DNA of 63,997 bases, filler included, from Basidiobolus ranarum (GCA_040143965.1; 3 parts of 3 records of this genome joined end to end with filler, not necessarily neighbours in it); one strand, 5' to 3'. Counted from the whole stretch's first letter, positions 1 to 63,997 are shown. The notes: generated from the sequence alone by a model not told the origin. Translations and numbers: made by a program.

Positions 1-3000
1 CTGCCAATCTTCCCCCAGATTCAGAGGTTTCCTCTAAAGACCTCGGAAATTCCCTTGTCTTCCCCTTATCTTCCGAAGAGGACCAAACGTTTGATTTCAA
101 CGAAGTTCAGGGTCATCTCTTCTTTATTGGTCATCGTGTTGAAGATACAAGTATTCCTAAGGGCTTTCCCCTTGCAACCAGTCCAGAGCCTGTAGTATTA
201 CAATCTCCTGAACAAGAATCCTATTTCGAAGCAGAATTTGCCAACAAATTAACCAATCCAAATTCGGGCTCACAAGTAGCGGAATATATACAAAGTGTTC
301 GTATTCGTGCACGAATATGTAAATCAGTGCTTTGGTGCGATGTGGGTGAAACTGGCATTAATTTTGATGATTGTATCGCTGGAGAAACCTATTTTAAAGA
401 TTTTAGTATTGCTAATCGATCTGAAATCCCACTCTCTTGGTCTCTTAGTGTAGTCGGCCTTACCAATACCCAGTTAAATGATAATCTGACTCTTACTGAC
501 TATGATAGCGGTGAGTCTATTGAGGATAAATGTTTACCTGCTTATTCGTATTATCGAATTCGAGTTACCTTTAAGCCTCAAGAAACTGGAGATTATAACT
601 ATGTACTACAACTGGAAAATGAAAATGATTCTACAAATGTCATGTTCATTCGATTACACGCACAAGTTGGAACTGTAGCTAAGGAGGAGTCTCTTGTCAT
701 GAGCAGTGGAAATGTTCTTGACTTTGGCGACTGCTATGGTGGTATATGGGCTCAGCAAAAAATCACCCTGAAAAATGTCGGTGGAGCACCTCTGGAAGTT
801 CATTTCTCTGCGGAGAATGCTGAAGTGCTGTTTTCCATTATAGTAGAGGAGGATACTAACCGTAGCAAGTCGGACTCCAATTTGCAATCTATTCCTGAAG
901 ATAGTGATCTTTCACTTGGTGGAAATTATGACGGTGAAATGATTACTTCTGGACGGATGTCAATGATTACCAGTACCGCTGGTTCGCCCAATTCATCCCC
1001 TACCCTGCGAGCCATTGAGATGGATCAAATTAGTGAATCAGATATTTCCGAAATATCTACCAGTAGACGCCATTCTTCATTGAAAGGATTTGACGATGAC
1101 AGTATCGTATCGAAAGAAGGCCCTAACCGAGGCTCTCAAAACGAAAGTGAGGGAACAGTGCAAATTGATGAATTGATACTTCGTTCTGGCCGGGAAAAGA
1201 CCGTCATTGTATCTTATAAGCCTAAAAAAGATGACTCAGTTAGAGAGTTTAAAGCAGGTGAATTGACGAAACGCACCTTCAAGATCATTCTTCAATATTC
1301 TACTATGAATACTGGCGGAGGGGGCGCACAATCGAACTTCGGAACTGAGAAGAAGGTGATCCAATGTAAAACTCGAGCCTGTACTTCATTCATCGATATT
1401 CTCCCAAAAGAAGTCAATTTTGGAGACACCAATGTCGGGATTCTAAAATCCGTTCCAATTCAAATCATCAATCTGTCAGAACTTCCAGCAAAGGTTCAGT
1501 TGCGTTTTACTTCCAAAGTATTGAGTTGCTTGCAGGATGTGATATCGATTCCTGCTAAACAGTCTGTTGAGGTCAAACTTGACATTAAGCCTCGTAAAGT
1601 CAATCCAGATTATAGAAAGCAAGTCAACGTAGTTAACCTTCAGAATAGAGATGATGATCAGTTTGTACAAGTGAAGAGTGTTCACGTCGATCAAAATGGA
1701 GTCACTTTCCATTCACTTTTCTATAGAACTCTTCTTCCAAATGGCACTCATTATCTCGACTTTGGAGACATGATCATTAACTCACCCAAAGTAAAATGTA
1801 TATCAGTAGAGAATATCAGCCGCAAGTCTTTGACATTGGAGATGTATTCATCATTACCTAATGAGTTGGTAATCTACACGGAGAAGAAGGAAACCAATCC
1901 CCTCACTAGTTCAAATACTCCCAATCTACACTCCGACACTCCCAACAACACAGCAGTCAAACGAATGAAGCCCACCAGCGAGCGTCGGGAAAAACTTCTG
2001 GAAGAAATAGGGGATCGTAGGGTGCAAAAGAAGGCATCATCCACCTCGACTACAACTATTCCTAGTTTTCTGAATATCTCTGAAAGTCTAAGCAATGGCT
2101 CCTTGGTTCCACCTAGTAACAGTCAACAAGATGCTTCAAGCAAAGCTAATCGTAATAAATCCTCGTCTACGGTGAATCGCGAATCTACTAATCCTCGGAC
2201 AGAATATCTAGATTTGGCGTCGCCTTTCGTGAATGAATCTCAAATCAAATCACCTAGATCCAAGCGTGCTGTAACAAACACAGATTCTCCAACCAACCGA
2301 AAGAACAGTAAGGCATCTAATATGGGACAAACTAACATGGGATTAAACAGTCTGGGCTTAGATTTACGAGACGAAGTCTTTGAAGATGATATGTTCAAGC
2401 CACGCATTCGCCTTTTCGATGAAATCAAACTGTCGAGCCTAAAAAACGATCAGTCTAGCAAAATCACTCATCGCAGCCTTAGCAGTGACTTTTTGTCAGC
2501 TATGGGTGAGGATATGAACCAACCTTACATAAAGCCTACTGACGAAGTAAACCAACTGGAGCGTCCAGTAGCTACCATTCTCAGTGATCTGGAAAAGAAT
2601 CTGTCGATTGCTCCACCCCTTTTCCCAGGCCCCGTTCTCGAGGAAAAGTTCGTCAAAAATCAAATGGACTTGAGAAGAGACCTAAATGGGTTAATCCACA
2701 ATGGCCTTCTGGTCGAATCACCCATTATTGAGATCCCGCCAAACTCCAAGACGCAAATTATCCTTGTATTCACTCCCAAAGGTAGACCAAATATCCAAGG
2801 AGTGCCTAGAAAATATGACTCTACTTTGTTTGTCAAACTGGTCGACTTTGACCGGGAGATCTATCAGCCACATTTCGATGCTTTGGTAAATGGGGATTCT
2901 TCACAGATCCCCGTCAGAGAAGTCACGGTACGTTCGTCAATATGTCGAACCATCATGGATCTTGGCCAAAAGAACATCAACTTTGGTTTGTTTGAGAAGG

Positions 3001-6000
3001 GGGAGAGCAGAGAACGAACGATGGTCATCAGAAATCGATGTGAGGCCCCGTTGTTGTTTGGTATCCGCAAGTCTGGTTCCATTGCATCTGGCGATATTGG
3101 GTTCGAAAATGGACGGTATGGAGTTGTCAGAGGCTATGGTAAGCGTGAAGTGAATTTTGTATTTGAGCCAAGTCTTGCTGGTCGTTTCTACGAAAAGATC
3201 GTAGTGCGCAATGTTCAAGATCGTTCTAATGATCAGATCATGATTGTTAAAGCGCAAATTAGAAAACCTTTCAATTTCTTCCTTCAATCGTCCTCGATTG
3301 ATTTTGGCCCTTGTTTGGTTGATCAAGCATCCTCGAAAGTCCGAAGCATCGTGATTAGTAACACAAACAAGCATGCACGATTATTTGAAATCCATGCTGA
3401 TATTGAACAACTGAAGTTTGGAACGTATCAAGGCGAAATTATATTTGAGGTTACAGAGGATACTGGTGACAGATCAGGTAAATCCACTGGAGGCTTATGG
3501 ATCGGAAGTGGCTTGGTTAGTCAAGAAGTCGAAGAGCAGATTGAAAGTATGGAACAAAAGATCAAAATCGCTCGACGCAAAGGAAGAGAAGATAAGGTGA
3601 AGAAGCTGCTAACTAAGATTCAGAAGTTGAAGCGTGGTGAGCCATTACCTTTAGGAGGTGAGGCTGATGAGGAACCAGATGATGACGCTAAAGAGGATTC
3701 CAAATCATCCAAAGGGAAAGCAGTTGACGATGCTTCATCCGTAGGCAAGGACGAAGCTAGCCAGACCGAAGGAGATAAGCAATCCTCTAGTGAGCGGGCT
3801 TCTAGCTTGGTGACTTCGGAGTCGAAGAGCAAGAAATCCATCAACTCCATAATCTTCTCAGTAGCTCCCAGATCTATACAGAATATTTCGGTCTATTTCA
3901 AGCCTTACCGCAGCGGGAATACTCAAAAACGTTTAAACAATAATGATCTCCCTTCAACTTCGGAAGTGATCACTGGACAATTGATTGTTCACGAGCATAA
4001 GAATACCGATGTTTGCAAACACATTACGTTCCGGTCAATCGTCTGCTCAGATTATTATAGTTATGTGAAAGTCTCTTCCCAGTACAATGATTCCAATCCT
4101 GATGAGGAGACTGGGGATCTTACCGGAGCACCGTTTTCGAGTAACATCAGTGAGCTTTGGCTTGATTCTAGACCAATAAGCACGGTAGTATCCCAAGAGG
4201 GGAGTCTGCTATCTTCTCCAGTTTCAACTCCAGCCAATCCTTTCGATAGTATCGCTACGATCCCCGGACAAGAGCAGATTCCCACTTTTTGCGTCGATCT
4301 ATTCTTACTCGATGTAGGCAAGGTTGAAATTGGACAGAAGGTCAACTGCTACGTAACTGTAAGCAATCAATTAGAGAAGCCCCTGACACTTTTGGTTAAC
4401 AATGAGCAAAACAGCCGTTCCCTCTACTTCGATACAAATTCCATAATACTTGAGGCTAATGAAACTCGTAGATTTGATTTCAAAGTAATAGGCTCGGAAT
4501 TGGGCTTAAGAGAGGAGAACCTAACTATCAGCAATGTGATCACGGGAGAGTCGCATCCGTTAAAAATTCGTTCATTTGTGCATCGTTCACATTACCTTAG
4601 CTTCCCTTCCTTGAGTGATGGTAGCCAGGAAATTCTGGATCTCAGCTACTGCTATGTCGACCCAGGCCGGAAGTACTCGCAAATCACCCCTCTTTTGGTA
4701 GAAAATATCTCGGATGATGATATATACATCACTTGTCAGAGTAATCTTGCCCAACAAGTTCACATCTTCTTAGATGAAAAGGGAGAGCGTGGTGGTGTTA
4801 CAGACTTGTTATTGAGAAAGCATCATAAACGAACTGTTTGGGTTGCCCTACAACCTAATCTTCTATCTTCATATGCTGGTGCTGGAACCAAAAAGAATTC
4901 AGGAAACGATTCTAATGAAGTTGAAGTTGCGGAAACGAAGGATGATTCTGATGATTGTCGTACATTGATTGGTGGCTTGAAGTTTTCAGTCAAAATACCA
5001 ACCTATCTAACCACTGATTTACTTGAGAATTCAGATTCCCAAGAAAAGGAGAGTTCAAAGCTTCTACTGGTTACCCAGACCGTCAGATTTACTTCACTCA
5101 TCGGTCAGTCCTCTTTAGCAGTATCTCACAAGGTGATCAATTTAGGCTCTACCAAGACACTCGGTGAGATCTTTTACGGTTCATTTACGCTCAAGAATCT
5201 GACTGCACGTCTGCCTGCTGAATACCGTCTTGAATGTCCGAGTGGTTGTGTAGTGTTTGATAGAACGAGAGGAAATCTGGATGCTCGACTCTCTTTCAAA
5301 GCTGAGCATCCCGATAACGAAGAAAGCACCGAGGAGCATGACGATTCTCATCTTCATGTCAAGTCCCAAACGACAGTTACATTTAGAGTTACAAGAAATC
5401 AATATGGATTGTTCAAAGATTTCATCAATATTGTGAATGTCAATAACTCGGCCCAGGTACTTCAAGTAGAGGTTCGTCTATTCGTGGACCCAGGGCAATT
5501 ATATATCAAATACCCGATGCTCGATAGTCATACTGATTCATCTAATACCGATGCTGACACTGTTTTCAAAGATGTCAAAGCTAGTCATCATGAACTTCTA
5601 CGTAAGAAGTCATTTGGTGGAGATGATGAAGTGGAGAAGTTTACTGTCTTGTACTGGAAAACTGTCTACGTATCACTCGACCATCTCACCGACGTTACTT
5701 CTGTGCATGAGACTCCTGAAGATGGTTGCTGCTCTTTCAAGATTGAAACTGGGTCAACACTGAATAAAAAGGTGTCTTACAGCCATTGTCTCGAAATCCA
5801 TGGCTTGACTCAGGAAGCCATGCATATCGTCCCTCGAAGCGATTTGGATCTCTCTATCGATCTGTCACCCCGTTATCTTTTAGACTCAGACAATGAAACG
5901 GACCCATCAGATATGATTACTTTTCCAAAGTGTGGGCCCACCTTCAAAGTTGACCCTGGTCAAAAGGTTCAACTTTTCGTCAATTCACCAAATCCTCAAG

Positions 6001-9000
6001 CTCTTAGTGGCGATGCCCTTGCAAAGCTGAAGGATGGGAAGAAAGTCAAGGTTCGTGGCATTCTTGTGTTTGAAAATATTTTGACTCACACTGTGGTTGG
6101 TGCATGCGAAATATCTGCATATCTTTGCATGTCCAATGGTATGCTAAATTCATCCACCGTCGATCTCGGGAAGATTGGCTACGTCGACTCTTGGAAAGTA
6201 GTCAACTTCAGCTTTGATTTGGTGAATACCTCGGATTGTTTGATGTACTGCAGCGTTACCAACCCTTCACCGATCGAGATTCTAAGGAGTCCTGAATATG
6301 ATTCGTATTGTTTCTCCCGAGACAATCATATTGTTCTCAAACCATACGAAAAAAAACAAATCCAAGCCATGTTGAAGCCCCGAAGGATCCAAGATTACTC
6401 TTCAGGGCTTAGAGAGTTCGTAGTTGAAATGTCCAACATATTCAACCCATCGAACAAGATGTTACTCAATGTCAAAGCTACTCTCACCTCGTTTGAATTG
6501 AACTTTGATCGTCTTACCGGGGGTCAAGTCATTCTTCCGATATTGCAATGCCCATCACCTGCCGATGCGGTTGCTTGTGATTCTTGGTTCACTATTATCA
6601 ATGCTAGTGAGGAAGATGTGAGATTTGAACTTGGTGTAGATTTAGATTTGGTCGTATCGGAGTTCATTAGAGTGGAAGTGCTTTCTCGTTTCTCAAACTC
6701 TCCTCTGACTGGAGCGATCTCTTTGAGCCCTCTTGGGTCAATCGAGGTTCGAGTTCGTGCCTTTTCACTTGACACCTCTGCTCTCAAAAACAGGCTGACT
6801 GCTTACTTGAGTCACCATGATGGGGTTTCACTCGGTCGAATCTGGGTTGCTACACTACGTTCCGAAAGTAGCACCTCCTCAGCCCTCTCAATCGCAGAGC
6901 ATATACCTATTCGCGGAACAATAGTAGAAGGGCCCACCTTCTCCTTATCCAACAAACATATTGAGTTCAAGACTTTCATTTTCCCAGACAGTGAAGAAGG
7001 AAACGCCGAGAGCGGGAATCCCGATTCTTCAACGCAAGATTCTTCTTCTGATTTGCCCAACCAACACCTGAATCTCATCAAGGAGATCCTTAGCTCCCAT
7101 CAAAGTCAAGAAGAAGTGGTGACTATTAGTAATCTAATGGGAATACTCCCACTACGCTTCAAGGTGAATATCGAAGCACCGTCTGAACTGCCGATCCAGA
7201 AATTGATCAAGATCAGTCCTTTAGACGATGAAATGTGTGGAACCGTTTTGCCAGGAGGAAAGCTCGATCTTTCAATTCAGCTTCTAACACCGCTCTTGGG
7301 GATTTCTGACGATCTTAAGATTCAGATCTATGACCTTGACTCTGTATCAGGAAAGCCGGAGATGATTCTTGTGGGAATTGTCTCTGAGAATTGCTTCAGT
7401 GAAAACAAGGAGGAGCCATCTTCTGCAGACAACAATGACGGGAACTCTAAGTTGACCGAGGCTTCCCCAATATCTGCAACGGCCCCGATGGTTGAGTTTC
7501 CCTCAGCTCGCGCCCTTCCAAAGTTTTATCTCCGTGGTTGTAAGCGTGTAGAAACCAGCCATCACTCGAAAAAGTATCTTCTAGATCTTGGCCAACAAGA
7601 TGTCGGCTCTAACACCATAACTAAGAAGCTGACTATCGAAAACATATCATCTGAGCGATTACCCTACAGAATCAAAACCATCTCAAGCGCTGATCAAAGC
7701 TGGATTGCTATCAGTCAGACAGAGGGGGTGCTAGAAACTACGAGTGATGCCAACACCCATACGATAGTGTTGAACTTCATGACAGGCATTCGAAATATTT
7801 ATTCTACTTATTTAGTAATTGAAAATGTCTTGAATCCTGCCGACACCAAGACAGTTCGAATCACGATGGAGGTCAGTGCCCTATATATCATATCACATAA
7901 CATGTCGATTCTTATCACATTTACATCTCATGTCAACAGGTTGTTGCTAAGCATAACGTTCGCCGCGCCCAAGGAGCACCCCATGAGAATCGAGTCTTTG
8001 ATGTGTTTGTCAATGGTTTGGATACTCGTCAGAACTTCATTTATTTCACCAACTTGTTTTATTATACGGAATACACCACAAGAAGCTTCGTCGTATACAA
8101 CTACGAAACGGTTCCCCTTGAGTTTTCGGTTAGCTTTTCTTACCAATTGCATTTTATCAACCCTTGAGCTAATCTTCAATTTCCAAATACAGCTGAAAAC
8201 CAACTTGTCCTACGAAGATGAAAGTGAAATATTGTTTTCTACATCACGAACCTCTGCCAAACTTTTCAAGAACCTCGTCGTCGGACCTGACTCTAATGTC
8301 CGTGTGTACATTCGATTCAAGCCTGGCCCCTCACTTGAAATTAAAAAGCTCATTGAATCCGGTGAAAGAAATGTTGAAGAAATAGAGAACAAAGTGATCG
8401 AAATTACCGTTAATTGCCGTCTTGTGAAAGACTATCAAATGTCGATATTTCTTAAAGCTGAATGTAGAATGCCATCTTGTCAATTGTTAAAGGAGAGCAC
8501 GACATTCTTCGGTATGACTGACCTCATTAAGTTGGTCCTCTCTGGTTTGTTACTCATTACTAAATACCTTTTTGCCTTAGGGAATGTCCTGCATCATGAA
8601 AATACAGATGAAGTGGAGTGGGAGGTATCGCTCGAAGAGGATTATCTTCCATTGACATTGAAGAACATTGTGAATCAGCCTCTCGCTTTTGAAATCATGA
8701 ATGATACCATTTATTTCTTGGTTGAAGCACAAAACAACATCAAATCGGTGTTGCCTCATGAGTCGTGTGAAGTACTGGTGAAGCCCAACATTGAAGCTAT
8801 TCAACTTCGAGCGAATTCGTTACGCAAGGTAAGCTGACCTCTCTTGGCGTGAAGACAAAGGGATATTTTCAGTTCTCTAATTGCGGATGTTCTTTCAAAT
8901 AGGAAAAGTATATTCAGGAAACCATCGTCATATACAACCGTCTTCGACCAACTGAAAAGCACTGGGTTCCCATTAGACTAAATCTTGGGAAATTTAAGAA

Positions 9001-9732
9001 ATTCCAGGTAATTTGAACATGGCACTTTGAAATCATACTCACCCCACCATATTGACAAACATTTGTTTGCTTTCTAGATGTCCTCAGGATATAAAAGCTC
9101 ATTTGTTTACAACACCTTAGAATCTTGCATCATTGATTTCCTTAGTGAGTTCCATAGCAACGCATCTCTTTTATCCCCAGACGGCATTGAGGCGGTAAGA
9201 ACAGCCCACTTCTCAATTTGGTACATTTAGAGGCTATTATTGATTTGCTTCACTTGTTTAGAATCCGGCAAATGAGCTCGTCGTATCGGATCTTGAATTC
9301 CAATATTCATACATTGTGGATCAGTTGGTGTATTACGGCACCATAGCCACGGGAGAAGCGTATCTTCAGATGGCGAACTTGTTGTTCAGGTATGATTACA
9401 ACGCTACGGCTCGATACCATTTGGCATTTGCTAACAAGATACATTCCACAGCATGCTCTTTAGTAATGAAATATTCCAGAGACTTGCACCGGCAAGCTTG
9501 TACGAGAATGAAGAAACGCGAGTTTGGCCCGCATACCTTGCTAAATGGGTAAACTATTCCCTTGCTATCCTATCATCCTACGATTATCCAATACTTACTT
9601 GCATCCTTTTAGATCGTTGCGCTTGACTATTTTGCTTCCTTTTTCCCATATCCCGATTCAAGACTTGAGACGTTAAAGGATTTGGTGAAAATGTACATAA
9701 TTCAGCCTGACAAGAAATTGATGTCATCATGA
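1..9732 (+). CDS. Giant (>3000 aa, 5'-incomplete) protein of tandem ASH/PapD-like Ig-fold modules (Hydin/CFAP47-like architecture)
   Basis: The frame is open from base 3, so the start lies upstream of the window. One exon of >7.8 kb is followed by GT-AG introns at 7872-7939, 8129-8192, 8512-8580, 8829-8902, 9008-9077, ~9196-9261, 9390-9451 and 9550-9612; TGA at 9730-9732. About 11 recurrences of (L/I/V)(D/N)(F/L/V)G followed by a strand ending IxN (INFDD, LDFGD, VNFGD, LDFGD, INFG, IDFG, LDVG, LDLS, INLG, VDLG, LDLG). Confidence 0.75.
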
Positions 9733-10012
9733 GACTTGTTTGATATATACTGACCCTACGCTTCATCTGGCTCATTCGCTTCATTTATAATGTAATAATA
9801 TCATTCTATATTCAGATTCACAATTATGTATAATGGTGGAGGTGTTAAGGTGTTTTGCTTCTATCCACGTTTGTCTCTGTCTCTGTATGTTGACTGCATA
9901 TCATCAAAGATGAATAGTAAAATGTCCCCTTGATCCCATCGATCGCATGACTATTAAACCACCCTTGTATCCTATACACGCTATTTCCAGACCGAAAGAA
10001 AATCAATGTTCT

Positions 10013-10094
10013 ATGTGAGAAGTGGCAATGACAGTGTTTAATTAGATATCCAGAATGTGAGAAGTGGCAATGACAGTGTTTAATTAGATATCCA
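10013..10094. repeat. 42-bp direct tandem duplication
   Basis: atgtgagaagtggcaatgacagtgtttaattagatatcca occurs at 10013 and 10055. Confidence 0.9.
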
Positions 10095-10165
10095 TACAAA
10101 TTAGAACTTACAATATAAGAAAAGCTGGAATTGATTGAAACTAAGCACAAGAGGGGATAGATTAT

Positions 10166-11244
10166 TTATAAGTCACGAACTGATTTCTCCTCAGTCACAA
10201 TCTTATCTACTACTTTAATATTACGTGATAGAAACTCCAGTGTCTCCACTCCAATTTCACTCTCAAGGCACTTGAGGGATTCTAGATCAATAGTCTTTAG
10301 ATCACATTGAATACCTTCGCACTCAAGGCTTTGTATTAAACTGGAGATCTCATCCAATTCCTTTTTGAACCGTTTTTGAGTGAAATGATGTTCGCGCCAC
10401 ATTGACAATGTCATGGTAGCTTTGGATTTAAGCAAACATGCCAATGCCAGTTTTTTTCCTTCCATAGGTTGGGTCAATGTATCGGCCCATCTACCAAGCG
10501 CTATACCAATCCATTTCCAAATATTGTAATCGGCCTTACGGATCTTTAAATAGCGAGTGAATATGTTGAGAGCATCTAAATCAATACAGCAATGATATAT
10601 TAGTAAAGCTGATATTATTAACATTAAAGGTACTTCCTATCTTACCCTTGTATCTTTCAACTCGAGTATACACTTGTCCACGAAGATACATATGACCAGG
10701 CTCGTTTGTAGCCTAGAATGATATACAAAGAATGAGAGTAAGACACCTATTTCATTGATTTTTGTGCGATGCTTTTGTCGTACCAGTTTATCAGCGTGTT
10801 TCTCAGCTATCTCCAATTTTTCTAAGCGTAAAGCACAGCGTACAATAGTTTCATCCATCTCTTTGGTATTACGAAGTTTGGTGATACCTTTGTTGTCTAT
10901 GACATAGTTCACATATTTCAAAGCGAGCTCCAAAGCTTCTTCATACTTTCCTTGTAGATAAAAAAGATCTACCGCACTTTTCACTTGTAAAGGTCCATGC
11001 TTCTCCTCCATTAGTTGCTCAAAAGGGGTTTCTACTTGATGAAACCACTAGAAATATAAGAGACGGGTTTACAAGGGAATTATTAAGCTATAATGGAATT
11101 GCCGAGTAGACTTACCCCATGTGTATCCTGTTTAGGGTAGTATTTCTCCTCTTCAGGAGGGATTTCACCTGATAATTCAGAGACTATTTCTTCTTCAGTT
11201 CGAACAAATTGAAAAATCCCATGAGATTCTACCGCTTCACTCAT
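10166..11244 (-). CDS. TPR-like helical protein resembling C8orf76 family
   Basis: Four exons joined by GT-AG introns. Spliced product MSEAVESHG...YYPKQDTHG|WFHQVE...DLFYLQGKYEEALE...KEMDETIVRCALRLEKLEIAEKHADKL parallels the remembered C8orf76 pattern (YxxK...WF...DLAYRRQEYQKAL...RDVQEGQARCL). Confidence 0.55.
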
Positions 11245-11808
11245 TTTAACTTGGCCTCTTTTTTACACACGAAAAGAAGCAACCAAACTCTCTTTTGGAG
11301 ACTTGGGAGATTGAATATTCAGCACCATGATGAATAGGGAAATGAGGATTAGATTTTTGGAAAATCACCAGATTTCGAAAAGAAAAAAAAGTTCACCAAT
11401 ATAAAATTGAATTTCCGAAGTTAGTTTGTTAAATAGGATAAGTTAAGAAATTCATGTCATTGTGTAACTTGGTGAAAAACGTGGTAAAATGAAATCACGC
11501 CATGTATATGATCTCCCCTTGGACTGTAGGCTCTCGTGTTCATGTAAAGTGAAATGAAACATCGATATTTACTAAGCAAAGGAGATAATCAACAATCATA
11601 CCTCGTCTTTGTGTTCAGACCTTGGCTATTATTGCGGAAGGGTTGGATTTATGTGAGTGTAACAGAGGGTCCATAATACAAGGACATTTCCTTTAATTAT
11701 AGGATTTTCACTAGCAAGTGGCATCCAAAAGACATGATGAAAGGATGGTTATGAGTCATTACGAATGTTACATATATAAAGAGCTGGACCAAGATTAGTC
11801 CATCTAAT

Positions 11809-12210
11809 ATGCGATATCTACTATTTCTAACGTTGACAAGCTCCCAATACTTACTAGCATCATGTCAGTCTTCTTCAGAGGCCAATTCAAGTTTAGGAAC
11901 ATCCACTACTAAAATCCCCTATATACTAGGTGGGGTGCTTTCAATTATTGTGGTGATATTGGCAATTGTCTACATCATATACCGAGGGTGGAGGATGTTG
12001 GCTTATCGCAAGGAGCATAAACGTAGAGTCCAACTGGCGTTAGAAGACCGCCAGATTCATGCATCGAGAAATGATACGGAGTTACCTCAATATTCCATTA
12101 GAGCTTCTCAAGTAACTCTACCAAGTAGCATAGTAGAAACTTTATCAGTTGGTATTCAACTGAAATCGTATGTATCACCACCACCACCTATTTACAGTAC
12201 TTCCGGTTAA
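11809..12210 (+). CDS. Small single-pass membrane protein with PY motifs
   Basis: Signal peptide, TM segment IPYILGGVLSIIVVILAIVYIIY, basic stop-transfer, cytosolic LPQY and PPPIY motifs. TATATAAA about 35 nt upstream. Confidence 0.6.
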   Translation: MRYLLFLTLTSSQYLLASCQSSSEANSSLGTSTTKIPYILGGVLSIIVVILAIVYIIYRGWRMLAYRKEHKRRVQLALEDRQIHASRNDTELPQYSIRASQVTLPSSIVETLSVGIQLKSYVSPPPPIYSTSG

Positions 12211-12914
12211 TGTACATAGTAAAAGTGGGTTCGTAATTCAGGAATTAAATCCATCTGCCACGTAATCTAAACTAATACTCAGTTGACTTCTCATAGTTTA
12301 ACTCGTCAATGTCTGAGGTTTTCTTACTCTACAGATACACCAATACAAATAGGACTGAAGTGACAGAAATTTAGCTACATATAGTGAGTGGTACAATTTA
12401 TTATATAAAGCCCTCAAGCATGTACATACCTCATTGTGAATACTAAACCGAATTAGGGTCACAGAATACAATTGGATCTCACCTTATGTGACTTCTTAAT
12501 TGCATACATTGTTTACTCAGTATCAAATCGAATAATTATGATAGTGATGGCATTTACCACTTTCCTGTTAAAATGATAAAACTTGGTAACTTGCTTATAT
12601 TTAAGAAATAATTACAAGAAATACGAAAACTGAATCGTGAGTAAATGCATGCATTTATTCAAATATCATATATATATATATAGACTGTATTAGATGAGGG
12701 TCCCGTTCTCTCTCAGAACCACTAGTTCTAATATTTTGAAGAGTGATTCTGGTGACAAATAAGGATACCTAATGCACGAAGTTTCTTAAAGAACAACATA
12801 ATAAGAAGGAATACCCGCTATCCTTCAATAATAACCATAGTCATCTTTATTGATAAGCATAATTTTCACCAAAGTAACAGAGCACATATATTCGTTGAGA
12901 AAATTCGAGATCAT

Positions 12915-13148
12915 TTACGCAGCTAACTCTACAAAACCAGGAAAGCATTGATCCAAAGGTTTTCCGTGCTTATTTTCAGAATGTTCAGATAATGCTTTGG
13001 ACCGGATGGTACATAAGAACGTCTGTCTACAGGTTTGACAAACAACAGTCTGTGCTTTCTCATTCGCCTTTAGTTGACTTGTGGAGCCTTTGCTGTTTTT
13101 GGCGGCGTTTCGTTCGCGTTTATGTAGGGCTTTTTGACCGTTACCCAT
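12915..13148 (-). CDS. ZNF706/At2g23090-like small 4F5-C2H2 zinc-finger protein
   Basis: MGNGQKALHKRERN N-terminus, SQLKAN, CQTC...H-SENK-H zinc finger and CFP tail typical of this family. Confidence 0.85.
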   Translation of the reverse strand: MGNGQKALHKRERNAAKNSKGSTSQLKANEKAQTVVCQTCRQTFLCTIRSKALSEHSENKHGKPLDQCFPGFVELAA

Positions 13149-13887
13149 GTCTAAGTAAAATGATGATGATGTATTAGAGAAGCAGTTGAAGAGGCAGTGC
13201 CATCTTCATGGGTTATATACCTTTAGTACTCCTTATTATTCGCCCCCTCTCCTCTCACCATAATCGAGGGGTGAGATAACTAACAATGTGGCTCTTCTGC
13301 CATGAGCTACTGATGAAACCACTGTCCCTAAATCCCATCCTCTTACCAAAAAAGTCCAATCGAACTCGTTGATGTTTGGCCATTATACTTGAACAATTTC
13401 AGGGGCTCAATGTACCGGTATTGCCTATCATCACCATCAACTTCAACTCATGTTTAAATAGTCAAATATCGTAGCTCAGTTTCAGGAGCCAATATGTCCC
13501 CTAAAAGATACATCAGTATCCGTCAATATCTCAACAACTTCACCAAAATTCGATACAGATAATATGGTTTATAAAATAAGCATAATAGCGACCATAATCG
13601 CGACCAAGTACATATACTATTATAAAATAAATGAATCAGCAAGGCTTTCACAAAAGCAGTCTCGGAGTGGGGGATGAGCATGTCAGACAGTAATTAATGT
13701 GAGATTGTCATCAAAAGGGCGCAACAACAGTGTTATATTCAGTATAGTGACAGGAAGAGAAAGGTCAATATGCATCTATCAGATTCTATTTTCAAAAGGT
13801 AGCAAACAAAGGGGAAATACAAAGAGAACAGAAAATACAAGGAAGTGTGTATTAAAAAGAAATAAGACATTGGTTCAATGGTGAGAT

Positions 13888-15533
13888 TCATCGAATCTCC
13901 TGCGTTTGACAGTACTGCTGCTCAGTTTGATACAATCGGCCTCTATCCGAACGGTCAACAAATTTTTGGTATACTTCAGCTGCTCGACGCTTATGGTATT
14001 CATAGCAATCAGAATCACTATCCTCATCCTCAGATATAAACCTAGGGGCAGGCCTTTTTCGTGGATACGATTGAACAACTGTCTTTCGTACCGGTGAAGT
14101 TGATGGTGAAGAAGAATCGGATGAGGAAACATCACTGTCTGATGAACTTGAATCGTTCTTCTCAGAGTTCGAGGAGCTGTCGGTGAAAATACGGGACATG
14201 CTGGTGGGATATTTTTTTCCTGAACGCGGGGCAACGGGGAATCCAGTTGAAACTGATTTGGTTGCTGCCGCACTAACTTCTCGTTCGAAATTCATATTAG
14301 CTTCTTGTATCATATCCTCGTCCAAATCTAAATCAATTTCTTCCTCTTGAACCTCAATTTTATGCTATACAGTGATTTTATATTAGTTGCTGAATAATTC
14401 AATCTTTGCACCAACAATATTAGCGTTACCTCGACCGGTGCTTTGCGTGGTTTGTTAACGCTCTTTTTGGCTGTGGCTGGCTTTTTCGTTTTTTCCGGAG
14501 TAGTAACGGCAACACTAGGAGTAGTGGTGGTGGCGGTAGGCTTACTTTTTCTGTAAAATTCTCGAAATATTAGTATTTTCTCGTTATCTCTGAGAGTCAT
14601 AGTTGGTAAATACCTTGCTGTTGATGGTTGAGCTTTTTGAACACGGTTGGCTCGACGTATACCCGAGCCTCCAGTGTGTCGTCGCCTGCATGGATGATCA
14701 GCAGGAACCTCGGATTCGTCCTTTAAATATTTACGTTACATTGAGTTATTTCATATTTAGGTTACCGAAAAAAATAGCTTATACTTACAACATGGGTTCC
14801 GCATTCTCTATGACATTGTTCAATGTTTGGAAATTCTAGTCTATGAGCAATTCGACAATGGTTGACAAATCCTTGAAGAGTGGCAAAATTACACCGATTG
14901 CAATCTGGACAAAACATTCTGTTGTAAGAAGGTAAAAGTAATTAGATCATGTAACAAATTCAAAGATAGGAATCAGCAAATCGATGCTTATATACATACT
15001 TAACATATGTACCATCTTCACTTCTGCTGTACAAAGGCGTGGTGTTGGACTCCTTTGCCGGTTTTCGAGGGATTCGTTTGGTTTGCTTTTTGGGCTTAGG
15101 AGGAGGACTAGGCTCGGGAATAAATTCTGCTGTAATATCGGGAGCATGGACGCGTCGAATACGAGGCTGGAAATCTGAAAACAAAAAAAGCATCATGTTT
15201 AGAAAATGGCCTGGTATTGGTACTTATATGAAGATATTGAAAAAATCGAAGAGGTAATTCAAGTGAATATTTACAGAAATTCATATATAACTCATTTTTA
15301 AGAAATAATACAGTACTCGTGTAAGGTAAAGAAATTCCAAATAGAAATAAACTTATAAAATGCCCACCTTGAGATACTAAAAATCTTAACTCTTCTATAC
15401 ACTCTTCACCTCTTTCCAACTCCATCTTAATCGCCGCAAGCTCACGTCTCTTAAGTAATATTTCTAGGTCAAATTGAGCTTCGAGGACGCTTCGAATTTT
15501 ATTTATAGCTGAGGGATCTGTTGAAACGACCAT
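13888..15533 (-). CDS. AHC1: AHC1-like (ADA HAT complex component) C2H2 zinc-finger protein
   Basis: N-terminal LEAQFDLEILLKRRELAAIKMEL coiled coil. An internal exon (~14790-14918) encodes MFCPDCNRCNFATLQGFVNHCRIAHRLEFPNIEQCHRECG, the Ahc1-type finger, preceded by RSEDGTYVK. Multi-exon; boundaries approximate. Confidence 0.7.
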
Positions 15534-15906
15534 GACTGAAGTACAAGTGCATAGGACTTCAAAGTATTCGGATGGAGAATGTAGGCTTTATTTTCCTATC
15601 AAATAAAAGGAAAAGACTTTCGACAAAAAGAGCTTTTTATCCGAAGCTGAAGGGCTTTTTTTACGAACGGGAAGATTTTTTGGTGAAAGTGTATATGTTG
15701 GAGTAGGATTATATAAGAAGTGACTTCGTAGCTCTTTTAAACCAATATCGGGATTTTTTACTGTGTAGTTTAGATTCTACTTAACGTAGGGAAATTTTCT
15801 CGACTTTTTTTCTTTCTATTTAATATTAGCTCTTGAACATTAAGCTTCGAGCCGGATCTCATTTAAATATTACTACTCTATATAAATATCAACCTGGACT
15901 GTTCGT

Positions 15907-16008
15907 AAAAAAATGAGCCATTGGTTGGTATCGAACCCTAGCCCTCAATTAATCAAGTATACTTCGAAACAGAACCCATAGTCGGCACTGATTGACCCGT
16001 CATGGCCC
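15907..16008 (-). pseudogene. Degenerate tRNA-like remnant / B-box element
   Basis: Minus strand reads GGGCCAT...GGTTCGATACCAACCAATGGCTCA followed by T7. It has a T-loop/B-box, acceptor-like complementarity and a Pol III-type terminator, but no clean D or anticodon arm. Confidence 0.3.
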
Positions 16009-16271
16009 TAACCCTAAATATCCCCCAATCATTGAATGAGCGAGGAAGATTAGATACTATCTGATGAGACCGCATATCGTGACAGCATATAGCGTTAGTA
16101 AGTCTATCCCACCTAACCCTAATACAAACCCCATTTACCTGGTTTCGTTCTCCTATATATTAGCTCTAAATATTAACCGATCACATGATTCAGCAGCCTT
16201 GCATTTGAAATTATCTGCTACAAAGGGTTACCGAGTCATAGATAGCTACCTAAGCCTCTTGAGAAGTGAGC

Positions 16272-17156
16272 ATGTCTGTTCAACTTGACTTACTCCAATG
16301 TCCTATATGCCTGGATATTGTTAATAAGCCACGTGAAACGCTGTGTTGTCACCAGCTACTTTGTCTAGACCATATTTCCCAGCTTCAACGGTGCCCTTCT
16401 TGTCGATATCAACCACTACGAGTTCAGTGCAACGTTCTTGCAGAGAGATTGATTGGCATTCAACCAGTTGATTGTCCTTTCGGCTGCACAGAAAATGTCA
16501 TCAGAAGTAACCTATCTGAACATAAGCGTATCTGTCAACAGCGACCTTTCTCTTGTCCATTTCACAGTTGTAGCGAAACTTCTTTCACTAAAGAGCCTAA
16601 TGAGCATTTTGGTATTTTAGCATTCAAGAATCATCTTATGGATAAACATGGTGACTTAATATTAGAGAGACTTCATTTACTTACTGAAGAATCGAACCTT
16701 TTTCAAAGTACCTCGATTCGTAACTTGGAGCCAGTAAGTGATAGGAGTCATATGCAAGATAAGCATCCAGATCCTATTGCACCTCGTTATAATTCTCGTG
16801 GCATAGTGGCTAGACTAGGGATAAATGGAAAGTACTATTGTGGGCAAGCGTTACCTGGTTTCTGTTGTCCTAACTGTGATGGTCACTGTGGGCCAGGGAA
16901 TGGGTGTAACTGTCCTGACTGCATGAAGCATGATGTAGAAGCTCGGAGACTTCCATATAGGTCGCTAGTTAACAGAGAAGGTTTTACCGCACGCAGATCT
17001 GATGCTATATTTCGTTTTTATTGTGGCAGAAAAGTCTTGGATGGTTATGCTGACTCTGATGGACACTGTGGTCCAACTGTTGGCCCAAATTGTGATTCTT
17101 GTGCTCTACTTGATAGGCAAGCACTGTCATTATATGCTAATTTAAATCCAAGATGA
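16272..17156 (+). CDS. RING + TRAF-type zinc-finger protein with two C-terminal YCG...DGxCGPxxGxNCxxC repeats (putative E3 ligase)
   Basis: CPIC...CCHQLLC..H...CPSC RING, CPFGC...H...C TRAF-type finger, two homologous Cys-rich repeats; intronless. Confidence 0.8.
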   Translation: MSVQLDLLQCPICLDIVNKPRETLCCHQLLCLDHISQLQRCPSCRYQPLRVQCNVLAERLIGIQPVDCPFGCTENVIRSNLSEHKRICQQRPFSCPFHSCSETSFTKEPNEHFGILAFKNHLMDKHGDLILERLHLLTEESNLFQSTSIRNLEPVSDRSHMQDKHPDPIAPRYNSRGIVARLGINGKYYCGQALPGFCCPNCDGHCGPGNGCNCPDCMKHDVEARRLPYRSLVNREGFTARRSDAIFRFYCGRKVLDGYADSDGHCGPTVGPNCDSCALLDRQALSLYANLNPR

Positions 17157-17296
17157 ACTACCACCCACTACTTCACTATCTCCATCTAGCCCACAATTAT
17201 TGTTTAAACTCACCCTATTTCCTAATATACCTATTGCCAAATAAAGATATTTCTTTTCTTATTTTCCACTGTAATACATAATAATAATAAACTATT

Positions 17297-17644
17297 TGTT
17301 GAAGTATTTTGGGAGTTTGTTGAAAGTGGTTTGGAGAACTAGAAGAATTGATGGTTTTCACTTATTGATTTATTGAGTAGAAAGTTGTCATTTATGGTTT
17401 TTTTAAGATGTAAATAAACAGACATGTATAATATGCTAAAGAAGGTCCCAGTGACATGTGTGTAGAATTTAAGGCTTTTAGGAAAAGTTTGGAAATCTAT
17501 ATATCTGAGAACTCCCAAGTTGGTAAAAATATTCTTAGTAAATTCCTCCAGAGAATAGTGAGTGATCTCTTAATTCCATATGGAATAACCAAGTACTAAG
17601 CTATATATGCCTATATAAATACTTAGGCTATGCCAATTTCAACA
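17297..17644. mobile_element. Solo LTR (older copy)
   Basis: Begins TGTTGAA, ends TTCAACA and aligns along its length with 52670-52997. Flanks ctatt/ctaca match only partly. Confidence 0.75.
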
Positions 17645-19169
17645 CTACACTAGATGGACTTCAATATTACAAAGTATCCACAACCTTACATTTTCATCAT
17701 CAAAGCAACCATCCAAGTAGCACTAGGCCTATCCTGAATTTGGATAGGTATAGTAATCAAGAATCTAATGCCAATAGCCAATCATGCACTCTCCAGTACT
17801 CCCCTATAATTGCTCATTGGTTATTACTAATACAATCCTCTACCAATCATCCCAAAGGCACATATGATTTTCCCAATGTTTGATATTAGTCATTACATAT
17901 TTGAGTTTATACAAGATATTTTCCAAACTTACAGAAATAAGTTAAGATTTAAAAGAGTTGCACTGTAAAAAATTCAAGTTCAAGGCTGTAAGGCCAGCAT
18001 CATAAAGATATTTTTAAGACTACTCTAAGCAAAGCTGTTGTACTGATATAATAGAAGTGCCATATTTTCAAAGAGTGGTCAGTAAGTTGAAAGATATAGG
18101 ATTGAGTGTATTGAGGCCCATGTATGATGCGCTCAAATATAGTTTTCTTCAGCCACATACCAAGCCAAAGAGATCAATAAGATTTGTTAGTGATACTGCT
18201 CCAACTTGACTGGCATTAAGGAACCTGCACGAAGTAGAAGCATTCCTTGAAGTAGATGATGAACCTAGTGTACTTGGGATAGAGTCAAGTTAGATAATTT
18301 AAGCTTTCCTTAGTCCAATGTGTATAAAGTAGTGTATGGCTCAATTACAGTATTGAAAATTGAATATACCATGGGGATTTTAGAAACACATCAGTGCCAG
18401 TAGTAATGAATGGAAATCGGCCTCCACTTCTATTTCATATCACTTCATATCATGAATACATTGTTTTTAACAAATCCAAGGTGGGCAGGCAGCTCTCACT
18501 GAATGCTTATGAACAAAATTCTTAGATAGTGCAAGATATCTCAGTTTAGTCAGACATATTGCATTCCAGATTAATCAGAAACTCGAGAATACAATAAATC
18601 TTAACGCTGGGTAAATATCATCTCGGATAAAAATCCATTCAAAATATTCCCAGGTAACTGAAGCATCACCAACTTTATACAGACTAATACCAAAACTGCT
18701 TTCGTCGTCGGACAAATAATAAGTTAAAAACGTTATTTCCGTCCACATTTCTCCACAATATATTGGCGTAATTGAACAGATCATTTACTAATTAAGGTAA
18801 AATTAAAACATGTGTGACAAAGAGTTCCCAAATGAATGTACCGATGGAGGCTTATTTGCTGGCTCACAGCTTGAGCTACTCTAAAGTTTGGTTTGAATGT
18901 TGGAGAGGTGCGGAATTTGAATTCATCGCCATCTTGTGAGCATATTTCAAAATTCATTTAACCATTTAGGCCGTTAGACTATATACTACTTTAATGCTCT
19001 GTGGGTAAAAGGAAAGATAGCCTTGCTAAATGTAGACGGTCAGCACAGATAGAAATTCTACAAACTAAAGGTTCATCTGGAATCGAAACTATGAAATCTC
19101 TCATACTTCATTATAAATACCGAAGGGTAGGTGCTAGTGGTTGTTCAGTAAAGCTTCTCTACTACTGCA

Positions 19170-20069
19170 ATGTTATTCTCCAAGCTGTTTCCATCCGTTG
19201 CCGTTCTTCTAAGTCTAGTGACATTGACTGTTGCTCACATGGAGATGATCCAGCCACCTCCTCGTAACTCGAAGTATAATCCTACTTTCCAGGGGACTCC
19301 AGATTATAATATGGTCAATCCTTTAGGCGTTTATCCATGCAAGGGCTATGGACAAGGGAAGGTGGTTCAGACTGTACAAGCTGGTAGCGCTATTAGTGTT
19401 AAGCTTAATGGAATTGCTACTCATCAAGGAGGACATTGTCAGTTTGCCATATCTTATGATGGTGGTAAGAACTTTGTCGTGTTGAGTACAATCTACAACA
19501 ATTGCATCATCGCTTCTTTGGATTACTCAGTTACTATCCCAAGTACTGCTGGTTCCAGTAAAAATGTGATCTTTGCCTGGGCATGGATCAACAAAATTGG
19601 TAATCGTGAGTACTATATGAATTGCGCTGATATCGAGATTACGGGTTCTGCCGATGGTTATATTACTGGACCAAAGCTATTGGTGGTTAATCTTCCAGGC
19701 TACCCTACCATTCCAGAGTTCCCACGAGATGGTCCCAACGACGGAAGAGACTTGTTGGCAGCACGACCAACCATCACAATTCGCCCCGAAGGAAACACCT
19801 CTCCGACAACTACAAGTGAGACTACCCCATCAAAAACTACCACTACCACCTCCACTCCGATTACCACTAGCAGCACCACTAAAACTGTCAATGCTACACC
19901 TACCTCAGGTACTGGCATCTGTAATGGAGTCTCCTCCTGGAATGCAGGAACAGCATATTTCGAATCTCAAAAAGCCACCTATAATGGTCACTTATGGCAA
20001 GCTCAGTGGTGGACTCAAAACCAAACCCCAGGGTCTAACAGTGTCTGGTTAGATCTAGGAGCTTGTTAA
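19170..20069 (+). CDS. Secreted AA11-like lytic polysaccharide monooxygenase with Thr-rich linker and C-terminal CBM5/12 chitin-binding module
   Basis: Signal peptide then His1 (HMEM), YPCKG, HQGGHCQF, FAWAWINKIGNREYYMNCADI. C-terminal WNAGTAY...YNGHLWQAQWWTQNQTPG..VWLDLGAC. Confidence 0.9.
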   Translation: MLFSKLFPSVAVLLSLVTLTVAHMEMIQPPPRNSKYNPTFQGTPDYNMVNPLGVYPCKGYGQGKVVQTVQAGSAISVKLNGIATHQGGHCQFAISYDGGKNFVVLSTIYNNCIIASLDYSVTIPSTAGSSKNVIFAWAWINKIGNREYYMNCADIEITGSADGYITGPKLLVVNLPGYPTIPEFPRDGPNDGRDLLAARPTITIRPEGNTSPTTTSETTPSKTTTTTSTPITTSSTTKTVNATPTSGTGICNGVSSWNAGTAYFESQKATYNGHLWQAQWWTQNQTPGSNSVWLDLGAC

Positions 20070-20935
20070 ACTTCACTGTTGCTCAAGAATATGACTTTAT
20101 GAAATAAAATTCGATTACAAATCCTTTGATTAGGATATACAGTGTAGAGCGTATAATACTAGGGCAAAGCTAGAGCAGTAGATATTCAGTTTAAGAATCA
20201 AGGGCATTGATTAATAAGCTACTTATGGTTACCATTGTTAGATATTCGTAACTCTGGTCAACTACTGCTGCTAATATTCTAAAATATCCATAAACATTGT
20301 AGAGTGTCGGAAATAGAAATGAAGTTGAAAGTCCTCCACACACTTTCGCAAATAGCGCCAAATCAATTTCCTTTGTGACCAAGCCACATCGTTCACGTGC
20401 TTTTCATAGTTTCAAGTAAAAGGTTTGTTAATTACGTAAACTAAGGGTTAATTACCAGTAAGCTCAGTAGTTTATACTATTATTGATAAATCACAATGCT
20501 GCTAGTTTGAGCTCGAATGCAGTAATCATGGATATTCTCGAATGTAGTAATTATGAATATTCTACCACATCTTTTATCAAGTGTTCATTACAACTACCCG
20601 GTCTAGACCTATATGGCATGGTTCAAATCTAACATTTCATTAACGCTGTACTTACAATGATCGATAAGCTCGTTATAGTTCTTAATACTTCTGATACCTT
20701 TATTCATTTCATCCGAAAAAGTAGTAAAAATTAGCATGTTAAGAGATAAGAAGGAATATTCAATATCATGCTTATAGTTAAGTATCGATACAAAGTGGTG
20801 ATATCAATGTGACTCAAGTTCTGATACTTTTCGTAACTAACATATGGCTAACAGTTATAGTCATGACTATCACTCTCGGAAAACACTGTCTGATGCAAGA
20901 CAAGGGGAAGGATACGCTCTATTAATTATAGAAAC

Positions 20936-21061
20936 CACCTATCTTTCTTGCCTCTTCACCTATCTTTCTTGCCTCTTCACCTATCTTTCTTGCCTCTTCA
21001 CCTATCTTTCTTGCCTCTTCACCTATCTTTCTTGCCTCTTCACCTATCTTTCTTGCCTCTT
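20936..21061. repeat. 21-bp minisatellite, 6 perfect copies
   Basis: (cacctatctttcttgcctctt)x6. Confidence 0.95.
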
Positions 21062-21387
21062 CATATCCACTGTTGACTTGTTATTAAATTGTATATAACA
21101 AAAAAAGGATTACCGATCGAATAGATGTATCTAATAACACCACGCCTTGATCATTCTAGGATCAAATAATGAGTAAGAACGCGATCATGAACTTCGACAA
21201 TTCCGGTATGAGGTTAGCTTCAATTCATCGACAATTCCGGCCTAGCTTCAATTCATTGACAATTCAGGTTTAGCTCCAAAACCTTCTTTTTATTCGATTT
21301 AGGAATTCTCAAGATATCGAGCGTAGATCTGATATAACAAAAAAATAAGATACAAGCTAAGGAAACCAACTAAGACCAAGCTAAGGA

Positions 21388-21487
21388 NNNNNNNNNNNNN
21401 NNNNNNNNNNNNNNNNNNNNNNNNNNNNNNNTTAATTAATTAANNNNNNNNNNNNNNNNNNNNNNNNNNNNNNNNNNNNNNNNNNNN
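21388..21487. other. Scaffold gap with six-frame-stop linker
   Basis: 100 nt of N with ttaattaattaa at 21432-21443. Confidence 0.97.
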
Positions 21488-21537
21488 ATGATAAGTAGTG
21501 TGAAATTTGAATGTATTGAGTTGATTTTATGCAGAAA

Positions 21538-21650
21538 TACATATAATAAAAGCCACTCTATACAAGAAATTATTTCTCATACATATAATAAAAGCAATTC
21601 TATTCAAGAAATTATTTCTCATACATATAATAAAAGCAATTCTATACAAC
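21538..21650. repeat. ~42-bp tandem repeat, ~2.7 copies
   Basis: tacatataataaaagc(c/a)a(c/t)tctat(a/t)caagaaattatttctca repeated beside the gap. Confidence 0.8.
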
Positions 21651-22791
21651 ACTTACCACCTACCACCTACCAAAACTCTCATACAGTTCAAATGTCAGAC
21701 TTAACAAGTGGAGCACGTACTTAGAATATAAATCTATTTTATTTGGAGCAACTTATTTGGCCATAGGTACAAGCAGTATATAGGAGTTCTATTTGAGTTG
21801 ATTAAAGAGAAGCACAATATTTTAGATTCATTATTATCGCCACGTATTAATATTGTTAGCATAGCAATAAGCAATATTATACTTTGTGATCTAAACGATA
21901 TAATAAATAATATATATGCAATAGCAACATTACCACTAATGTTTCTGAATCAGTGAACATTGATAGTGCGTTGGCCAATAGAGTGATAAAGCCGTTATAT
22001 TATAACACCAACTTAGTGCGATTGATACAATGCGCGCAAGAGCCAAAGATACTAAATTCCCGCACATTCCGGCACATTAGAATTGGTTCCCAAGAGTTTA
22101 AATTTCTGGATTATTGATCGAAATCACGTGAATTGATAGCATTCCCGATTCGTTCCTTCCGCAAACGAGGTACATTTATTAAGACTACTAGCTGTCCCTA
22201 ACCCAAAGTCAGCGAGGTGAATTCAGTGAAGATCCTCTCACTCTCATGGCTACAGTCAGAACGAGACAAGACCTGCTTAAAGGGAGAGTGTGAATCCATG
22301 CATGTATTAGATCGGGAATGTTTGATAGGCTGTTAGATGTTATATAATCCAATGTACGGTTAGATATTATATAAGCAAGTGCAAGAGAAATCATACAGTA
22401 TGGCCTTTCTATTTAGTGGTGGATAGCGGTGAATAGTGACAGATAGTGATACCTTTAACAGGTGGGCAAATAATGGCAACAAGTACATTTAGCGTGACGA
22501 TAAAGAATTTGTTCCATAATAGAAGCTATATAACAAATTGTGAGAGCCAGCCGCTGATAAATAATTCAAACTAAATTGCCTCTCCCAATCAACAACTCTT
22601 GTTTATTGCCATGGGGGTGTTACAAAACATTCGTAACGTTTGTCGATGTGTTTGGGATAATTCACTAGGACACGGAGACATTGGTTTGGAAACTGAAGGC
22701 GTATAAATTTCTGAGTTATGTCTTTTATAACATTCGATTTAACTGACTTTTCATATACTGAGCCTTTCAACAACTACACCCAACCAGCGTA

Positions 22792-23577
22792 ATGTGGTAT
22801 TCAACCAAAGCGACAATCTCTCTTCTTTCTTGGTTACCTTCCATCACTGTATTTGGACAGTTAGTCAGTGGTAGCCCAAACTTTGAAGGACCCCATGGAT
22901 TAGTTGCCGGAGGGCATCATTGGGAAAAACCCAGCGATGCCATTCGCGGGCCATGTCCAGTGATGAATACTTTGGCGAATCATGGTTATCTTCCGCGTTC
23001 CGGTCGAAATATCACTATATTTCAAATGCGGAATGGGATGCGTGAAGCACTCAATATTCCTCCTATTGTTCGTGATGTACTTACAGAGATGATTTTCAAC
23101 AAAATTGGAAAATTTACAGAAACTAGTTTCGTCTTGCCAGATCTTAGAGAGATGAAATTTCACAACTTTATTGAGCATGACTTCTCGTTGTCCCGCCAGG
23201 ACACAAACCTGGGCGATCCAGTGAATGCTGATCCAGAGTTGCTTAAGCAATTGGAGGAGGCCTCAAGTGAAGAGGACATGTACACATTGGACGATTTAGT
23301 AAAACTAAGTAATAAGCGTATGAAGCACAGCCTGAAGTACAATCCTTTAGTTACCTACAATTTTAGGACCAAGGGTACCATGCATTTAGAAATAGCTCTG
23401 TTCCTTGATATCTTTGGGAAGAACAATACTGTCTCCAAGCAAACATTGATGGATATTTTTGCTCGCGAACGTTTGCCAGAACATTTCCAGAAGTCTGAGA
23501 CGGCCAATTTTGCATCTTTTGTGGCTACACTTCTTGAGGTCGCAATTAAATCCAAATTGTTTAATCCGGAGATGTAA
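22792..23577 (+). CDS. Heme-thiolate peroxidase / short unspecific peroxygenase (chloroperoxidase family)
   Basis: RGPCPVMNTLANHGYLPRSG (PCP heme ligand), IEHDFSLSRQD, signal-peptide-like N-terminus; intronless. Confidence 0.92.
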   Translation: MWYSTKATISLLSWLPSITVFGQLVSGSPNFEGPHGLVAGGHHWEKPSDAIRGPCPVMNTLANHGYLPRSGRNITIFQMRNGMREALNIPPIVRDVLTEMIFNKIGKFTETSFVLPDLREMKFHNFIEHDFSLSRQDTNLGDPVNADPELLKQLEEASSEEDMYTLDDLVKLSNKRMKHSLKYNPLVTYNFRTKGTMHLEIALFLDIFGKNNTVSKQTLMDIFARERLPEHFQKSETANFASFVATLLEVAIKSKLFNPEM

Positions 23578-23959
23578 TATGAATGCATCAAACACACAGG
23601 TTTCCGAAAATCACTACAGAAGAAAAGTCTGGCTATATATATATATATAAATAAAACAATATGTATTAATTGAGAATAAAGTTCTCCTACTTATATATCT
23701 GAACATTAGTAAGGGGCATGAGAGTTTTGTTAAATGTTAGGGAGAATCTGCTAACAAACATTCAACAAAGGAAATTCTGAATCGGATCACTTGCAGAACT
23801 TACTCTAAGGTATATATATATAGAGATGCTGAACCCCTTATTGTATCAATACTTTCATTATATTTATTATATAAGCCTAAACCTATTACTAGTCCTATTA
23901 CACACCAAACTAGATACAAATCACCAAATGAAAGGGTGCATAGTAGTTCATCCATTTGA

Positions 23960-25409
23960 TTACAAAGCTTTTTGATGCTCTGGATAATGGCTAGCCTCGT
24001 GGTCAACATGAACAAATGCACGCTCAACATTTGGTAAAGCTTCCAACTTGATTTGCAGACTCTCGCCTATCTCATGACTTTCGATCAGCGGGGTTTCCGG
24101 GGCTAAGACAATATCCACTTCCACAAGAAGATTGCTACCCGCGTAATAGGCACGGCAGGTATCAACTTGTAAGACTTTTGGATTATGGGTCAATGCTGAT
24201 ATTACAACATGTTAGTTAGATGTGCTCAAGTAGAGTCTAAGAGCTACAGTAGTTACCAATATAAGTGATCTTCTTAAGGAAATTAGGATCCGCTGATTTT
24301 CCAACAAGCAATTCAATATTCTCTAGAAATTCAAACTTGATGTTAGAGGTGAAACTCAGCCATGATTATAAATGAAGGGGTACCATAAGCTGTGCTAGTC
24401 CAGGATTTCATAATAAGAAGCGCTATAGCCAAAGCACCAGCAGGATCAACCCACCATGCAATCTTGGTTCCTAACACAGCAGCAATCAAACCAAAAGTAT
24501 TTACAAAGACATCATTCATGTGATCCTGTGCACACGCTTGAGCAGAAGGCGAGTCTATAAGAGTCCTGCAGTAAAAAAACAACACAGTCTTGACTCCTAA
24601 AGCAATTGCTATGCATATAATACCCCCAGTGCCCAATGCAGGCGAATGGTCGTGAAGAATTAACGCTCTAACTCCTTCAATCTACCCGGGAAAGTCGACG
24701 ATCAACCATAGCATCAGAATAAAGCATCGGAATAAATTGAAATGAATAATCGACAAACCATTAATCCTAGCGAAAGAGTACCCATCAATGCAGAAAATAT
24801 AATGACACCAACTGTTTCCAAACGAGCCTTACCCTAAATTCGGATGTTAGTGGTATATATTTTCCCTAATAAACTTGGCTTACGTACCACAGGATACTTG
24901 AGTAAGTTGCTTTTGGCAATAGCTCTCGCAGCATACACCAAAACTGCACTGGACAAAGCATCCATGAATGATTCAGCCATGGTCGCAAGAATCGATAGTG
25001 AGTGAGAACTGATTGCTGCATAAAGTTGTAGTCCAAACAAAGCGAGATTTGCACAAAAGGAACCATACACAGCGATTTTAACCTAAGGTATATCTGTTAA
25101 TCATCTCCAACGTCGCTCAACAAAAATCACATGGAATACCTTAAGTCGTTGTGTATCTTCCTCATCAGGATTGCTAGAGCTTACAGGAGCCAGCAAACTA
25201 TCAATGATTTCGTTCTGTTCCTCGTAAAAAGACAATACTCCCTTTCCGTGGCTTTTCTTTACCTCTCGAAGCTGGTCCAATGACATACGACTAGAGCCCA
25301 ATAATAAAGGATCTTGCTCTTGGTTGAGGCTGGCAGAGCGATGCACTAGTTCAGAGAGATTACTCGGATTCGGCAGATAGCCTAACTCTAACGAACTTGA
25401 ACCCTCCAT
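23960..25409 (-). CDS. Cation diffusion facilitator, MTP/Mn-CDF-like metal transporter
   Basis: FYEEQNEIID, SLSILATMAESFMD, KYPVGKARLE, AQDHMND, DPAGA, RAYYAGSNLLVEVDIV, HEIGESLQIKLEALPNVERAFVHVD across GT-AG exons. ATG at 25409. Confidence 0.92.
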
Positions 25410-26350
25410 TTTACTCAAACCAAACTCAGTAAAGTGCGCGAGTAAATCTAAGAAATTCAGGTTAATTCAGGGTGGATAATAATCTATTTATAAGAGTAAT
25501 CAAGTCATTGAATGGGTGTCTGAATAATTAATAGACGGCACAAAGCAGCATGTGGAGGAGAATAAACACGATGGGAGAATATTATGGCTATTCTAATTCC
25601 GGTATATCTCTACCCTACAACATATGCGGTGTATCTTAGTGGATCATCGAACATATATAGCATGAGATAAGAATTACCTAACATTCAATAGGAATTTTCT
25701 CTTTCCTAATCTGAGATATCCTCCTCTATCAATCTCATAGTATTGACCAAAGAGTTCAATCTGGTTTATACCTGTCGTCTAGCTTTGTCTTTTATATACC
25801 TGAGAAAGTTCTTTATGAAAATTAGATTTTTTCTGTTCGGAAGTGCCAAAGTGTAGATGAAGAGCAGTGTATGACAAAATAGTTATGTATTCGATCATCT
25901 GGGGGACGTCTTCCAGGAACCAAGCCTATCACCCCAAATTTCTCCCAAATTCTTTAGCAATACTTGAGTTCCCTCTCCTAAATTCTTGAATCATCGGATA
26001 GTACCATCACTCAGAATGATAATAGACTACCTTTGATAAAGATTCAGACCCTAGGTTCATGCTCGTCCACATAGATTATTCAAATAGAACCCTATCTAGC
26101 CTATAGATTGGCTGCTCTCATGAAGATCATCTATTACTGACTAAAAGTTCCAAAACTATCATGTCCAGATATGAATAGGTTAGACTGCTGTATTATCTGT
26201 TCGCCCAATATGGTTAATCATATCATTGAAATCTTAATATCGCATAATATTTGATCAAATATCCTTCATTTTAGCCAGAAAAAACTATGCAAGTTGTAAA
26301 TCATTAAATATTGTTTTTCATTTTAGGCTTAGGAGAGTTAGATACAATGG

Positions 26351-28244
26351 TTATAGGAAATCAAACAGATATTTCTCGATCTCAAAACGTACGGTTCGAG
26401 ACACTTTCTTAACATATTCATAACTGACATTTGTCTTGCACTTCATATTATCCAAAGCATCCATACTTGTGGTGCGTATAAGCAGACGTAAGGTGATGAG
26501 CGAAGCAATCTACAAAATCAAACCAATCATTAAAAAACAGGCGAGAGTAGCAACACTGAAGATAGAGGACTAACTTGTGAGTGGATATCTACAGTGCTAT
26601 CTAACGGCCTTTCTAAGATACTAAAGAATATGGCCAGCATTCTTTCTACCGGAAATGCCTTTGGACCCACGAGTTGCTGGCGAGTCTATAGACCAGAGGG
26701 TCAGAATACAACTACAGTCTCGAAATGACCTTGAACAAAGTTACCTTTTTTCCAGTTTTATCAGCTCCTTGTTTACGTCCTCGTTTTTTTCCATTTGCTT
26801 CGCTACCGCGTGTGAAGAATCGCTGATCTAGCCTTGGTGGATTGTATGATGCCAAGTAGGATGCTATGAGTAAGAATCTGGAAAAATAAGGAAGTTCACA
26901 ATCGCCAAGATCTACATGAAGTACAGTTAGCTATACATGATAAATGCTCAATGAAAGAGATCCACTTTTACTGCATACTTTTCGACGTCAATTCCGAGAT
27001 ATCAAGTTCATTTTCCGCACTTTTTCTCTCCCATTCGGCGCTAGAGATCTCTCTGAGATATAACTTATCTGCCGCTGCAGTTAAAAATGGTTGAACCAAT
27101 CTAAACAGCTTGGTGGTCTCCGTCCTTTGAGCTAGTAAAGGATGAGATTCAATTAAATGTCAGGTTTACAGACAACTCAGAGTGAATGTAGATGTACCTT
27201 GATTTTCCAACACGGGTTGTATATATTTGGGAAATATCATGGCAACTAGATGGCGCATCTCATTTAAATCTTTACAATTTCTATGGAATACGTCGTAGAG
27301 AACATCCACAAATCCCAGGAAGAAAGTGATGTCCTCGTCTTCAGGACAATCCATTGCTATAATGTTCAAGATATCATGTGGGATTAAGTTAAAGAATCAT
27401 ATAGGTTGTCAACATTCCAGCATCAGCTTAAATAAGTAAAAAAGGATATCTTTTGTGTACTCTGGAAAGCGTATAACTAACGGCTCGAAACATCCACTCT
27501 TGCTGCGAAATTTCTCCCATACTACAGAGCTTACCATTATAACACAGATATTTTGTTTTGTCTATTTTGGCCGATAATTCTAAATCTTTAATGGATTTGC
27601 TTCCCGAGACATGAAAATCCAGACTTCACCTACCAGCTCTGACAATCTTAACAAGGCAGGTAGTACTGTGCCAGACATATCTCTCAGTCGCTCAGCTTTA
27701 TCCAAGATCTGAACCAGGATAAGGTCTCAATAATAGTGCGAAGAATAAATCATAGAAAATGCCTACCAAATAACGGGTTTCTAAAGGATTATTATATTGG
27801 CAAACCTGGCCCAATTGAATGAGGAACTCGTTGATGGAGTCACATCGAGCATGACCTTTAAACTTATTCTCAAAACTAGGTATAGTACCAGAGAGTTGGT
27901 TCAAAGCGTGCTCAAACAGTAATCTAGGTGTATAACATTCCACACAATTTAGGAAAGCGTAGTTTGTTTTTGGTAACATTTCGTGAAATAATGTCTTTAG
28001 TATAGAGGTTTTTCCAGAGGCTTGATGACCATATACAAATATAGAAGGAACTGTGACATCTGTGGGCTAATAGACATATATATAAAGAGGATCATTAATA
28101 CTTGAAACAGGGAAATAGAACAATTCATAGGAATATAACGGCAATTTATACCTTCCCAAGTAATACTAGTAATTGACGAATCTGTTTTGAACGACCGGGG
28201 AAAGCCTTGCACAATTCAGTCACTTTATCTTCTTGTTCTAACAT
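26351..28244 (-). CDS. ORC5: Origin recognition complex subunit 5
   Basis: [23 protein letters not shown] (Walker A), [72 protein letters not shown]. Multi-exon. Confidence 0.93.
27378..27449 (-). other. U12-type AT-AC intron in ORC5
   Basis: 5' ATATCCTTT, branch TTCTTTAAC about 11 nt from the 3' end, terminal CCCAC. Removal joins PEYTK-D-DILNII in frame; retention gives a TGA stop. Confidence 0.92.
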
Positions 28245-28865
28245 TGTGTTTAATGGAGGGGGAAATTATCGCTGCTTCTGCGACTGTAAATCATTTAGTT
28301 CATCTCGACTGTTTGTCAGCTACAATCCAAACAATTGGAGAAATCACTCAAATCAAAACAAACAACATGTTTATTAAAAACGTTAATTCAAACCCAAAAC
28401 ACAAAAAGGTATAACTTATGCAAATATTATGGCTTGATAACATCTTTGATGTCAATGAATATTCTAGCCCTAACCTTTAAATCAAACTAGATTCTTGTAC
28501 TATTGCACGCGTAATATTGAGTTAATTCCACTGATTTCAATGATAATTACTTCAAATTAGAAATTTGCCATTTGAATGCAAAAAACAACACCCTAGTAAT
28601 GTTATAATATTTGTCGAGAAATAGTGTCATTTCGAAAAATTAGTGAAACCAATCATTAAATTATCTATTTCTATACGCGATTTCAGTATTACAAGGGCAG
28701 GAACATCAGGGGTCTGATGAAAAAAAAAAGAATTCGATCTGCTAGTGAAAAAAATATGCAAGGCTTACTGTGTCCAATCAATGCCGAAAATCAGTTCAGG
28801 GGGAACCTGCGCATTTGAAGGGATAGAATAATATAAAAGTCTATCTATCAGAGTGTAAGTCTCTC

Positions 28866-29129
28866 AGAACACTAGCAAAGAATCGCGATTCGAAGCATCA
28901 CTCACTGAAAGGAAGTTTTTCTTGCCTTTGAACTTGCTTTGGGGAAAGTCCTCGGACCTGTGGTAGAAAGTACCGTCTATAATTGATCATCTGTTTGCTT
29001 GGTTTGACTGGCGTAGATGGAACTATTCCGGAGTCGTAAGTCAAACTGCAAATGGCCGTTCGTCATAGCACAGTAATGCGATTGTGGTTAACAACCATAA
29101 CACAACGGGGCTCACTCTTGCAGTGTTCT
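28866..29129 (+). ncRNA. NME1: RNase MRP RNA
   Basis: CR-I GGGAAAGTCCTCG pairs with CR-V ACAACGGGGCTCA (P4). P8 hairpin ggta-GAAAG-tacc has the MRP-specific GARAR loop. P1 agaacactagcaaaga/tcttgcagtgttct. TATA-like aatataaaag at ~28830; T5 at ~29135. Confidence 0.92.
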
Positions 29130-29278
29130 CACCATTTTTCTAATTATTTTCCTCCTTTTCATGCCGTTCAGTAATGGATTAGGGGTGAGATTGAGGAGGT
29201 AGTTGTCAAGTGGGTTTCCTGCTTATCTCTCTGGTAGCAAAAGGTATGTGTAGAAGTCCAATTATTGATATGTTTCAC

Positions 29279-29354
29279 TGGAATGATGCTATTTGAATTT
29301 CTTCAACTGAATACAAAATGTGGTTTCATTAACCGAGCTTTTTAACCCTGACCT
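29279..29354 (+). ncRNA. SNR47: Box C/D snoRNA snR47/SNORD36, copy 1
   Basis: C box ATGATGc, D' CTGA (29307), D CTGA (29348). Guides ttgaatttcttca (LSU UGAAGAAAUUCAA) and cgagctttttaac (SSU GUUAAAAAGCUCG) sit in the D+5 register of yeast snR47 (25S Am2220, 18S Am619). Confidence 0.9.
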
Positions 29355-29496
29355 TTCACATTACCCTTTCAACCAATTTACTCTCGAGTAACCATTTCTA
29401 ACGAACTATTTCTTTCACCAGGCCTGTTTACAACTACACATCTCGTATGGCAGTTATATATGGTAAGCATTTCACTTAATTTCATAGAGTCATTGC

Positions 29497-29572
29497 GGGA
29501 AAGATGCTATTTGAATTTCTTCAACTGAATATAAAATGTGGTTTCATTAACCGAGCTTTTTAACCCTGACCC
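29497..29572 (+). ncRNA. SNR47: Box C/D snoRNA snR47/SNORD36, copy 2
   Basis: Near-identical to copy 1 with both guides intact. C box variant AAGATGC; terminal ggg/ccc stem. Confidence 0.82.
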
Positions 29573-29667
29573 AATACGCATGACATAACACAAACTCTCT
29601 CTTTAAAGTCACACATACTCATTACATTATTTTAAAGGTTTTTGTAGTACTATCCGGAGAAATGAAA

Positions 29668-29760
29668 TCGAATGATGAACTAATTAATCAAAAGGCTTAA
29701 CCATTGAGGTGATATGTCACTTGTGATGTATCACCAAAGATACTTGATAGTTCTGACACT
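29668..29760 (+). ncRNA. Possible third (orphan) C/D-box RNA
   Basis: ATGATGA at 29672, CTGA at 29753, 13-bp internal hairpin 29708-29735. No in-register rRNA guide recognised. Confidence 0.3.
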
Positions 29761-29771
29761 TTCATCTTTTT

Positions 29772-29817
29772 TGCAAAGAGTGGTCTCTTTAACTGGGTTC
29801 GATTCCCAGATTTGCAT
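29772..29817 (+). ncRNA. Mini tRNA-like element (acceptor stem + T-arm, no anticodon arm)
   Basis: TGCAAA...TTTGCA acceptor-like stem, AGTGGT D-loop-like motif, perfect T-arm CTGGG-TTCGATT-CCCAG. Confidence 0.5.
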
Positions 29818-30150
29818 ATAAATTTTCAACAAAAAACCCTCCAAACCCGCAGTTAGATGTGACAAAAATTGGTCTCATAAAGTGAACATGTAAAATCTAG
29901 GCTAACTCTTAAAAGAGATGTCGCCGTAGATAACTCAAATGAATAGATAGACTTGAAGGAATTTTATTTAATAAATTGTTGACTCCTAGTCTGAGGAGAA
30001 TTTATATACATCAAAAGCCAATCTTGTATTTTCCCTTTAGTCCGGTCGTACCCGTAACAATCTAGTAGAAAAAGGGGTGGTTGAAATATTCGAATTGAAT
30101 AAGAACAGTATATAGGGTAAGATAGAGGCCGGTACGTTGATGAAGTACAC

Positions 30151-31469
30151 TTATTTCTTGGCGAATGTGATATGAACCCGATGTCCTGGTTGAATTTCAT
30201 ATTCCTTTAAGGCTTCTTTGGCGATGGCGGCTTGATGTTCATTCTCATACTCGACGAATGCAATATCTAATTTACCTGGAACAAGACGAACTTCCTTAAA
30301 ACCAATATATCTATTTGGACGAGTTCCATGAAATGTTAGCTTTAGCTTGAAAATGGTGAGAGGGGTTGCAATATCATAGGGTTATTCACTTACGTTTGGA
30401 ATATACCAGTCAACATTGCTTCGGTAATTCCCTCAGGAATATTTTGAATAAACAGAATCTTGTTAAGATGGAATAATGGGTCTCCAGAGCCGTATCCATA
30501 TCCTATAAAGTAACAATTCAGTAGGAGAAAATTGAGTTATGAGTATATATTGAAAAGAATTGTTACCTTTAGAGGAACCATTAGATTTGGATTGTTTCTT
30601 TGCCGAGATAGGTCCACGTTTTTCTAATTAATTTTAAAGCTTAATAACGTTACTATCTCTAGCATATCAGTAAAATAAAAAACCTTTCTCCTCCAGGCGT
30701 CTTTTTTTATGTTCTTCTAATTCGTCTTCTCCATCACGTTTGACTATAGCGTCAGATTTACCTTTGGAGTATTGAAGTAGCTAAAAGAAAACCGGTCAAA
30801 CATCAAAGATAGTTAAATTCAAGTGACACGTATGTCTTACCAATTGTCTATTATGAAAAACATGGTGTTGAGCTTCTTCTAAAGCTTTGGTAGCACTCTC
30901 CTGTTCATCGAATACAACGAAAGCCTGTCCACGCATACGAAGGTTACCGTGTGCTATGATCTCGACGATTTTCCCATATTTTTGAAAGATAGTAGTCAGT
31001 TCCTTTTTCAGCTCTAATATGAGAGGAGGTTGGTTGAGTGGACGAATAAATATACGTATTTAGTCTATTTCTAAACGTAAAACTTACTGGGAATCTTGAT
31101 CTTTTCATCGATATTACGAATGTATATGGTATTGCTAGGAGTTTCAGGTGCTGGATCTTTAGGAGTGGGTGCACTAATAACTGGGACAACGGGTGGGGTG
31201 ATAGGAGCTATCCCAGGAACAGGGAATGCACCAGGGACAGGTAAAAATGGTGGCTGTCCAGGAAGAGGAGGGAAAGGTGGTTGTCCTGGCAAAGGTACAC
31301 CAAGAGGTAAGCCAAGAGGCATAGTTGGTGGTATAGCTAGCGGGGCACCAGCAATCCCTGTTGGAGGAGCAGACGGGGGATTCTGAATGCCAGGGGTTGA
31401 TGCGGGTGAGATGGTTGGATTGGATACGGGAGAAGTACTCGGTACTTCATGAGTCGAAAGTTGGCTCAT
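30151..31469 (-). CDS. U1A / U2B'' snRNP protein (two RRMs) with Pro-rich N-terminal extension
   Basis: PSNTIYIRNIDEKIK, LRMRGQAFVVF, LLQYSKGKSD, NKILFIQNIP, GFKEVRLVPGKLDIAFVEY, HITFAKK*. Confidence 0.9.
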
Positions 31470-32302
31470 ATTGTGTAAGACGTATTGAGATGTGTTATAA
31501 AAAAATTGATGATATTTTTCACTCCTTAGACAATTAGCTATCTGATGCACTTCCGTATGCTATGATCGCTGATAACCTTCTTCGAAATGAAGCCTTTCGA
31601 ATTCAACGTACAACTGAAGATCAAAGAAAAAAAAATACGTGTTTTCTTAGAATCCTAGGCATAAGCTTCTTACGAGGAAAGTAATTCACTTCATCACATG
31701 ATGCCATGATAATTTTCCATTTTCCTTTAAACCAAATCTGTGGTTAAAAGTGGTTTTGGCTTAACCAATTTATTCCCCAACCTCGAGCTCATATTTTCCA
31801 GCAATTAAATGTTGAACGTACCACCTGAACAAACCACTTATTATGTGGCACCAAAATTGAAGGATAAGGTTGTACAGAGATGACTATTTACGGGTTCCAT
31901 TCATAGCTGGGCTCTTTGTTAGAATGCAAAGCAATATCTTCCTGCCTTACATATATGTATATATATAGAGTACGAAAGTCTAAATGCATTAGTTAATACT
32001 AGCTGGAGATAAAGCCGGAGTCATAATATGTACAGTTTCAATACCAAATTCATGCCAGTAAATTATAATTTCATGTATGTAAATGTCAAGAGCCGGTTAT
32101 GTACAAGTCGTACACCTCACTAACGGGAACATTTATTTAATATAACTTGGCCATTGGGGGGTATATACGTCGCTTTTTCACTTATTAAAAACAAACTGGA
32201 TATTGTGTTTTGAGAGTTCTCCACAGTTCTTTATGTTGATTGAGAAACCATCCTTTGTTTATCACTTGTAAATTTTTGAAGTCCACTTAATTCTATATAA
32301 TT

Positions 32303-33808
32303 ATGAAGCTTTTCAAAACTCGCAACACTGGGTTTTACAAGGTGACAGGTTCTATTTCGGCTAGAGTTACTCTTCTTGGAGTTCAGGAATCATTATTACA
32401 AGAAGCTGAAAGAAATATAGTATGGTATCGAGAGCATTTCTTTGGTCAAGGTAAAGAAAACTAACAGGGTTATCTTTATTTTTCCTTCATCTCAACTTAC
32501 TGAAACGATTCGATTTAGAGCACCAAAATTACCTCGCTTTGAAAAGCCGACATGGTCCTTTATCTATATCAGTTGTTGAGGACTTTGATAAACAAAAATA
32601 TCATGTTTTGATAAGAACTTCGCAGGTAAATTTCTTCTATATTCCTTGGTTGTCTTTGAAATTTTTACCAACTACTATTCTTCTAGGGAACCGAATTTTA
32701 TTCCTTGGATATTTCTTGTGTTCATAATCCCTGGTACCGACGCTATATATCGTTACCTCCTACTATAAGCACAATACTTCGAGCGTTGCAATACTTTCCT
32801 GATTCATCGAAACTTTACTTGTGTAAGAATCCCATGCTACCCAATGGGCTTTTAGAAATGGAAGAACGTCAGGTATAACTTATTTCGTTCATTTTAGTAG
32901 TTAAAGCACCTACTAAATTATGAGTTTAGGTTATTCGTAGTTACAAGTTTGGGATTGGATACCTCGGACCTGGACAATCTTCTGAAGAGCATATGTATTC
33001 TACTCGCTCAGGTAAGTTCTTTATTTTTTGAGAGACCTTAGTTTATACATTCTAACCAAGGTTTGTATAGAGCAAACATCCCCTGGATTCTTAAAATTCC
33101 TAAGTTTCTTGGGAGAAACGGTTCCTTTAAAGGATTGGAAAGGGTATCGAGGTGGATTAGATGTGATTAGTAAGTCCAACCTAATATTTTACTGTATCTT
33201 TTTCAGCCAGTCTAAGCAATGTTATTTTGTAGGTGATAACACTGGTAAAGAATCCGTTTACACTAGTTGGCAAAATTACGAGATCATGTTTCATGTAGCT
33301 TCTATGCTGCCATATGATCCTCGAGATGAACAATTTTTGGAGCGAAAAAGGCACCTCGGAAATGATATAGTGTTGATAATTTTTGACGAAAGTGAAGAAG
33401 CTTTTCAACTAAGTACAATCTCCTCCAACCGAAATCATGTCATATGTTTGGTAAAGCCAGTGGAGAATGGATATTGGTAAATATCTTGATGGCCATACAC
33501 ATCCCTAATTCTCTTACTCATGATTTAAGTAGTATATCCTTAGCTTGTCGAAAAGATGTCCCCACTTTCCAACCTATGCTCCCTGAACCCTCCATCATTA
33601 ACCAGGACGCCATTTCTCGGGATTTCTTACTACATATATGTAAGTTGATGTTTATTAAGTATTGGTTCCGATTATCCTAACATCTAATGCTCCATCGGTA
33701 GTAATTAATGCTGAACGTGCATCGTATAAAGCTCCGGTGTTTTCAGCGCAAATCTCCCGAACAAGATCGGTTTTATTGTATGATATTGCCGAAAGATTCA
33801 TTGGATAA
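32303..33808 (+). CDS. Rap GTPase-activating protein (Rap_GAP domain), paralog 1
   Basis: YREHFFG, YKFGIGYL, FLSFLG, GYRGGLD, EIMFHVASMLP, RKRHLGNDIV (Asn thumb), INAERA. 7 introns. Confidence 0.9.
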
Positions 33809-34219
33809 TTCCACTTCTAAATAATTTACATGTACAGCCTTAAGATATTTTGATTGGGTGGATTTCTCCCATTTATTTTAAACTCATCCCCCCTTGTGTT
33901 CTTTGTAAATGTTAGGTTTAGTTAATATACTTGGTCGCGTGTTTACAAACTACCCCTCAAATCGTAATAACCGTTATTTTAATCAACCTCTTTTATTATC
34001 GATTTTGAAAGGCTTGCCCATGATTACCCGTACAGATGTAAAGTCAAATTGCTCTATATTGTTTAACAATCCATTGGATGAATCTTTGTTAGGTAAAAAT
34101 AACTAAATATGTGACAGAGTACAAGTGTGCTTGGTTAAGGGAAGGTCAACAAATATGTAAAAATAGTGAGATGGCCCTTTGAACAAATCCCACTTCATTA
34201 GTATGAAAGTATGCTTAAT

Positions 34220-35559
34220 CTATTGGGTTTCGACAAGTTGAGGGAATCCATCCGAATTGGGATGCTTAGCCTTTTCATGGAATGTACGTAACAGAGTGTC
34301 AACATTTTCCAAGCTTTGAGGGCGGATATCTGCCAATAATTTGATTTGTGCGGTAACATGTTTGACTTGTTCATCACTGAGCTCCAAACCAAGTTGTTGG
34401 ACTCTGTTCTTGACTGCATTCCAGCCAGTAAGTCTATGTCCGATAGATACATATCTAGTCATACCGAAATCTTCGGGCTTAAGGATTTCATAGGTAGATG
34501 GGTTATTTAAGATAGCTTTAGCGTGGATTCCGGCCTTGTGGGTAAATGCACAGTATCCGGTGATGTAGTTGTTAAATGGAACTTGAATGTCCACTGCTTC
34601 GGCAACAAGATTCTCAATATCACGAAGCATCTCAAGCTTATACTTGCCCATAATATACTCTCTGCCTACGACATACATACGAGCACAAAGGCCGCCCAAG
34701 GGTGTAATACCGTTACGCTCACCAATACCAAGAACCGAGGTATCAATATGTGTGGCACCAGCTTCCAAAGCAGCATAGGCGTTAGCAATGGCACATCCGG
34801 TGTCGTTATGGAAATGACACTCAATATCACAGGAAACCACACCGCGTAATGTGCGGACCAATTCGTAGACTTGACGTGGGTTGGCACAACCAACTGTGTC
34901 AGCAATACCAACACGATTAACACCAAGTTTGTCGACAGTACGATAGATGTTTAATAAATCAACCAAATCACTACGGAAAGAGTCTTCGCTGGAAAAACGA
35001 ACTTCCAATCCGGTAGATTTGATATAGTTCACCACTTCAGTGGCTTGCTGGGTTATGTAGTCCATGTCCTTTCCATGGGAGAATTTGCGAAGGAAAGAAG
35101 ATGTCCCGATAACAACATCCAAACCATCAACACCTAAAATTCATAGTAAGTATTGGTTGCATTGCATAACTTAAAGATAATATTGACATACCAGTATCAA
35201 CAGCCAAACGTGCATCATCCATATGACAGCGTACATGTGTAAGGATCTTAGCCTTCAAACCCAACTGGCAAATGGCCTTGCAATCATCGCGGGACTGTTC
35301 AGAAGCAGCAGGCGAGGTTAATTCGAGATATTCGACACCAAATTCATCCAGAGCTTTGGCAATTTCAATCTTCTTTGCGGTGTCAAAGAAGGCATTTGCG
35401 AATTGTTCACCCTCTAAACAAGTTATGTTAATTGATTATCTTCTAAATAATGACAGACCAAAGGTTACCTCTTAATGTAGATTCGATAATAGCGAAGTTA
35501 TCGACACGACTCAGATAGTCGGAAACGGCACTAGCGTAGGGATTTCTTTGTTCAGTCAT
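34220..35559 (-). CDS. LYS20: Homocitrate synthase
   Basis: [70 protein letters not shown]. Two 5' introns. Confidence 0.97.
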
Positions 35560-35936
35560 AGTTTCGAAAGCTCAATGAAAATGTATTAAAGCGAAAAGGT
35601 AGATAAACTACTGGATAAGTGTCTCAATAGTTAGGAGTTTCTCAGTATTTAAATCAAGTGAGGGGACGATGATCCTCAAACTCGAAAACACCTCCTTTTA
35701 AAGTCTTACTAATTGATTCTAAAACAAAAAGATTGATCTTGAAATATGTACTGCCGAGCTCTGTACTGGCACATCTAACCCATACAAATTCCGCGACTTG
35801 AAAAAGCCAATCACAGCAGTGAAATATTTCAGTTACAGGTTCTTTGATTTGATAAATATGAGAACATGCTTTACGTAGTTAGTTGTAACATTCAAGGGTT
35901 TAGATTTCGTGTCACTTAATTTGAATGTAAGGAGAA

Positions 35937-35980
35937 TGAGTCAGATTCGAGTCATTTTGAAGTTTGACCAGAAGAGTCAT
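35937..35980. promoter_or_regulatory. Gcn4/Cpc1-type element cluster upstream of homocitrate synthase
   Basis: TGAGTCA at 35937 plus two GAGTCA half-matches within 45 bp, about 380 bp upstream of the ATG. Confidence 0.55.
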
Positions 35981-38130
35981 TACGAAAACGATTATCGAGG
36001 ATCTTATTGTTGGCTAGAATTATACGAATGTGGGAATTGCTGATAATAATAAAAAGGAATGTTGGTGTTGTTTCAGTGCTATACATATGCTTATGATGCT
36101 GTGTCTGAATGCTATCTGATGTTATGTGTTTGAATGCTATCTCATAGCATGTGTTTGTATGCTTTCTAATGTTAACCCTGGCACAGAAAGAGATACGGAA
36201 CGGTATCTGGAGTAGATTCAAGATAGTGAACCATATGGGACAGAGTAGCATTTGGCGACAAAAAGCTCGATTCTATTTGATCGTGACAGGGATTTATCGC
36301 CCCAACCCAAATTAGCCACAATAGTCAAGTCATGGGGAAGAAATATATTTTATTATTCCAAAATAGGGCCAAGTAGATCTCAATATTGATCCGGGGAATG
36401 CTGATTAGGAGGTCAAGACCAATTGCAGCCATTTGCGTATTATGACTAACTTTGAGCAAGAATTGCATATGCTAATGGTGAAGCTTTAATAGGTAAGCAC
36501 TATCAACATAATACGTATAGGCAAGATAATCCGTATGGGCAAGATGGTCAAACAGTGACCTTTCCATCACACACTGCGTATATATATAGGCGTAGCGCAT
36601 TTGATGAGCACATGAAAATTATTTCGAAATCAAGTATAAATAAGTATACTAAGGATTCCTTTTTTTATCTGCATTTGGGATGTTATATGGTAGCTAAATA
36701 TCTAAATGCCATTAAAAAGAAACACTTCCTCTTGTAGATGTATGTATTCTGAACATCTTTTTTGCTTCTTTCGATAGAGAACAAGCTTAGTCTGATCACC
36801 AATGGTCATATTAATGCTAATTTATTTACCATCAGAAGGGTGTTTGTGCGGCGAGTCTTACTCTTGCAACAGGTGTTTCTAGAGTGTTTAGCAAATACAG
36901 CTCTTCATTTAGTTTACTTGGCGAATGAGAGGACTTGGAACTGACCCCGATATGGTGCCACGAAGAAAGTGGTTGACTTGGTCTAAATATTATCTATAGT
37001 CACTGTATTACATGGGTTATTTCAACGAGAAGTATACAAAAGAATGTTGACAGCTATTCAGATGGGACAGTTCAAGCCACTTTCCGTCAATGAGAAAGGA
37101 GATAATAGACAAGAAATGGCTACTAGCCTCATATTACATTGTTTGCTTATTCGGAGAATCACGATTTACAATGAACATGCATAATCTTGATTTGTCTAGT
37201 ACCGTACAAAGGCTAGCCACACGTGACGTCTACAAAATTTACAAAGGCTGAGAATAACAAATTTGTCAAAAGAGCTACTTGTGTGGTGGGTTTATATCAA
37301 AACTCTCTTTGTAATGTGGCCATCTAAGAATGACTGGCAGTAGTTTTTGAAAATGGCTGAGAATGTGTCGTGCTAACATATCATCACTTAGTAACAGTCA
37401 CAGAAGGTTTAAATCATGCGAGTCAATATCCCGATTACCTAAAATGGGTTACCTCAAACAGGACAAGCTTTCGGTTCCGATTCCGATTCTTTGTTAACTG
37501 ATTCAGGTGACCTTTTGATTGGCTGTAGAAGTGGTTTTGTTCAGTATGCATTATTTAGCTGGACAATTCCTACAATTTCAATGCAACTGTTATTGGATGG
37601 GTGGTGAGTAATGATTGCAGTTTAATTGATGTATTACTTGATTAGTTGCCCATTTTACTGTTAATAAACCATGCCTTTATTCAAATCTCTCCTCTTTCCT
37701 TGGTATTCTTCACGCATTGATCCCGTTAGCTCATTCTTTCTAACCTTAACCTCACCTTAATTGTTATTTATAAACCCTTCCTCGCCGTATCATTGTTGAG
37801 TCTCACTCACGTTCGTCTGTATATCAATTACGAGTTATTCGTACTTCTGCTTCATTGAGGTTTTGCCTTCGCTTGTTAAAGTATACCGTAGCCCCGCTGA
37901 GATTACTGAGAAAGCTTAGTTTTGTTAACCCGAAGCACCTGCGTTTCCTCTCGATTATTTAAGTTTAACTACTTTTAATTCGTTGCGAGGTTTATACATA
38001 TAGCATTTGAATTCCTTTCTTCTTCAACTTGTAAACACTTTATCTTATCCTTGTTGATATACCCCAATAGTTGGAAACAACTATTCACAACTTACCCTCA
38101 TATATATATACACTATATTCAAATAGCTTA

Positions 38131-39678
38131 ATGTCGGCTTTTAGTTTTCAAAATTCTGGGTTTTGCCAGGTAGAAACAACTCCTTCGGCGAAAATCACTC
38201 TATCAGGAGTTCAAGAATCATTACTTCAAGAAGCCGAGAAGAATATTATCAGATATCGAGAGCATTTTTTTGGTCGAGGTTTGTCATTTTTACAATACCT
38301 GAAGAAATCATTCGCTTCGTTTAAGCCCTATATTCTTCGACAGAGCATCAAAATTACCTCGCACTGCAGAGCCCATTTGGACCTGTGTCAATATCAGTGG
38401 TAGAAGAAGATCACGAAAATAATCTATTTGTTATTATTAGAACCTCGCAGGTAAGAAATCTTTAAACTCTACCCACGTGTCATGATTGGTTGGGTTTAAG
38501 ATTCATCAGACACAGATTAATGAGTGTTACATTTACCTAGGGAACCGAGTTTCTAGTGGTTAACGCTGCCTCCATACACAACCCATGGTTTCGTAAATGT
38601 CTATCTCTTCCACTCACTATCAATGCCGTCATGAGACAAGCCAAACCGGGTTTCTTGAATTCTGTGAGGCTGAATCTCTGTAAGAATCCCATATTACCAA
38701 ATGCTCTCTTAGAAACAGAAGAAAGACAGGTAAGTTCAATTTAAATTGATGTGTGAGTAAACACGATTAATCTGAATTATATATTAGATCATTCGTAGTT
38801 ATAAATTTGGCGTATGCTATCTTGGCCCTGGCCAATCCAATGAAGAGCAAATGTTTTCCACCACCTGGGGTAGATATTTAGGATGTCTAACATTTGTTGA
38901 CATTGCAGTTAGAACTAAGACATTTCATTTAGAGCAAACATCACCGGCTTTTTCCGGATTCTTAAAATTTCTAGGAGAAACAATACGACTCAAGAGCTGG
39001 AAAGGGTATCGAGCAGGGTTAGATGTGATAAGTAGGTAGATTAGTAGTCACGATTTCAACATCCCGACTAATATATGATTCCATAAACTAGGCGATAATA
39101 CCGGTACTGAGTCAGTGTACACTAGTTGGCAGAACTATGAATTGATGTTTCATGTCGCTCCAATGTTGCCACACGACGAAAGGGATGCTCAGAACTTGGA
39201 AAGAAAACGACACATTGGCAATGATATCGTGGTGATAGTTTTCCAAGAGAGCGACGAACTTTTTGAATTGAGCAGTATCTCTTCTAACCGAAACCATATA
39301 GTATGTCTCGTAAAGCCGCATAAAGAGGGATATAGGTAAGTAAATATTTTCCTCGCAGGTCACCATTGATTCTAAGCATGAATATGATTGTAGGGTGTCT
39401 CTAGCTTGCCGAACGGGAGTGCCAGCCTTTCATCCAAGGCTTCCAGAGCCTGCAATCATTAATAAAGATGCTACATCGCGGGATTTCTTACTTCATATAT
39501 GCAAGTTTCTCTTTTGACTCTTCAAGTTATGAACATGTTACTGACATCCAGTTCTTTTGCAATGGAAATAGTAATCAACGCTGAGCGTGCATCATACAAA
39601 GTTCCGGTTTTCGCCACTCAAATATCCAGGACACGATCAGTTTTATTATACGATATCGTTGAACGGTTCACTAACTAA
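38131..39678 (+). CDS. Rap GTPase-activating protein, paralog 2
   Basis: Colinear with paralog 1, same 7 intron positions, RKRHIGNDIV. The last intron (39501-39571) is GC-AG. Confidence 0.9.
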
Positions 39679-39811
39679 AACCACCTAAACTCCCCCATAA
39701 AGTTCAACCTTTGACAAATATACCAAGTAAATTACAATAATATAGAGATTCTGTACAGGAGCAGATATAAATAGATATAAGGTATATGCTAGAGTTGACT
39801 ATCTTTCATCG

Positions 39812-40784
39812 TTATATATCGAGGTTCAACTGAGTATTTTGCAGTTGACTTTCGAACGGATCGTATGTGTCTAACGTATATAGTAACTTGACATTGTTAG
39901 GAATACCAAACTTGGAAGATTTAACTTGATGGGAATCCTCAATATTAATAGCATGAACCCACGGTAATCCAGATTTCTTAAGATTTTGTGTACGCAAGAG
40001 TTGTTCTACTGTGAGCTTAGAAGAGACTGCCCCTGAAAGAAAAGTCAGAGACGATAATATAAAGGACTAATAATAAATCCAACTTACAACTTATATTGAG
40101 TAATGTACTAGAATTTTCCCCCAAAGCATGCAGGAGAACCAACACCATGATCGCGACACTAGTAATGGAGGTGGCAATTGAGAATATCGTACCATCTTTT
40201 AGTAAAGCGGCGTAAAGCTTAGTTTTGACAAATTTCCATCGCTTGTAAACGGAGAATAGAAAGCACACGGAAAGGTATATGTTCAACATTATCTCTATCG
40301 TTACTACTCCAAGGGCTGTAGTAGGGTTTATCACACTCACACAGGTAAAAAGCGGTGTGATGGCTGTTTTGGTGAACAATATATTAGCAGCTCCTATAGT
40401 AAATCGAGCGAGACTAAGAACCACTCCATAGGAAAGTACAGTGTAAGATGATTCAGAGCAATAGTAGGCTTTAATCAAGAGAATAGTTTCGATACAGGTG
40501 GTGGAAAGTAAGTTCATGGTGGCTGCGACGTATACCCTCATTCCACACATCGAACTATACTGAAAGAAAAAGAAGATTAGAGCAACATTTGTGATGGCAC
40601 CCAGCAATGCCTGAATCAAGCACAAATAATGAATTGGCTTCCGATTCTTTGTGGCCATTTTCGAGGCATGATAAGTGTTGTTTATGAAGACGGTGGTAAC
40701 CATCGCTATCACGGTCATAACCATATTACTTTCATGTACTAGGCTCAGTGGAGCAGTGATTTGTGTAGGAGGCTTACTAATCAT
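39812..40784 (-). CDS. Orphan multi-pass (6-7 TM) membrane protein, GPCR-like
   Basis: Six or seven hydrophobic segments, Cys in two extracellular-like loops (SSMC, LFTC), one GT-AG intron near the 3' end and a hydrophilic tail. Confidence 0.6.
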
Positions 40785-41277
40785 CAGTAAAATTGAAGAC
40801 TGACAAGCCAAGAGCGAGATGTCCTCGTTTAAATGGCTAACCCAGACCAAGATCGAGCATCAGTCGAAAGTGCTCCTGCGTTTCACTAAGTATGTATAGT
40901 ATTGGGAATGAGCATTAGGAATATGTGTGAATCAAGTAATCAAGTGATTGTCTTGTACCTGAAATCTTCATACATGCATAACTAGATACACTCTAGATAC
41001 AGTGCTCCTCATCGTGCTTCTCATCGTCATGCAAAATGAAAAGCCATTCGATCAAGAGATGATATTAACCACTTTAGGCAAAATGAAACTCTTTACTTTG
41101 AAATGAAAATTTATTACTTGTATGAAAACTTATTACTAGTGACTGGCATAAAAGATGTTTCGGGGGAGAGGGAGAGGGAGGGGGAGGGGGAGATCATACT
41201 AAACTCTATTTACTATATTAATGAATGCTTGGATTGTGGCCTATGAACAATGGGGTTGTTGATGAATGTTGGTGTTT

Positions 41278-42129
41278 TTAGTGATGGCGGTGTTGAGTTA
41301 ATTCATGAGCTGGAGTTCTTCCTAGCACATCATCTCGAGTGGTTTCGGCAGCTGCTAAGAGTCTTTCTCTCAACTTCAGGGATACTCCTAAATCTCTTGC
41401 AGCCTTCATCAAGTTTTTCATCATTGCGTCAAAATGAAAGTCATTCAAGTCCAACAAGCGTTTATGGGCAGCCCGCATTTTTGACATGTTCATCTTCTTC
41501 CCTCCAAGCAAGTGTACCAAGAAAGTTGTTTGCATACGTTGAAGTCTTTCGATATTGACACCCTGGAAGAAAAGGCGAGTCTTGCGATCAGTGAGATTGT
41601 AGTGATAGAATTTCTCAACCATGAGCTCTACAATATCTTCTCCTAGGATTTCCAAGATCGTAGGCTCGCTATTTTTCGCGTCTCTTGGTAGCAGCTCGTA
41701 CGGATTTTTTAAAGGTTGGTTGAATGGGCATCCTTCAGCAGAGGCCATCTGTTCATTCAAGTCGGCCATTTTCCCTGCTTGACTAAAGGGACATCTTCCA
41801 GGGGATTTGGGTGTATTCATTGACTCTTCACTTCTGAGCTCATTAGATGCTACAGAGCCCTCGAATGGACACCTCTCCATAGTTCTTGTCGACTTTTGTG
41901 CATTTTCTAAGCTAGCCTTTTTGTCAACTTCGATATATATCTCAGAGCTGAGAGCAGATTTACTATTAAGCCTGACAGAGGAAGGAGTTATAGGGAGGGA
42001 GTCAGACGTCTCTAAAATCTCGAATTCTGTCTTGGATTTGGCGAGATCATTACACGATGCATACTTTCTTAGTAGCTTTTGATGAGAAGATGCTTTCTTC
42101 ATGCCAAAAAAATTTGCGAAAAATCCCAT
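41278..42129 (-). CDS. Group I truncated (2/2) haemoglobin with long N-terminal extension bearing three CPF motifs
   Basis: VEKFY (TyrB10), D..TRLFF (CD1), LQRMQ, LLGG, MRAAH (HisF8), HFDAM, LGV, DVLG. RCPF/RCPF/GCPF upstream; intronless. Confidence 0.88.
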   Translation of the reverse strand: MGFFANFFGMKKASSHQKLLRKYASCNDLAKSKTEFEILETSDSLPITPSSVRLNSKSALSSEIYIEVDKKASLENAQKSTRTMERCPFEGSVASNELRSEESMNTPKSPGRCPFSQAGKMADLNEQMASAEGCPFNQPLKNPYELLPRDAKNSEPTILEILGEDIVELMVEKFYHYNLTDRKTRLFFQGVNIERLQRMQTTFLVHLLGGKKMNMSKMRAAHKRLLDLNDFHFDAMMKNLMKAARDLGVSLKLRERLLAAAETTRDDVLGRTPAHELTQHRHH

Positions 42130-42710
42130 GGTGTTTTCAAAAAAAAGATCGGTAAACTGAGAATGAGGGCGAATAGAGAGTTGAGCGATGGTTATAGTTA
42201 CTGCAGCGGAGATTCGTTCCTTTTAAATAACTATGTAGTTGCATATGTGCAACAGGATAATTTAGCATAGTTAGAGCACAAAGCAGACCTGGGCCCATTC
42301 GATTCAAGCTGCTTGGTAAAAGAGAACTGTCGTGTGTTACATGTTTGCCACGGAAACGCCATGTTTATCACTAATAGGCCGAGTGCGTAGATCGATCTGG
42401 ACCCCTGGGTATGCAATGCACGGTAGCGTAGCTTCCTAGATGTATTTAGCCCCGAATCCTGTGAAAACAACCTCAGCTCGTACATTTTGACCTGTTTGTA
42501 AATCTTCAGCCAGAGATTGCTAACTCATCATCAGAGACTACCCAGAGACTACCATATCTGATTCATCAATTACTGGCTCTAAACAGATTATATTTACCGT
42601 ACTTTACCCATCCATGTGACTAGCTAATTAAGAGCAATAAATTAGATTTCAAACCAAACTCCACGCCGCCCCCACCAGGTCTATTTTCAGGAGCTAGAAT
42701 CTCTGTCATC

Positions 42711-42804
42711 CTTCCTTCAATCTTGATATATCTCCACGTTCCTTCTCTCTTCCTTCAATCTTGATATATCTCCACGTTCCTTCTCTCTTCCTTCAATCTT
42801 GATA
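42711..42804. repeat. 38-bp tandem repeat, ~2.5 copies
   Basis: cttccttcaatcttgatatatctccacgttccttctct repeated beside the gap. Confidence 0.85.
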
Positions 42805-42859
42805 AATACACCATCTTCTGATACAACGCGATATGTTGGTGATCAACATTAGTTAAATA

Positions 42860-42959
42860 NNNNNNNNNNNNNNNNNNNNNNNNNNNNNNNNNNNNNNNNN
42901 NNNTTAATTAATTAANNNNNNNNNNNNNNNNNNNNNNNNNNNNNNNNNNNNNNNNNNNN
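42860..42959. other. Scaffold gap with six-frame-stop linker
   Basis: 100 nt of N with ttaattaattaa at 42904-42915. Confidence 0.97.
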
Positions 42960-44917
42960 ATTCGGCTCATACTTGGATCGAACGTATTGGCACAAAACCT
43001 TAAATATACTCCAACCATCAATCTCACTTCTATAACAAAATTTTGCAAAGCCAACCAACCGGAATAGGAGTTTTGCGTGCTAAATAAACATAGTATGTGA
43101 TATCGGACAGAATATCGGTAATATGATGTGGTAGAGGACTCTCGAACGTGACGTCCAACTGCTCATCGCCTACATTGTAATCATTGCGTTAACGCGCTTG
43201 AATCAGTTATATACCACATATCATGTACCTACCTTTATTCAAACGAAACTTCGTCTTGGAAAAGTCTCGCCAGTTCTCGGAGACCGTGGTACCAGTAAAA
43301 TCCGTGATCCAAGGAAATACTGGATGAAAGTTTGGATCACCAATTCGTCGACCTTGAGAACACAGCCATCAGTTACTTGACTTGATGATCGCAAAACTAC
43401 GCGTGAATGGATTATATATTTACCGGCCAAGTGGTTCAACATCATGATATATGAGAAGTTTGGGATGTCTCCACGAACCCATTTCATAACCAAAGGTTCA
43501 TCTTCAATTTCTACAAAGCATTGTGCGTGTTTAGAATTTGGGAATATTTTCCAGTAACAAGCTAGTTTTACCTGGAGGTATGTTGTATTGGTGACCGCCT
43601 TCAAGAAACTGATCAACTACAACCAGGCATTAATTGAGAGTTACTACAAATAATTATGCGTATTCATCACCTTGGGATACTTTATCCTCAAATCCTTGAA
43701 ATCCAACAATAGACAACCATAAATTTTCATCGATGAATATATTCGATAGTTTCAATCTTTGTAGTGGAAAATAGGTGAGTTTGGTTCAAAGAAGCATCAA
43801 TTCGACTGCTATTTACCCTCCATGAATAACCCCGTTGGAATGGAACTGCGATATTGATTTCAGAAGTTGATATACAATGAACGATCTTTTGGTGTTCGAA
43901 TTTTGAAGTATTCTTGGATTGAAGTTCAACATATCATCAAGTGTGCTGCTTGTGTTAGATGCTAAAAAGAAATATGCTCGACTAGATTCAATAAGCGCAA
44001 ATGGCTCAATGACATTGGGAATAGCTCTAGTCTTCTGAGAGTAGTCTTGAGAAGGAAGAAATTCAAGAGAAAGAACATCCTTGGATTGATTTTCGTTCGG
44101 TACAATACGGTAGTGTTTGCAATGTGGAAAAAGTCTAGCTGTAAAATCTAGGACCAGGTCCTAAAATATTAGCTAAATATAGCATCCTCTATAATATAAT
44201 GAGATGTATTAAAGGTATACTTTTTGCAATTCAAGACTTTCTGAGGAATCGGCGTCTGAAGATGTATATAAAGGTACAAAATTATCAACAGCTTTGTCAA
44301 AGTCGGCTGGTTTGTCCGCAAGGTTTTTGGAATGCTCTTTAACATAATCGAGCAAGGTTAACTCACTCCCCGCTGAAGTTTCAAGTGTTTCGCCAGATGA
44401 TAACTGGGAATGGAAAAGTTGGGGCCTTCAATGGATGATAAATAAAAGAAATACTTTAGCTTTACAGATGTCAATACGAAGAGCCTCAACAACTCAATCA
44501 ATCACCTTCCACTTATATCAGTGGTTTTAGTAAGGACAGTTGTGAAAGCTGTACTGAAAGACGGATGAGAAGAGCTAGTATTTTCATTAATTCCATTTTC
44601 GGGTCCATATGTATGAATGATTGGCCGCTTCAGTAATAGCTCATTATTGTCCTGGAGAAAATTGGCTGGTTCATTGAGAATGTGTAACCACTTCTTGTCC
44701 AACTAGTACGAAAATATAAATTCATCAGGTCTCGATACCTTAGTTATGAAACAAGAAACATTGAACTAATTTACGAATCAAAATGTGTATTACATACAAC
44801 TGTGCAAACGTTCCGCCCTTTATCTTCGTTTACTTTGAAGTACGGGTAAGCTACATCTATCAATAGATCTTCTTTGATGAGAGTGGTCAATTCCTCAGTC
44901 GATAGTTGTTGTCCCAT
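42960..44917 (-). CDS. WDR81/LvsG-like BEACH-domain protein, 5' part (truncated by gap)
   Basis: [88 protein letters not shown]. Starts MGQQLS. Confidence 0.85.
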
Positions 44918-45773
44918 CACTTGCACTTTTCGACCGTTAAACTAAGGTTGACTACTGAAAGGACTATGCAATCCATGTTGATTAAAATAGGATTAAATTC
45001 CATCTATTTTTAAGCTTAAGAAATCGAAATACATCCAAGTCATCAATGGCAGTGTCACGGATTATAAACATGTTTTATGCAAATTTAATGCTAAAATTTT
45101 ATGTTCTGATTTACATCATTGCATTAGCCTGAGGGCTAGATGCATGCATCCTTTGTGACTGGATTTCACGTTGATTGGGACTACTTTCTGTACATACAAT
45201 TTTGTTGAGAAATTGCATATAAGCATGAAATGTAATGTCACACTAACCTGTCTACTATTTCACAGCTGCATGTACAATCTAAATTATTGTATTTTATAAA
45301 TAAGGGAAAGTAGAATTTTTAATTCAAGCTGTGCAACTCAGTTTGAGGTCTCGAGATTTTCTTATTTTTTGCATGTTGTTCTCGTGAACTCTCCATCATA
45401 ATCATAATTGCCCCTTGTCTAGAAGCATATGTAATATCGAATGCACAGTCTCATTACAGGGATACAATGGGTTGAGAGAGTTTGAAGGGTAAAACTTAAT
45501 ATATGTTAACATATCAAAGTGAGTGACATCGTTCGTTAACTCACTTCCCCTTCTCTAATCAACTTCTTTTATTAGATATTAGCTTAGTTTGGTCCATTCA
45601 TAAAGAAATTCCTTGTTCAGTCTAACTTAAACTTTCTCTCTATTTATTGTCACTCCTTACCATCGTTAAGATATTATTCAATTACCTGAAAACTCATAAT
45701 ATTCATTTCGGTCATTACACCTTTTTATACACTAAACACAATAGAAGCTTGATACTTCAAGTAGAAACATAAC

Positions 45774-48700
45774 ATGACGACCAATGTTGAAAATAAATCT
45801 GCGTTAAGACTTCCCTCAAGTATTTCAAAGGTAAACCTGGAAGTTCCTCCTTATGGATATTCGTATAACAAAATTCTTTGATATTTTCTTATTTTTTAAA
45901 GAAAATCTAAATGCCAAAGACTCACTTTATTACCTTCTGACGCATTTCTTACTCAGTCATTAGGTATGCGAGCTTTAAAAACTCGACAAAACACAGATGA
46001 GACGAACGTCAGCAATAGTAGCCATGACGATAGTGAAGGTTATTATGATTCGGGGCCGACTATAAATAATGAAGTCAACTTAAATAAATCTGGTGGTAGT
46101 ACGAGTCTATTACGCCCTGTGCGTGGCAGAATGGGCTTGCCACCACCCTCAGCAATCTTTAAAACTAACGGCAAATCGAGTGAACTTTCTTCAGAAGAAC
46201 CTAACAAACCGGAGGCTTTGATCATACCAAGCTCAAGTGCGTCCAATAAAGAAGAAGTAACCCCGCGATTCAAATCCAGTGATCCACTTGCTAATTCTAA
46301 TAGCGGCAGTAAAAATGCACTGTCAAATGGGAGAAAAGAGATCGGTCAAGCTCAAAAATCACCAATACCTACTCGAAACAAAGTCAATGTAAATCCATCC
46401 AAAACTGCATTAGCAATAGATAAGATGAAACAGGAAAGAGAGGAAAGAAGAAAACGTTTCGCAGAAGCTAGAGTGCAAAAGCAACAACAGCAGGGAGAGT
46501 CTTTTGAAGTAGCCAAGTATGTTGAGATGATCAATGAAATCCGTTCAGAGTTGGATACCAAAATAGTGAGGTCTAGACGCAAATCAATTGGTAATTGCGG
46601 TACCTCAGCTGCTGGTAAAGATGTATCCATCCAGGTGTGCGTAAGAAAGAGACCATTGAGTGGTAAAGGTAAGAATTAAGCATATTATGATCAGCAAAGC
46701 AGCTTTCCTTATTGAATTCAACAATCGCCTTTCCATTTAGAGAGTAACTCCTACGCATTTGACATTGCCACCTCTGCACCAAGCAAGAACAGAAGCACAT
46801 TAAGCAAGGTCTACATTCATGAGCCGAAGTGCCGATTAGATCTCACTAAAACAATCGAAACCCAATGGTTTGATTTTGATGAGGTCTTTGATGAAAATAG
46901 TACAAATATGCAGATTTACCGAGCGGTCGGAAAGCCATTAGTGGAGAAATTGTTTGAAGGTGGAAATTCTACATTGTTTGCTTACGGTCAGACTGGAAGT
47001 GTAAGTTCACATAGATTTCACTTTGTAGCAAAAAAAATTGAAATTCTACATACTTCCACTTACTATGAGTTTCACCCACAATAACTAAAGCGAGAATATT
47101 TACCTTGAAAATAGGGTAAAACTCATACAATCTTCGGTTCTTCGGGTGGACAAAGCCCAGTTCTGGGGGTTTATGAATACGTTTGCAGAGATTTGTTTCG
47201 TATGAAAGAGAGCTATGAGGACGACGAATTGACAGTATCTATGTGCTTCTTTGAGATTTACGGAGGGAAAGTGTTCGATTTGTTTGGTGATAAAGCATCA
47301 GTGAATATCCTAGAAGACGGAAATGGAAACGTACAGGTGGTTGGATTGAATGAGATTTGCGTTGCCTCCTTAGATGAAATGTTGAAATGCATAGAGCGTG
47401 GAAATCAATCACGTACGACTGCCTCCACAGAAGCTAATGCTACGTCTTCTCGGTCACATGCAATATTTCAAATCATTATACATAATTCCGACCACTCTAC
47501 GCTTAGTAAATTTTCGCTGATTGATTTAGCCGGGTCTGAAAGATCTTCAGAAAGCGGTTCTACAAGCAAGCAATCACAGTTTGAAGGGGCAGAGATCAAC
47601 AAGAGCTTGTTGGCTTTAAAAGAGTGCATTCGTGCTTTGAGTATCTATGGAGATTCTAAAAACGGACACGTACCATTCAGAGCCAGTAAATTGACCCAAG
47701 TGTTGAGAGATGCGTTAACTGGACCCCGTTCAAACACAGTAGTGATTGCAAATATTTCACCAAGCTCTCTTAGTTGTGAACACACGCTGAATACTTTGCG
47801 ATATGCTGGAAGAGTCAAAGATTTAAAAAGTGGAACTATGGCTTATAACCCAGGCAAGAAAATCAACAAGCAATATCCTGGTCCTGGTCCTGAAACACCA
47901 ACTTCAATTAGTGAAGAGCACGATGAAAATTCCGACGAAGATCAGATTACACTTTCTAGTGGAGATACCGACTCGGATGAGTTTTCCAATGTAAAAGAAG
48001 AAGAACTAGTCACCCCAAATTCTGCGGATGCTACTAATACATCACCATCGATGGAGGTATTTCCGCAAAGACAAACATCTCCACCTAAACCTGAACTTTA
48101 TGACAGCGAGAAAGTTTATAGACTGAGCTTCAAACAAAACCAAATTAATCCAGATCATCAAACCCCAAATGTGAAGACTTTTCTTAGCCCCAAAACCGTA
48201 TCTTTACGTGGCCAAGAGGCACCATCTCCGGATAATTCACCATTGGCAAACTTATCACGAAGAGTTCACACACCAGCAGAGCAGATACGTGAAGCCAATG
48301 TCGAGAAAGGTTCTACACAAATCGATGAGGACATCAAAGAAATAACTGCCATAAGTGCCACGCCAATTTCGAAGACTGATAAGACACTACGTAGCGTTGG
48401 CAGTACAAATATCACCCCCAGTACCACTCACTTACGGAATAAATTGAGGAAGCCAACCAAAAGTAACGATGCAACTCCAATGACGCCAGCATATGCCGTT
48501 TCCGTGGAATCGCCTACACCATCCATGAACACAGAACTACAAGAATCTTTGGACCGTCTACTAAAGCAACAGGCATATGCAATGGAAAGTGTGAATAGAC
48601 TAAGCGATCAAGAGAGAAAGATGTTTGAAGAAATCAATCGCACGGAAGAATTCATTGATTATCCTAACAAACTAGAAGAAATCCTTACCGAGAAAATTGC

Positions 48701-48797
48701 AGTACTAACCGCCTTCAAAGATCTGGTTGCTGGGTTTAAACAAAAATCCAGACAAGCGGTCGCTTGGGAGAACTTGAGAAATGCTGGACTAGAGTGA
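45774..48797 (+). CDS. Kinesin-13 (KIF2/MCAK-like internal-motor kinesin)
   Basis: VCVRKRPL, HEPKCRLDLTK, FAYGQTGSGKT, NATSSRSHA, IDLAGSER, EINKSLLALKECIRAL, HVPFRASKLTQVLRD, CEHTLNTLRYA. Central motor and C-terminal coiled coil; first intron 45831-45956. Confidence 0.9.
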
Positions 48798-49286
48798 ACC
48801 AAATATTCTTATACATTCAAATATCTTACCCCTAATTCATATTTTGTATTGATTCTTTAATATAAAAAGCTATTTTAATCTTCTATCTAATTACTAGATA
48901 CATAAATAGAAATTTATCCCGGTATTTTACGAAAGGTGGATTGATATAAGATTGGGATTGGCACAAACTAGATTAGTATTGAGATTGACATATATATCTA
49001 GATTGGGATTGATATTAGGAGTTTCTACGCATATGCAACGATTCTATCCCAACTATATGAGGTGACAGGACTGATATAGAGTGTGCTTCTGTTGCCTTAG
49101 AAACCCTGCAATACCAAGGGTTTGCAAGAGTGATTGTTTATTTATATTCGAACAGAGAGATTAAATGTTATAAAGAGCATGTCATAATTTGAAGAATCAA
49201 CTTTATTATTAGAATGTGGGATAGACTTTAAGATTGACTAAGTATATATTTCGCTAATAGATATGTGTTGGTGATTGAAATCCTTC

Positions 49287-49852
49287 TCACAAATACATCA
49301 AGACAAATCCGATTGCCATGAATCCAACAGCTAAGCAAGGCTTTCCTATGTCTGCAGAGTTGATCTTATTTGTGCTCACTGGCTTCACGCTGGAGGTAGC
49401 AGAGCTTGGACGAATCGATCCCGAGCTAAAAGACAGGAGATGTTAGTGAATTTGAAAATAACAAACAAATTGGTTAAATATCATTTGAACCTTGAACGTG
49501 CGCTAACTGCTGGTGAACCGGTTGCGGAAGGCATTAAACCACCTGGGTTTGAAGTAATGCTGAACCCAGTTGGTGTCGACAACGCGGCTGAGCTTACCGA
49601 AGAACCAGCTGATAGTGGTGAGCCTGTAGGGAGAATTGATGATGTTGAAGATAATAAGAAAGAAGGTGTTGGTATTGCTGATGTAGATTCTCCCGCAGAA
49701 GTTGCTGCATCACTGGTACTGGAACCACTATCATTGATAGCCGAAGATTCTATGGTTGGCTCGCTAGACTCCTCTCTGAAATCGACTTCATTTCTAACCT
49801 GAGCCACAACAGCGGTGCTTAAAGCAAGAACGATGAGTTGATTGAAATGCAT
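49287..49852 (-). CDS. Ser/Thr-rich secreted, probably GPI-anchored cell-surface protein
   Basis: Signal peptide MHFNQLIVLALSTAVVA, S/T-rich body, one intron, C-terminal NSA plus hydrophobic tail LAVGFMAIGFVLMYL*. Confidence 0.75.
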
Positions 49853-50493
49853 TTTGAAATGTGAATGTAAGAAGATGATTCTAAAAATGAGATAATAAGA
49901 AATGATAATCTCAAAGCAGGTTTTATAGTTCTTGCTATTCTTAAGATGACGGTATCTTGTGCTGATCTCCTGGAACATATACACAACCCCTAAGATTTGC
50001 ATGCGATAGCAATTATCCCTACTCTGGCATCGATGGTTAAAATGTTGGTGAGACATTAAGTATAATGATATGAACAATTGAGTGAATATCCCGACTTTGG
50101 TGACGAAATGTGCATCCATAATTTGACAGTTTACATATCCCATTGAATCCTTATTGTTATATAAATATGTCAAGCAAGCGATCTATATATGGGATCTACT
50201 GCATGTCCACCGATTGAATATGTCAAGTAGGAGTTAGGATGTAAGTATCCTTAGTAAGTATCTTTCATCCCCTCTCCGTATTATTCTGATGCACATTGCA
50301 AGTGTTCCAGTTTACTCTACACTAGATGGCTCTTTCCACTTCACTGTAAAAAACTTCGAACTTAAGCCATCAGAAACTATAATAGATAGAAAGCGACAAT
50401 ATCGAAGTTAAGTTATTCCTTTATTGGAAATCAAATTTGAAGGAAGGGGTATATGGGACTGATTATACTACGACCTTACTCATATTCCAGGTA

Positions 50494-50664
50494 TTAAATA
50501 CAACGCCAGTCCTGAGGGCACTTTCCAAGATCACAAGCGATAAGATTCATACAGCTCTTTGGTTTAGGGCATCCGGTGCTACGACAGTCTTTCTGCTGAT
50601 TTTGACCAGCGTTGGCTGCACCAAGAATTACCAAGATAAAAGCACCAATAGTCAAGAAGTTCAT
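50494..50664 (-). CDS. 56-aa small secreted six-cysteine peptide
   Basis: MNFLTIGAFILVILGAANA|GQNQQKDCRSTGCPKPKSCMNLIACDLGKCPQDWRCI*. Clear signal peptide; TATATA about 95 nt upstream; below the ORF-track length cutoff. Confidence 0.8.
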   Translation of the reverse strand: MNFLTIGAFILVILGAANAGQNQQKDCRSTGCPKPKSCMNLIACDLGKCPQDWRCI

Positions 50665-51363
50665 AGTAGTATCCAGAGGCTGATAAAGGCTGGTGTTAGA
50701 AGTGCTATAGTAGAAGAGATGTTGCTGTTGCTTTCATCCCAGTCCAGAGCTCTGGAATATATAGCAAACTTCCTACCCAAAAACTTACTCTCCTTACTTT
50801 GTGATTGGCCTACTGAAGCAAAGCTCTATTTCTTCTTCTGTTTATGCGTCAAGAACCCAGATTCAACTTGTTCTATACCACATTTACAGAAATTAACACT
50901 GCCACCCCTGATAGTGTGTGTCCACGCCATCAAACGTTATTATAGTATCCTTAACTAAAGAGAAGGCTACCAACATCTCAAGTACTTGTGCTTAGTGCAT
51001 TGGAACTTTATTTGGCTATTTCCTGCTCGGCGTCTAACAGTCAAGTGAATTTATGCACGAGGTATTATCCGTTACCATTGAGTTTTGTATATTACAACAA
51101 GCTTAAATTAAGCGCCTGATTCAATCGCACTGTCTCAATCACCCTCTAATCGCTGCTAGGGATAAATATTCAATGTAATTTTAGATAGATTGTTTACTCT
51201 TTTGTTTGCTAAGCTTACGATTTTCTTTTTCTGAATCCCACTGAACATTACCAACGACAAATTGGGCCTATATGCTCAACCCTAAATATTTTATGTTATT
51301 TTCACTATTAGTAAATAATATGTTAACATATCTCGCATTTTCCTACTGTTTCAAGCGTTAAAG

Positions 51364-52074
51364 ATGGCCACTTCACAATTACTCCCACTCGGTATGTAAT
51401 ACTTCCATGTCCTATTAAAAAATAAATCTCTTTCGAGAACCAATCCATCACTAAACTTGAACCTTACTTTTGTTTTGATATAGAACTTATCGATAAATGT
51501 ATTGGCTCCAAGATCTGGGTTGTTATGAAAAGTGAACGTGAGTTCACTGGAATCCTTTCCGGTTTTGACGATTATGTCAGTATCCTTTTTTAAACTTCGT
51601 TGGAATGATAAAGATCCGAGATTTTCTTCGATTTATCACAAGTATATACGCGCAAAATGTCGGTTGTTACCCCTAACTTTACCCCACTTTAGATATGGTT
51701 TTAGAAGACGTCACCGAATAGTAAGAATTTGTTTGTTTTACACAGAAAATATGTAGGTAATTTACTAAATTCACATTTTAACTTAGTGAAACTACTCCCG
51801 AGGGTATTAAAAGCATCAAATTGGAGCAAATCCTATTAAATGGCAACAATATTTGCATGGTAAGCTTTACGCTGAATTTTTATTGCCTCTCATATGAAGA
51901 TTATTTCTTTGATGTATTCCCATCCATTGATACGACCTTATACTCATTCATTTTACTTTACTTTTAAGCTCATTCCTGGTGGAGAGTAAGTTTTTTGTCT
52001 TCTTAAAAATTGGTTTGTTTAGTTCAATTATTCATTTACTTTAATGTTTCTTTAGGGGACCTGGAAATCAATAA
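51364..52074 (+). CDS. LSM5: U6 snRNA-associated Sm-like protein LSm5
   Basis: Six exons give [86 protein letters not shown]. Confidence 0.95.
51580..51692 (+). other. U12-type GT-AG intron in LSM5
   Basis: 5' GTATCCTTT; branch-like tacccctaac about 15 nt before AG; joins DDYV-N-MVLED. Confidence 0.8.
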
Positions 52075-52669
52075 CTCCTTTCAATCCGGTATCAGAATCC
52101 GAATTTTTCAAAAAAAAACCCTCTCATTCGAATAAAAAATCGATAAATCTTAGACAACCAACATAGCTAGATTCATGCTTTGAACGAAAAGTTGAATGTT
52201 TCCTTGAAGAATGGCCAACTAAAATGATAATTTTTTAAGAGAATGATATACTCAGCATATGTCTGTTTGTATGAGAGTACTCCCTAATATAATTAAGTAC
52301 TTTATGTTCGTATACGTATATAGAAGTGTAAATAGTAGAAGCACCTTAATAGTCATTATACAAATTTGTGGACATTTGAAGAGGCCTTTACGCATGTTAC
52401 TTGAACCTTAAAGTGGTTGATATTTCCATAGTTTATGAGCCTACATATTGTTAACTGTATAGTTAATAAATTGAAATTTATATATCCAAGATGAAGTTTC
52501 TAAACATCACTTACCCTTGCTACTCTCTCTGGCATACAACTGAATGCAGTTTCAATTAAAACTTCATATAATAATATTAAGGAATACAAAGTGTAAGTTG
52601 GGGTAAGTTGACCTCGAACTTTATCTATGTTTCATTTTGAATATGTTGAACTGTTTGTATATTCAGGGC

Positions 52670-52997
52670 TGTTGAAGTATTTTGGGAGTTGTTGGAAGTG
52701 GTTCGGAACTATAAAGAATTGATGGTTTTCACTTATTGATTTATTGAGTGGAAAGTTGATATTTAAAGTTTTGTCAAAAGGTAAACAAAAAGACATGTAG
52801 AATGTGTTGAGGAAGGTTCCAAGAACATGTGTGCAAAGCTAGGGGCCTCTAGGACAAGTTTAAGAAATCTATATATCTTCAAACTTCCAGGTAAATTCCT
52901 CTTGAGAATAGTGAGTGATATCTTGGTGAAATACGGAATAGCTAAATACTAAGCTATATATGACTATACAGATGTTTAGGTTATGTTAATTTCAACA
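52670..52997. mobile_element. Solo LTR with 5-bp target-site duplication
   Basis: TGTTGAA...TTCAACA flanked by AGGGC on both sides (52665-52669, 52998-53002); homologous to 17297-17644. Confidence 0.9.
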
Positions 52998-53794
52998 AGG
53001 GCAACAGTTACAACTCTTCAAAATATAAGCACATTAAATATTTTTATTAGAGATAAAAGCAACCTTGCTGTTGTATGGTTTTGGATGTAGTGGTTAGGAC
53101 AATTGAAAAAAAAGCGACTAGCACTTACTACTTTGTTCCATATTTCTTTATTGCATTGAAAATAAATATTTGTACTATTGCTAGAAATAACGATGTGGTT
53201 GTATTTGCCAGGGGAATTGGGGGAAAGGGTATATTGCTAGAATATTGTCTTTTTGGTTATAATTTTCTGAGACACATACCTTCAGTTTTCAGGAAACAAG
53301 AATTAGATATACTACTATGTTATATAAATATTTAAGTCCTTAATTACAATATTAAAACATTTTATCACACCCTTTGTAACATACACTATAAGCACTTCTT
53401 GCTAGCCTACGGACTTAAGTAGCTTAAAATTGAGACTAAACTAAGCAGGAAATTGTAGTACAATTAAACCATAATCATTTATGATCAGATTTAGACAACA
53501 ATACCCAAACCAGCCTCCAAATAGAAGGAATGGATATCTTGATGATGATGGTATCATTTGAAAATTGGGAGTACAAACACGTTCCACACATTTTAACATT
53601 GCCACCGCAATTTCAGTACCATATGCAGTGTTTTGGTACTGTATTTCATAAATAACGCTGGACGTATTATGACGCAACAGAAGAGCGAATACAGATAAAA
53701 TCTGCTTGTAGACAATCTCCATTAACCAGAGAAAATCAATCAAGTTCTAATATTTTTATGGTATACAAGTAACACCCCAAGTTTTGCTTGAGCT

Positions 53795-54895
53795 GGAACA
53801 TCCGGTAATCAAAGGAAAAATTTAGGACTTGCGGCCTGGTATCCACTATAAGTTGTTGATTTTTTATTTTACTGAAGTCTGAACTCACGTGGACGGTTCA
53901 TACATTTCCCTGTAACCACGGTCAAAAAAGTTCCTTAAAATATATGATCAACTCCTCTAAATTTAAGAATTCGTTAGATTTGCTAAGAGTTGAGACAAAC
54001 ACCAAATGGAGCTTTGTGGCTGGGGATGAGGGGTCAAAGGTTTCATTAATCCTTTATAGAATGTTTACAAACTGTTATATCTTCCCACCGTCCAGTACAA
54101 TTTGACATATTTCTAATCGAGGTAGCTGGTTAATTTACAAACTGGTATATCTTCCCACCATCCAATATTATTGGAAGTATTGAATCTCGGCAATTCTTGT
54201 TTCTGTAGTACCCGGTCACGTTCCTACTAAACTTCAGTGGTCGGTTACGGTACCGATTTTATCTATAATGCCAAGATTATGGACTTGAATAACTCAGGGC
54301 AAAGACTGTTCATATCGCTGATGTCAAGTAATTTGGGTATAGCTCTACTCAAGTTAAACACCCTAAGCTACCAAACCTCGTGATTTCACCGAAGTTGGGA
54401 ACTTTTGATTTGAGTCTACATCGTTGGTTAAAATATTTAATGTCATGGGTTTTCAATTGGTTTAGACCGTTCTTGGGTATTCTTTGGGTACACTCCTCAT
54501 TCTCCCTCCCCAAATCCACTTTCTTTTCCCCCATTTCTTCGTATCTTCAGAAACCATTTATCCTTGGTCACTATTATAGATGATAATGGAAGGGATTCTT
54601 ATGTCAGACATCTACGATTTTTAAGAGAATCCAAAAGAACGTCTTACGGTAGACAAGTCTCTTTATGTGATCATTATGCCATTGGATTATTATTAGTCCA
54701 CATTTCTCAACAACTAAGCAATTTTCACACAACCCAAGAGTTCTTCCCACAAACCAAGTATTCTTCACGCAACCCAAGAGTTCTTCCCACAAACCAAGTA
54801 TTCTTCACACACGTTTCAAGAATATCAGACTATTCATTGATCGGTCAAGCTGCTTTTGGTCAGTATGAAAAGATTTTCATTGCTCATATATTTTA
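53795..54895 (+). pseudogene. Decayed duplicate of the amino-acid transporter locus (upstream region + coding fragment)
   Basis: 53795-54348 is homologous to 55945-56450, including a near-identical ~90-bp block. 54820-54895 encodes SDYSLIGQAAFGQYEKIFI, versus SDYPSIGQAAFGNFGKAFI in the intact gene. Confidence 0.75.
54731..54808. repeat. 40-bp tandem duplication
   Basis: aacccaagagttcttcccacaaaccaagtattcttcac x2. Confidence 0.85.
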
Positions 54896-55269
54896 ATATC
54901 TGAGATCCGATAGGCCAATTGGATGTTCAGGTTAATCAGAAATATTCAACGCGTCATTTGGGTTCCAAGGTCTAGGTTTACAGGTCAGTATCTACAAACT
55001 AACAGTGAAAATTGATTCGCATGGATTTTTCAACGGAATTGGATATTTAATTTCTCTTACTTTCATTCTCGCCTTAATCTAAAATCAACTATACTGCATA
55101 TTTCTGTGGGTAAAGTAAGATATACAGATTGTACAAATAGCAAAGAGTGAAGCATGTCAAACCTTTATAAACTTTAATGCTCTTGATGTTTATATATGTA
55201 ACGATGGGCATATCATCCTGTGTGTGTAATCGTAACCTTGGTAAATGGAGTATATATAATATAAAAGAA

Positions 55270-55371
55270 AATGAACTTACTAAATACTGCAATCTACTCG
55301 CACTGTTGAATGAACTTACTAAATACTGCAATTTACTTGCACTGTTGAATGAACTTACTAAATACTGCAAT
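55270..55371. repeat. 39-bp tandem repeat, ~2.6 copies
   Basis: aatgaacttactaaatactgcaat(c/t)tact(c/t)gcactgttg repeated. Confidence 0.85.
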
Positions 55372-56784
55372 ATGCTAACCTTGTTCTTGATGGTCTTTTT
55401 TGTCCAATAAAATCTCCACGCTTGGTGACTGCAATAATGTTTATTAAGATGGCAAAGGGTAATCTCACAGAGAACCTCTTCTTGCGCTTTGTGTATGTTT
55501 TCTACCAAATAACTCTCCCAACAAGACACTTTTCTCTGTCTTTGCATATCTGTCATCTCTAGCAAATGGATTTATAATAACGGAAAACCCAAAATCGATA
55601 CAAGATTATACATAGTAAGACAAATCACCTGCTGAAGAATTATTTATCATCTGATTTAGACAGTAAAATATCGTATTGAAGCTAATTGTTGCGCATGATT
55701 TCAACTGTGTTGGTATGAAATCGGTACCAATTGTAGTGTTTTAGTGCCATGCTGCACGAATCGTGTTCGACATGAGATGACGCAATAGGTGCTCTCTCGT
55801 GGGTTACTGCTATTTGTAAACATGGGGATATTTAAATTAGCCAGGAGAAAAGTTTGGAATTTTCAAAATAGTTGATCATGAAACTATCGACTTCTTCAGA
55901 ATGGGGGAATAATACTCCATCTGCTATTTATCCTTGCCCGAGTTGGGACATTCGGTAATCAGAAGAAAGATCTAGGGCTTGTTATCCGATATCCACCACT
56001 TCTCTACTCTCAAGTCTTGTTATTTATAATACTGAGGTTTGAACTCACATGGATGATGTATAAAGCTCTCTTCAGCCAAATGCAATGTCAAACATGTTCA
56101 ATGAAATACATCCTCAGTTCATCTAAACTATCGAAATGCTTCCAAATACTAACCTTGGTAAGCACTAAACGGGACTTGGTTACTGGGGGGTGAGGGGTCA
56201 GAAGCTCCATTAATCCTTTATAGAATGTTTACAAACTGTTATATCTTCCCACCGTCCAGTATAATTTGACATATTTCTAATCGAGGTAATTCTTGTTTCC
56301 CTAGCCCTACCCGGTTAATCAGGCTCCAGACTACTGATGAATGGCGATTGCCAAATCTTATCTACAAAGCTAAATCTGTTTGGGTCGGAAGACTCACATT
56401 ACCAAGAGTGTTCAAATCGTTAGCATCTATTGACCAATTGGGATATTCTACAAATCCGTTCTATACATATATTTGTTTAGAACAGTTCTATCAAGGCTAA
56501 CTTAGTAAGGCTCTAAGCCTTCGGCACCTATGAATGAGCTAGGATGAAGATTAAACCAGAAGAGTCTATGTAAACCGAACAATTTCCTCTCTAAGAATAC
56601 CTACGTGTTATTGGTTGATCAGACCTATTGATCTCGATTTTAGGTCCACAAGAAGAATGTCCTTTGGTGGCCATACTTCTTTATAAGGATCGGATGCGTC
56701 CCTGTTATATCAAACCCTTCGCACGCCTTCATTGCCAAATAGATTCCCTTAGCTTGTAAACCCTTCTATATCATCGATTTTAAT

Positions 56785-58183
56785 ATGGGAAGTAGTAGTA
56801 TCATAGAAGAGAAAGTCCCACATCAGTTAGAATGCGACACTTCCGAAGACTCACAACACACACGTACGGGATCCACTTTCGGCGCCTATTTTAATATCGT
56901 TTGTGTCATCGCCGGTACTGGTACCTTACAATTACCATTAGCATTGGAACAGGCAGGTTGGATTGGTGTGGGAATGGTTCTACTCTCTGCTTTGATTGCC
57001 ATATATACCGGTGATTTGTTAATCAAATGCTTGTATTACGATGGGTATGTAATTGGTTTATTTGCCTGTTTACTTGAATCAAAAACTAATATTCTTCACC
57101 AGTGTGTCGAGGTTATCTGACTATCCATCGATTGGTCAAGCTGCTTTTGGAAATTTTGGAAAGGCCTTCATCCGTGCTTTTCATTACTCAATCCTTCTTG
57201 GTGCCGCTTGTATTTATATTTTGCTAGCTGGAACCAATATCTGCGAACTGGTTGGCGAGTTGGGAGTTCACATTGATCAGAAGATTTGGATCTTAATCGC
57301 TGCCATTGTCGTTTGGTTTCCATATGTTGCTTTGAAGACGGTTAAGGAGGTCGCTTGGCTTTCGTAAGTATATGTTACTAGGGATCTATTATACTCAAAC
57401 AGTTTTTTAACTTCATTATATATTAGTATTTTTGGAGTTGTAGCTACTCTAAGTGTTGTTATCATCTCCGTGATAGTTGGCTTCCTTGATCAATCAATCA
57501 AAGATGTGGATGTTAAACATACATCAGTCAATTTGCCCAGTATACCTCTTGCTCTTGCCTCTATCTGTTTCTCATTTGGTGGCAATGTTATTTATCCTCA
57601 TGTGGAAGAGGGAATGCGTCATCCTAAATCTTGGAACAAAGTGTTGACTTACGCCATCATTACCATTCTCGCTATGTATATGTTAATCAGTATTCCTGGA
57701 TACCTTGTCTATGGTAATACCGTTCAGTCACCTATTTATCTATCGCTACCACAAGGAGCTGGTACCAACATAGCCATCATTCTGATTACTGCACATGTCA
57801 TCATGGCTGCTCCTCTATACCTCACTAGTTTTGCCAACGAAATGGAAGATGTTTTGAAAATCTCTCGGAAATATCATTCACGTAGTAAAGAATTCACTCT
57901 ACGTGTTATTCTCAGAACCTTAATCGTAGCAGCTTTAGCAATTCTCGCCATGTTTGTACCCTATGCTGATACTCTCATGTCGCTAATTGGTGCCCTCTCC
58001 TACAGTATCATCGTATATATGGCTCCAGTCGTGCTATATTTGAAGCTTTACGGATGGAGAAGTGTCGGAAAGTTAGAGTTGCTTTGGTGCGCAATCATTG
58101 TAATCATCGGTATGATTGCTCTGGTTCTAGGTACGAAAGATGCCATTATTCAATTGGTCCACCAATTTGAGGGTACCAACTAA
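56785..58183 (+). CDS. Amino-acid transporter (Aa_trans/AVT-like), 2 introns
   Basis: AYFNIVCVIAGTGTLQLPLAL, IGQAAFG, FSFGGNVIYPHVE, about 11 TM segments. Confidence 0.93.
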
Positions 58184-59650
58184 ATCCTTAGTGATACATC
58201 ATTAATACCTTGGTGCGTGGGTGTCGATTCGATGCACACTTTTTCTCGGTCATGTTATTACGCAAAACATAGTCATTAGTATGAACCTTAATTCTGATAG
58301 AATGTATACCCTTCCTCCATCCTACATTCATTCACACTTCATTATGTATAATAAATTCGATATTTTAGACTGAACTCTATTATGATTTGCAATATGTTGG
58401 ATTTAACTCATGGTTGATGTTACAAAACCGTGGGCAAGAAAAAAATTCGGTTTCAGATGTTAGGTAGATTCAGGTACAGACTTAATTTACCACTCATCAT
58501 GAAGTTCCCGCGCCCCACATATATTGATCAGTAAATATCAACAAGTGACACCGTCTCCGTGGGAAAATAGGCACTCATAAAGATCGTCGGAATTCCATAC
58601 GTGCCATGATGTTGAATAATAGTTGTGTTAAACTATGCTATATTCTCTACTCAAGCGTACAGATATTTAGCCCAAATAGACGGAGAGCTTGGAATCCACC
58701 TAGACAAGAAAACATTTGTTGGTTTCTTATTAATACACCTATCACCCAGTATGGCTAACTCAATTGGGCAAATATCCCCAAATATGGACTATCAACCAAT
58801 AAATAGCATGCAACTGATAAGCTTCCGTACCAATCATTCACCAATAACTACTCTTCTATCAGATAGGAGTTGCAGTTTTGGCAGGATACCAAAAATCTTA
58901 TCTTAAGCAGTGAAGGATCGGGTCAAGCAAAAGCTATTCAGCTGACTCAAATGTGCATCATTGGTAACATTCAAAGTCAAAGTATAAAATAGTAATGATT
59001 TTAAGCACTCGGCGGTGAAATAGTACAAAAATGGAAAATGAATGTAGAGAATGAATGGATGGTCGTGATACGACATACATTGGATTGTTCTCTTTCTTTG
59101 CTGAATCTTTGCGCTGTCGTTTGACGGAAAAGCTTGGAGACTGATAGTCACATGAGCGAAGATTGAAAAAAGATGGATTCTATAAAGAAGTAAAGAGATG
59201 CATGATTCCAAAACACCATTTAAGATAAGGCTCCAGTCGTTACACTAACAACAAGTATAAATGTATGCTGCTTAAAAATTCATTGTAACTTGTATAGCTC
59301 AGGTGATCACTAATCGAAATCCATTTATATTCCAAATTTAGCAACGACTCTAAGTAGAAGTTAGTTGAACTACCAAAATAGTTCATAGATGCGTCCCGCA
59401 TTGGCTGGCGAAGAGAATTTTGATTAAAGTCTGGAATTAGAATATGTTGACCAATTATGTGAAGCACCACTTTACCAATTTGGTGGTTAGTTTCTGGTAG
59501 AATATTACTGGATCATGGGGATGTAATTAGGTATATAAAGCTTACTGAGACGTACATTGAAATGCAGATTAGTTTCTCGAGTTTTATTTCTTTCCTGTCC
59601 TCGTCGGACATCAACTTCAGTTTTTTTTCATCGCTCATTATACCTTAACC

Positions 59651-60946
59651 ATGTCTGAAAAGTATTCCGATTCACCCGACCAAAAGGAAGTACACGAATT
59701 AGAGTATGACGCTGCTACAGTCGAGGGGAGAACCGGATCCTCAATGGGTGCCTATTACAACATTGTCTCGATCATTGCTGGTACTGGTACACTTCAATTA
59801 CCTTTTGCTTTACATCAGGCCGGTTGGGTAGGTGCACTTATTGTCGTGATAGCCACCATGATGGCCATTTATACCGGAAATCTTCTTATCAAATGTCTAT
59901 ACTATGACGGCGTTAACAGACTACATGACATCCCTGCAGTGGGTGAAGCTGCATTTGGCAAACCAGGAAAATATTTCCTTCGCGTATTTCATTATTCGAT
60001 TCTGCTTGGTGCCACTTGTATTTATATCATGTTGATCGGAATTAACCTTAATCAACTCATGGAGATGGTTGATGTCCACCTTGGTCAGAAAGTTTGGATC
60101 ATCATTGGCGCCATTGTTGTATTGATCCCCTATCTTTTCCTCAAGACTGTCAAGGAGGTCGCTTGGTTGAGTGCCATGGGAGTGCTTACCACCGGGTGTG
60201 TCATCATTATCTGCGTGGTTGCTGGTCTTATTGAATTCAAACAGAAGAACCTCAATAACAATCACGACACTGTCATCTGGTCCAATCTCCCCATTTCTCT
60301 TGGTTCAATTTGTTTCTCATTTGGTGGTAATGTTATTTATCCTCACGTCGAGGCTGGAATGCGTAACCCCAAAGCATGGAACAAAGTACTATCATGTGCA
60401 ATCATGACAGTTTGCGTGATGTATCTTTTGATTAGTATCGTGTGCTACTATGTATATGGTACCGAAACCCAGAGTCCCATTTACAACAATTTGACCGGAG
60501 GAGGAAAGATCTCCGCCATTATTCTCATCACTGTTCACATCATTATGGCTTCCCCACTCTATCTCACTAGTTTTGCTAACGAGATGGAAGATCTTCTTAA
60601 GATCGATAGACAGCATCACAGCAAAGCCCGCGAGTTCATCCTTCGTTCCATTCTTCGTACGTTTATTCTCGCCTCTACAACTTTAGTTGCCATGTATGTC
60701 CCATATATGAGTGACTTTATGTCTCTCATCGGTTCTCTCTCGTATTCGATCATTCTGTTCATGGCGCCTGTTACCTTATACATCAAGCTTTACGGATTCA
60801 AGAAACTTGCCAAGTGGGAGATGGTTGCTTGCTTTTTGATCATGGTCATCGCTCTTGCTGCCTGTATTCTTGGTACTAAGGATTCACTGCTTCAATTTCA
60901 AAAGAGTGTTAGGTTAGGTCATTCGGCTGCTACTTCAGGTCATTAG
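59651..60946 (+). CDS. Amino-acid transporter (Aa_trans/AVT-like), intronless paralog
   Basis: AYYNIVSIIAGTGTLQLPFAL, FSFGGNVIYPHVEAGMRNP. TATATAAA at ~59533. Confidence 0.94.
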   Translation: MSEKYSDSPDQKEVHELEYDAATVEGRTGSSMGAYYNIVSIIAGTGTLQLPFALHQAGWVGALIVVIATMMAIYTGNLLIKCLYYDGVNRLHDIPAVGEAAFGKPGKYFLRVFHYSILLGATCIYIMLIGINLNQLMEMVDVHLGQKVWIIIGAIVVLIPYLFLKTVKEVAWLSAMGVLTTGCVIIICVVAGLIEFKQKNLNNNHDTVIWSNLPISLGSICFSFGGNVIYPHVEAGMRNPKAWNKVLSCAIMTVCVMYLLISIVCYYVYGTETQSPIYNNLTGGGKISAIILITVHIIMASPLYLTSFANEMEDLLKIDRQHHSKAREFILRSILRTFILASTTLVAMYVPYMSDFMSLIGSLSYSIILFMAPVTLYIKLYGFKKLAKWEMVACFLIMVIALAACILGTKDSLLQFQKSVRLGHSAATSGH

Positions 60947-62512
60947 TTTATTGAATTTTTACGATTTAATCATTGTTTACCATAAATCTTATAATTCAAG
61001 CATATTTCCATATTTGTAAATAATAAAATGTTTTTTGTCATCCAATCAATGGCCAGGTTTTCTCATTTTGGTTCATTTTAAATGTGACAACAGTTGGACA
61101 CAAATAGCTCTAGATATCGGTTGATCTCCAAAATATTCCCTAATTCGTCAATGCTAGATTGATTTCTTTACAAAGATTTTCTAAACAATGTTTACGATGC
61201 GTATTTCCTGCTTGTCAGTGTCACTATACTTAAGCAAAAAGCACTCACTTCAACAGTTGAGGATTAAGACAGGGAACAATGATAGTAAACGTATTTACGA
61301 AGTCAGGAGAACAACTATACAACTTCTGCTAGAATATCCGATTATATACTGCCATTTAAACACCACGTTCTCAATGTTTCCTATTATCTGTATCATTACC
61401 ATTCAACTTGAGTGGTGAAAGAATACGTCATAATTCCAACCACAGTCTATATAAAGAAACAGCGCCTGCCAAAATTGTCTTTTTAAGTATGAAGACCAAT
61501 CAATTTTATTGATTTCGATTTAGGGTTGAAATTGTGTTGTGTGGACTGAATGAGTATAGCCGAAAACCTAGACTTGTAACCGAATTCCTGTGGCGTCTTG
61601 GAATACGATTTTCATTGATTTTTGAAAATACTTCCTTCAAGTAAATGAATGTCAAGTTGAATTTTACCAGCGGATTGCTTTTCGAGACTGTGTAATGACC
61701 GTTATAAACTACGTAAAATTCTCTCCAAATCTGAAGCTGATGCTCTTGTGAAAGGTAACACTGTTACTTGCCGTGCTATATATATGTATATATTGGATTT
61801 CAATTTTATTATATGTTGCATGTCCAAAACTTGATCGCTACCACAATTTATTTCGTCCTTTGAAACGTATAGTAATATGGTTGTTTCTTGGTATTTTGAC
61901 AATGGTATCCTCAGCGTTGACACAGGATCAAATTGAAAAGCGAAAGATCTACAGTCAGTCAAAGGTTATAGTTTCCAGTATACCTTTTATTGGCATTATC
62001 AGCGAGTATGTCTCCATAGAAATGCTAAAATCATCGACCGAAGCGAACAAACAACTGATTTAGGTTATAGTAACACCATTGAAATACTAGTACCCCATAG
62101 CTCCTTAATGTAATGTTTTCTATTAGAATTATATATGGTATATGGGCTTATGAAGCGTTTGGGATCATCAATACATTTGCTGGTGTCCTCATACATCATT
62201 TAGGTCACTACGACAAGATCGATGAGGATATAGCTCAGTCATGGATGAACAACGTAAAATACTTCGAACAAAGTATCTTTAACTTGATTATTCTCAAGTT
62301 TAAGGAATGAATGCATTACAGATTCTCAATCGGAATATTTCCTAGTGTATTGATTAGTTTTAACCAAGTGCGCACGAGAGATACATTTGCCATAAAATCT
62401 GCAAACTTTGGGACGAGGAATCCCCATAAACCAATATACTTCCTATCCATGGTTAATATGATGGAATACAGACATACCAAGTCTAAATATTGTCACCGGT
62501 ATATTCACAATC

Positions 62513-62701
62513 ATGATATCAAAGTTTAAATATATGTTTTACCTAAATGTTGAAGGAGGCCTCAAAGCAGCAGCTCATAATCCGAATGTGTCAGCTGAGA
62601 AACAGCAGGAATCGTTGGATAAAGCGTCAAAAATTCATGAAGAGTGTACCGGAAACCCACTCAAAGAGACCATTGAAAAGGAGTCCAAAGAAAGAACGTG
62701 A
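62513..62701 (+). CDS. Con-6-like small stress/spore protein (5' structure uncertain, possibly degenerate)
   Basis: GGLKAAAHNPNVSAEKQQES matches the Con-6 motif. A likely upstream exon (NIVT-G, donor ~62500) has no in-frame ATG. Confidence 0.45.
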   Translation: MISKFKYMFYLNVEGGLKAAAHNPNVSAEKQQESLDKASKIHEECTGNPLKETIEKESKERT

Positions 62702-62780
62702 AGATCTGTACTCTGTTATATGCCTTCTTGGAGAGTTGAATAAATGGAGATGTATTTCCGAACCATAGTTCTATATATGT

Positions 62781-63690
62781 ATGTACAGCTCACCAGAGAA
62801 CGCTTTATCCAGTGTTTCCACTTTGATAGTGGGTAATAAAGAGGCCATGGTGGTCGATCTCCCATTCTTAAACTCAGCCGAGTGTGATCCAATCTCATTT
62901 ATCAAGAAGAAAACCCACTTACCTGGGACAAAGGTGTTTTCTACCCATGAGCACCCTGATCACTTCTCTGGTGGAACCGAGTTATTGAAGGTTTTCCGTA
63001 AAGCTAATATGCTTGTATCTCCCGGGGTTGCAAAGAAAATCAACGAAGTAGTTCAATTGAAAGATTTATTTAATTTTTCTTTCTTCATCAACTTTACTAG
63101 TCATTAATTATATCGAATTCCTTTAGTGGCTCAATGGACACCCGCTTACGGTAAACAAGAAATTCCACAATCATCAACTTTGCCTAAGCCATACGAAAGA
63201 ACCATTATCAGGTTGAAGGGAGATGATAACGAACCCACTCATCTATTGCAGCCGTTGCAAGGTGACGTAGATGACTTGACGGTTTTGTGGGTCCCTTCTC
63301 AGAAAACTGTCATCACCGTGGATTTGGTGTATGCTGGAAATGAGCATATTTGGTTAACCGAGGCCGAGGCTCCTATTAACAGAGACAACTGGATATCCAG
63401 CTTAACTTGTATTCATTTTAATATCCAATCTAACCTTGATGATATATGTAGTTCTTCAGTCCTTGAAGCAGCAAAGAGTTATTGGTGGTCATGTCCCAAG
63501 TGAAGTTCAACCAAAAGTTTCTGACTTACTAGCTACTAAAGATTATGTCAGTTATTTTAACACCGAAATATTCGGAAAAAGTTCAAGTGGGAAGGAAATT
63601 TATGCCAAAATGTCAGCTAAATTCCCTACTCTTCAATCCATAATAACACTCAATATCACCACTCAAACGTATGGTCGTGATAGTAATTAG
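62781..63690 (+). CDS. Metallo-beta-lactamase-fold hydrolase (bacterial-like), possibly pseudogenised
   Basis: STLIVG..AMVVD, THEHPDHFSG (HxHxDH), LWVPSQKTVITVDLVY, HIWL, RVIGGH. Intron 63408-63452 is GT-AG, but intron 63064-63127 begins AT. N-terminus unclear. Confidence 0.7.
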
Positions 63691-63997
63691 AGATAAAGAA
63701 GCCTTTATGTGGAGAACATATTATTTATTTATCTACAATTAGATTGGGCTTCCATCATTAATATTTACCTCAACTAGGATGAATCATATCGCTCAAAAAA
63801 TATAATGTATAGCAAGCAAATATCCATCAACCTTTAGTACCCTAGTATTGTTAGAATGGTAAATGGAACTAGAGGAAATAGTGGTGATAATTGTCATGAT
63901 TCTGATCTCGGCATACTGATCCACTGCATATGGAACTCTTCTATTATTAGATTATGACATCATATCTACTGTGCCATCCCTTCTCGGCAATCTGGTG

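What the first reader, a model, noticed from the sequence alone, without database searches (positions are those of the whole stretch)
28830..29820. Compact non-coding RNA operon: RNase MRP RNA apparently heading a spliced snoRNA host transcript
Seen: an RNase MRP RNA (28866-29129) is followed only ~115 nt later by a GTATGT donor. Two introns then each carry an snR47/SNORD36 copy, followed by a possible third C/D RNA and a tRNA-like fold, all on one strand with no ORF. Known: MRP cleaves pre-rRNA and snR47 methylates it; in budding yeast NME1 lies just upstream of a different snoRNA (snR66). Inference: the spacer is short for an independent promoter, so MRP RNA may be exon 1 of a polycistronic rRNA-biogenesis precursor needing both splicing and endonucleolytic release. 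Alternative: MRP is a separate Pol III unit (TATA ~-32, T5 at ~29135) and the host gene has its own small promoter (ttaggggt at ~29179).
Basis: partly seen in the sequence, partly recalled or inferred. Interest (0 to 1): 0.8.

Follow-up and report, generated by a model that had tools for sequence, protein, structure and literature searches.

The report
RNase MRP RNA beside snoRNA host
A fungal gene for the RNA of the rRNA-cutting enzyme RNase MRP sits directly in front of a small spliced non-coding gene whose introns carry rRNA-methylation guide RNAs, and the same arrangement recurs in a very different organism, so the linkage looks functional although a shared transcript is not shown.

Summary
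Rfam finds a full-length RNase MRP RNA (28867-29127, 121.6 bits) and two SNORD36/snR47 copies (29278-29356, 29496-29574), each inside an intron-like GT...branch...AG frame. These are the only 3 Rfam hits in the 64-kb window. A third C/D RNA (29662-29767) is real. The 'tRNA-like fold' is only a T-arm look-alike: ARAGORN and Rfam find no tRNA.

By protein identity the organism is Basidiobolus ranarum.

New evidence comes from a metagenome scan with an MRP motif, which gave 41 loci. Two related GC-rich contigs (L019, L028) carry the same order on one strand: MRP, T-run, spacer, 5' splice site, intronic SNORD36, exon, intronic homologue of the third C/D RNA. Their flanking protein genes differ from the window's. 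The block is therefore conserved as a unit.

Whether MRP is exon 1 of one precursor could not be tested, because no RNA reads or genome were available. A TATA box at about -30 and a T-run after MRP in both lineages favour a separate MRP transcript. An internal T5 in MRP, the missing TATA in L019 and the conserved linkage keep co-transcription alive.

My odds are 0.45 for linked but separate units and 0.33 for one Pol II precursor. I rate it a new variant of a known kind, of moderate interest.

The parts
28832..28839 (+). TATA-like box (TATAAAAG), 27-34 nt upstream of the MRP 5' end
   Evidence: Read. A TATAWA at -40 to -23 occurs at 3.2% of window positions by chance.
28866..29129 (+). RNase MRP RNA gene, full length, with conserved CR-I and CR-V. 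It contains an internal T5 at 28916-28920.
   Evidence: RF00030 at 28867-29127, 121.6 bits, E 1.5e-33. The 8-bp P1 helix is read. The internal T5 is listed.
29135..29159 (+). T-rich zone after MRP: T5 at 29135-29139, T4 at 29147-29150 and T4 at 29156-29159. A possible Pol III stop or 3'-end signal.
   Evidence: A T5 starting within 20 nt occurs at 3.3% of window positions. A T6 (L019) and a T5 (L028) lie 15 nt after MRP.
29132..29213 (+). Long imperfect hairpin inside the 114-nt spacer (CCTCC/GGAGG core). A possible processing signal, or part of the host gene's promoter or first exon.
   Evidence: Fold of 29128-29244: -35.2 kcal/mol, z = -2.78, and 2 of 200 shuffles fold as well. The L019 and L028 spacers show nothing comparable (z -0.30 to +1.35).
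29244..29421 (+). Intron 1 of the host gene: GTATGT donor, TTCTAAC branch site at 29396-29402, CAG acceptor.
   Evidence: Two verified introns of the kinesin gene in this window use GTAAGN donors, branch-like TTCAAC or ACTAAA, and TAG acceptors.
29278..29356 (+). SNORD36/snR47 copy 1, with C box ATGATGC and both guide elements intact
   Evidence: RF00049, 62.8 bits, full model.
29422..29462 (+). Exon 2 of the host gene (41 nt, non-coding)
   Evidence: Bounded by the AG at 29420-21 and the GTAAGC at 29463. No long frame crosses it.
29463..29637 (+). Intron 2: GTAAGC donor and AG at 29636-37, which is immediately followed by GT at 29638
29496..29574 (+). SNORD36/snR47 copy 2. Its C box reads AAGATGC, with A in place of the usual U.
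   Evidence: RF00049, 61.6 bits. It is 73 of 79 identical to copy 1.
29662..29767 (+). Third C/D snoRNA ('snoX'): C box ATGATGA at 29672, D box CTGA at 29752, 6-bp terminal stem, internal hairpin, and a conserved guide AAAGGCTTAAC(C)A before a degenerate D' box. Its target is unknown.
   Evidence: A covariance model built only from L019 and L028 gives this as the top hit of the whole window: 16.5 bits, rough E 0.054. No Rfam family matches it at E up to 10.
29772..29816 (+). T-arm-like hairpin (29793-29809) with a possible outer stem. It is not a tRNA. It may instead hold a branch site (CTTTAAC 29787-93) and acceptor (AG 29808-09) of a third intron. An alternative is TTCAAC at 29825-30 with AG at 29851-52.
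   Evidence: ARAGORN finds 0 tRNAs. Rfam gives no tRNA. Fold z = -1.6.

Best explanation
This is a conserved block of rRNA-biogenesis RNA genes made of two adjacent units on one strand.

Unit 1 is a functional RNase MRP RNA gene. It is made as its own short transcript, started about 30 nt after a TATA box and ended in the T-rich zone just past its 3' end.

Unit 2 is a small non-coding spliced host gene. It starts inside the 114-nt spacer, so its first exon is under about 105 nt. Its introns release two snR47/SNORD36 guides and a third C/D snoRNA through splicing and exonucleolytic trimming. From recalled knowledge of snR47, the guides target 18S-A619 and 25S-A2220 in yeast numbering.

The tight linkage is kept because the host gene depends on the MRP gene's upstream regulatory region or open chromatin, so the units are co-regulated rather than co-transcribed.

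Shown here: the RNA genes, the splice-site frames, and the conservation of order. Inferred: the transcript ends, the polymerases, and the reason for the linkage.
For: - Gene identities come from Rfam.
- The TATA box lies at -34 to -27, and a T5 lies 5 nt after the 3' end, followed by two T4 runs. The joint chance of a TATAWA box and a T5 so placed is about 0.2% of window positions.
- The same design, a T-run of at least 4 within 40 nt after MRP, occurs in 23 of 41 metagenome MRP loci. This includes a group with clear TATA boxes at -30.
- It also includes L019 (T6) and L028 (T5), in contigs of 66% and 56% G+C. There the 48 nt after MRP are 47 of 48 identical.
- Both lineages have an AT-rich or TATA-like patch between the T-run and the first donor: TAATTATTTT in the window, TTTTAAAA in L019 and TTTTTAATA in L028.
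- The 109 nt before the L019/L028 donor are 86% identical, against 55-71% for intron flanks. That fits a promoter plus first exon.
- The snoRNAs themselves contain T5 runs (29339, 29557), so the downstream unit must be transcribed by Pol II.
- The order MRP, SNORD36, snoX is conserved while the flanking genes differ. The window has AAA_16 and RRM genes. L019 has Abhydrolase_3 and CID genes.
Against: - No transcript data could be obtained, so neither a start site in the spacer nor termination at the T-run is shown.
- The MRP gene has an internal T5 (28916-28920) in the same kind of context as the 3' T5. T5 therefore cannot be an efficient stop in this organism.
- L019 and L028 have no TATA at -30 of MRP. 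Instead they have E-box and CRE-like motifs upstream, which looks more like Pol II.
- Yeast NME1 is occupied by Pol II.
- Deep conservation of same-strand order at under 200 nt spacing, without flanking synteny, is what polycistronic snoRNA clusters show (passage of PMC5824354).
- The spacer has no canonical TATAAA.
Confidence: 0.45

Rival explanations
1. One RNA polymerase II precursor. Transcription starts at the MRP 5' end and runs through the spacer into the host-gene introns and exons. MRP RNA is the 5' exon-like part and is released by cleavage in the spacer, for example by an RNase III-type cut in the 29132-29213 hairpin followed by 3' trimming. The rest is spliced, and the snoRNAs are trimmed out of the introns.
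For: - The order and orientation MRP, spacer, 5' splice site, SNORD36 intron and snoX intron are conserved in L019 and L028, which have unrelated flanking genes.
- The window spacer folds into an unusually stable hairpin: z = -2.78, with 2 of 200 shuffles as stable.
- An internal T5 in MRP argues against Pol III.
- There is no TATA at -30 in L019 or L028, and Pol II-type motifs lie upstream.
- Yeast NME1 and the adjacent snR66 are occupied by Pol II and depend on Mediator. They lie on the same strand.
- The whole spacer except a 28-nt patch is conserved between L019 and L028 at 86-98%.
Against: - A T-run directly after MRP is conserved in both lineages, and it is the standard Pol III design seen in 23 of 41 MRP loci.
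- The hairpin is not found in L019 or L028 (z -0.30 to +1.35, with no compensatory changes).
- The downstream cleavage product would be uncapped, which fits poorly with well-kept splice sites.
- No transcript evidence exists either way.
Confidence: 0.33
2. Chance neighbours. MRP and the snoRNA host gene are unrelated units that merely happen to be adjacent in a compact genome.
For: - Only 2 of 41 metagenome MRP loci carry SNORD36 downstream. That is 2 of the 32 that have at least 600 nt of downstream sequence.
- A generic C/D scan found 1 sense against 5 antisense candidates in 35.6 kb downstream of the 41 loci.
Against: - The same two snoRNA families follow MRP in the same order and orientation in a genome of 56-66% G+C as in this window (36% G+C over 28001-30000), with different flanking genes.
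- The model built from the foreign snoX picks the window's snoX as the best hit in 128 kb of search space.
Confidence: 0.1
3. Dual use of one promoter. Pol III makes MRP RNA. Pol II starts at or near the same TATA box and makes a longer spliced host transcript whose first exon contains the MRP sequence but does not mature into MRP RNA.
For: - It would reconcile the TATA box and T-run with the conserved linkage and the lack of a canonical TATA in the spacer.
Against:
- It requires Pol II to ignore the signals used by Pol III, and the reverse.
Confidence: 0.08

Closest known systems
S. cerevisiae NME1-SNR66 neighbourhood
   Same: The RNase MRP RNA gene lies immediately upstream of a C/D snoRNA gene on the same strand (gene list in PMC9731477). 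Both are occupied by Pol II (10.1101/352906).
   Different: The yeast partner is snR66, which is not intronic and not SNORD36/snR47. No Rfam snR66 hit occurs here at E up to 10. Here the partner is a spliced multi-intron host gene. In the 3 papers that mention both genes I found no statement on co-transcription.
Non-coding spliced polycistronic snoRNA host genes of fungi
   Same: C/D snoRNAs sit one per intron in transcripts without coding potential, and cluster order is conserved over long times (abstract of PMC5033589; passages of PMC5824354).
   Different: None of the passages read mentions MRP RNA as part of, or next to, such a cluster. 'MRP' occurs 0 times in PMC5824354.
Intron-embedded RNase P RNA of insects and crustaceans
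   Same: A catalytic RNA of the P/MRP family lost independent Pol III signals and depends on a Pol II host gene (abstract of PMC4287351).
   Different: There the RNA is RNase P RNA, it is intronic, and the host gene codes for protein. Here MRP RNA precedes the first intron and keeps a TATA box and a T-run. In Drosophila, MRP RNA itself is reported as Pol III-regulated (section heading only).
Canonical Pol III MRP RNA genes (mammals; Ostreococcus)
   Same: An upstream TATA box at about -30 and a T-stretch at the 3' end. For Ostreococcus the T-stretch and the lack of a cap were taken as signs of Pol III (passage of PMC7671301).
   Different: Those genes stand alone in intergenic regions. Here a spliced snoRNA host gene follows within 115 nt, and the gene carries an internal T5.

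Membership tests
RNase MRP RNA (RF00030) | Score at or above the Rfam gathering threshold over the full model | tested here: met
   121.6 bits against a threshold of 50, model positions 1-266.
RNase MRP RNA (RF00030) | Conserved CR-I (GAAAGUCC...GGAC), the GARAR loop, CR-V (ACnnnAnGGGGCUnA) and a closing P1 helix | tested here: met
   The alignment shows GGGGAAAGUCCUCGGAC, GUAGAAAGUAC and ACACAACGGGGCUCA. The 8-bp P1 helix pairs 28866-28873 with 29122-29129.
RNase MRP RNA (RF00030) | Association with Pop proteins and cleavage of pre-rRNA | not testable with these tools
   This needs biochemistry.
SNORD36 / snR47 (RF00049) | Score above gathering, C and D boxes, and both conserved guide elements | tested here: met
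   62.8 and 61.6 bits against a threshold of 30. GAAUUUCUUCAaCUGA and CGAGCUUUUUAACCCUGA are present in both copies. Copy 2 has a variant C box, AAGAUGC.
SNORD36 / snR47 (RF00049) | Guide complementarity to this organism's own rRNA | not tested
   No rRNA of the organism was available. The window holds none and no genome is held.
Intronic snoRNA in a non-coding host gene | snoRNA framed by a donor, a branch site and an acceptor, with no coding frame | tested here: met
   Donors at 29244 and 29463, a branch site at 29396-29402, and acceptors at 29421 and 29637. No + strand frame exceeds 58 aa. The same frames flank the homologues in L019 and L028.
Intronic snoRNA in a non-coding host gene | Spliced transcript observed | not testable with these tools
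   No reads could be obtained.
   T5, T4 and T4 lie at 29135-29159, with an AT-rich TATA-like patch in the spacer. A T6 or T5 is conserved in L019 and L028. Whether these signals act is unknown.
tRNA or tRNA-like element | Cloverleaf recognised by ARAGORN or Rfam RF00005 | tested here: not met
   0 tRNAs and no RF00005 hit. Only a T-arm-like hairpin is present.

The most novel reading that the evidence does not exclude
RNase MRP RNA is the capped 5' part of an ancient Pol II 'rRNA-biogenesis operon'. One precursor yields the MRP ribozyme by cleavage in the spacer. After splicing it also yields snR47/SNORD36 and a second C/D guide. The unit has been kept intact from Basidiobolus to a distant GC-rich, fungal-like lineage. 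The yeast NME1-snR66 pair would be its reduced remnant.
Probability: 0.3. Interest if true: 0.8.

Novelty: new variant of a known kind. Interest (0 to 1): 0.55.

Why it matters
How MRP RNA is transcribed differs between lineages: Pol III in animals and plants, Pol II in budding yeast. How that switch happened is not understood. A conserved block in which MRP RNA is welded to a Pol II spliced snoRNA host gene would be a plausible intermediate. It would also couple production of the pre-rRNA cleavage ribozyme to production of rRNA methylation guides. It offers a concrete, testable locus, and a simple genome-survey criterion: RF00030 followed within 1 kb on the same strand by RF00049.

Tried and rejected
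- **Earlier scan notes.** Three look-ups returned nothing.
- **Taxon of L019/L028.** The esterase fragment gave only 31-56% hits to unnamed or generically named proteins. The CID exons were too short to use, so the taxon stays unknown. Short introns with CTGAC or CTAAC branch sites look fungal, but that is an impression only.
- **Conserved spacer hairpin.** The window hairpin (z = -2.78) has no counterpart in L019 or L028, so I rejected it as a conserved feature.
- **Generic C/D scan downstream of all 41 MRP loci.** It found 1 sense against 5 antisense candidates, so there is no enrichment. The scan is insensitive, and it missed the SNORD36 copies themselves.
- **Target of snoX.** No rRNA was at hand and no Rfam family matched.
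- **Literature.** Ten searches were allowed and seven were used. I found no description of MRP RNA linked to a snoRNA host gene. PMC1183490 (Piccinelli et al. 2005) is not held. Supplements were closed and may hold locus maps that bear on this.
- **Trypanosome MRP in snoRNA clusters.** This was a recalled idea, and the passages read do not state it.

Full report
**Observation**

A gathering-threshold Rfam scan of the whole 63,997-base window gives exactly three hits, all on the + strand and all in the flagged interval:
- RNase_MRP at 28867-29127 (121.6 bits, full model).
- SNORD36 at 29278-29356 (62.8 bits).
- SNORD36 at 29496-29574 (61.6 bits).

The MRP alignment shows the conserved CR-I, GARAR and CR-V elements. 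An 8-bp P1 helix closes the RNA at 28866-29129.

Both SNORD36 copies keep the two guide elements of the family. They are 73 of 79 identical to each other, while the surrounding intron sequence has diverged. This fits a tandem duplication of a snoRNA-plus-intron unit with selection on the snoRNA. Copy 2 has a variant C box, AAGATGC.

Each copy is framed in the same way:
- A donor lies 33-34 nt upstream (GTATGT at 29244; GTAAGC at 29463).
- An AG lies 65 or 63 nt downstream (29420-21; 29636-37).
- Intron 1 has a TTCTAAC branch site 20 nt before its AG.

Two verified introns of the kinesin gene in this window use similar signals. No stop-to-stop frame above 58 aa lies on the + strand here.

A third C/D RNA occupies 29662-29767. 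It has C box ATGATGA, D box CTGA, a 6-bp terminal stem and an internal hairpin.

The 'tRNA-like fold' is not a tRNA. ARAGORN finds none in the window and Rfam reports none. What is there is a T-arm look-alike at 29793-29809 whose stability is unremarkable (z = -1.6). It may simply overlap the branch site and acceptor of a third intron.

**Setting**

A kinesin encoded in the window is 100% identical over the 260 residues queried to an NCBI protein of Basidiobolus ranarum. The RNA block fills the gap between two minus-strand genes:
- An AAA-ATPase gene. Pfam gives AAA_16 at 31 bits, just under its cut-off. It looks ORC5-like by eye, which is a recalled label.
- A two-RRM gene. It looks like U1A/U2B'' by eye, also a recalled label.

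**What could not be done**

The decisive test is whether reads join MRP to the host-gene exons.

**Comparative evidence**

I scanned the metagenome collection with a motif for the MRP CR-I/P8 region and obtained 41 loci. Rfam confirmed MRP RNA in all 41:
- 35 score at or above the gathering threshold.
- 2 are full-length but just below it (L028 at 49.0 bits and L019 at 43.8 bits).
- 4 are partial matches (L001, L005, L013, L020).

Only two loci, L019 and L028, also carry SNORD36. They are related to each other (86% mean column identity) and GC-rich (66% and 56%). In both, SNORD36 lies downstream of MRP on the same strand. That is 2 of 41 loci, or 2 of the 32 with at least 600 nt of downstream sequence.

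Reading them shows the window's architecture again:
- MRP RNA.
- A T6 or T5 run 15 nt later.
- A spacer of about 180 nt.
- A GGTAAGC or GGTATGC donor.
- SNORD36 inside an intron with a GCTAAC branch site.
- A short non-coding exon.
- A second donor.
- A C/D RNA with the guide AAAGGCTTAAACCA, a degenerate D' box and an internal hairpin.

That last RNA resembles the window's third C/D RNA. A covariance model built only from the two metagenome copies returns the window's 29662-29767 as the best hit of the whole window on both strands. The score is 16.5 bits with a rough E of 0.054. That is marginal on its own, but the hit falls exactly where synteny predicts.

The flanking protein genes differ. 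L019 has Abhydrolase_3 and CID-domain genes. So the RNA block is conserved as a unit and not as part of general synteny.

The taxon of L019 and L028 could not be established. Their short introns with CTGAC or CTAAC branch sites look fungal.

**One transcript or two?**

*For separate units:*
- The window's MRP gene has a TATA box at -34 to -27.
- A T5 starts 5 nt after its 3' end, followed by two T4 runs within 25 nt.
- A T5 so placed occurs at 3.3% of window positions, and the TATA plus T5 combination at about 0.2%.
- The design 'P1, a few C-rich bases, T-run' is seen in 23 of 41 metagenome MRP loci, including a group with obvious TATA boxes.
- In L019 and L028 the T-run sits in a 48-nt block that is 47 of 48 identical.
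- Both lineages have an AT-rich, TATA-like patch between the T-run and the donor.
- The 109 nt before the L019/L028 donor are 86% identical, against 55-71% for intron flanks and 39% for exon 2, which carries an 84-nt indel. That would fit a promoter plus first exon.

*For one precursor:*
- The MRP gene itself contains a T5 (28916-28920), so T5 cannot be an efficient stop here.
- L019 and L028 lack a TATA at -30 and show E-box and CRE-like motifs upstream.
- Yeast NME1 and its same-strand neighbour snR66 are occupied by Pol II and depend on Mediator (passage of 10.1101/352906; gene list of PMC9731477).
- The window spacer folds into a long hairpin with z = -2.78, and 2 of 200 shuffles fold as well. 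It could be an RNase III-type processing site.
- Deep conservation of order at this spacing is what single polycistronic snoRNA transcripts show in fungi (passages of PMC5824354).

*Against the hairpin argument:* L019 and L028 show no comparable structure and no compensatory changes.

Pol III read-through into the snoRNAs is excluded, because each SNORD36 contains a T5 in its guide.

**Verdict on mechanism**

I commit to 'linked but separately transcribed units that share regulation' at 0.45. One Pol II precursor stands at 0.33, chance adjacency at 0.10, and a dual-use promoter at 0.08.

**Comparison with what is known**

- The nearest precedent is the yeast NME1-snR66 neighbourhood. Its partner is a different, non-intronic snoRNA, and no snR66 match occurs here.
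- Non-coding spliced snoRNA host genes are well known in fungi (abstract of PMC5033589; PMC5824354). In the passages I read, none includes or abuts MRP RNA, and the word MRP does not occur in PMC5824354.
- A P/MRP-family RNA that depends on a Pol II host gene is known for insect RNase P RNA, which is intronic (abstract of PMC4287351).
- Stand-alone MRP genes with T-stretch terminators are the norm elsewhere, for example in Ostreococcus (passage of PMC7671301).
- My seven literature searches found no description of an MRP, SNORD36 host-gene block. Supplements were closed, and Piccinelli et al. 2005 is not held, so I cannot exclude that it has been noted.

**Novelty and score**

This is a new variant of a known kind. 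Its interest is moderate (0.55). It would rise to about 0.8 if co-transcription or wide phylogenetic conservation were shown.

Noticed in passing
L009, L010, L030, L033, L041 and L018 (metagenome MRP loci), the first 200 nt after MRP: In one clade of MRP genes the 3' end is followed at once by a conserved CTTCGGGGT(A/G)(T/C)G, which is donor-like (GTATGT or GTGCGT). There is no T-run within 40 nt except a TTTT at position 2 in L018. Conserved blocks follow (GCTGCTGGGnACG, then a T5-T8 run plus GAGCT at about +125 to +165, then GTGCAAnTC). It could be a 3' extension, a second RNA, or a splice donor. No AG acceptor precedes the conserved block. No Rfam family matches in L041 at E up to 0.1.
   Followed up: partly
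L040, the 45 nt upstream of MRP (minus strand, 1682-1726): A T-arm-like GCTGGTTCGACTCCAGC and an acceptor-like tail end 8 nt before the MRP 5' end. This hints at a tRNA-like leader, but ARAGORN and Rfam call no tRNA there.
   Followed up: partly
window 28916-28920: There is a T5 run inside the MRP RNA coding sequence, in the P3 region. That is unusual for a gene read by Pol III.
   Followed up: partly
window 29636-29639: The AG of intron 2 is followed directly by GT (AG|GTTTTT). This is a juxtaposed acceptor and donor. It could be a zero-length exon or recursive splice site ahead of the third snoRNA. Alternatively, intron 2 may carry two snoRNAs.
   Followed up: no
L019 4740-4900: The region upstream of the GC-rich MRP gene holds two CACGTGGCC E-box motifs, a palindromic TGACGTCA, three TTTCTGCCGCG repeats and a T10 run followed by CAG. 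These are promoter-like elements shared with a divergent esterase gene.
   Followed up: no
L031 1538-1678 (minus strand): A metazoan-type SRP RNA (cut off by the contig end) overlaps the 5' end of the MRP RNA gene, upstream on the same strand. This suggests clustering of small Pol III genes in that animal-like contig.
   Followed up: no
L019 6121-6330 and L028 about 1110-1250: Downstream of the snoX intron, two short blocks stay conserved between L019 and L028 (around ATGTA..GTTGCAC.AATAC and CAATCACGTCCACAG) within otherwise 54% identical sequence. They could be a further small RNA or exon signals.
   Followed up: no
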